DNA from: a virus | Lineage: Duplodnaviria; Heunggongvirae; Uroviricota; Caudoviricetes | IMG/VR virus record: IMGVR_UViG_2513237361_000015 | Location: 1-13,342 of that record | Direction: 5' to 3' (one strand) | Length of the DNA stretch: 13,342 nt | Shown here: positions 1 through 13,342 of the stretch, in pieces | Position numbering within the stretch: the stretch's first letter is position 1 | Layout: each line of letters starts with the position of its first letter | Position numbers and translations under genes: made by a program | The notes under the pieces: model-generated | What the model was told of the DNA's origin: nothing | The model's input: only the letters and a program-made list of their open reading frames with translations | Database searches by the model: none

Positions 1-982
1 TTAGTGAATATATCGAAAAAATACTTTTAAGCTAAAATTGCGGGTCAGATACGGCACCAGTGAATAGTTGATAAATCCCAGCCCCAGCTCTTCGATATTG
101 TTGAAGGTGGCGCGATCGGTGTTCTGCACCATGTGCAACGGCACCCGGAACAGACGACAGATTTCTTCAAGCTGAAACTTGCGGGTTTCCAGGAACTGGC
201 TGTCCTCGGCGTTCAGCGCCATCGACTTCCAGTCCAGCCCCATCTCAAGGATCATCGGGCGGTGAGCATTGCCAAGCCCGGTGTGACGCTCCTCAAAATC
301 TTTCTTCAGGCGCTCATAAGCCTGATCTGACAGCGTCTGCTCTGTACGCAACACACCCGACGTCACCGCGCCATTGCTGAACAGTCTGGCCCCGTGCTCT
401 TCGGTCGCGCCGCCAGCGATATTGCCTCGCGGGCATAGGCGATGGGATTCAGCCCCACCAGCCGTCCAGCGTCAGCGTGCGCACATGCCAGATATCTTCC
501 TGGCTCAGTACATCCGTGGAGCCGTCCGGGAATGTGACCTGATAGACCGGCTCCCAGCGACTGTTAAGCTTCGGTACCACACAACCGGGATCGACGGGCA
601 GCAGTTCAGCCACTTCGCCAAATGCTTTCACTTTATAGGCGTAAAAGTTGCCCCGCAGGCACAGACAGGTGACCACCAGCTCCCAGAACTCCTGCGGCGT
701 CATATAGCCATTGGGATGCGTGGAGATCAGCTTATGCAGACGTTCGCCAGTGGCTCTCTGCTTCAGGCTGCCGTTCAGGTGATACAGGTTGCAGGGCAAC
801 ATCCCGACCGACTCCGCCAGCACCCTGACACAGGAAAAAACCGCCGTCAGTCGCATGGCCCGCTGGCTGCTGATCTGCTTTCCGGTATAGGTGTGGTAGG
901 ACAACCCGATAGCATCCGCCAGCTCTGCTGGCGTGGTCACCGGTGCGTCACTTTTTCGTTGAAATAATCCCGAAAAGAACAC
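1..982 (-). pseudogene. Phage portal protein (HK97 family), disrupted by two frameshifts and 3'-truncated
   Basis: Minus ORFs 449..982 and 1..366 give portal-like sequence (N-terminal part ending TLTLDGWWG; C-terminal part with FQLEEICRLFRVPLHMVQN motif). The reading continues in a third frame as LNPIAYAREAISLAA between them, so two 1-nt shifts lie in about 400-455 (one at the C4 run 454-457). Total is about 330 aa and the last 12 codons are AT-rich. GTG start at 982 with GGAGG 6 nt upstream. Confidence 0.7.
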
Positions 983-1164
983 TATTTACCTCCGCCGACA
1001 GACGACTGTGTACGGTCGAGATATCGCGCCACCAGCCACGACCAGAACAGGCACAACGCCCCGGCAACAACAAACCCAGCCGGGGGATAAATCAGCCAGG
1101 CACCATACGCCAGCAAAAGCGCCCCCAGCACGCCCACCAGAGGCGCGAGAATCAGCATGATCAT
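982..1164 (-). CDS. Small hydrophobic protein (60 aa, two predicted TM helices) between terminase and portal
   Basis: ATG at 1164 preceded by GAGG with 5-nt spacer directly after the TerL stop; stop TAG overlaps the portal GTG (TAGTG). Sequence is almost entirely hydrophobic. Function unknown. Confidence 0.45.
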
Positions 1165-1175
1165 AATTACCTCAG

Positions 1176-2909
1176 TTAAAGCGAGCGGATCCCATAGGAC
1201 TCAATGTGGTCAGACAGCGTGTCTTCTTTCTCGTACAGCATGGCTCTGCCAACCGCCATAATCAGCGCAACTGCACCATCGATTTTGTTTTCCGCCTGCT
1301 CTTTGACGGGCTTCACCACATCATCGTTACCCGGAATGGTTTTGCCGACCACGTTGCCGATACACCAGGTCATGATGGGATTGCCATCATGATGAAAGCG
1401 CCCCGATTCAATTGCCGCTTCCAGCTCTTTCATCGGGTCGGACATGTTGGTGTAGTTCTGAATGATAGTGATGGGGTTCAGGTCTTCATCAGCAAGGTCA
1501 TGTGACAACCCGGTCGCCCCGAAGGGGTCGATGGGTGACTCACTGACCGGGCTGATTTTGTTCGCCGCTTTGGCCTCCTCGAGGATGTAGCGATAATCCA
1601 CCTCCGCACCATCGGTAACGGTCAGAACGCCCATTTCCACCCATTTCTGAAAGCGTTCGGCTGTCCGTCGATCTTCATTTTTCTCGACGCTGTACACCGT
1701 GTCATACGGTACCCAGAAACGCGGGGCCACACTGTAGTAATGCGTTTTACCGTCAATCTCGCGGGTATAAAGTCGCGCCATACTGTTCATATCCAGCTTA
1801 CGCGCCAGGTCAAAGGCCAGAATGCACGGCTGCCCCTCGAACTGCTCAAGGGTCAGTGATTTATCCTCGCAGCTCTGCCAGCTCACCAGATTGAAATACG
1901 CCGAACGCGCCGACACCCAGATATTGAGGTGTTTTGTTTTAAAGACGTTTGCCAGACGGGCGTTATTTTTCGCACGCTGCTGCTGACTTAACAAAAATTC
2001 GCGATAAACCGACACGCCAATATTTGGATTGGCTTTTTCCAGCACCTGCGGGTCGGTCCAGTCATCGCCTTCGTCAACGGTATAGATGATCCCGAACAGT
2101 TCATCGTTGGGCACCGAGCCGTTGAGCATCTCGATGACTTCCCGCCGCTTGTCGTAGCACGGCCCCTCAATGTTGTACCCGGCAGTAGTAATGGCCCACA
2201 TCAGTGGCTGACGTCGCGCCCCCATCCCGGTAAGCATCGTGGTGTAAAGCGCATCGGTGGCGTGCTCGTGATATTCATCCACCACGGCACAGTGGGGTGA
2301 TGAACCATCACCGGGGTTACCGATCAGCGGTTCAAAACGCGCACCATCCTCCGGACGGTTCATGTTTGAGGCGTTAACCTCAATCCCGAACGCTTCCGTC
2401 AGCATGGGTGTGCGTTTACACATCAGTCGTGCCGGACGAAAGACTTCCCATGCCTGTTTCTCCGTCGTGGCACCGGAATACACTTCCGCGCCGAACTCGT
2501 TATCACAGGCAAAACAATACAGGGCAACACCGGCAGAGATTGCCGATTTGCCGTTCTTACGGGGAATTTCGGTATACACCTCCCGGAAGCGGCGCAACCG
2601 GGTGCCTTTATTGACCCAGCCAAACGCACAGCAGATCACAAATAGCTGCCACGGCTCCAGCGTGATGGGCATCCGTTTAAATGCCCACTCACCCTTGGTG
2701 TGCGGCAACAGCTGAATAAATTTGGCGGCCCGTTCAGCCAGGTCCTTGTCGAAGCGGTAACGAAACGACTTACTTTTTTCCGCCATCAGGTCATCAAGAT
2801 GGCGCTGGCAGGCCTGAATCACAAACTGGCAGGCAACAATCTTTCCGCGCACGACATCCCGGGCATACTGATTTGCAGCATTTACGTTGGGGTAAGATTT
2901 CCGGCTCAT
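1176..2909 (-). CDS. Phage terminase large subunit
   Basis: 577-aa ORF with a Walker A-like PRKNGKSA motif and the overall look of lambdoid/HK97-type large terminases; start ATG overlaps the reconstructed TerS stop (ATGA). Confidence 0.9.
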
Positions 2910-3399
2910 GATTCGATAATTTTCAGAAACGGGTTAGTGGCTTTCTTCTTCCCCGCCAGGCCAATCAGACGCTGGCGGCTGCTGGGGTCGAGTCCGAGCA
3001 TTGCCCCCGTCTGCTCATCTCGGACTCCTGTTCTTTTTTGGCGGTCAGCTCCGGATTTTTGACCCTGCCGCCCATTGCACCGGTGATGGTGTTGCCCTGT
3101 ATGGCAATATTTTTCACGGCACGTCGCCAGAACTCATAGGCCACGCACCACCGCTCAAGTACCGCGAGGTCAGTCACGCACAGCAGGCCCTGACCGCAGA
3201 GTTCTTTGGTTGTCAGTTGCCACATGATCGTGGCGAGAGGGAGATCTTCTTCAGCGAACCACTCCGGTGGCTCAACACCTTTGATGGGCGTAAAAACAGG
3301 TTCATCTTTATTCAGGGCTCGCTTGCCGGGGTTTCCGGCCAGCGCCTTGCGCGCCGTTGGCTTGGGGCGACGCCCGGAACGCCCCGCCGTTCCAGCCAT
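2910..3399 (-). pseudogene. Phage terminase small subunit (P27 family), apparent 1-nt frameshift near its 3' end
   Basis: N-terminus MAGTAGRSGRRPKPTARKALAGNPGKR is P27-family-like; ATG at 3399 with AGGAG 8 nt upstream. The given frame stops at 2965, but the adjacent frame is open ([31 protein letters not shown]) down to a stop overlapping the TerL ATG. The switch point is the C5/G5 run at 3005-3009. Confidence 0.75.
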
Positions 3400-3408
3400 A
3401 TGCGGCAC

Positions 3409-3525
3409 TCCTGGTTAAATTTCATTTTTCGCGGGTATAAAAAAACGATGGGGCGGGCAGTCCGGAAGACGTCAGGTCACAGGGATTTGACCCGCCCCTC
3501 CCCCGCAGATAGTTGAGAGTTATTA
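3409..3525. other. Putative cos (cohesive end / terminase recognition) region
   Basis: Intergenic GC-rich segment between HNH endonuclease and terminase small subunit, the position cos occupies in HK97-type phages. On the minus strand it carries GGGGCGGG (3450-3443) and, about 41 nt further 3', its inverted copy CCCGCCCC (3401-3394). Confidence 0.3.
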
Positions 3526-3876
3526 TCACTTCAGTCGTTCACGGGCCGTCTTCGTCTTATGACACGGCCAGCACAGGCTCTGCAGATTGCAGTCTGCATC
3601 AGTGCCGCCATGCGCTTTAGGGATGATGTGGTCAACGGTTTTCGCCTCACGCACCACACCGACACGCAGGCACAACTGACACAGGCCTTTGTCACGCTTC
3701 AGCACGCGCGCGCGGATAACATCCCACTTCGAACCGTAGCCGCGCTGGTGACGGGATTGTCCTGGCTTGTATTGTTTCCAGCCTTCGCTTTTGTGGCTTT
3801 CGCAGTAGCCTGACGGGTCAGTGGTGGTTTGGCGGCAGCCGCGAACGCGGCAGGCTTTTGGGGTTCGTGGTGGCAT
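3526..3876 (-). CDS. HNH endonuclease (terminase-associated)
   Basis: ORF from ATG 3876 (GGAG 5 nt upstream) has paired Cys clusters (CRVRGC...C, CQLC, CWPC) and the DHIIPKAHGG HNH core; sits immediately upstream of cos and terminase as in HK97-like phages. Confidence 0.85.
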   Translation of the reverse strand: MPPRTPKACRVRGCRQTTTDPSGYCESHKSEGWKQYKPGQSRHQRGYGSKWDVIRARVLKRDKGLCQLCLRVGVVREAKTVDHIIPKAHGGTDADCNLQSLCWPCHKTKTARERLK

Positions 3877-3885
3877 GCTGGCTCC

Positions 3886-3912
3886 AATAAAAAACCCCGC
3901 GACGCGAGGCTT
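3886..3912 (-). terminator. Rho-independent terminator after the 67-aa membrane protein gene
   Basis: Minus strand reads GCCUCGCG-UC-GCGGGG followed by UUUUUUAUU: about 6-bp GC stem (one G-U pair) plus U6 tract. Confidence 0.5.
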
Positions 3913-3941
3913 AGACAGAAAAAACACCGGATAAGATCTGG

Positions 3942-4145
3942 TCATTCTTCCTTTTTAATAATGACTTCTCGAGGGCGCAATTGTTGGATAGCACGACAAA
4001 TACAATATGGAATAACTGCCCATGCTACTCCCATTGCTGCACCTGCAGCCTGTTGTGGAGCACTCTGAGCACCGAAAACCCCGAGGATTCCTTCAATAAA
4101 TCCAATAGCACTACACAAAAGACTGATGACCCAGAGAATTTTCAT
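3942..4145 (-). CDS. Small membrane protein (67 aa, two predicted TM helices), function unknown
   Basis: ATG at 4145 with AAGGAG 9 nt upstream; two hydrophobic stretches separated by a short Ala/Gln-rich segment, charged C-terminus KKEE; followed by a terminator. Confidence 0.5.
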   Translation of the reverse strand: MKILWVISLLCSAIGFIEGILGVFGAQSAPQQAAGAAMGVAWAVIPYCICRAIQQLRPREVIIKKEE

Positions 4146-4262
4146 AAACCCAAACTCCTTTTAAATAAACACTTTACTAGGATAATTCTCATAAAATGTT
4201 AGTAAAGTATTTTCAGGAAAATAGCGTATCACTGCCTATTTTTGACACTGATGCCGGGATAA

Positions 4263-4688
4263 TTATTCCGGTCGCTGGAGTTGCTCATGATGATACAGAG
4301 CGAGAATCAGGTCATAAGACCCTTGCCTGTCTTTGTAACCAGTTTTATCAACCAATTCAGCTTTACTGATTCCGGGTAAATCAAGAATCAGATTCGCAAC
4401 TTCAATTGCCCTTTGGTACAACTTACCGCCCTTTTTCTCCCCATGCAGTGGTTTTACATTCTTGAGGTAACCGCTATCCGCTAGGGCGAGAAATGTTGCC
4501 CTTGGGCATATCTTCTTTCTTGACGATTCGCTTTCTGTAACCTCTGCGACAGCTGTATCCCATGCATCACGAGGAGGCATTGAGCTATCAGCAACCAAAT
4601 GATAAGCGATTAAAGCGGCGCGCGCGTATTGAGACATAATGCATCCATATACAAAAATCTCATGATAAGACTTTTCTAATATGAACAC
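4263..4688 (-). CDS. Hypothetical soluble protein (about 124-141 aa), no recognisable domain
   Basis: Open frame immediately 3' of Rz on the minus strand in a lower-GC segment (about 42 percent in a 60-nt hand count). Start is uncertain: GTG 4688 overlaps the Rz 3' end, ATG 4637 has only a weak RBS. Confidence 0.4.
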
Positions 4689-5119
4689 TGTGATCTCACA
4701 TACTCTTGCAGGCCATTCAATTGGTTAGTTATGGTTTCGATGCGCTCTCTGAGAACGAAATAATCCCGTTGAGCGGTGTCAGTAAGTCTGGGGCTGGAAG
4801 CATCATCCACGCCGGAGGCGGCGGTGGTTTTATGCATGTCCGGACAGACTGCTTTGACGTGCAGCCACTTACGACCAGCAGAAACATCAGCACGAAGACT
4901 TTCGATAGTCGCGTTAGCATCAGCAAGCTCCTTTGTATATCTGGCATCGAGTTCAGCTACATTACTTTGACGTTTCTGCATGTCAGCGATAATGGATGCG
5001 GCCTTATCGCGCTGCTTTTTGTAGGTGATGGCGTTATCACGGTAATGATTAACCGCCCATGACAGGCAGACGATGATGCAGATAACCAGAACGGAGATAA
5101 TCGCGGTGACTCTGCTCAT
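4676..5119 (-). CDS. Rz: Rz i-spanin (inner-membrane lysis protein)
   Basis: 147 aa starting [34 protein letters not shown], with TKELADA and ASPRL...RDYF...RER motifs closely resembling lambda Rz; N-terminal TM anchor plus coiled-coil-like body. Confidence 0.9.
4729..4920 (-). CDS. Rz1: Rz1 o-spanin lipoprotein, embedded in Rz in the +1 frame
   Basis: Embedded ORF has lipobox LLVVSGC and CTSKQSV...KPPPPPAW...TPLNGIIS, matching lambda Rz1; internal Met start chosen from the longer 4729..4947 ORF. Confidence 0.85.
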
Positions 5120-5165
5120 ACCTCAATCTCTCTGACCGTTCCGCCAGCTTCTTTGAATTTTGCAA

Positions 5166-5393
5166 TCAGGCTGTCAACTTTATGCTCAAACTGACCATAA
5201 CCAGCCCCGGCAGTGAAGCCCAGATATTGCTGCAACGATCGCCACTGCGTTCTCTTCGGTGCGCTGCTGTTTGGCTTTCTCTGCTACTTTTCCACAACCA
5301 CGAACATTGCCAGTAAAAAACGCTGAGTGCGGCTGCAACCAGCACAACAATACCGCTAGCAATAATTTCTATGATTCCCATTATCTTTACCAT
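5166..5393 (-). CDS. Small hypothetical ORF (75 aa) with N-terminal TM segment; possibly frameshifted
   Basis: N-terminus MVKIMGIIEIIASGIVVLVAAALSVF is TM-like but the rest of the given frame is low-complexity. The adjacent frame after the A6/T6 run (5315-5320) reads TGNVRGCGKVAEKAKQQRTEENAVAIVAAISGLHCRGWLWSV, which looks more protein-like. Weak RBS. Confidence 0.3.
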   Translation of the reverse strand: MVKIMGIIEIIASGIVVLVAAALSVFYWQCSWLWKSSRESQTAAHRRERSGDRCSNIWASLPGLVMVSLSIKLTA

Positions 5394-5420
5394 CTCAGCA
5401 GTTTAGTTTTTGCAAGCATA

Positions 5421-5447
5421 AAAAAACCGCCCGAAGGCGGTTTTATA
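5421..5447 (-). terminator. Strong rho-independent terminator (usable in both directions)
   Basis: AAAAAA-ACCGCC-CGAA-GGCGGT-TTTT: 6-bp stem with tetraloop (UUCG on the minus strand), U-tracts on both sides; lies just 3' of the 93-aa gene. Confidence 0.6.
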
Positions 5448-5462
5448 ATAAATATACTAACC

Positions 5463-5744
5463 TCAGTCTTCCGTTCCATCTGGGTTGACAGGTTTGGTGA
5501 TTGCTTTCAGTCGAACAACTGGATCACCATCACCGTTGCTTACAACTGTTCTAATGGTCTTGTCATCCCGAGGGGTAAATGTTACTTCTACATCAAATCC
5601 CATAGCTGCATGTTCATCACACAAATAAGCGTTAGTATTGTGGGCCCAAATTGCAGATAAATTATCCAGTTCACGTCTCAGACGCACACCGATAATTTTA
5701 TCTGCATGTCTACCACATCCTTCAATGATGCATGTTCCTGACAT
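5463..5744 (-). CDS. Cys-rich small protein (93 aa), possible zinc-binding, function unknown
   Basis: ATG at 5744 with AAGGA 7 nt upstream; Cys at positions 5 and 10 plus a later LCDEH Cys/His pair suggest a small zinc ribbon; placed directly 3' of the methyltransferase. Confidence 0.5.
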   Translation of the reverse strand: MSGTCIIEGCGRHADKIIGVRLRRELDNLSAIWAHNTNAYLCDEHAAMGFDVEVTFTPRDDKTIRTVVSNGDGDPVVRLKAITKPVNPDGTED

Positions 5745-5796
5745 TGTATTTTCCTTCTTTGGTTAACCAAGGAGAAAACTACCATAAACCAGAAAC

Positions 5797-6720
5797 CTAT
5801 TCAGCTTTTTTGCTGTAACTTACTACGCTAGTTAACCTTTTTCTTTCCAGCCCAAGTCGTTCTTTAGCTACTTGGCAGTGTTCATCAAGCAATTCAAAAC
5901 CTACTGACTTTCTGGACAGGCGAGATGCCGCCACAAGTGTAGTGCCTGAGCCTGCAAACGGATCCAAAACAACATCGCCTTCTGTTGTAAACAAACGAAT
6001 AAACCATTCAGGAAGAACTTCGGGGAATGCTGCACTGTGGCCTTTGTTACCACATTCAGTTGCCATGTGCAGCACATTCGTCGGGTATGCCATTTCTCTT
6101 CCCTGCCAGTTTGAAATGTTCTTTCCGAACCCACTACCAACTCGCGACTCATCCCTCATCATGTCCCGCGAGCTTAATTTTTTTAGCCTCTCATTCTTCC
6201 AGTCCCCCACAGGAACCATAACCGCTTCTTGGTACATTGCAAACTTTCTGTTTTTTGTAAAGTGCAGACAGCGTTCCCAAGAATCTCTGAATCTATTAGG
6301 CCATTTACCAGGGAATGAATTCTTCTTATGCCAGATATATTCTTCTGTCCACAGCCAACCCAGCTCTCGCATTTTAAGAATAAGCTCTAAAACATATGTA
6401 TGTCTTTCGCCATTCACTACCTTCTCTTTAATGTTAAGCACAAAGGAGCCTGAAGGCTTAAGAACCCGTAGCAGTTGCTCCGCTATAGGTGAAAACCAGT
6501 CAACATACTTGTCAGGGGCAATGCCACCATAAGTCCTCTTTCGTTGATCTGCATACGGTGGTGAAGTAACGATGAGATCTACAGAAGAATCGTCCATCAT
6601 GGTTAGCAACTCAAGACAGTCTCCTTGATAGAGATTTATCTCATCAGTTTTTATATTAATTGTCGCTTTTTTAAGCATTCCATACATCTCCAGCGAAAGT
6701 AACTGAAGAATAGCAGCCAT
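5797..6720 (-). CDS. DNA methyltransferase, beta-class N6-adenine/N4-cytosine type
   Basis: Motif IV SPPY (TSPPYADQ) lies N-terminal to motif I DPFAGSGTT, the order typical of beta-class amino-methyltransferases; SPPY leans towards N4-cytosine but is not decisive. Likely true start is ATG 6678 (MLKKATINIK, GGAG 9 nt upstream). About 37 percent GC in a 60-nt hand count. Confidence 0.85.
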   Translation of the reverse strand: MAAILQLLSLEMYGMLKKATINIKTDEINLYQGDCLELLTMMDDSSVDLIVTSPPYADQRKRTYGGIAPDKYVDWFSPIAEQLLRVLKPSGSFVLNIKEKVVNGERHTYVLELILKMRELGWLWTEEYIWHKKNSFPGKWPNRFRDSWERCLHFTKNRKFAMYQEAVMVPVGDWKNERLKKLSSRDMMRDESRVGSGFGKNISNWQGREMAYPTNVLHMATECGNKGHSAAFPEVLPEWFIRLFTTEGDVVLDPFAGSGTTLVAASRLSRKSVGFELLDEHCQVAKERLGLERKRLTSVVSYSKKAE

Positions 6721-6793
6721 TCTTCCTGCGGTCCATCTCTTTCTACCCAGTTTTTTAAATTACATGGGTGCTTGGATAACTTGCCGCCGTCCC

Positions 6794-7405
6794 TCACACC
6801 AGCACCGATTTCGCCAGGTTAAACAGCGCGCGGCGTTTATCCAGACCGTTACTACCGCCATTAATAAGCAGCGTGACGCGTCCCAGGTCGCCAGAATGAA
6901 GCAGGCAACCGCGGGAAGCATAGAACCACGCAGCTGAGCGCGCGGCGTATTCATCCTGTTCCAGCAATTCAGGCTGGGTAACAAGGTCGAGTTTTAGTGC
7001 GTAGCCACAGATGCAATAATTACGGAGACCAGTGATTTGAATTAATCCTCTACCACGATATTTCCAGCCATCACCGGGTGCTTTGTTACCCAGTCGGTTG
7101 CTATACACCAGATTGGCAATAGCATCCTGACGAGCTGCATGTCCGGATGTTCTACCAAGGGCATCAGCCTGCTGCTGTGTGATCCTCTTTCCGAACGTCG
7201 CCACCAGCGCAGATGGTGTGTAGTTAAAATTTTCAACTACGGCGCTAAACCCCATCGACTCATGGCCTACCTGAGCGATAAACATTGCCTGATCCGCTGG
7301 TGCTGTAATGCCGAATTCCTTCATCGCCGCATCAATGTGCGGAAACCAGCGCGCAGCCAGCCCGGCGCTAATACCAGCCGCCTTTTGAAATAATTGTTGG
7401 TTCAT
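6794..7405 (-). CDS. Endolysin, glycoside hydrolase family 19 (chitinase-like phage lysozyme)
   Basis: 203 aa with AARWFPHI...EFGIT...AMFIAQVGHES.GF...ENFNY...GDGW.YRGRGLIQITG...QPELL.QDEYAARSAAWF...INGG.NG motifs characteristic of GH19 phage endolysins; ATG overlaps the upstream stop (TAATG). Confidence 0.9.
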   Translation of the reverse strand: MNQQLFQKAAGISAGLAARWFPHIDAAMKEFGITAPADQAMFIAQVGHESMGFSAVVENFNYTPSALVATFGKRITQQQADALGRTSGHAARQDAIANLVYSNRLGNKAPGDGWKYRGRGLIQITGLRNYCICGYALKLDLVTQPELLEQDEYAARSAAWFYASRGCLLHSGDLGRVTLLINGGSNGLDKRRALFNLAKSVLV

Positions 7406-7686
7406 TAGTGCCTCAGATGATCAACCAGACGTGCAACGTTGCCTCTGACGGCCACCAGCACGGAAAGGAAAATAGTGTTCGCCACGATAATGGGCCATGA
7501 GGAATGAGGATAAATCCCACAGAGATAGGCCAACGGAACAGCACTGTATGTAACAGTAATCAGCCAGGCTAAACGTGAAACCCAAGGACGATGCCGCGAA
7601 TCACCACGACGATAAAACATCAGAGTAATAACAACACAAGCACATAACAGCGCATTTATAGTTGCTGTCGGGTCATTTAGCTCCAC
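7405..7686 (-). CDS. Membrane protein (93 aa, about 3 TM), holin/antiholin-like lysis accessory
   Basis: Hydrophobic ORF between the putative holin and the endolysin, overlapping both neighbours; assignment rests on position and hydrophobicity only. Confidence 0.45.
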   Translation of the reverse strand: MELNDPTATINALLCACVVITLMFYRRGDSRHRPWVSRLAWLITVTYSAVPLAYLCGIYPHSSWPIIVANTIFLSVLVAVRGNVARLVDHLRH

Positions 7687-8059
7687 CTGAACCTCCCCGG
7701 CGCGTTATGAGCGCCACCAGCGAGCCGATATCCTGATTATTCAGGAACGTCAGGATTTTAACGGCTAAAGCAGAGACGATTACGGCACCAATAGCATCCA
7801 GAGGTTTATCACTGTATCCGGTCAAGTTCGCCAGCTTGGAGCCAACCAACCCAGAGCAAAGAATCCCGGCAATATATGACACGATAAAATATGCCAGTCG
7901 ACGCGATGCACTCAGATCTGCTGCTGTTGCTATGTAGAATACAGCCCCTGCAAATGCACCAAATACAACGCCGTAATCAGTTCCGGTCAGCAGTCCATAA
8001 ACACTGGCACCCGTCAGGGCACCACCAGCCAGCCCAGTACCGGAAATTGGATCGGACAT
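7673..8059 (-). CDS. Putative holin (128 aa, multiple TM segments)
   Basis: First gene of the lysis cluster after the Q-proximal cargo; Gly/Ala-rich TM segments and charged C-terminus; ATG 8059 preceded by GAGGGGG with 4-nt spacer. Confidence 0.55.
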   Translation of the reverse strand: MSDPISGTGLAGGALTGASVYGLLTGTDYGVVFGAFAGAVFYIATAADLSASRRLAYFIVSYIAGILCSGLVGSKLANLTGYSDKPLDAIGAVIVSALAVKILTFLNNQDIGSLVALITRRGGSGGAK

Positions 8060-8172
8060 TTAGCCCCCTCTTAATTGCTGTGAGTCCTCTCAGGTATGAG
8101 GGGAAATAGGCTCAGGCTTCACGGGCTGGATATATCAACAAAGCACGTAACGGATGATTCCCGTGATCCTGA

Positions 8173-8199
8173 AATAAAAAAGCCCCGCTATTACGGGGC
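8173..8199 (-). terminator. Rho-independent terminator after the 213-aa moron gene
   Basis: Plus strand AAATAAAAAA-GCCCCG-CTATTA-CGGGGC; on the minus strand this is a 6-bp GC stem followed by UUUUUUAUUU. Confidence 0.6.
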
Positions 8200-8219
8200 A
8201 GTTAATAGAATTATAAAGT

Positions 8220-8861
8220 TTAAAAGTTTAAAGAAACCATAAAGCTACCAGGCTCTGCACCAGCTTCTTTATTTATTTCTTTACGGATTACCTCATTAAC
8301 CTGAAAAGCCTCATTGTAAACTTTTTCTAAGTTAATTGACGCCTTCATATTATAGTATGTTTTTTCCTCACAAACATATAACCTTATCGGATATGGCCTA
8401 GGGTTGATTGCCTTCCAGTGGGAGATCACAAAATTATAAACTGCAATACCATGACCTTTCATCTTCCCTGCTGTAACATCAATGTTTAGCTGATCTAAAT
8501 ACTCATCGAAGTGTTGCAAGGTGTTTCTCACCCTCACGGAATTAATTTCCTTAATTTCAATATCTTTTATTTTTTGTTGAAGGTAATTACTTCGCTCAAT
8601 ATGCAATCTGAATTGTTCAGGGGATTCTTCCCTAGTCTTATTTTTAGGAACTGCGATTAGTTTCTTGACGTTAGCCGCATCTGAAAGAATGCTATTTATT
8701 AATATATGAATATTGTAATCAATTTTAAAGTAGTAACCAGCATCAGGAAGTGGTGTCTCATGAAAGAGCTCTTCACAGCGTGTTTTTATCGAATGAGTTA
8801 ACAACCATAATTCGTGCAAATAAATAAAATTAAGTTTCATTTGCTCAAAGGTTTTTGACAT
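8220..8861 (-). CDS. Hypothetical protein (213 aa), AT-rich moron in the Q-to-lysis hotspot, no recognisable domain
   Basis: Uninterrupted ORF with ATG 8861 and AGGAG 8 nt upstream, about 30-33 percent GC in hand counts against about 52 percent for the phage backbone; own promoter-like element and terminator; no TM segments or motifs I recognise. Confidence 0.65.
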   Translation of the reverse strand: MSKTFEQMKLNFIYLHELWLLTHSIKTRCEELFHETPLPDAGYYFKIDYNIHILINSILSDAANVKKLIAVPKNKTREESPEQFRLHIERSNYLQQKIKDIEIKEINSVRVRNTLQHFDEYLDQLNIDVTAGKMKGHGIAVYNFVISHWKAINPRPYPIRLYVCEEKTYYNMKASINLEKVYNEAFQVNEVIRKEINKEAGAEPGSFMVSLNF

Positions 8862-8889
8862 AGCGAACTCTCCTTTTCAATAGTCCGCT

Positions 8890-8919
8890 TTTATAGCATT
8901 TACATAAGGGGCCTGTGAA
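8890..8919 (-). promoter_or_regulatory. Candidate sigma70 promoter for the 213-aa moron gene
   Basis: Minus strand TTCACA (8919-8914), 18-nt spacer, TATAAA (8895-8890), about 30 nt upstream of the ATG. Confidence 0.3.
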
Positions 8920-9016
8920 TTACTATTCTGTTGCTTACCACACTCTCGCAGTGGCCGCGCTCATGCCTTTGAGACCGTAGTCAGGGGTATCTCATGAATC
9001 CCTCACCTCTAACCGG

Positions 9017-9037
9017 AGAACGATTGGCGATCGTTCT
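9017..9037. repeat. Perfect 8-bp inverted repeat AGAACGAT-(5 nt)-ATCGTTCT
   Basis: Read directly from the sequence; no flanking U-tract on either strand, so not a terminator; candidate protein-binding palindrome or RNA hairpin in the late leader. Confidence 0.5.
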
Positions 9038-9202
9038 GGAGTACCGGCACACCTCTTCTTTATTAACCCTAACCAGTGTGTGTTGCAGTTCGTACCTGCA
9101 TCTGGCTCTCATGGAGACTCGGGACCGCATCACGACTGCGGATTTGCCTATCGGCTGCGGTCTATCCGTTTACTGGTGCATTTTCTTACCCTCCAGAAAA
9201 GC

Positions 9203-9226
9203 AAAAACCCCGCCGAAGCGAGGTTT
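9203..9226 (-). terminator. tR'-like rho-independent terminator in the late-transcript leader
   Basis: Minus strand CCUCGC-UUCG-GCGGGG followed by UUUUUGCUUUUCU, about 45-60 nt downstream of the candidate late promoter; strand-specific, since the plus-strand version mispairs. Confidence 0.5.
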
Positions 9227-9273
9227 GTTATGATTTCGTTAACGGCAGACATACAAAGCCCATCGTTAGGAAA

Positions 9274-9302
9274 ATCCTAACCAGATTTTTTGAAAAATGC
9301 AA
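9274..9302 (-). promoter_or_regulatory. pR'-like late promoter (candidate site of Q engagement)
   Basis: Minus strand TTGCAT (9302-9297), 17-nt spacer, TAGGAT (9279-9274), beginning about 32 nt after the Q stop codon, the canonical lambdoid position. Confidence 0.4.
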
Positions 9303-9333
9303 GAATCATGTCGCTATCTTCGGCGAAAATCAT

Positions 9334-10086
9334 TTATCTCGTCACTTTTCTTAATTGCGCCTCAGCATATGCTTCTTCCTGCCAGCACTTTGTCACCAGT
9401 TTATCAATGACATCTGCATATCCTTTGTACCACTGATAATCCGTCAGGTCTGGTACCAGCTTCTGGACATGATGCCGCGCCAGTGTGGTTGGTAAACGGC
9501 TAAACCGGTTTCCATTGCAACGCCCACAAATCTTATAAACAGGCATGCCATGAAGCCGGGTTCTTTTTTCATCCAGGACAATACCTTTACCCTTACACCC
9601 TCTGCACGCTGTGCTGACTTCTCCCTTACCATGACAATGCTGACATAGTTCCTTCACCCACTCTTCCTTGATAACAGATTCCCCGTTTCTGGAGTGTTTC
9701 ACCACTTCGCGCAATACATTATGAAATCCCGTACCTGCACAATGCTCACAGCGAGCCTTACTTGCCGCAGATCTGGAATAATCAGCAAAGGCAAAATTCA
9801 CAAGGTAAGGAATGATCTGTAGCCGGGTTTCTTCACTCAATTTATTCAATGTCGGGTTATCCAGTGCCATCGCGTAATTGAGCAGACCTTCAATCGCAAA
9901 CTGAGGATCCTGAACACCAACTTTTGCCAGGAATAAGGCAAACCCAAGCGGTGCTTTCGACTGCACCATCCCCTGCGCAGCCATCACATCCGTAATCGTT
10001 AAACCACCTGAGCCTGTCGCCGGTGCGTCATCGCTCAATTTTGGAGATTTTGGGGAGTAATATTTTGGTAAGGCTTCAAGGTTCAT
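9334..10086 (-). CDS. Q: Late-gene antitermination protein Q (lambda Q family)
   Basis: Matches lambda Q at YSPKSPKLSDD, TDVMAAQGM.QS, FAFADYSRSAAS.ARCEHCAGTG and C-terminal KVTR; carries an extra Cys/His-rich segment (CQHCHGKGEVSTACRGCKGKG, CGRCNG). Start chosen at ATG 10086 (GGAG 7 nt upstream, just after the DUF968 stop). Confidence 0.85.
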   Translation of the reverse strand: MNLEALPKYYSPKSPKLSDDAPATGSGGLTITDVMAAQGMVQSKAPLGFALFLAKVGVQDPQFAIEGLLNYAMALDNPTLNKLSEETRLQIIPYLVNFAFADYSRSAASKARCEHCAGTGFHNVLREVVKHSRNGESVIKEEWVKELCQHCHGKGEVSTACRGCKGKGIVLDEKRTRLHGMPVYKICGRCNGNRFSRLPTTLARHHVQKLVPDLTDYQWYKGYADVIDKLVTKCWQEEAYAEAQLRKVTR

Positions 10087-10099
10087 GCTCGTTCTCCAC

Positions 10100-11095
10100 T
10101 TACGCCAGTACGCCAATTGCCAGCGCACGATCGATAAAACGAAATATCAGCTCCAGTTGGGAGCCATACTTCTCTTCAAATGCCACGGTATCCGCATGCA
10201 GTTCGTCGTGATGCTTTCTGCACAAAGGCAACACAAAGAGGTCATGCGCTTTTGTACCCATTCCCCCCTGACCGTGGCCTATCAGGTGGTGGGGATCATC
10301 AGCAGGCTTTCCACAACATGCACACGGCTGTGTCTTAACCCAGCGCGTGTACTTTTCATTAACCCAGCGGCGACGTTTGGGGCGTAACATAAAAGACTCC
10401 GGCGACTCCGGCTCCACTTTCAGCGCCAGCACCTTTTTCGCTTTATCCTGGATGATGCTGGTGGCAGGAACCGAAGGCACAAGGTCACTTTCCCGGGTGA
10501 CAGACGGCACAACAGGCTTCGGTAATCTCAGTGCCTTACGGGCTGCACTTTCCGGTAAGGCATCCGCCAGATCATTACGAACCAGCCACCAGCACAGTTC
10601 CGGCATTGTCACAACGTGACTGTCATCAAAACCGAGATCCCGACGCACAACAGACAACACCCAGCGGGCACAGTTATCCGTTGCCATTGATTCCAGCCGT
10701 TCCGTGAATTGATCGCGCAGCTGGTTATCACAGTGCCAGCACAGACGGATTGCGCCCGGAGCGTGTCGCATTGTGGTCATGTTCTCGCTGTGCCAGTCGG
10801 AATGAGGCCACTGGCAGCCCTTTTCACGAAGTAACCAGCTTTCAAGACATTCCACGCCACCAGCACGACGGATCACTGCCTCATTGCGGAACACGGCCCG
10901 AACAGCAGGATCATCCGCCAGCGGTTGTGATGCCGCGGGAACGGCACCACTGGCGAAAGATGAATAACGTTCCGGCTCAGGCTCCAGCAGTACACGCCCC
11001 TGCATAAACAGGGGCATCAGCTCTGAACCTGGTCTGAACAATACGATCCCCATACGCGGGGCTATTTCAGGGGTCAGTAGTGCTCTCACGGTCAC
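10100..11095 (-). CDS. DUF968-family prophage protein with HNH-like Cys/His C-terminal motif
   Basis: 331-aa ORF whose C-terminus (CACCGKPADDPHHLIGHG...LCRKHHDELH) fits the zinc-binding motif of DUF968 proteins found next to Q in lambdoid prophages; start GTG 11095 or 11089. Confidence 0.65.
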   Translation of the reverse strand: MTVRALLTPEIAPRMGIVLFRPGSELMPLFMQGRVLLEPEPERYSSFASGAVPAASQPLADDPAVRAVFRNEAVIRRAGGVECLESWLLREKGCQWPHSDWHSENMTTMRHAPGAIRLCWHCDNQLRDQFTERLESMATDNCARWVLSVVRRDLGFDDSHVVTMPELCWWLVRNDLADALPESAARKALRLPKPVVPSVTRESDLVPSVPATSIIQDKAKKVLALKVEPESPESFMLRPKRRRWVNEKYTRWVKTQPCACCGKPADDPHHLIGHGQGGMGTKAHDLFVLPLCRKHHDELHADTVAFEEKYGSQLELIFRFIDRALAIGVLA

Positions 11096-11096
11096 C

Positions 11097-11636
11097 TCAA
11101 TGAACGGTATCGAGCAGCTTTAACAGCTCAGGGAATCGGGATTCGAAGAAATGCGGCTGCGTCTCGCGCGGATTTGCGGGACTGGTGATGTTCTTGCCGA
11201 ACATGCAGCCTTTCGCTGTCAGCGACCAGAATTTTTTGATGTTGTTAATCGCGGTACGGCTGTATCGTTCGCGCTGCTCGACGATCCCCAGCTTCACCAT
11301 CTGGTGATATGCCTGATTAGCTGTCAGGTGGATACCATACTGCTTCAGCAGTGCACTCAGTGACAGCGTGGGGCGGCTTGAACCATCAGGCGCGTCAGCA
11401 GGAGCATCAATGGCATAGCGCGGTGCCAGATTCGGTAAGCCAACAGCCTCCTGGAGTTTCTGACAGGCACCAAGCACTGAAGAGTTAGACAGGTTTAACT
11501 CCCTGCGCATAAAGTCCAGCAGAATCACTCCAGCCTGCATCTTGTCAGCAGCCTGCCCGGATAATTTTTCCGGTACGCTGGTTACCATGTCGAAAGTACG
11601 GATCACCTTCAGATGGAATGACGGGCTGATCCACAT
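11097..11636 (-). pseudogene. Phage antirepressor-like protein, 5'-truncated (only the last part of a KilA-N domain plus the C-terminal domain remains)
   Basis: Recognisable sequence begins at DYVCKELVYAYAMWISPSFHLKV, which resembles the C-terminal end of KilA-N domains; the upstream part of the 318-aa ORF is low-complexity and overlaps the plus-strand fimbrial gene. First in-frame ATG is 11636. Confidence 0.45.
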
Positions 11637-11787
11637 TGCATAGGCATACACCAGTTCCTTGCAGACATAATCGGATTTTGAACTGCGGTTGCCAGCAGAG
11701 GGTACACCTGCAGCATGGCAGGCGGGGCTGAATGTGACGGTTACAGTACAGTGATGGTTGCAGGGATATAAGGAGAAAAAAAGAGAA

Positions 11788-12552
11788 ATGAAAAAGGTGA
11801 CGTTGTTTCTGTTTGCTGCCGGCCTCCTGCCTTCCTGTGTACTGGCCTGGAACACGCCGGGAGAAGATTTCAGCGGAGAGCTTAAGCTGGAAGGCCCGGT
11901 GACCAGCACCCGTAACCCGTGGGTATGGAAAGTCGGACAGGGAAATGAAGGCCTGGAGGTTAAACAGAGCCGCGGTGTTCGTGACGGTGAGCAGGCAATT
12001 CCGGTCGCACTGCCGGCGATGCCCGTTTTACTGGGAAAAACCACCCTGACCACACCGGCAGGACGTGAGGGGCTTTCTCCCCGTGTCAGTTACGGAAAGG
12101 GTACTGAGGGATTTTCATTTGAATGGACAGCACCAGGCGTGGCGGAGGTGACGCTGCCTGTCACCGGAGATAATAACGTCCGGGCAGGCACTTTTGTTTT
12201 CAGAATGCAGGCTGCGGGGGTGTTGCGCCATGTGAAGGACGGACAGCCGGCGTATGCCGGTGTGTATGACGACCTGAATGTGAATGGTCTGCCTGGTGAA
12301 AGCGCAGCCATGAAGACTTCTGATATTCCGGGTGTTCTGCAGAAGATGTTCAGTGGCGAAGGCCCCGGCTGGCTGCAGACAATGACCATCAGTGGTTATT
12401 CAGGAGTGAGTCATTTCAGTGATGCCTCCCTGCGTCAGGTCGAAGGTGCGTATGGCGCACAGATGGTGGCGGGCAGTGGTGAATTACGTCTGAACGGTGC
12501 AATGCCGGAACGCTGGCGGGTGTCACTGCCGGTAAGTATTGAGTACCAGTAA
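11788..12552 (+). CDS. K88/F4-family fimbrial subunit (FaeG/FaeH-like)
   Basis: Signal peptide MKKVTLFLFAAGLLPSCVLA, then WNTPGEDFSGELKLEG...WVWKVGQG...MPVLLGKT, recalled from memory as resembling the mature N-terminus of K88 FaeG; C-terminal strand ends SIEYQ. ATG 11788 with AGGAG upstream. Confidence 0.55.
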   Translation: MKKVTLFLFAAGLLPSCVLAWNTPGEDFSGELKLEGPVTSTRNPWVWKVGQGNEGLEVKQSRGVRDGEQAIPVALPAMPVLLGKTTLTTPAGREGLSPRVSYGKGTEGFSFEWTAPGVAEVTLPVTGDNNVRAGTFVFRMQAAGVLRHVKDGQPAYAGVYDDLNVNGLPGESAAMKTSDIPGVLQKMFSGEGPGWLQTMTISGYSGVSHFSDASLRQVEGAYGAQMVAGSGELRLNGAMPERWRVSLPVSIEYQ

Positions 12553-12568
12553 ACAGGAGGGCGGCCCG

Positions 12569-13342
12569 GTGCTGAATATTATTCATCGTCTGAAGTCCGG
12601 TATGTTTCCGGCTCTGTTTTTTCTGACTTCAGCCAGTGTGCTGGCGCAACCGCTGACTATTCCTCCGGGCCACTGGCAGGAGGGTATGGCTGTGGGCGTG
12701 ACGGAATTCAGCGGCACGCTGTATGTCCGCGATGTGTCCTGGCAGTGGCAGCCCCGCGCTGTGCGTATGAGTTCTCCTGATGCTGTGCAGGCTGGCCTGG
12801 CAGCGGGTAAAGGTGGCATGGTCAGTGAAAGCCGGAGAGGGCAGGATTTTTATATTCTTGGCGGGCATACCACATCACTGACAACTGCCCGTCCGGGGCT
12901 GCAGCCGTCGGTGACATTGCTTCAGGTGACACCATCATCCCCCCGTATTGAGGCCCGGGGAGAACTTGCCCGGGGACAGGTACGTTACGGGGAAATCACG
13001 TTCACGCTGCGCCATCTTCTGGCATGGCAGGACAATATTACTGGCGGTCAGGGCTGGAGCGTGGTCAGCGGAGAGGTGACGCCGGAGGCCGAAAAACAGG
13101 TGAAACGCCAGTTATGGCAGGTGAACGGCTATGAATGGACCCCGGATTATGCCGGATTAACCGCACGTCCTGATGCGTTTATTTCAGGAACTGAGTCGCT
13201 GTTGTCACAGGGGAATGGCAGCCAGCATATTGCCGGTGCCTGGGTGATGTACCTGAGTGATGTGCGGGTGAATTTCCCCGGTGCTGAGGAGCCGGTAAAA
13301 CGCTGGCAGGGTAATCTGACACCGGTGGTGGTGTATTTCTGA
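12569..13342 (+). CDS. Second K88/F4-like fimbrial subunit paralogue, secreted
   Basis: GTG 12569 with AGGAGG 8 nt upstream; signal peptide (LNIIHRLKSGMFPALFFLTSASVLA-QP); same length class and W.W / FSG pattern as the upstream gene; ends VVVYF. Confidence 0.5.
   Translation: MLNIIHRLKSGMFPALFFLTSASVLAQPLTIPPGHWQEGMAVGVTEFSGTLYVRDVSWQWQPRAVRMSSPDAVQAGLAAGKGGMVSESRRGQDFYILGGHTTSLTTARPGLQPSVTLLQVTPSSPRIEARGELARGQVRYGEITFTLRHLLAWQDNITGGQGWSVVSGEVTPEAEKQVKRQLWQVNGYEWTPDYAGLTARPDAFISGTESLLSQGNGSQHIAGAWVMYLSDVRVNFPGAEEPVKRWQGNLTPVVVYF

What the first reader, a model, noticed from the sequence alone, without database searches (positions are those of the whole stretch)
1..3408. Three single-nucleotide frameshifts in portal and terminase small subunit genes
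The portal reading frame breaks twice within about 50 nt (about 400-455, one at a C4 run) and the terminase small subunit breaks once at a C5 run (3005-3009). In each case the adjacent frame continues with family-consistent sequence, and for the terminase it ends in an ATGA overlap with the large subunit. Either the prophage is decaying or these are homopolymer sequencing errors; the two readings have very different consequences for whether the element can still package DNA.
Basis: seen in the sequence. Interest (0 to 1): 0.5.

Follow-up and report, generated by a model that had tools for sequence, protein, structure and literature searches.

The report
Assembly-artefact frameshifts in prophage packaging genes
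Three one-base gaps that break a prophage's small terminase and portal genes are almost certainly errors made when two near-identical prophage copies were merged in an old draft assembly, so the finding is ordinary.

Summary
The three frame breaks are in the sequence. Each is one missing base, between window positions 408/409 and 461/462 (portal) and 3010/3011 (small terminase). None lies in a homopolymer: the nearby C4 and C5 runs are intact in every relative.

The window comes from AEME01000001.1, the 2011 draft of Escherichia sp. TW09308 (cryptic clade V, E. marmotae). That record is contigs joined end to end without spacers. The phage block is window 39-11670 and is cut inside genes at both ends, so the apparent portal truncation is a contig end.

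About 90 intact relatives and more than 1000 complete E. coli genomes keep all three bases. The broken products occur on only this one record among about 15 billion proteins.

- Window 39-3400 is a patchwork of two known haplotypes that differ at 65 of 3365 sites.
- All three missing bases fall on such sites (p about 7e-6), and all are third codon positions.
- Two of them are the only two A/T differences of the 65.
- Two sit exactly where the sequence switches haplotype.
- The adjacent 8.2 kb has no indels at all.

Best reading (confidence 0.85): a consensus artefact from collapsed paralogous prophage copies. It is neither prophage decay nor a homopolymer read error.

The parts
2906..3399 (-). 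Small terminase subunit, P27 family. One base is missing between 3010 and 3011. As written it gives a 144-aa product that stops at 2965. Repaired, it gives 164 aa with a stop that overlaps the large-subunit ATG (ATGA at 2906-2909).
   Evidence: TIGR01558 scores 72.4 bits against a cut-off of 45.6. The repaired protein is exact on 59 contigs. The 144-aa product occurs on one contig only.
3010..3011 (.). Missing base 3. Relatives carry A (37) or G (41) here. It is a third codon position and lies at a switch from haplotype A to haplotype B.
1176..2909 (-). Large terminase subunit, intact, 577 aa.
   Evidence: The exact protein is listed in 10995 blocks of the collection. In the 10 places read it always sits beside a full-length small subunit (161 or 164 aa) and a 413-aa portal. 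Pfam TerL_ATPase and TerL_nuclease.
982..1164 (-). ymfR, a 60-aa small protein between the large terminase and the portal. Intact.
   Evidence: exact protein on at least 1000 contigs.
39..982 (-). Portal gene, HK97 family, codons 1-315 only. Two bases are missing. As written it splits into a 177-aa ORF (449-982) and a 121-aa ORF (1-366). The gene is cut off at 38/39 by a contig end.
   Evidence: TIGR01537 scores 200.9 bits against a cut-off of 112, covering profile positions 3-280 of 343. Both fragments occur on one contig only.
408..409 (.). Missing base 1. Relatives carry T (63), A (15) or C (1). Third codon position. One of only two A/T differences between haplotypes A and B.
461..462 (.). 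Missing base 2. Relatives carry T (66) or A (13). Third codon position. The other A/T difference, exactly at the switch from haplotype A (39-461) to haplotype B (462-748).
1..38 (.). End of an unrelated 1.45-kb Rhs-region block, butted directly against the portal. This is a contig join, not a biological junction.
   Evidence: the Rhs block is L012 13362-14814, and relatives continue as portal beyond window 39.
39..11670 (.). The phage contig block. It runs from a KilA-N fragment through DUF968, antiterminator, lysis genes, DNA methylase and HNH to the terminase genes and the portal fragment. It is cut inside genes at both ends.
   Evidence: L097 matches 39-11670 at 99.5% with only the three gaps, and window 3311-11498 differs from L097 at one base. 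Gene list.
3526..3876 (-). HNH endonuclease gene just upstream of the small terminase. This is the usual partner of this packaging module.
11671..13342 (+). Part of a separate 2.0-kb block with F4/K88-type fimbrial genes: the end of faeH, then faeI and faeJ. It is butted against the phage block.
   Evidence: The other end of this block abuts the first base of tufA.

Best explanation
The three frameshifts are errors in the assembled consensus, not mutations in the cell.

Shown: the window comes from the 2011 draft of Escherichia sp. TW09308, whose single 4.8-Mb record is a chain of contigs joined without spacers.

Inferred: the strain carries at least two closely related HK97-type prophages whose terminase-portal modules differ by about 2%. 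The assembler, or a later contig-merging step, collapsed the two copies into one chimeric consensus. At most sites where the copies differ it chose one allele. At three sites it wrote no base. Each dropped base shifts the frame, so gene callers see a truncated small terminase and a portal in pieces.

The end of the portal at 38/39 is simply the end of that contig. The real prophages probably have intact packaging genes.
For: (1) Source and record structure.
- The broken products map to AEME01000001.1, which is TW09308.
- Homology to E. coli ends one base before tuf, a duplicated gene, and runs straight into a 2.0-kb fae block. The phage block, a 1.45-kb Rhs block and proX follow, so every boundary is at a repeat family.

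(2) Private to this record.
- Each broken product occurs on one contig among about 15 billion proteins.
- 86 aligned relatives, including 10 that encode the identical large terminase, keep all three bases.
- None of more than 1000 complete E. coli genomes lacks them.

(3) Placement of the gaps.
- All three missing bases are polymorphic in 79 unique relatives, with minor allele counts of at least 13. Only 3.1% of sites reach that level, so p is about 3e-5.
- With haplotype A = L001 and haplotype B = L097, every site of window 39-3400 except one carries the A or the B allele. The three gaps fall on 3 of the 65 differing sites out of 3365, p = 7e-6.
- Both of the only two A/T differences are the deleted ones.
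- The gaps at 461 and 3010 lie exactly at haplotype switches.
- All three are third codon positions.

(4) Errors are confined to the mixed stretch. Window 3311-11498 differs from L097 at one base and has no indel.

(5) Repair gives known proteins.

(6) Several copies of this prophage type in one genome do occur: GCA_023275955.1 has three.

(7) The same laboratory published a protocol that merges de Bruijn contigs with Newbler at 95% identity. That setting would fuse copies that are 98% alike.
Against: - No reads were available, so the error is inferred and not seen.
- I could not confirm that TW09308 was assembled with the Newbler-merging protocol, because Luo et al. 2011 is not held.
- Only 3 of 65 differing sites were dropped, and I cannot say exactly why those three.
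- Natural phage mosaicism could account for the A/B patchwork on its own, though not for the placement of the gaps.
Confidence: 0.85

Rival explanations
1. Real, very recent pseudogenisation. The prophage in TW09308 truly lost one base in the small terminase gene and two in the portal gene, and is decaying.
For: Frameshifts in morphogenesis genes are a common route of prophage decay (general knowledge). Being private to one strain also fits a recent event. nrdF in the same record is split as well, so the strain might carry several pseudogenes.
Against: Random deletions would have to hit 3 of the 65 haplotype-differing sites in 3365 nt (p = 7e-6), include both of the only two A/T differences, and sit at haplotype switches. 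There is no other sign of decay: only three substitutions unseen in the 79 first relatives, two of which reappear in L097; the large terminase is intact; and the neighbouring 8.2 kb matches an intact prophage at all but one base. The apparent truncation of the element is a contig join.
Confidence: 0.1
2. Homopolymer read errors of the 454 or nanopore type, miscounting the C4 and C5 runs.
For: C runs lie 2 to 15 nt from the breaks. The nrdF split elsewhere in the record is an extra T in a T run, so homopolymer errors or slips may exist in this assembly.
Against: Alignment is unambiguous. The missing bases are T/A, T/A and A/G flanked by different bases, and the C runs have the same length as in all relatives.
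Confidence: 0.03
3. Real deletions created by recombination between two co-resident prophages. Faulty repair of heteroduplex mismatches would remove the mismatched base.
For: This would explain why the gaps lie on haplotype-differing sites and at switches.
Against: Known mismatch repair replaces a tract by copying one strand; as far as I know it does not delete the mismatched base. It would also need three such events in one element that is seen in a single draft record.
Confidence: 0.02

Closest known systems
Consensus errors in collapsed repeats of short-read draft assemblies (chimeric contigs from paralogous prophages)
   Same: The assembly is fragmented and breaks at repeats. The consensus mixes two haplotypes. 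The errors are confined to the repeated stretch. The artefacts are private to one record.
   Different: The error here is a dropped base at a site where the copies differ, not a wrong allele. The exact software step responsible was not identified.
HK97-type packaging module of E. coli prophages (HNH, P27-family small terminase, large terminase, YmfR, HK97-family portal), as in the e14-related and many other prophages
   Same: Same gene order, the same overlap between the small and large terminase genes, and 98-99.5% nucleotide identity to intact prophages in E. coli.
   Different: Only the three missing bases, and the cut after portal codon 315 at a contig end.
True cryptic-prophage pseudogenes, such as the portal remnant beeE of E. 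coli K-12 e14 (from my own knowledge)
   Same: A portal gene that looks truncated and out of frame.
   Different: In K-12 the defects are inherited and reproducible across independent sequences. Here they are seen in one draft record and are placed on haplotype-differing sites.

Membership tests
Phage terminase small subunit, P27 family (TIGR01558 / PF05119) | Score above the curated cut-off of the family model | tested here: met
   The repaired 164-aa protein scores 72.4 bits against a cut-off of 45.6. Pfam Terminase_4 is recorded on the 144-aa product.
Phage terminase small subunit, P27 family (TIGR01558 / PF05119) | Lies directly upstream of the large subunit gene and overlaps it | tested here: met
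   The repaired frame ends at 2906 in an ATGA overlap with the large subunit start at 2909.
Phage portal protein, HK97 family (TIGR01537 / PF04860) | Score above the curated cut-off of the family model | tested here: met
   Repaired codons 1-315 score 200.9 bits against a cut-off of 112 and cover profile positions 3-280 of 343.
Phage portal protein, HK97 family (TIGR01537 / PF04860) | Full-length gene followed by prohead protease and major capsid genes | tested here: not met
   In the window the gene ends after codon 315 at the join with the Rhs block. In relatives the 413-aa portal is followed by an S78 protease gene and, in all but one place read, a capsid gene. The failure is attributed to a contig end, not to biology.
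Decaying (cryptic) prophage pseudogene | The defect is inherited, so it is seen in independent sequences of the lineage | tested here: not met
   The broken products occur on one contig among 15 billion proteins. No complete E. coli genome lacks the bases.
Decaying (cryptic) prophage pseudogene | Defects are placed without regard to polymorphic sites, and other signs of relaxed selection are present | tested here: not met
   All three gaps lie on haplotype-differing third codon positions. At most one base in 39-3400 is unseen in any relative compared (1078).
Homopolymer-length sequencing error | The indel changes the length of a run of identical bases | tested here: not met
   The missing bases are single T/A or A/G between unlike neighbours, and the C runs are unchanged.
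Collapsed-repeat consensus artefact | Two or more copies of the stretch in the genome, with mixed reads at the differing sites | not testable with these tools
Indirect support comes from the A/B patchwork, contig ends inside the module and three copies of this prophage type in GCA_023275955.1.

The most novel reading that the evidence does not exclude
The gaps are real and were made in the cell when two co-resident prophages recombined. Faulty processing of heteroduplex mismatches would have deleted the mismatched base, giving a mutational signature by which related prophages in one genome inactivate each other's packaging genes.
Probability: 0.03. Interest if true: 0.5.

Novelty: not a real feature. 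Interest (0 to 1): 0.07.

Why it matters
It matters little for biology. This is a common HK97-type packaging module, and its defects are most likely not in the cell.

It has some practical weight. TW09308 is a widely used reference for cryptic clade V (E. marmotae). Counts of pseudogenes, of intact prophages or of functional divergence taken from this record will include artefacts. They will also read contig joins as deletions.

Gaps that fall on sites where paralogous copies differ give a simple test for this kind of error when no reads are available.

Tried and rejected
- **Homopolymer error:** rejected by alignment.
- **Truncated prophage remnant:** this was my first reading of window 1-38 and 11670. 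I rejected it once the record proved to be concatenated contigs.
- **Generally error-rich assembly:** rejected for this block, because 8.2 kb next to the terminase genes has no indel and one mismatch against L097. The only other frameshift seen in about 12 kb of core flank is an extra T in a T run in nrdF.
- **A fourth 1-nt gap at 5205/5206 against L005 and L007:** this is natural variation at a mosaic edge, since L097 has no gap there.
- **First look-up of the truncated terminase:** it found nothing because I used the GTG at 3408 and not the true ATG at 3399 (corrected).
- **Papers:** Luo et al. 2011 and Gangiredla et al. 2018 could not be read. A search for a published statement on Newbler consensus at polymorphic sites found nothing useful.
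- **GTDB scan:** a scan of GTDB representative genomes for the continuation of the portal found only a Shigella flexneri genome. TW09308 did not appear among the matches, so the scan said nothing about a second portal copy.

Full report
**What is in the sequence**

All genes of interest lie on the minus strand. Translation in three frames shows four genes.
- A P27-family small terminase starts at the ATG at 3399.
- An intact 577-aa large terminase occupies 1176-2909.
- The 60-aa ymfR occupies 982-1164.
- An HK97-family portal starts at the GTG at 982.

The small terminase leaves its frame once and the portal twice. Each time the family sequence continues in another frame. Global alignment to an intact E. 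coli prophage (L001) and to ten more loci that encode the identical large terminase gives the same result each time. There are exactly three 1-nt gaps in the window, between 408/409, 461/462 and 3010/3011, and no other indel in these genes.

The local contexts are ggtcgc[T/A]gccgcc, caccag[T/A]ccgtcc and ccccgt[A/G]ctgctc. The missing base is therefore never part of a run, and the placement of each gap is unambiguous.

The observation of three single-nucleotide frameshifts therefore holds. So does the ATGA overlap with the large subunit. The homopolymer context does not hold.

**Family membership**

With one base restored, the small terminase is 164 aa. It scores 72.4 bits on TIGR01558 against a cut-off of 45.6. 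It is an exact match to a protein recorded on 59 contigs.

With two bases restored, portal codons 1-315 differ from the L001 portal at one residue. They score 200.9 bits on TIGR01537 against a cut-off of 112. After codon 315 the sequence is no longer a portal.

**Where the window comes from**

The three broken products (144, 177 and 121 aa) are each recorded on exactly one contig among about 15 billion proteins. That contig is AEME01000001.1 of GCA_000208565.2, 4,809,826 bases long. A published strain table gives AEME00000000 as Escherichia sp. TW09308, cryptic clade V, from fresh water in Michigan (PMC7716201). It is now counted as E. marmotae (PMC11546641).

**The record is a chain of contigs**

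Upstream of the window the record runs yheO-tusDCB-rpsL-rpsG-fusA. Homology to E. coli stops one base before the start of tuf, a duplicated gene. The blocks that follow are listed below.

| Block | Position | Content |
|---|---|---|
| fae | window 11671 onward, about 2.0 kb | starts inside faeH |
| phage | window 39-11670 | late-gene region of a prophage |
| Rhs | L012 13362-14814, 1.45 kb; its last 38 bases are window 1-38 | Rhs fragment |
| core | after the Rhs block | proXWV-nrdFE |

This is not Escherichia gene order, and every boundary falls at a repeat family. The record is therefore contigs joined end to end without spacers.

A prophage in another genome (L097, GCA_023275955.1) matches window 39-11670 at 99.5%. 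It continues on both sides: a whole KilA-N gene on one side, and the rest of the portal, the protease, the capsid and a contractile tail on the other. The portal truncation is thus a contig end. It says nothing about whether the element is complete.

**Are the three gaps real?**

Several independent lines say no.
- *They are private to this record.* All 86 relatives aligned keep the three bases, including 10 that encode the identical large terminase. So do more than 1000 complete E. coli genomes that carry the module; their best matches to short queries around the sites differ from the window only by the gaps.
- *The block is otherwise clean.* Window 3311-11498 differs from L097 at one base and has no indel. 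A generally error-prone assembly is therefore not the cause.
- *The gaps sit on variable sites.* In 79 unique relatives the missing bases are T63/A15/C1, T66/A13 and G41/A37. Only 3.1% of sites have a minor allele that common, which gives p of about 3e-5 for three of three. All three are third codon positions (coordinates).
- *The stretch is a two-haplotype patchwork.* Take L001 as haplotype A and L097 as haplotype B. Every site of window 39-3400 except one then carries either the A or the B allele. The tracts run A (39-461), B (462-659), A (749-2073), B (2112-2286), A (2337-3010), then mostly B. The two haplotypes differ at 65 of 3365 sites, and all three gaps fall on such sites, p = 7e-6.
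- *The gaps mark switches.* The gaps at 461 and 3010 lie exactly at A-to-B switches.
- *The base type is specific.* Of the 65 differences only two are A/T transversions, and these are the two portal gaps.

A random deletion in a living cell has no reason to choose such sites. A consensus built from two slightly different copies has every reason to fail there.

**Most likely mechanism (inferred)**

TW09308 probably carries at least two related prophages whose packaging modules are about 98% alike. Another genome carries three copies of this prophage type, so this is plausible. The assembler or a merging step collapsed the copies, picked one allele at most differing sites and dropped the base at three of them.

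The laboratory that produced this genome published a protocol in which Velvet and SOAPdenovo contigs from several k-mer sizes are merged with Newbler at 95% identity (PMC3277595). Such a step would fuse copies that are 98% alike. From my own knowledge, Newbler builds its consensus in flow space. A tie between T and A in neighbouring flows could then be rounded to no base. I could not verify that this protocol was used for TW09308, and I found no published description of that failure.

**Rivals**

| Reading | Confidence | Main point |
|---|---|---|
| Real recent decay | about 0.10 | Possible without reads, but needs three coincidences with very small joint probability and has no supporting sign of decay. 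|
| Homopolymer error | about 0.03 | Refuted by the alignments. |
| Deletions made at heteroduplex mismatches during prophage recombination | about 0.02 | Would explain the placement, but no known repair pathway does this. |

**Verdict**

The frameshifts are in the deposited sequence but are most likely not in the organism. The question of whether the element can still package DNA cannot be answered from this record. The likeliest answer is that the underlying prophages have intact small terminase and portal genes. Interest is low, and the feature is best filed as an assembly artefact.

Noticed in passing
window 38/39 and 11670/11671; also L013 5180 and L012 14814: The 4.8-Mb record AEME01000001.1 is made of contigs joined without N spacers. 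The joins look like deletions or gene truncations: portal, KilA-N, faeH, and the break at the first base of tufA.
   Followed up: yes
L012 18530-19490 (outside the window, same record): nrdF is split by one extra T in a T run (gagaTTTTTTTcc against gagatcttttcc in E. coli). Both fragments are private to this record. This is a different kind of indel from the three in the finding, and it may be a read error or a real slip.
   Followed up: partly
window 11671-13342: F4/K88-type fimbrial minor subunit genes: the end of faeH, then faeI and faeJ. They are about 96% identical to chromosomal and plasmid fae loci of E. coli and sit on their own small contig block.
   Followed up: partly
window 4676-8059: The lysis region is a mosaic. 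Two holin genes and a GH19 endolysin gene are followed by an N6/N4 DNA methylase gene and a 93-aa ORF. A short remnant of a second lysozyme gene (about 5120-5241) then comes before the Rz-like gene.
   Followed up: partly
L097, L100 and L103 (GCA_023275955.1): One genome carries three copies of this prophage type on three contigs. L103 shows 27 gap openings against the window over 8 kb, which suggests a noisy long-read contig end.
   Followed up: no
window 7415-9223 (L014) and 5061-11670 (L104): Logan assemblies of unrelated runs carry this phage region with no gaps. SRR29904084 is 100% identical and SRR10254056 is 99.9% identical. The phage is therefore circulating, but neither contig reaches the terminase genes.
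   Followed up: partly
window 1078: This is the only base in 39-3400 that matches neither haplotype A nor B nor any of the 79 relatives. It lies in ymfR, and the encoded protein is still the common 60-aa YmfR.
   Followed up: partly

Follow-up and report, generated by a model that had tools for sequence, protein, structure and literature searches.

A mobile, self-contained unit for a predicted small membrane protein lies beside a separately inherited DUF6979 gene in an SfI/e14-like prophage

The window, a stretch of 13,342 nucleotides, comprises late genes of an SfI/e14-like prophage and is read on the minus strand. Among annotated genomes, it comes closest to E. coli prophages (99.6% identity) and to Shigella phage SfI. 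The order of genes, from antitermination through lysis to packaging, is given in Table 1. A first-pass annotation, made from the sequence, had pointed to two minus-strand open reading frames between the spanins and the HNH endonuclease gene as accessory cargo, and we found both of them there. The reading as accessory cargo in the slot between lysis and packaging genes holds. Relatives without the small gene described below carry a KilA-N gene or a reverse-strand 60-aa ORF at the same place. The segment was also correctly described as lower in GC, with values of 0.40-0.46 (0.40 for the small-gene unit) against 0.59 in the HNH gene and 0.60 in the small terminase gene. Likewise, the comparison with the slot that lambda uses for bor proved apt, since in lambda the gene that immediately follows Rz/Rz1, ahead of the right genome end and the packaging genes, is bor. 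Bor is a host-benefit gene expressed from the prophage (PMC3594210). The likeness is one of position: bor and the small gene are unrelated in sequence, and the bor gene lies on the opposite strand, with a product annotated as an outer-membrane protein, whereas the small protein is a predicted inner-membrane hairpin encoded on the late strand.

Table 1. Genes and signals of the late region, in order of transcription (positions count from the first letter of the window)
Feature	Position	Strand	Remarks
Q antiterminator	9334-10128	-	First in transcription order
Two holins	7673-8059 and 7405-7686	-	After Q
GH19 endolysin	6794-7405	-	After holins
DNA methyltransferase	5797-6720	-	After endolysin, before Rz/Rz1
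Rz i-spanin gene	4676-5119	-	PF03245 at 3.5e-39; constant upstream partner of DUF6979
Rz1, embedded in Rz	4729-4947	-	PF06085 at 1.3e-16
DUF6979 gene	4263-4637	-	124 aa from ATG, soluble, all-helical; begins 38 nt after Rz stop
Approximate mosaic joint	4311		Inside DUF6979 3' end; DNA homology to relatives without the small gene stops here
Complete moron unit (promoter, 5' UTR, small gene, terminator)	3886-4215	-	About 330 bp; conserved across unrelated phage contexts
Predicted -35 box	4201-4206	-	TTTACT; kept across contexts
Predicted -10 box	4179-4184	-	TATCCT; 30-33 nt before ATG
RBS	4155-4160	-	AAGGAG; 9 nt before ATG
Small membrane protein gene	3942-4145	-	67 aa, ATG at 4145; phrog_12304
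Intrinsic terminator	3886-3912	-	9-bp stem AAGCCUCGC/GCGGGGUUU at 3912-3892, then U-run
HNH endonuclease gene	3526-3876	-	PF01844 at 1.1e-14; RefSeq annotation; start of packaging module
P27-family small terminase	2965-3408	-	PF05119 at 1.3e-12; preceded by HNH gene
Large terminase	1176-2909	-	After small terminase
YmfR-like small ORF	982-1164	-	After large terminase
Portal gene	449-982	-	Start only in window; last in order

The gene next to Rz had been described as encoding a soluble protein of 124-141 aa with no recognisable domain. The longer reading starts from a GTG, but the 124-residue product of the ATG at 4637 is the one backed by RefSeq, Pfam and the homologues. The absence of a domain did not hold: residues 18-137 of the 141-residue ORF align with positions 1-126 of the 127-position profile of PF22399 (DUF6979) at 97.2 bits, well above the gathering cut-off of 27 and over the full domain. 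The protein also matches phrog_5039. It keeps the W26 and K42-x-C44-P45 core of the Pfam family; the enterobacterial phage clade differs in having ALAD or TLAD in place of GLCE and in missing the second Cys. Its AF2 model has seven helices (pLDDT 90.5), and a structure search with this model returned no convincing structural neighbour. In phages of Escherichia, Shigella and Salmonella the gene always lies 38-41 nt after Rz, and this linkage holds across holin, endolysin and terminase types. We found no promoter-like site or convincing terminator around the gene, suggesting that DUF6979 is probably made late, together with the lysis proteins and by way of their operon; it would not need the membrane protein.

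Outside these phages, DUF6979 belongs to a large family in bacteria and archaea, with 521 clusters recovered in an exhaustive search and 980 proteins in a profile search. Members are nearly always standalone proteins of about 128 aa, and the longer relatives contain no other Pfam domain. The family core reads S-x-SS-RKK-G-C-P-R...F-L-G-L-C-E...N-G-Q-M-D-V-V, with a conserved basic, helix-turn-helix-like part at S-x-SS-RKK-G-C-P. Our literature searches found no paper containing the term DUF6979. The first contexts that we inspected included Zorya ZorD, GmrSD-type nucleases, type I restriction-modification (R-M) systems, BrnTA and HNH genes. We then used a larger sample of 71 genome loci, found with a tighter DUF6979 alignment. 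The 132 immediate neighbours in these loci matched 140 Pfam families, indicating that DUF6979 has no fixed partner. A link to GmrSD, taken from two striking loci, was dropped as a general rule, with a DUF262-like neighbour in only 2 of the 71 loci. The one recurrent arrangement was DUF6979 immediately upstream of hsdM, which occurred in six loci from independent lineages with gaps of -8 to 206 nt (at most 117 nt in five of the six). In one pair of loci the DUF6979 proteins were 88% identical and the HsdM methyltransferases only 25% identical. HNH genes adjoined DUF6979 in 5 of the 71 loci, and GmrSD-type or Zorya genes did so in others. DUF6979 is modestly enriched beside type I R-M and HNH genes, and the family context points weakly toward a nucleic-acid or R-M-related function. 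In the boldest reading, taken up again below, DUF6979 might act as a controller, restriction-alleviation or anti-restriction factor, and phages that had captured it would express it late, beside the packaging genes, where it could influence the modification or restriction of progeny DNA.

The second gene encodes a 67-residue protein that matches phrog_12304 (E = 2e-44) and has no family in Pfam. A Pfam hint of a T4SS pilin was sub-threshold (E = 0.059) and was rejected, and the protein is missing from 72,556 plasmids. The first-pass annotation had read the product as a membrane protein with two transmembrane (TM) helices, and both the AF2 model, a helical hairpin with helices at residues 2-24 and 29-55 (pLDDT 85.7), and the hydropathy profile agree with this. 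Based on hydropathy and charge, both ends are placed in the cytoplasm, and the protein is predicted to be an inner-membrane helical hairpin whose short, uncharged, invariant loop SAPQQ faces the periplasm. In the alignment of homologues, TM1 is variable, TM2 is rich in Ala and Gly, and the C-terminal tail is basic. The invariant core, A-x-S-A-P-Q-Q-A-A-G-A-A-(M/I)-G-x-A-W-A-V-I-P-Y-C, spans the short predicted periplasmic loop and the outer half of TM2. The small gene is under strong purifying selection and is among the most constrained genes of the region, with dN/dS 0.053 at dS of about 1.3, where synonymous sites are near saturation; the DUF6979 gene has dN/dS 0.25. Both ORFs are therefore more than chance reading frames.

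We found 45 homologues of the small protein across Enterobacterales and none outside phage or prophage-like contexts. Its hosts span Escherichia, Shigella, Enterobacter, Rahnella, Ewingella, Kluyvera, Pantoea, Yersinia, Morganella and Edwardsiella. Even the phage SfI reference genome has no annotation for the gene, and our literature search found no paper mentioning the protein accessions.

To define the conserved unit, 73 distinct contexts of the small gene were compared, 71 of which had enough flanking sequence to be scored. Copies from other contexts align to the window from 3886 or 3942 through 4207-4215 with 70-77% identity. More than 40 unrelated clusters are represented among the upstream neighbours. 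On the downstream side there is almost always a gene for a terminase small subunit, with at least four unrelated types represented, and the small gene is typically the last before cos and the packaging genes. Upstream of the ATG the conserved block consists of gCTTTACTaaa, a 16-nt variable spacer, TTATCCTAAT and then AAGGAGTT. Both boxes are kept at exactly 16 nt in 64 of the 71 contexts, while the spacer sequence varies. In these 64 contexts the -35 box is TTTACT (59) or TTTACA (5), and the -10 box is TATCCT (52), TATCAT (9), TATTCT (2) or TATGCT (1), so that T1, A2, T3 and T6 are always kept; the variants spare the positions most important for sigma-70 recognition. The predicted promoter agrees with the sigma-70 consensus at no more than 8 of 12 positions and falls short of the scan tool's threshold. 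Information content peaks at both boxes and at the ribosome-binding site (-13 to -6), dips in the spacer and vanishes beyond about -65. The strong ribosome-binding site noted in the first reading is confirmed.

The same is true of the terminator that had been assigned to the gene. Across contexts a hairpin of the form AGCCTCGC-loop-GCGGGGC followed by a T-run lies about 22 nt past the stop codon. With variable loops, it was found in 61 of the 71 contexts by a strict pattern and in more when variant stems were counted. Homology among contexts ends after the T-run. In the window the ribosome-binding site and ATG of the HNH gene (3885-3874) follow at once, the ribosome-binding site starting from the first base past the terminator. 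The predicted sigma-70-type promoter (TTTACT-16 nt-TATCCT), the strong ribosome-binding site, the coding sequence and the terminator move horizontally as one block. In the most divergent contexts, those of Morganella and Edwardsiella phage Edno5, the small gene is found without the promoter.

Morons are independent transcription units that phage genomes have gained, and criteria for recognizing them have been described (PMC3594210). Judged by these, the small gene is a moron, because it has its own promoter (predicted in silico), its own terminator, a deviant base composition and a variable presence among related phages. With such a structure, the gene would be transcribed from the repressed prophage, and it may in addition be transcribed by read-through from the late operon.

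The first-pass annotation had treated the two genes as one cassette. We examined this by fetching viral loci through each gene and checking for the presence of the other. The small gene was present, about 120 nt downstream, in 18 of the 47 viral loci found through DUF6979; in the other 29, DUF6979 kept its place 41 nt after Rz and the small gene was absent. When loci were fetched through the small gene, DUF6979 was found upstream in 17 of 80 and was absent from 63. All 17 loci with both genes belong to the E. coli/Shigella lineage, with small proteins 99-100% identical to that of the window. A survey of 5,426 complete E. coli genomes revealed DUF6979 in 248 and the small-gene unit in 52; of the 248 genomes with the neighbouring DUF6979, 52 carry the unit. 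Furthermore, in one locus (L100) the small gene is 100% identical while the adjoining DUF6979 is only 68% identical. In genomes with DUF6979 only, the megablast match comprises nt 1-327 of the 375-nt gene, the alignments to the window start at 4311, and the C-terminal 16 residues of DUF6979 differ between carriers and non-carriers of the small gene. The two genes are thus not inherited as a unit, and a recombination joint at about 4311 separates them.

These distributions bear directly on the further suggestion that the soluble protein and its membrane neighbour form a single toxin-antitoxin, abortive-infection or sensor-effector exclusion module. In its favour, the two genes of the SfI-like lineage stand side by side in one orientation, 117 nt apart, and distant DUF6979 relatives are enriched in defence neighbourhoods. 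However, most carriers of either gene lack the other, indicating that the two are not one functional pair, and an Enterobacter phage that has both holds them 2.2 kb apart in different slots. Their expression logic also differs, since DUF6979 is a late-operon gene without a promoter and the small gene is flanked by a conserved promoter and a terminator of its own. Neither protein matched the PADLOC defence models, a search of NCBIfam gave no match, and the 71 distant DUF6979 loci showed no recurrent small membrane neighbour. The distribution data have already largely refuted the module, and we regard it as highly improbable. It is very probable that the two are independent prophage cargo genes lying side by side and that the small gene is a moron. 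The locus is of an ordinary kind, a known hot spot occupied by two cargo genes, and it gives a caution: neighbours in a phage cargo slot, one for a small membrane protein and one for a soluble protein, do not become a module by adjacency.

What the small protein does can be approached through the systems that it resembles. HK97 gp15, the founding moron, is an inner-membrane exclusion protein (Cumby et al. 2012, summarised in PMC3594210). Both it and the protein studied here are small inner-membrane proteins (62-67 aa) encoded by self-contained units with their own terminators among the late genes of lambdoid prophages. In addition, gp15 adjoins the tape-measure gene, as do divergent homologues of the 67-aa protein. 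In Morganella a 53%-identical homologue lies directly after the tape-measure gene (phrog_2276, E = 2e-164), and in Edwardsiella phage Edno5 a 56%-identical homologue follows a gene for a lytic tail protein with an SLT domain and precedes mnt/arc/ant, which is the position of sieA in P22. The cargo nearby includes a TolA-C lipoprotein. P22 SieA is itself a prophage-encoded inner-membrane protein with its own promoter (PMC10883804), and the slot that it shares with the Edno5 homologue is bounded by the ejection-protein gene and mnt/arc/ant.

The differences from both proteins are considerable. When a 29-sequence profile was compared with gp15 using hhalign, the probability was 1.3%, which is no homology, and the small protein does not belong to the gp15/YebO family. 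Its gp15 counterpart has an apparently single N-terminal hydrophobic segment instead of two TM helices, and the N-terminal region of gp15 is reported to resemble YebO (PMC3594210), whereas the 67-aa protein has no chromosomal homologues. The unit described here lies before cos and the terminase rather than in the tail operon, and its product is a candidate exclusion protein. SieA is larger (162-164 aa); three TM segments are predicted for it, and it carries an FxRYPxEAxxFNK motif on the cytoplasmic side (PMC10883804). The 67-aa protein has two helices, lacks the motif and gave an hhalign probability of 0.24%, placing it outside the SieA family.

The relation to exclusion proteins is therefore an analogy and not family membership. 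The positional and architectural evidence nevertheless leads us to favour superinfection exclusion at the DNA-entry step, for which the small protein is a tentative candidate, at somewhat less than an even chance. The hairpin could occupy or alter a conserved inner-membrane site needed by incoming phages, and the tape-measure or ejection proteins of such a phage would then be unable to open the DNA conduit. Only two contexts, related to each other, show the adjacency to tape-measure genes. The invariant loop and TM2 would fit a conserved host target, which need not concern phage entry.

This last point brings in the main rival, in which the small protein is a lysogenic-conversion factor that tunes a conserved inner-membrane protein of the host, such as a transporter, a sensor kinase or envelope machinery, for a fitness benefit unrelated to phage exclusion. 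MgrB, SafA and AcrZ are small modulators of this kind acting in host membranes. The loop and outer TM2 are invariant from Escherichia to Morganella while TM1 varies, and this pattern of constraint, with dN/dS at 0.05, suits a host partner that is itself conserved better than it would suit phage proteins, which evolve fast. Furthermore, the moron structure implies expression in the lysogen, and some morons, bor and lom among them, act in host interaction (PMC3594210). However, the restriction of all detected homologues to phage and prophage-like contexts, with none on plasmids, tells against it, and the coupling of two divergent copies to tape-measure or injection genes would be hard to account for by a purely physiological role. 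We consider host modulation, though the main rival, unlikely.

Two further roles are less likely than host modulation. One is that the protein is a component of lysis timing, a class II holin or pinholin-like protein or an antiholin. Its size and topology resemble those of S21 and EssD-type holins (71 aa): class II holins and pinholins such as S21 and DLP12 EssD have about 70 residues, two hydrophobic helices and a charged C-terminus, and are encoded near lysis genes. TM2 is rich in Ala and Gly, and in most lambdoid contexts the small gene lies downstream of the lysis cassette in the same orientation. Nevertheless, the remote-homology comparison that the first-pass annotation had called for gave no match to holins, with hhalign probabilities of at most 0.14% against an EssD-type holin and both holins of the window. 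The protein has no Pfam holin match and its PHROG is outside the lysis category. No endolysin gene adjoins the small gene, whose place is past the spanins and behind DUF6979, so that neither sequence nor gene position places it among class II holins. Variable cargo separates it from the lysis genes in its various contexts, its promoter and terminator are its own, and the Morganella and Edno5 copies are not near lysis genes. Every carrier phage that we inspected already has a full holin-endolysin-spanin set, and a holin expressed from the prophage would be lethal. A part in lysis timing is accordingly judged improbable.

The other is that the gene encodes a type I toxin-like membrane peptide, controlled by antisense RNA, that stabilises the prophage. 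A small hydrophobic protein in a compact, self-contained locus would be in keeping with this. However, two TM helices, a strong ribosome-binding site and a sigma-70-type promoter speak against it, and we detected no known sRNA or antisense family in the region (Rfam, E up to 1) and no promoter-like site on the opposite strand within the unit. The invariant polar loop also suggests specific recognition and not generic membrane damage. The chance of such a toxin is very slight.

For the locus as a whole, the best explanation is that of two independent cargo genes, an autonomous moron, with exclusion as its favoured role, and a DUF6979 gene of the late operon; we give this complete account about an even chance of being right. 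A bolder version would make DUF6979 an accessory or modulator of R-M systems or nucleases that was captured by phages and, separately, phrog_12304 a new and widespread exclusion family of Enterobacterales prophages. We think this combination quite unlikely.

Together with its expression signals, the family phrog_12304 has reached lambda-like, HK97-like, SfI-like and P22-like prophages in nine or more enterobacterial genera. As morons go, its gene is unusually clean; it is also widely disseminated, strongly constrained and a good experimental target: the unit of about 330 bp is a compact, easily testable candidate for a new prophage exclusion or host-modulating factor, and its invariant loop, predicted to be periplasmic, should lead to a target in the inner membrane that is conserved. 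DUF6979, for its part, is a large orphan family of bacteria and archaea, for which the recurrent position before type I R-M operons provides a lead.

In the lysis region of the window, the sequence adjoining Rz on its upstream side is what remains of the C-terminal end of a GH24 lysozyme gene, now frameshifted. This remnant indicates that the present set of two holins and a GH19 endolysin is a later arrival, spliced ahead of an older R-Rz unit. The interval between the endolysin and Rz also holds a low-GC insert, which carries a DNA methyltransferase gene, a strong terminator and a Cys-rich ORF that had no match in Pfam, PHROGs, NCBIfam or PADLOC. At the far end of the window, the KilA-N gene appears truncated, as its match was limited to the C-terminal part of the domain. 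From 11758 onward coding is on the plus strand, and a K88-type fimbrial subunit is encoded there. Given this strand switch and this product, the early region of the prophage either borders fimbrial genes or gave way to them.

Features of the window and of a related locus
Feature	Location	Coordinates	Strand	Remarks
YmfR-like hydrophobic ORF, 60 aa	large terminase-portal interval	window 982-1164	-	
GH24 lysozyme C-terminus remnant		window 5119-5240	-	frameshifted; corresponds to residues 118-158 of the enzyme of relative L001
Low-GC insert	endolysin-Rz interval	window 5423-6720	-	GC 0.39-0.43
Strong terminator	low-GC insert	window 5444-5423	-	
Cys-rich ORF, 93 aa	low-GC insert	window 5463-5744	-	
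N6/N4 DNA methyltransferase	low-GC insert	window 5797-6720	-	
213-aa ORF	Q antiterminator-holin interval	window 8220-8861	-	GC very low, 0.31-0.37
KilA-N gene and plus-strand fimbrial gene region		window 11097-13342		
Conserved soluble ORF, 60 aa		L151 3974-4156	-	reverse-strand; also in L152 and L136

The slot between Q and the holin is the site of the toxin gene in Stx phages. In the window it is occupied by a 213-aa ORF, for which no library searched gave a significant family match. Two sibling Enterobacter phages (L002 and L003) differ in this interval (locus coordinates ~300-3035): one carries an S-type pyocin/colicin DNase with its immunity gene, and the other has retained the immunity gene, with the toxin replaced by a reverse-strand ORF and a DUF6979 gene (46% identity). 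In six independent lineages among the genome loci (L160, L161, L162, L170, L215 and L221), a type I restriction-modification methyltransferase gene lies directly downstream of DUF6979, at gaps of -8 to 206 nt. Although the DUF6979 proteins of L161 and L162 are 88% identical, their HsdM proteins share only 25% identity.

The 67-aa two-TM membrane protein has a 100% identical copy in the reference phage SfI (L135, JX509734; record 37695-37895), where the gene carries no annotation. The YmfR-like ORF is a further small membrane protein, situated amid the structural genes of the window. In DUF6979 prophages without the gene for the 67-aa protein (L151, L152 and L136), its pre-terminase slot is filled by the conserved 60-aa soluble ORF, which has no PHROG family. 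In three other loci (L115, L120 and L122), the gene for the 67-aa protein shares its cargo region with a 119-aa predicted lipoprotein, encoded ~540 nt upstream and bearing a TolA C-terminal domain. This lipoprotein could be a decoy against Tol-dependent entry of colicins or phages.

Follow-up and report, generated by a model that had tools for sequence, protein, structure and literature searches.

A mobile methyltransferase cassette, very probably derived from a type II restriction-modification system, between the endolysin and spanin genes of a prophage

What are the genes for a DNA methyltransferase (MTase) and a 93-residue protein doing between the GH19 endolysin and the Rz/Rz1 spanin genes of an E. 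coli prophage, and how are the spanins expressed if these genes end in a strong terminator? The locus lies within a 13,342-nucleotide stretch of viral DNA (termed here the window). A first-pass annotation had described this arrangement, all components of which are indeed present on the minus strand (Table 1), and had read it as an inserted module consisting either of an orphan anti-restriction enzyme and its regulator or of an undescribed two-gene system. The account favoured here, to which rather better than even credence is given, is that of a 'moron' derived from a restriction-modification (R-M) system, the MTase of which would form N4-methylcytosine (m4C) within GGWCC, would feed back on its own promoter and would serve in anti-restriction.

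The limits of the inserted unit emerge from comparison with the cassettes of unrelated phages: homology begins 7 nt upstream of the conserved promoter and ends with the terminator, both edges are sharp, and the flanks are unrelated. Between these edges, the sequence (about 1.3 kb; 1.32 kb) aligns as one block, with 80.8% identity to three of these cassettes (L031, L032 and L034), 78% to a fourth (L067) and about 72% to two others (L028 and L074); moreover, promoter and terminator are kept in every copy compared. Three of the features by which a moron is recognised are found here: a base composition unlike that of the neighbouring genes (39-48% GC versus 49-53% in the flanks); its own terminator; and flanking genes that are adjacent in related phages. 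A fourth, a promoter active in the lysogen, may be represented by -35 and extended -10 elements that are conserved in all copies, with a weak match to the consensus. Hence 5419-6742 is almost certainly a mobile promoter-to-terminator unit that was inserted between phage genes. Relatives without the insert, comparison with which had been proposed as a check, bear this out: in SKA5 and CharmingMan the spanin genes directly follow the endolysin gene. The accompanying premise, that lysis cassettes are normally contiguous, holds for these two phages but was put too strongly, given that ant lies between R and Rz in 933W and that a second, unrelated lysis cassette is interrupted by this same unit between its endolysin and spanin genes. 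A search of 5,426 complete E. coli genomes, at the sensitivity of megablast, did not find the cassette.

Table 1. Features of the cassette and of its surroundings within the window
Feature	Position	Strand	Basis or detail
Rz i-spanin with embedded Rz1 o-spanin ORF	4676-5119 (Rz1 4729-4947)	-	PF03245, E = 3.5e-39
3' remnant of lambda-type GH24 lysozyme (R) gene, with 1-bp deletion	5120-5241	-	nucleotide identity
Frameshifted 5' remnant of CharmingMan-type i-spanin gene (scar)	5242-5393	-	blastn, translations
Intrinsic terminator of the cassette	5416-5444 (hairpin 5423-5444)	-	9-bp stem, UUCG loop, U7 tail
Mobile cassette (almost certain 'moron'): promoter, MTase, small protein, terminator	5419-6742	-	homology block, GC content
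93-residue C2CH zinc-motif protein, uncharacterised family accompanying the MTase	5463-5744	-	ORF, conserved motif
Inverted repeat centred on TGGTTAACCA	5750-5780	-	overlaps Shine-Dalgarno sequence of the 93-residue protein gene
Beta-class PvuII-like DNA MTase, 293 residues	5797-6678	-	PF01555, similarity to M.PvuII
Predicted sigma-70 promoter	6707-6735	-	-35 TGGACC (6735-6730), 17-nt spacer with TG, -10 TATTCT (6712-6707)
GH19 endolysin, chimeric	6794-7405	-	PF00182
Q-type antiterminator	9334-10128	-	PF03589 on the equivalent gene in L005-L014

The genes on either side of the cassette carry traces of its history. The endolysin is SKA5-like upstream of about 6921 and CharmingMan-like at its C-terminus, and the interval between the terminator and Rz, rather than being empty, holds the scars of two genes. 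The i-spanin remnant is recognised by a blastn match of 5228-5290 to another locus (L002; 81%) and by its translations, MGIIEIIASG... and ...KVAEKAKQQRTEENAVA, which match the i-spanin frame downstream of the CharmingMan endolysin. The GH24 remnant matches the 3' ends of GH24 genes from over 2,000 E. coli genomes at 96.5% identity (and mEp460 at 93%), and it keeps both the ribosome-binding site of Rz and the ATGA stop/start overlap. (A 75-codon ORF at 5166-5393 was rejected as a real gene, because it reads across the junction at which the two remnants are fused; the embedded Rz1-type ORF encodes a lipoprotein with the lipobox LVVSGC.) The cassette would have entered between the GH19 endolysin and its spanin genes, and a later recombination event would have swapped those spanins for a lambda-type R'-Rz-Rz1 segment, leaving the two scars. 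The prophage in this strain is itself a remnant, or defective. Such surroundings might suggest that the cassette, too, is decaying and without function, left behind by an R-M system or by an accident of recombination; the selection data contradict this, however, in that over 100 contig blocks carry both ORFs intact, the catalytic motifs are kept, dN/dS is 0.04-0.2 with dS saturated, and promoter and terminator are conserved--so that a mere leftover is scarcely credible.

Assignment of the MTase to the beta class, which had been based on SPPY preceding DPFAGSGTT, is upheld: the motif order is circularly permuted, with the former near the N-terminus and the latter near the C-terminus, and the protein matches PF01555 (N6_N4_Mtase) with 150.5 bits (cutoff 26.7; E = 8.8e-44). 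The longest MTase ORF spans 5797-6720, and its start at 6720 falls inside the conserved promoter spacer; the start that is conserved in all homologous cassettes, and that is probably the true one, is the ATG at 6678 (MLKK..., 293 residues). Among proteins of solved structure its best match is M.PvuII, which methylates cytosine at N4 (1boo; phmmer E = 4e-34) and aligns over the full length; the next matches in the PDB are 2zie, which is entered as a 'putative modification methylase' without mention of the base, and then the cytosine-N4 MTases 8s9m and 8s9n. In other words, the signature of m4C formation--an S-P-P-[YF] motif IV in a protein whose closest solved relatives form m4C--is found here, in SPPY and in the similarity to M.PvuII, and N4-cytosine chemistry is predicted with good assurance. 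The catalytic (SPPY) and AdoMet (FxGxG) motifs are intact and, among the nuclease-less cassettes, the gene is under strong purifying selection (dN/dS about 0.04, with dS saturated); to judge from the sequence, therefore, the enzyme is not catalytically dead, which the first-pass annotation had named as a finding that would tell against its reading. A type II R-M system combines an endonuclease with a matching MTase. No endonuclease gene lies beside the MTase in the window, in the seven phage contexts or in 12 viral contigs, and a nuclease is seen only in bacterial and plasmid relatives; because no phage copy has such a partner, the suggestion of an orphan, anti-restriction MTase is a reasonable one.

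From where might such a cassette have come? Among temperate Enterobacterales phages, the MTase gene and the small gene occur together at at least seven positions in late regions, never with a nuclease gene: for example, where endolysin and spanin genes meet in an unrelated lysis cassette (L031-34), between Q and holin (L019, L028-30), after the spanins and before terminase (L023-27), and in a P2-like prophage (L022). Likewise, 12 of 15 viral contigs carry the pair and no nuclease. Bacterial loci were found with a degenerate DNA pattern, as the broad alignments lacked a sufficiently conserved stretch; at 16 of 22 of these, drawn from many phyla, the MTase is accompanied both by a nuclease with an RE_EcoO109I domain and by the small protein, and on plasmids, including small ones, the MTase gene is joined by genes for the small protein and for an endonuclease of the 'PmeII family'. 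The MTase of the window is 67-70% identical over its full length to the MTases of R-M operons (69-70%, without gaps, to those of PmeII-family operons), and the small protein is 47-55% identical to its counterparts in plasmid and chromosomal trios. Such a trio had already been noticed, as a prediction, on plasmid pCS36-4CPA (ORF5-7; PMC5935869). The pair is thus no undescribed two-gene system, as had been proposed, but part of a type II R-M family that is widespread and has three genes, and the cassette very probably derives from a three-gene system of this type minus its endonuclease: an MTase, a PmeII/EcoO109I-type endonuclease and a small C2CH protein would have been the starting point, and the endonuclease would then have been lost.

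The nature of the small protein is less readily deduced. It had been called Cys-rich, a description that does not hold: there are only three Cys, and these belong to a conserved C2CH signature (C5, C10, C42 and H45; C-x4-C...C-x2-H). Its family, although widespread, has no match in Pfam, PHROG, NCBIfam or PADLOC, and the protein has none among 50,697 phage records. A first AF2 model, built from 13 sequences, had a pLDDT of 53.6, with which a fold search is meaningless; a model from a 70-sequence alignment (pLDDT 92.6) predicts a beta-rich or all-beta protein, for which a fold search returned no match in the PDB or BFVD and no recognisable DNA-binding fold. The signature of THAP domains is C-x2-4-C-x35-53-C-x2-H; the 93-residue protein has the C-x4-C and C-x2-H elements with a spacer of 31 residues, and neither sequence nor fold similarity to THAP domains was detected. 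A THAP zinc finger had been claimed for the small protein of pCS36-4CPA, ORF5 (PMC5935869). Two further identities were rejected: an HNH or other nuclease, as the candidate His35 is not conserved; and a translational activator like Mu Com, from which the zinc ligands and gene order differ and to which no similarity was detected.

As for its role, the best guess--though one given somewhat less than an even chance--is that the small protein is a controller-like regulator of the cassette, possibly acting at the promoter. Some relatives of the domain are fused to XRE-type HTH domains, and the genomic contexts of these fusions show no clear link to R-M. The XRE-type HTH that characterises C (controller) proteins is not seen in the 93-residue protein itself, for which no Pfam HTH was reported even at E <= 10, and no conserved operator for it was found. 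A regulator is further disfavoured by the failure to recognise a DNA-binding fold in the model and by the broad spread of pI values within the family (given below). Against it there is also the position of its gene, which in R-M operons usually follows the nuclease gene immediately and often overlaps it, an arrangement that fits a nuclease-linked role equally well. The same arrangement suggests coupled synthesis, as would be expected were the small protein an anti-restriction factor that directly inhibits the PmeII/EcoO109I-type nuclease, buffering it while an R-M system becomes established; phages would then have kept MTase and inhibitor as a double counter-defence. That Enterobacterales members are acidic (pI 5.2), and that phages retain the gene without a nuclease and under purifying selection (dN/dS 0.06-0.2 with saturated dS among nuclease-less cassettes), agrees with such an inhibitor. 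Within the family, however, the pI ranges from 4.9 to 11.3 and is thus not consistently acidic; bacterial chromosomes, too, hold nuclease-free pairs, next to housekeeping genes; the nuclease found with one relative is of another family, TdeIII; when distance matrices are correlated across 14 trios, the small protein follows the MTase rather than the nuclease, albeit weakly (partial r of 0.30 versus -0.07); and no R-M system is known to encode a protein that inhibits the nuclease of that system. Direct inhibition is, on balance, distinctly unlikely.

The weak co-evolution signal with the MTase points instead to an obligate pair, in which the MTase would depend on the small protein as a cofactor in order to be active or stable or to select its target. 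The small protein is most consistently found with this MTase family (at 19-20 of 22 bacterial loci, in all seven phage contexts and on 12 viral contigs), the spacing of the two genes is conserved in phage cassettes (52-55 nt), and one database protein (P0126) looks like a fusion of the domain with part of an MTase. Yet PvuII-type beta MTases are self-sufficient monomers, the small-protein family also occurs alone or HTH-fused, away from any MTase, and the order and orientation of the small gene relative to the MTase gene vary, all of which renders a cofactor unlikely. The preferred reading remains that of a conserved partner, retained with the MTase and perhaps regulating the cassette.

Which sequence the MTase modifies is suggested by the promoter, the predicted -35 hexamer of which, TGGACC, contains GGWCC. 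TGG(A/T)CC and the element TGnTAnnnT are invariant in seven phage cassettes and a Hafnia R-M operon, and plasmids of Salmonella, Citrobacter, Aeromonas and Acinetobacter likewise have TGGACC-17-TAnnAT ahead of the MTase gene; the predicted promoter scores 8 of 12 against the consensus, and a consensus scan did not flag it. PmeII corresponds to GGWCC (PMC8112702). In three plasmids, the TGG(A/T)CC of the -35 element is the only GGWCC, where 8.3-10.1 would be expected; GGSCC numbers 11 versus 17.6 expected in the Aeromonas plasmid. Because of the PmeII family, the invariant TGGWCC and the lone GGWCC in the three plasmids, m4C formation within GGWCC is predicted, the target itself being held moderately probable. 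Against this, the name of a nuclease family does not fix specificity, and the Pfam nuclease domain is named after EcoO109I, whose site (RGGNCCY) the promoter motif does not fit; moreover, the plasmids of Salmonella and Citrobacter are somewhat poor in GGSCC as well (3 versus 12-13 expected). Site-avoidance statistics for 8-kb host loci were rejected as a means of fixing the specificity, as GGWCC depletion is general and includes loci that lack the trio (ratio of 0.66 with it versus 0.58 without). A 2022 survey found a GGWCC m4C motif, without a REBASE match, in marine viral genomes (PMC8919816).

Given that the -35 hexamer contains the predicted target, methylation probably feeds back on transcription: the MTase would methylate its own -35 site. 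CfrBI provides a precedent for control through a target site within a promoter (bioRxiv 10.64898/2025.12.04.692298); as described there, the single recognition site of that system likewise lies in the MTase promoter region, whereas here the site would be the predicted -35 hexamer of a one-directional operon. The intergenic inverted repeat includes an exact palindrome (5760-5769), is conserved in six of seven phage cassettes and is absent from the bacterial R-M operons. An RNA hairpin that masks the ribosome-binding site of the small gene was rejected: the repeat is conserved, but its folding energy is unexceptional (consensus -0.97 kcal/mol; z = -0.5), covariation is weak, and there is no Rfam match. 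An operator common to the promoter and this repeat was rejected as well, there being no second TGGTTAACCA-like site near the promoter; a GAAGAAT/ATTCTTC repeat within the promoter is not kept by the other cassettes. A bolder possibility, regarded as doubtful, is that the C2CH protein represents a new class of R-M accessory with an unseen fold, and that together with the MTase and the GGWCC-containing -35 element it constitutes a self-tuning circuit, captured whole by temperate phages as a portable anti-restriction cassette. Such a promoter would respond to whether it is itself methylated, a state to be read or set by the small protein, which might otherwise modulate MTase or nuclease activity; the enzyme would then be the first characterised m4C GGWCC MTase.

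What, then, of the spanins? The hairpin of the terminator is very stable (-13.7 kcal/mol; z = -3.6; none of 200 shuffled sequences folds as well), and all phage cassettes, as well as the operons of Hafnia and of the plasmids, have a related terminator 3' of the small gene. The question that the first-pass annotation raised here about spanin expression finds a probable answer in that the terminator is the cassette's own and that Rz/Rz1 expression should not be blocked by it, because a Q antiterminator encoded upstream drives the late operon; 933W, with ant at this junction, offers a parallel. In lambdoid phages, Q-modified polymerase reads through terminators; hence Q should carry late transcription through both terminator-like sites downstream of it (8182-8199 and 5423-5444). 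The cassette may thus be expressed by two routes: in the lysogen it would be transcribed from its own sigma-70 promoter, and later it would be a passenger on the Q-antiterminated late transcript, which would read through the cassette terminator and still express Rz/Rz1. As the prophage here is a remnant, any benefit of late expression applies only to its intact relatives.

An active N4-cytosine MTase, as predicted, would shield both progeny and prophage DNA from GGWCC-specific restriction, and systems predicted to have this specificity are spread among the same hosts by small mobilizable plasmids; anti-restriction is the main benefit that the sequences favour, at somewhat better than even odds. 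Morons commonly benefit the lysogen, and the cassette might instead be mainly a lysogenic-conversion or epigenetic module that acts on host expression or methylation-sensitive processes rather than protecting phage DNA. Its own promoter and terminator make expression from the prophage probable, and it persists in the defective remnant of this strain, both of which would suit a host-directed role; but it lies nearly always in the late operon and in the late orientation, its descent from an R-M system of these same hosts, in which that system circulates, is clear, and GGWCC is rare in these genomes and so offers few regulatory targets. A mainly host-directed role is therefore very improbable, and protection of phage DNA is preferred.

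Comparison with known systems helps to place the cassette. With M.PvuII and other beta-class N4-cytosine MTases it shares PF01555, motif IV ahead of motif I, SPP[YF] and a full-length alignment, whereas M.PvuII is a remote relative that recognises CAGCTG rather than the predicted GGWCC, and the cassette has a C2CH partner in place of an HTH C protein and a nuclease. With the PmeII/EcoO109I-type trios it shares the promoter arrangement and a similar terminator, the window and the phage copies differing in that the repeat-bearing spacer takes the place of the endonuclease gene. Like the orphan MTases of other phages (the Dam-type enzymes of P1, T4 and 933W; review PMC3837797), it is phage-borne, without a nuclease, presumed to serve self-protection and presumably expressed late; unlike them, it would form m4C rather than m6A, and it moves as a unit running from promoter to terminator that includes a conserved second gene. 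Like lambdoid morons (lambda bor and 933W ant), it adds a unit between R and Rz within a late operon that depends on Q, with its own terminator and a GC content unlike that of its flanks, and it is set apart by its cargo, a pair derived from an R-M system. Finally, the small gene resembles those of C proteins in being a small third R-M gene, some relatives of which are XRE-fused, and differs from them in lacking an HTH, in its modelled all-beta fold with a zinc motif, in lying downstream rather than upstream of the nuclease gene, and in that no C-box was found.

For annotation, automatic gene calls need correcting at the start of the MTase, at both gene scars and at the chimeric endolysin. For phage biology, the locus offers a clean, datable case of temperate phages acquiring counter-defence, in which a whole transcription unit has been taken from a plasmid-circulating R-M system, stripped of its nuclease and placed repeatedly in the late region. 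For R-M biology, it implies that a type II family of wide distribution, in many phyla as well as on plasmids and in phages, includes a third gene that is conserved yet unannotated and, as predicted, keeps a recognition site within the -35 hexamer of its promoter. If borne out, this might bring to light a form of R-M control that does without an HTH and might make an m4C GGWCC specificity assignable.

The window shows, on the minus strand, the late genes of a lambdoid prophage of the HK97 type; a 4.8-Mb E. coli contig (GCA_000208565.2) matches it at 100% identity. In that host strain the prophage is a remnant: the portal gene at the left end (1-982) is split into two ORFs, and at the right end (11097-13342) a truncated KilA-N-type gene adjoins K88-like fimbrial genes; the same phage is found intact in other assemblies (L005-L013). 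The order of lysis genes given in the first-pass annotation is borne out.

Features of the prophage late region, in order of transcription
Feature	Position	Strand	Remarks
Q antiterminator	9334-10128	-	first in late-region order
213-aa ORF	8220-8861	-	between Q antiterminator and holins; 34-36% GC
two holins		-	PF16931, PF05449; between 213-aa ORF and endolysin
GH19 endolysin	6794-7405	-	
methyltransferase ORF	5797-6720	-	
93-aa ORF	5463-5744	-	
terminator	5423-5444	-	
i-spanin remnant	5242-5393	-	
GH24 lysozyme remnant	5120-5241	-	
Rz/Rz1	4676-5119	-	
DUF6979 gene, then HNH endonuclease, TerS, TerL		-	downstream of Rz/Rz1

The interval between Q and the holins is the classic cargo slot, the position of stx in Stx phages. 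The 213-aa ORF located there has its own terminator (8182-8199, minus strand) and no family in Pfam, PHROG or PADLOC; its homologues are all hypothetical proteins of Enterobacterales prophages, and in some related prophages a different small gene fills that slot. The interval between Rz and the HNH endonuclease (3942-4688, minus strand) contains two more cargo-like genes, one for a DUF6979 protein (phrog_5039), the other for a membrane-like protein of 67 aa (phrog_12304); in the related phage SKA5 it is occupied by another gene.

The proposal that the methyltransferase and its small partner were inserted into the lysis genes is upheld by relatives lacking them. In SKA5, which is 96-98% identical in DNA on either side, the genes run holin-holin-GH19-Rz contiguously, and in the related phage CharmingMan the i-spanin gene lies within a few bases of the endolysin stop. 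Homology to SKA5 is lost at 6921--a break also seen against E. coli genomes--and regained at 3876. The GH19 endolysin is chimeric, with a junction near 6921: over its first two thirds it matches SKA5 and E. coli prophages at 96-98% identity, and its last 42 codons (6921 to the stop) are CharmingMan-like. The strongest evidence for insertion comes from cassettes in unrelated phages, to which homology forms a single block (5419-6742) with sharp edges and unrelated flanks; identity is 80.8% to the copies at loci L031/32/34, 78% at L067 and about 72% at L028/L074. This block starts 7 nt ahead of a conserved -35 hexamer and reaches the U-run of the terminator, and its GC content is 39-48%, versus 49-53% outside. 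The cassette is thus very probably an insertion between the GH19 endolysin and spanin genes. Among 5,426 complete E. coli genomes the block was not detected at megablast sensitivity, and no match to the 93-aa protein was found among 50,697 phage records (Salmonella phage SE2 included); dozens of contigs from draft E. coli assemblies and metagenomes carry the cassette in identical arrangement. A classical precedent for insertion at this junction is phage 933W, where ant lies between R and Rz.

Between the terminator and Rz lie the remnants of two genes. One comes from a CharmingMan-type i-spanin, of which the 5' end is left, frameshifted. The other preserves the final 40 codons of a GH24 lysozyme gene of lambda type, with a 1-bp deletion; it shares 96.5% identity with many E. 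coli prophages and retains the native start signals of Rz (a GAGG ribosome-binding site and an ATGA overlap). They join at about 5228-5241, within a short stretch similar to both parents; a 75-aa ORF at 5166-5393 is rejected as a gene, being an artefact of this junction. A two-step history is likely, in which the cassette would have landed between the GH19 endolysin and its spanin, and recombination would later have brought in a lambda-type R'-Rz-Rz1 block. A further GH19 endolysin may have left its 3' end (LAKTKLLRW*) in the 30 nt that follow the terminator (5394-5420).

The terminator, previously described as very stable, is indeed so (a 9-bp stem, UUCG loop and seven U; -13.7 kcal/mol, z = -3.6), and it belongs to the cassette, being conserved in every copy. 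In lambdoid phages it is well established that Q-modified polymerase reads through terminators; here Q is encoded upstream, and the late transcript already has a terminator-like site to pass at 8182-8199. The spanins, whose expression had been queried, would be expressed through Q-dependent read-through of the cassette terminator.

Elsewhere in phages the methyltransferase and small gene occur as a pair with the same promoter and a terminator in every location: in another lysis cassette, unrelated to this one, where it separates endolysin (phrog_873) from spanin (phrog_214) (L031-34); in the Q-holin interval (L019, L028-30); downstream of the spanins and ahead of terminase (L023-27); and within the cargo region of a prophage of the P2 type (L022). 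In IMG/VR, 12 of 15 matches are the pair without a nuclease. The methyltransferase itself (PF01555, E 8.8e-44) has SPPY before FxGxG, the beta-class order, and its closest solved relative is the N4-cytosine enzyme M.PvuII (full-length alignment, E 4e-34). All homologous cassettes share the MLKK start (293 aa); the upstream ATG at 6720 falls between the -35 and -10 hexamers. Its dN/dS is about 0.04 in phage cassettes without the nuclease.

Close relatives of the 93-aa protein form 12 clusters, all from Enterobacterales, and a profile search extends this to 125 clusters (50% identity). Scanning with a degenerate DNA pattern built on the family core brought up 25 bacterial loci spread over many phyla; the small ORF is intact in 22. 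In 16 of these 22 the small ORF accompanies a methyltransferase of the same family and a nuclease with an RE_EcoO109I domain (PF14511, E down to 3e-92), commonly in the order methyltransferase, nuclease, small protein, with some variation; three others have the methyltransferase and no nuclease. This trio resides on small ColE1-type mobilizable plasmids of Salmonella, Klebsiella, Citrobacter, Enterobacter and Raoultella, and on Aeromonas, Acinetobacter and Photobacterium plasmids; NCBI names the plasmid nuclease 'PmeII family'. Ungapped alignments place the window's methyltransferase at 69-70% identity to the enzymes of the Aeromonas plasmid and Hafnia. In all likelihood, short of certainty, the cassette is a restriction-modification (R-M) system minus its nuclease. 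The first-pass annotation was partly right: the module is inserted and its methyltransferase is an orphan (no nuclease accompanies the phage pair), but the pair corresponds to two genes of a three-gene R-M family, not to an undescribed two-gene system. A 2016 paper on plasmid pCS36-4CPA listed the same three ORFs, without functional test, and reported its methylase to be 99% identical to a phage SE2 gene (PMC5935869), which points to plasmid-to-phage transfer. In virulent phage SE2 (L004, 3001-3844) the methyltransferase copy is disrupted, matching in two pieces.

When the regions upstream of the methyltransferase in seven phage cassettes and the Hafnia R-M operon are aligned, invariant columns occur at four places only: TGG(A/T)CC; an extended -10 (TGnTAnnnT) 17 nt downstream; a short leader motif; and the Shine-Dalgarno. 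The sole -35 variant (GGTCC, in L022) is still a GGWCC palindrome, and TGGACC-17-TAnnAT also precedes the methyltransferase on Salmonella, Citrobacter, Aeromonas and Acinetobacter plasmids. In three of these plasmids (5.2-5.7 kb, two of them related) the -35 hexamer is the sole GGWCC, where 8.3-10.1 are expected (Poisson P for at most one site about 1e-3 or less per plasmid); GGSCC shows no similar depletion on the Aeromonas plasmid (11 versus 17.6 expected). The window has five GGWCC sites, one being the cassette -35 hexamer, versus 22.5 expected from shuffles; its ratio to a maximal-order Markov model is 0.39, a stronger depletion than for the other 5-mer palindromes tested. In short (8-kb) host loci the ratio is low everywhere (0.66 with the trio versus 0.58 without). 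P. mendocina DNA is GGWCC-modified, and because methylation motifs there match known restriction enzyme sites, PmeII among them (PMC8112702), the PmeII site is probably GGWCC. Together, the invariant hexamer, the plasmid site depletion and the PmeII site suggest that the methyltransferase targets GGWCC and modifies the -35 hexamer of its own promoter. Control of the CfrBI system is similar, the target site lying in the promoter (bioRxiv 10.64898/2025.12.04.692298). The cassette motif does not match the site of EcoO109I (RGGNCCY); a nuclease family name is no guarantee of specificity. A 2022 metagenomic survey reported m4C GGWCC, with no REBASE match, in marine viral genomes (PMC8919816).

The small-protein family conserves C5, C10, C42 and H45 (a zinc signature), RLRR and W33. 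The 93-aa protein matches no family in Pfam, PHROGs, NCBIfam or PADLOC, and its AlphaFold2 model (70-sequence alignment; pLDDT 92.6), which is mostly beta, has no fold match in PDB or BFVD; the putative THAP domain assigned to the pCS36-4CPA ORF (PMC5935869) was not reproduced by sequence or fold searches. The 93-aa gene has a ribosome-binding site that overlaps an inverted repeat centred on TGGTTAACCA (5750-5780, minus strand); this repeat makes a weak RNA hairpin and is kept in six of seven phage cassettes, but is missing where the nuclease gene is still present.

In cassettes without the nuclease the small gene is under purifying selection (dN/dS 0.06-0.2), so its function needs no nuclease in cis. 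Distance matrices for 14 trios yield weak partial correlations: 0.30 with the methyltransferase given the nuclease, and -0.07 with the nuclease given the methyltransferase. A cofactor of the methyltransferase, its partner in the phage pairs, is a live though unlikely alternative; an inhibitor of the nuclease, its companion in the trios, is also live, at a lower probability still. Tentatively favoured, as possible rather than probable, is a regulator of the cassette. Fusions of the domain to XRE-type HTH or sigma-70 region 4 proteins occur among its relatives. In high-GC Actinobacteria-like contigs (L060-L063; P0094, P0100, P0102, P0106) the domain lies at the C-terminus of XRE-type HTH or large sigma-70 region 4 motif proteins, and their neighbourhoods contain no clear R-M system. 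In a Dehalococcoidia MAG (L043, 5626-7886) a family member belongs to a methyltransferase-nuclease-small operon whose methyltransferase has a different architecture; because its nuclease is of the unrelated TdeIII family, the small protein is not restricted to a single nuclease fold.

As a moron carrying a phage orphan methylase, the module is ordinary. What sets it apart is that it comprises a complete R-M transcription unit minus the nuclease, with a conserved, unannotated zinc protein and a predicted recognition site inside its own promoter.

Follow-up and report, generated by a model that had tools for sequence, protein, structure and literature searches.

A rare prophage cargo gene encodes a probable new HEPN-like protein and lies next to a structured phage RNA

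A 213-codon gene was located between the late antiterminator gene and the lysis genes of a decayed prophage. The window analyzed here is the whole 13,342-nt stretch of IMG/VR virus record IMGVR_UViG_2513237361_000015 (positions 1 to 13,342). Its phage genes are all on the minus strand and are read from right to left: an ORF with a fragment of KilA-N (11097-12053; the match covers only 30 residues at the C-terminal end of the KilA-N profile), a DUF968 gene (10100-11095), the Q antiterminator gene (9334-10128; Pfam Antiterm, E 2e-54), a non-coding stretch of 470 nt, the 213-aa ORF, and the lysis genes. The lysis region contains a Phage_holin_8 holin gene (7673-8059), a second holin gene (7405-7686), a GH19 endolysin gene (6794-7405), an inserted N4/N6 DNA methylase gene (5797-6720; 307 aa, PF01555), and Rz (4676-5119), the end of which is overlapped by a DUF6979 ORF of 141 aa (4263-4688). 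Genes for an HNH endonuclease, a P27-type small terminase, the large terminase, and the portal follow in the left part of the window. The portal gene is split in two frames (449-982 and 1-366) and a K88-type fimbrial subunit gene on the plus strand (11758-12549) abuts the KilA-N fragment, so the prophage is a remnant. Repressor and replication genes were absent upstream of Q in the window. The window holds a decayed Escherichia coli prophage. A terminator-like hairpin downstream of Q (9205-9226, minus strand) is presumably tR' of the late promoter, a role assigned from the lambdoid layout.

Two other regions of the window are also AT-rich. A second cargo island (5463-6720, minus strand, 39-43% GC) divides the lysis cassette between endolysin and Rz, and contains the N4/N6 DNA methyltransferase gene and a 93-aa Cys-rich ORF without a family match. 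A third stretch (3900-4690, minus strand, 39-41% GC) carries the DUF6979 ORF and corresponds to the slot between the lysis genes and HNH/terminase, the same slot in which prophages of Citrobacter, Enterobacter, and Yersinia have a homologue of the 213-aa gene.

The 213-aa ORF has the features of a self-contained expression unit. It runs uninterrupted from an ATG to a TAA codon on the minus strand (8220-8861) in the Q-to-holin slot, as an initial annotation of the sequence had described. The AT-richness noted there was also found, although the range given (30-33% GC) was slightly low: the ORF is 33.8% GC, compared to 51.6% for the remaining window. A strong ribosome-binding site, AAGGAG (8875-8870, minus strand), ends 8 nt before the ATG and is kept in the Citrobacter, Enterobacter, and Yersinia loci. 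Farther upstream is a predicted promoter-like element (8919-8890, minus strand) made up of TTCACA (8919-8914), an 18-nt spacer, and TATAAA (8895-8890), with a TG at 8898-8897 that creates an extended -10 sequence, TGcTATAAA (8898-8890). A consensus promoter scan called no promoter on the minus strand here; the scan misses TATAAA because it demands T at position 6 of the -10 hexamer. Diverged homologues in three other prophage contexts (Citrobacter, Enterobacter, and Yersinia) retain a TGnTATA(A/G)(A/C) block upstream, and the DNA of the Citrobacter and Enterobacter loci starts to resemble the window at 8900, that is, at the promoter-like element. Given this conservation, it is reasonable to infer that the cassette has its own extended -10 promoter. 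A strong intrinsic terminator, GCCCCGtaatagCGGGGC followed by a T-run, was called by the terminator scan at 8199-8172 on the minus strand (hairpin 8199-8182). It starts 20 nt past the stop codon and has a 7-bp stem with six G-C pairs and a 4-nt loop, and the Citrobacter homologue is likewise trailed by a comparable hairpin. The ribosome-binding site, promoter-like element, and GC-stem terminator of the initial annotation were thus all present.

The ORF is a real gene with a conserved protein sequence. At the composition of the ORF, about 7% of random codons would be stops, and the probability of 213 open codons is roughly 1e-7 (a hand calculation). Comparisons with homologues gave dN values of 0.20-0.42 with saturated dS, and a dN/dS of 0.07 from the single distant comparison in which it was computable. 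The gene is intact both in the decayed prophage of the window, with its split portal gene and KilA-N fragment, and in that of strain BE2-5, in which Q is a pseudogene. We also considered that the ORF might be a degraded fragment of a bigger gene, an outcome named in the initial annotation as one that would overturn its reading. This was ruled out because the homologues have the same length (205-250 aa).

The gene is part of a rare cassette that occurs in different phage backbones. Cassette DNA was found in seven of 5426 complete E. coli genomes. Phage mEp237 carries the ORF as gene 56, annotated as 'hypothetical protein' and also located between Q and holin. The window and mEp237 have in common a 1.1-kb block (8105-9211, minus strand, 97.9% identity) that consists of the ORF cassette and the structured RNA described below, and the DNA similarity to mEp237 ends at the edges of the block. 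The Q and holin around the cassette are different in mEp237, where Q, holin, and lysin are also annotated differently (a holin of 93 aa and a 'lysozyme'). Conversely, prophages that have the Q of the window share its sequence down to about 9177-9190 and have other content beyond. These comparisons indicate that the block 8105-9211 is a unit that has moved between phage backbones.

More distant homologues occupy a second late slot. Homologues at 47-69% identity were found in prophages of Citrobacter, Enterobacter, and Yersinia, where they lie between the lysis genes and HNH/terminase and are always on the late strand. In every prophage context compared, the gene was 31-34% GC and its flanks 48-51% GC. 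A comparison of gene neighborhoods across related prophages had been proposed with the initial annotation, and it indicates that the gene has moved between two late cargo slots as well as between different backbones.

Genes acquired as cargo in the Q-to-S region of lambdoid phages, for example stx and the bor/lom type of cargo, are known as morons in the sense of Hendrix. The initial annotation placed the gene among them, and this view holds. Like lambdoid morons, the gene forms a promoter-gene-terminator unit (the promoter being putative), has a deviant GC content, and is present or absent among related phages; unlike the known lambdoid morons, its product belongs to another, unannotated protein family. 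The same late slots of related prophages (E. coli BE2-5, CUWW10, and loci L043 and L041) hold other cargo, including a DUF3800 protein whose gene lies in the Q-to-holin slot in the opposite orientation, together with an S1-family peptidase and a Clp-fold serine proteinase of the SDH family, and a DUF262 protein is encoded at the border of the BE2-5 remnant. The other cargo genes of these four loci may be further candidates for defense or counter-defense.

A structured RNA of approximately 255 nt lies directly upstream of the ORF cassette. The RNA (9194-8938, minus strand) is a separate module between tR' and the cassette. It begins with a Shine-Dalgarno sequence, GGAGG (9194-9190), and a three-codon minigene, ATG CAC CAG TAA (9181-9170), and it ends in the invariant CUCAAGGGCAUGAGCGCGGCCACUGCGAGAGUGUGG; the invariant 3' block is 36 nt long. 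Among 99 distinct copies, 83 open with a Shine-Dalgarno sequence and a minigene of one to three codons (MKH*, MKQ*, or M*; MHQ* in the window). Copies in other E. coli prophages were 72-85% identical and were found at three kinds of site: immediately after Q and tR', immediately after Rz/Rz1 ahead of different cargo genes, and downstream of a cI-like repressor gene. Examples are at 2886-3142 of locus L041, 3001-3255 of L043, 2501-2766 of L044, 2501-2752 of L045, and 2468-2700 of L046, with further copies in loci L048-L165. In L046, about 230 nt separate the RNA from an upstream pL-like promoter flanked by operators, and the RNA precedes a 94-aa ORF and a terminator. In that locus, repeats of the operator-like sequence ATACAGnTTTnTCTGT surround a TTGACG-18-TATCTT promoter at 2130-2240, downstream of a cI-like gene and terminator, and the region looks like pL/oL. 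Overall, the invariant 3' block was present in 118 IMG/VR stretches, and the RNA was found in more than 100 enterobacterial prophage contigs, at sites that follow pL, tR', or the lysis genes.

Covariation makes it close to certain that this element is a real structured RNA. In an alignment of 53 non-redundant copies, the 43 predicted pairs could form in 96.6% of cells, compared to 29-40% with slid partners. There were 197 double-compensatory cells versus 19-34 in the slid controls, none of 500 shuffles reached the observed values, and compensatory changes were found in 22 of the 43 pairs. G-U pairs were frequent, indicating that the RNA strand is the strand transcribed in the phage. The RNA does not belong to a known Rfam family, as a search of Rfam 15 gave no match even at E <= 10. 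The invariant 16-mer of the RNA had no match in the papers searched, and the element is unannotated in mEp237 and phiKO2. A put-type antiterminator was ruled out, since put is about 70 nt with two stem-loops versus the approximately 255 nt found here. An RNA antitoxin, or any other coupling to the ORF, was ruled out as well: the ORF follows only six of 124 copies of the RNA, and its homologues in Citrobacter, Enterobacter, and Yersinia are without the RNA. We conclude that the RNA and the ORF are independent of each other. The RNA might be a control RNA of a new kind that acts on transcription or translation, for example through processive antitermination or ribosome loading, or it might be an anti-defense RNA.

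The protein encoded by the ORF had no usable match in family databases. The 213-aa query was compared with Pfam, PHROGs, NCBIfam, and PADLOC (PADLOC-DB v2.0.0 for the defense models), and 117 members of its family and the family consensus were then compared with profile databases without a match to a HEPN family or a defense model. When two family profiles and the motif segment were used to search PDB sequences, only coiled-coil noise was returned. Stray PADLOC matches to CasR (E 0.004, in one member) and Cas13a (E about 1e-3, in five of the 117 members) were absent from the consensus and do not rise above noise; when ten motif variants were rescanned with PADLOC to place the weak Cas13a matches, nothing was found. 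A literature search on the protein accessions gave no match, and one on 'mEp237' gave only irrelevant results. In these searches the protein matched no described family, in support of the initial annotation. The PADLOC check it had recommended found no known defense system at the locus.

The family is widely distributed. An exhaustive HMMER search of 1.84 billion representatives (E <= 1e-3) gave at least 184 clusters at 50% identity, and almost all of the proteins were 205-250 aa and aligned from end to end. A genome scan found members in Gamma-, Beta-, and Deltaproteobacteria, Bacillota, Actinomycetota, Chloroflexia, and Bacteroidota, and hosts of homologues include Acidithiobacillus, Nitrosomonas, and Desulfuromonas. 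Judged by these searches, the family is widespread and not yet in Pfam or the defense databases. All-against-all clustering of ORFs from 29 loci from many phyla revealed no neighbor family in common, indicating that the gene works alone, and we conclude that the members of the family are solitary genes without a partner. A Pfam census of 150 neighbors was mixed, with GNAT acetyltransferases, integrases, and metabolic genes. Beyond the enterics, the sampled loci had housekeeping and miscellaneous neighbors and no recognizable defense-island or phage context.

The Q-to-holin slot is where Stx phages carry stx, and the initial annotation listed a host-directed effector among three possible roles. 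Location in that slot is the one point in favor of a lysogenic-conversion or virulence effector. The protein (25.1 kDa, pI 7.8, soluble) lacks a signal peptide or other secretion signal. It also lacks a hydrophobic segment, with a maximum Kyte-Doolittle mean over 19 residues of 1.23 and a GRAVY of -0.42, consistent with the absence of transmembrane segments and signal peptide in the initial annotation. Furthermore, homologues in Acidithiobacillus, Nitrosomonas, Desulfuromonas, Bacillota, Actinomycetota, and Chloroflexia are spread over environmental bacteria and do not have the distribution of an effector acting on animal hosts. We consider this role very improbable.

The protein contains a candidate HEPN motif, contrary to the initial annotation, which reported no assignable motif. 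HEPN proteins have the signature Rx4-6H, in which the residue after R is polar and mostly N, D, or H (PMC3710099). Residues 112-117 of the 213-aa protein, R112-N113-T-L-Q-H117 (codons at 8511-8528, minus strand), have this R-N-x3-H form. We counted conservation in 117 diverse family members that are 18-69% identical to the query. R112 and H117 were each present in 116 of the 117, with a spacing of exactly four residues, and position 113 was N in 101, H in 13, and D in two (116 of 117), so that the family as a whole has R-[N/H/D]-x3-H. The motif is embedded in the block V-R-[NHD]-[ST]-[LIV]-E-H-F-D-E-[YR]-L-D, in which position 116 is E in the family and Q in the protein of the window. Nearly invariant positions were Y14, E17, R90, R112, E116, H117, D119, D123, and Y162. 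The conserved polar residues outside the motif (Y14, R90, D119, E120, D123, R160, Y162, and N171) suggest a site that is more elaborate than the minimal HEPN site or one that has a different chemistry.

In the predicted fold, this motif lies at the alpha3/alpha4 junction of a helical bundle. The HEPN fold is an up-down bundle of four helices that form two alpha-hairpins. Helix 4 is often kinked, an insert often separates helices 2 and 3, and the motif is solvent exposed at the junction of helices 3 and 4 (PMC3710099). An AlphaFold monomer model made from the 117-sequence alignment (pLDDT 96.8, pTM 0.91) has an N-terminal four-helix bundle (predicted helices 11-35, 49-69, 81-97, and 110-130), with the last helix broken at H117 (110-116 and 118-130). 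The motif follows the loop at 98-109, at the alpha3/alpha4 junction and the start of the kinked last helix of the bundle. The bundle is followed in the model by a four-stranded sheet (140-177) and a closing helix (178-196), and the combination of bundle and sheet had no solved counterpart. Chains with the HEPN fold were among the top 60 structure matches (the KNTase C-domain 6nlt, HepT 7ae2, Las1 7y16, and YutE 1ylm), and the best natural structural match was a HEPN protein. However, designed and generic four-helix bundles scored as well as the HEPN chains, so the fold evidence fits HEPN without singling it out. A search of BFVD gave a single match, to an uncharacterized protein in the proteome of a lytic-type Gordonia phage.

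Many HEPN families have a second conserved acid upstream, typically as Ex3[K/R] in helix 2 (PMC3710099). An upstream Ex3[K/R] motif was not evident in the family alignment; the conserved acid E17 (107 of 117) is in helix 1, outside any such context. Neither the query, the 117 members, nor the consensus matched a HEPN profile in Pfam, NCBIfam, PADLOC, or the PDB. Because motif and fold agree with HEPN, profile matches are lacking, and the acidic residue and the structural matches are equivocal, we believe that the 213-aa protein probably represents a new HEPN-like family and is a member of no named one.

HEPN-like domains without catalytic activity are known, as are many unrelated four-helix bundles. 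The R-N-x3-H-x-D-E-x2-D block could therefore be a site for a ligand, nucleotide, or metal in a protein that is not an RNase, such as a sensor, a regulator, or another enzyme. The polar N, H, or D after the arginine, the exact four-residue spacing, and the alpha3/alpha4 position fit the definition of HEPN, and the top natural structural match is a HEPN protein. We give this alternative real weight but think it unlikely.

Of the three roles listed in the initial annotation (anti-phage defense, abortive infection, and a host-directed effector), abortive infection by an RNase becomes the most plausible in view of the motif and the helical-bundle fold. Support for the putative defense role is partial: the Rx4H motif and bundle speak for it, but PADLOC recognized no known system. 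A hallmark of HEPN proteins is a dimer with juxtaposed Rx4H motifs that acts as a metal-independent RNase (PMC3710099). The ORF could be a single-gene prophage cargo cassette for abortive-infection defense, encoding a metal-independent HEPN RNase that is an orphan in sequence searches. This is the reading that we favor, though we put it somewhat short of an even chance. RNase activity, dimerization, latency, trigger, and defense role are all inferred. In the lysogen, the extended -10 promoter of the cassette would drive production of the protein, with late transcription also reading through the gene, and an oligomer would keep the protein catalytically silent. An infecting phage would supply the cue that opens the oligomer, with the C-terminal beta-sheet module as a possible sensor. 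The paired R112/H117 sites of a dimer could then cut tRNA, rRNA, or mRNA; translation would halt, the infection would be aborted, and sister lysogens would be protected.

The position of the gene also bears on a function that serves the phage itself. The gene lies within the late operon in the same orientation, so transcription antiterminated by Q must pass through it. Its product might be a counter-defense protein, or an RNase active in host shut-off or in RNA turnover, used in the phage's own lytic growth. Consistent with such a role, the gene is always on the late strand, in the Q-to-holin or the lysis-to-terminase slot, a structural relative is found in the lytic-type Gordonia phage proteome, and there is no PADLOC defense match. 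On the other hand, the gene has a conserved promoter-like element and an insulating terminator, is rare and dispensable among otherwise similar prophages, and is intact in decayed prophages incapable of lytic growth. In addition, most family members are in non-phage chromosomal contexts. A late function of this kind therefore seems improbable to us.

The reading in the initial annotation was broadly right, and the finding is real. If the protein is an active solo HEPN RNase, as in the abortive-infection reading, a new family of at least 184 clusters joins the short list of one-gene prophage abortive-infection systems, which at present includes HepS and Tha. The C-terminal beta module is distinct to the new family and could be the sensor of the trigger. 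If true, both late cargo slots of lambdoid and HK97-like prophages would trade the same defense cassette. The gene is small, can be cloned with its native signals, and is present in the cultured phage mEp237, making the hypothesis directly testable. The adjacent RNA may be a more novel object than the gene: a strongly covarying, unannotated RNA at the start of major phage transcription units may point to an unrecognized layer of lambdoid gene control. In its broadest form, the 1.1-kb insert would carry the phage-borne founder of a family that joins a HEPN-like RNase bundle to a beta-sensor, a partner-less immune sensor-effector, together with a new class of phage RNA of approximately 255 nt; we regard this combined view as tentative and rather doubtful.

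Several known HEPN and abortive-infection proteins differ from the protein described here. The HEPN family from integron cassettes (Vpc_cass2, PDB 3JRT), whose function is likewise putative, is 9-12% identical to it; 3JRT is all-helical, with 166 residues, two extra helices, and no beta module. The Pfam and PADLOC profiles for the lactococcal proteins AbiD/F, AbiV, AbiJ, and AbiU2 and for HepT matched nothing in the family. Furthermore, HepT of HEPN-MNT modules depends on the MNT antitoxin, and different domains or partners are found in AbiV and AbiJ.

The closest parallels are two prophage-encoded systems, both of which are switched on by tail proteins of incoming phages (PMC13043305, PMC11087260). 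Tha (Tha-1/Tha-2) of Staphylococcus aureus prophages is a tail-activated HEPN defense protein, an Abi-like RNase with the motif RNSIMH (PMC11087260). The protein of the window is similar in being prophage-encoded and in having an R-N-x3-H motif. It differs in that Tha is 301 aa with a C-terminal HEPN domain and has an inhibitor, Ith, encoded beside cI in a noncontiguous operon, whereas the gene of the window is without such a partner. HepS (STM14_3211) of the Salmonella prophage Gifsy-1 is a solo HEPN abortive-infection protein (R100-H105) that is partnerless, constitutive, and a latent tetramer, and its homologues are shorter than 250 aa and range from Bacillota to Enterobacteria (PMC13043305). 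A search of the LT2 Gifsy-1 record for HepS found no such gene. Like HepS, the 213-aa protein is a small (<250 aa), standalone Rx4H protein whose gene occupies an accessory slot of a lambdoid prophage without a gene for a partner or antitoxin, and it has homologues from Bacillota to Enterobacteria.

Follow-up and report, generated by a model that had tools for sequence, protein, structure and literature searches.

The stretch of DNA analysed here (the window, 13,342 nucleotides) contains an 11.6-kb phage fragment at positions 39 to 11670, with its genes on the minus strand, flanked on the left by the end of an Rhs-linked gene (1 to 38, plus strand) and on the right by the distal part of a K88-like fimbrial (fae) locus, also on the plus strand. 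The phage fragment is cut at both ends and, based on alignments and Pfam matches, is collinear with E. coli prophages at 97-99.6% identity. It begins with a truncated portal gene (39 to 982), which is followed by ymfR, TerL, TerS, an HNH gene, small ORFs and an Rz-like lysis gene. An N6/N4 DNA methyltransferase, a GH19 endolysin, two holins and a 213-aa ORF come next, and the order ends with a Q antiterminator (9334 to 10086), a DUF968/HNH gene (10100 to 11089) and a truncated KilA-N gene (11097 to 11670), all on the minus strand.

The portal fragment comprises the first ~315 of 413 codons and is 98% identical to the portal gene of the E. coli prophage L001. Two 1-nt deletions, near positions 409 and 462, divide it into ORFs of 177 aa and 121 aa. 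They lie 370-420 nt from the end of the phage fragment and probably reflect errors of the consensus close to the end of a contig, or possibly true decay. At the other end of the fragment, the genes lying to the right of KilA-N in intact relatives are RusA, LexA-like, Dam and PerC genes, replication genes, cII/cro/cI-like genes and an integrase. We found none of these in the window or within the next 9 kb, in agreement with the first-pass annotation, which had noted from the sequence that the replication and immunity region was absent from this side.

Two further features of the phage fragment were observed. The AT-rich 213-aa ORF (8220 to 8861, minus strand, ~34-38% GC) is placed between the genes for the Q antiterminator and the holins, where Stx phages carry stx. 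It has a counterpart in prophage L001 (7221-7862) and had no match in Pfam, PHROGs or NCBIfam, the PADLOC hit to CasR being insignificant (E = 0.004). The N6/N4 DNA methyltransferase (5797 to 6720, minus strand, 307 aa) is encoded within the lysis cassette, flanked by the endolysin gene and the Rz-like gene, in a region (3895 to 7257) that had no match to L001, which is otherwise the closest relative. We read the methyltransferase and this divergence as ordinary phage mosaicism.

The KilA-N gene is represented by its 3' 574 nt (11097 to 11670, minus strand), equivalent to codons ~79-269 of 269 according to Pfam, PHROGs and alignment with homologues. The intact gene, found at 10098-10907 of L001, is 810 nt long and encodes 269 aa. 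In the source record, the gene was called at 11097-11651 with a GTG start at 11651, giving a product of 184 aa, while the ATG at 11636 proposed earlier would give a 179-aa product. The 184-aa ORF corresponds to residues 86-269 of the 269-aa homologue at 99% identity, and to positions 87-268 of 273 in phrog_129 (E = 4e-83). It therefore holds the conserved C-terminal region of a 265-286-aa phage protein and lacks a complete N-terminal KilA-N domain, as it covers positions 76-105 of the 107 in the Pfam profile (PF04383), compared with 5-105 in the intact homologue. The earlier description of a truncated remnant, in which only the tail of the domain is recognisable, was therefore correct. Because the homologues are mostly 265-286 aa long and all contain the KilA-N domain (among the best 120 of 3,156 matches), neither the 179-aa nor the 184-aa form is native. 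In addition, the fimbrial genes are followed by fusA-rpsG-rpsL and not by phage genes, so the idea that a complete native protein is followed by a continuing phage genome fails on both counts.

The gene had also been labelled an antirepressor. No match to an antirepressor family (e.g. PF03374 ANT or PF09669 Phage_pRha) was detected; Pfam gave KilA-N alone and PHROGs gave 'transcriptional regulator'. The name suggested by these profile matches is only that of a KilA-N domain protein or phrog_129 transcriptional regulator.

Ten natural copies of the KilA-N gene fell into two N-terminal allele families, which are 68% identical overall and 56% identical over the last 100 nt before they converge to 96-99% identity. 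In the KilA-N genes of L001, L006-L015 and L026, the switch from the family-specific part to the common C-terminal part is sharp and occurs at gene position ~233-236. The switch forms a clean natural mosaic boundary inside the KilA-N domain.

On the plus strand, the fimbrial fragment starts with the last 27 codons and the stop codon of faeH, a K88/F4-type minor subunit gene (11671 to 11754), which aligned to the 3' ends of faeH in two annotated loci (L002 and L003). The coding part (11671-11751) encodes the last 27 FaeH residues, SDFELRLPAEGTPAAWQAGLNVTVTVQ, directly followed by the stop. An intact faeI (11788 to 12552, 254 aa) follows, with a full-length match to Pfam Fimbrial_K88 (PF02432, E = 8.7e-79) and homologues annotated as faeI in RefSeq, and then an intact faeJ (12569 to 13342, 257 aa), collinear with the annotated faeJ of the same two loci, at whose stop codon the window ends. 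Including the 342 nt that follow faeJ, the fragment is 2.2 kb long and is cut at both ends, with 81 coding nt plus the stop of faeH at one end.

The fimbrial piece has up to 96.7% identity to known fae-like loci. It lacks the usher FaeD, the chaperone FaeE and the major subunit of an F4 (K88)-type operon, and its neighbours are phage DNA upstream and fusA downstream. The first-pass annotation described the phage remnant as fused to a fimbrial operon, which overstates what is present. Fae-like loci were mostly found on plasmids (136 of 163 places). No E. marmotae representative with this fae locus was found, as the search returned only a MAG, Salmonella diarizonae and Edwardsiella.

The switch from phage to fae homology was located at positions 11669-11671 (junction J2), inside the KilA-N gene on one side and 81 coding nt before the faeH stop on the other. 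In ~3,800 complete E. coli genomes and 50 phage records, the match to the minus-strand phage genes ends at 11669 or 11670, and in all fae-like loci the match starts at 11670 or 11671 and none earlier. A four-way alignment gave the sequence across the junction as ...GCAGACATAA / TCGGATTTTG..., with 0-1 nt in common to both sides. The discontinuity is thus a true feature of the deposited sequence, with a position defined to the base. The first-pass annotation had estimated a breakpoint within KilA-N at 11.65-11.76 kb from the sequence alone, and the alignments to relatives with an intact prophage and to full-length KilA-N homologues, both proposed as checks at that stage, located it within this interval.

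A 318-aa ORF runs through the junction in the KilA-N frame, and its portion upstream of J2 is an antisense read-through of the 3' end of faeH and the 5' end of faeI. This stretch was initially thought to overlap both the promoter and the 5' end of a fimbrial gene. The supposed promoter is the 3' end of faeH plus a 33-nt spacer.

The features of a prophage end were looked for at this boundary. No att-like direct repeats pairing the regions around 38/39 and 11670 were found, the tRNA search at the boundary found none, and an integrase was absent from the gene calls in the window and in ~9-10 kb on either side. The break also falls inside coding sequence, and the junction does not resemble an attL or attR site. 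An insertion of the phage fragment into faeH was considered as well and was rejected, because the left flank (positions 1-38) is the Rhs-tip ORF and not faeH.

The window is 100% identical to part of AEME01000001.1 (GCA_000208565.2), a single "contig" of 4,809,826 bp, which we examined over positions 4,760,802-4,793,353. AEME00000000 is Escherichia sp. TW09308, a member of cryptic clade V (now E. marmotae) from Michigan freshwater (PMC7716201). The core genes in the flanks of the region are 92-93% identical to E. coli, and the phage piece is up to 99.6% identical. The order in the record is nrdHIEF-proVWX, a 1.4-kb Rhs fragment, the 11.6-kb phage fragment, the 2.2-kb fae fragment and then fusA-rpsG-rpsL-tusBCD...kefB. 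Within ~16 kb, there are therefore four blunt joins (J0 to J3), with an overlap of no more than 3 nt at each. In K-12, the outer flanks lie ~0.67 Mb apart, with nrdHIEF-proVWX at ~2.80 Mb and fusA...kefB at ~3.47 Mb. No IS end, att repeat or tRNA was found at any of the four joins.

The first of these, J0, lies ~1.4 kb to the left of the window (L018 position ~11781), where the sequence 50 nt past the proX stop is joined to the interior of an Rhs core, a multi-copy sequence present in 3-4 places per E. coli genome. At this site, K-12 continues into what we take, from inspection by eye, to be a REP-like repeat. The Rhs fragment ends in a 97-aa ORF located after the Rhs C-terminal tip, which is called in the source record (L018 10332-10625). 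The last 35 nt of this ORF (stop at 33-35) and 3 nt more make up positions 1-38 of the window, on the plus strand, and were a 100% match to the end of a hypothetical gene in E. coli ETEC1738 and two other genomes. J1 follows at 38/39, 3 nt after the stop of the Rhs-tip ORF, where the sequence passes into the phage portal gene at an internal position. Matches to phages start at positions 39-41 in every case, and polymorphic portal sites lie 2 and 5 nt after the break.

The last join, J3, is located 342 nt past faeJ and the right end of the window (L004 11897/11898), between the interior of a hypothetical gene of the fae island and the fusA-tufA spacer. It falls exactly at the base before the tufA start codon, and the tufA/tufB repeat of K-12 begins at nt 2 of that codon. 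In the record, tufA is missing next to fusA. The absence of tufA at the boundary of the tuf repeat is a classic signature of a contig that ended in a collapsed repeat.

J2 lies on boundaries of the same kind on both sides. On the phage side, the break is 3 nt past the point at which the two KilA-N allele families converge, which is the position of the last family-specific base. On the fae side, it coincides with the transition from a variable faeH body to a conserved block of the faeH 3' end, faeI and faeJ, with SNPs at -1 and -4, and the mutual identity of the fae loci rises from 78-94% to 97-100% around the breakpoint. The breakpoints in this region therefore fall on boundaries of repeated or multi-allelic sequence (the tufA start, the Rhs core, the REP-like flank, the KilA-N alleles and the fae transition), and the neighbouring blocks are non-syntenic, with several joins in series. 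When a genome has two related copies of a sequence, the assembly graph branches at such boundaries and the contigs end there.

From these results, J2 is most probably an unmarked join of separately assembled draft contigs of TW09308 in AEME01000001.1, and not a biological deletion. The 11.6-kb phage piece would have ended where the assembly graph branched inside the KilA-N gene, and the 2.2-kb fae piece would have begun where it branched inside faeH, in which case the two pieces would not be neighbours in the cell. The 184-aa KilA-N ORF and the 318-aa ORF would then be functionless by-products of the join. We infer that the record is a concatenate of contigs and that the branches were caused by second copies in TW09308, such as a related prophage, a second fae-like locus or an IS element. 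The two deletions in the portal gene, together with an nrdF that is split in the left flank, fit a consensus of draft quality. Searches with the full-length KilA-N and FaeH proteins for the missing halves of both genes tied no match to AEME01000001.1 among the best 120 listed for each (3,156 KilA-N matches in total), and looking up exact proteins likewise gave no match that could be linked to this record. The prophage boundary or deletion in a living genome that was proposed originally is one of four blunt joins at repeat or allele boundaries, and is probably better explained by pasted contigs.

The presence of two of these joins in a contig of another accession argues against a join of contigs. 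The Logan contig SRR29904084_2662463 (4,515 bp) is 100% identical to the record from window position 9197 through both J2 and J3. It ends 27 nt beyond J3, which is the last 31-mer with a fae-specific base, and this end position shows only that the normal fusA-tufA context is also present in that sample. Because such contigs are assembled from sequencing reads, the joins are either present in DNA or were carried into SRR29904084 by reads that derive from the deposited record, for example through a simulated community. We consider the latter more likely; the run had no mention in the literature searched by accession. The chimeric 121-aa and 177-aa portal ORFs occur in the NCBI record only and had no match from the Logan sample; this does not inform on the left join in that sample, because conserved phage genes fragment in such assemblies.

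A real illegitimate recombination event, in which a defective prophage of TW09308 lost its early region and its KilA-N gene was fused to the decayed distal end of a fae locus, is an unlikely explanation for J2. The event would have left a 184-aa KilA-N remnant, no longer functional, beside orphaned faeI and faeJ genes. The exact reproduction of J2 and J3 in a contig from a separate run favours such an event, the 0-1 nt overlap is compatible with it, and internal deletions that end in the KilA-N gene do occur, as in L026 (GCA_050198575.1), where KilA-N is fused to a tail-sheath gene. However, this would require all four consecutive blunt joins to be genuine, with tufA lost precisely at its start codon and with proX and fusA as neighbours. 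Random breakage or illegitimate recombination also offers no cause for J0, J3 and both sides of J2 to lie on repeat or allele-branch boundaries, and there is no IS element, att site or integrase at any join. J2 was in no other genome searched, as it was not found in 5,426 complete E. coli genomes, PLSDB plasmids, INPHARED phages, GTDB species representatives, IMG/VR or JGI metagenomes, and J3 was likewise not found in the JGI metagenomes.

Taken to its full extent, the possibility that all four joins are real would describe a natural tufA-less Escherichia, which we regard as improbable. Directly downstream of fusA, the place of tufA would be taken by a patchwork of captured fragments, namely the distal fae genes, the 11.6-kb phage late region and an Rhs tip, put together by illegitimate joining without any IS element and linking two chromosomal regions ~0.67 Mb apart in E. 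coli. An artefact was judged likelier than real joins because J3 matches the boundary of the tuf repeat exactly and because the four joins would have to be real together.

Another, very unlikely possibility is that the record is a gap-closed scaffold, in which the order of the pieces is roughly right and a multi-copy element (tufA, an Rhs core or an IS such as IS1414) was dropped and the ends abutted, so that each of the two genes would be split by a repeat element, with no fusion of KilA-N to faeH. The position of the joins at repeat boundaries, the fusA followed by an absent tufA, and the predominance of IS1414 in E. marmotae, including its presence in TW09308 (PMC6650469), would fit a dropped repeat. 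Against this, proVWX and fusA are ~0.67 Mb apart in K-12, which makes it unlikely that the order of the pieces is genomic, and fae-like loci are mostly plasmid-borne, as mentioned above. The Logan contig also shows directly abutted ends, which suit neither a true IS-containing structure nor a scaffold of this kind unless SRR29904084 comes from the deposited sequence.

Judging from gene content, no function would be expected of the three fragments, whichever of these explanations is right. The DNA-binding domain is missing from the KilA-N remnant, faeI and faeJ have no usher, chaperone or major subunit with them, and genes for integration, immunity, replication and the virion are missing from the phage piece.

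If the joins between contigs in AEME01000001.1 are artefacts, as we consider probable for J2, there is no prophage boundary, fusion protein or linkage between phage and fimbriae left to explain. The main value of the result is then a warning on the reference record. For cryptic clade V / E. marmotae, the TW09308 sequence is a widely used single-sequence reference. With unmarked joins in it, calls of gene order, prophage boundaries, pseudogenes and "truncated genes" made from this record would be unreliable, and simulated data derived from it would share the fault. Apparent junctions in AEME01000001.1 need to be checked against reads. A real join would represent an unusual instance of tufA being lost with precision, combined with a multi-fragment patchwork.

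Compared with known systems, the fimbrial part resembles the F4 (K88)-like fae loci found on islands and plasmids of E. coli, E. marmotae and Salmonella, in that faeI, faeJ and the 3' end of faeH are collinear and 95-97% identical. It differs in consisting of the distal 2.2 kb only, without faeA/B-type regulators, faeC, faeD, faeE, faeF, the major subunit and 238 of the 265 faeH codons.

The phage part resembles the products of cryptic-prophage decay, for which the defective lambdoid prophages of K-12 are examples. An instance of real decay at KilA-N was observed in L026 (6001-6828), where an internal prophage deletion removed everything from DUF968 to the sheath gene and left a genuine in-frame KilA-N::tail-sheath fusion of 275 aa. 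We had considered this genome as a sister pseudochromosome and rejected it, as it is an unrelated genome with a genuine internal deletion. As in such decayed prophages, the fragment studied here is lambdoid, lacks the integrase, immunity, replication and most morphogenesis genes, and has its break in KilA-N. In L026, however, the sequences flanking the deletion come from a single prophage whose remainder is in place. The sequence joined to the phage genes here is instead an unrelated piece of a fimbrial locus, itself cut at both ends, and the phage fragment has a second cut at 38/39.

The remaining comparison is with draft "pseudochromosomes" made by concatenation of contigs. The region differs from these in that its joins have no linker or N run and in that a read-derived contig of another accession carries two of them, which pure concatenation does not predict unless the reads come from the record. 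In drafts of this kind, the contigs stop at repeats that have collapsed, for instance tufA/tufB, Rhs cores, REP elements and paralogous prophages. The likeness to a concatenated draft lies in abrupt switches without shared sequence, in endpoints at repeat and allele boundaries, in joins that occur in series, in small pieces of mobile DNA between non-syntenic core blocks and in chimeric ORFs across the joins.
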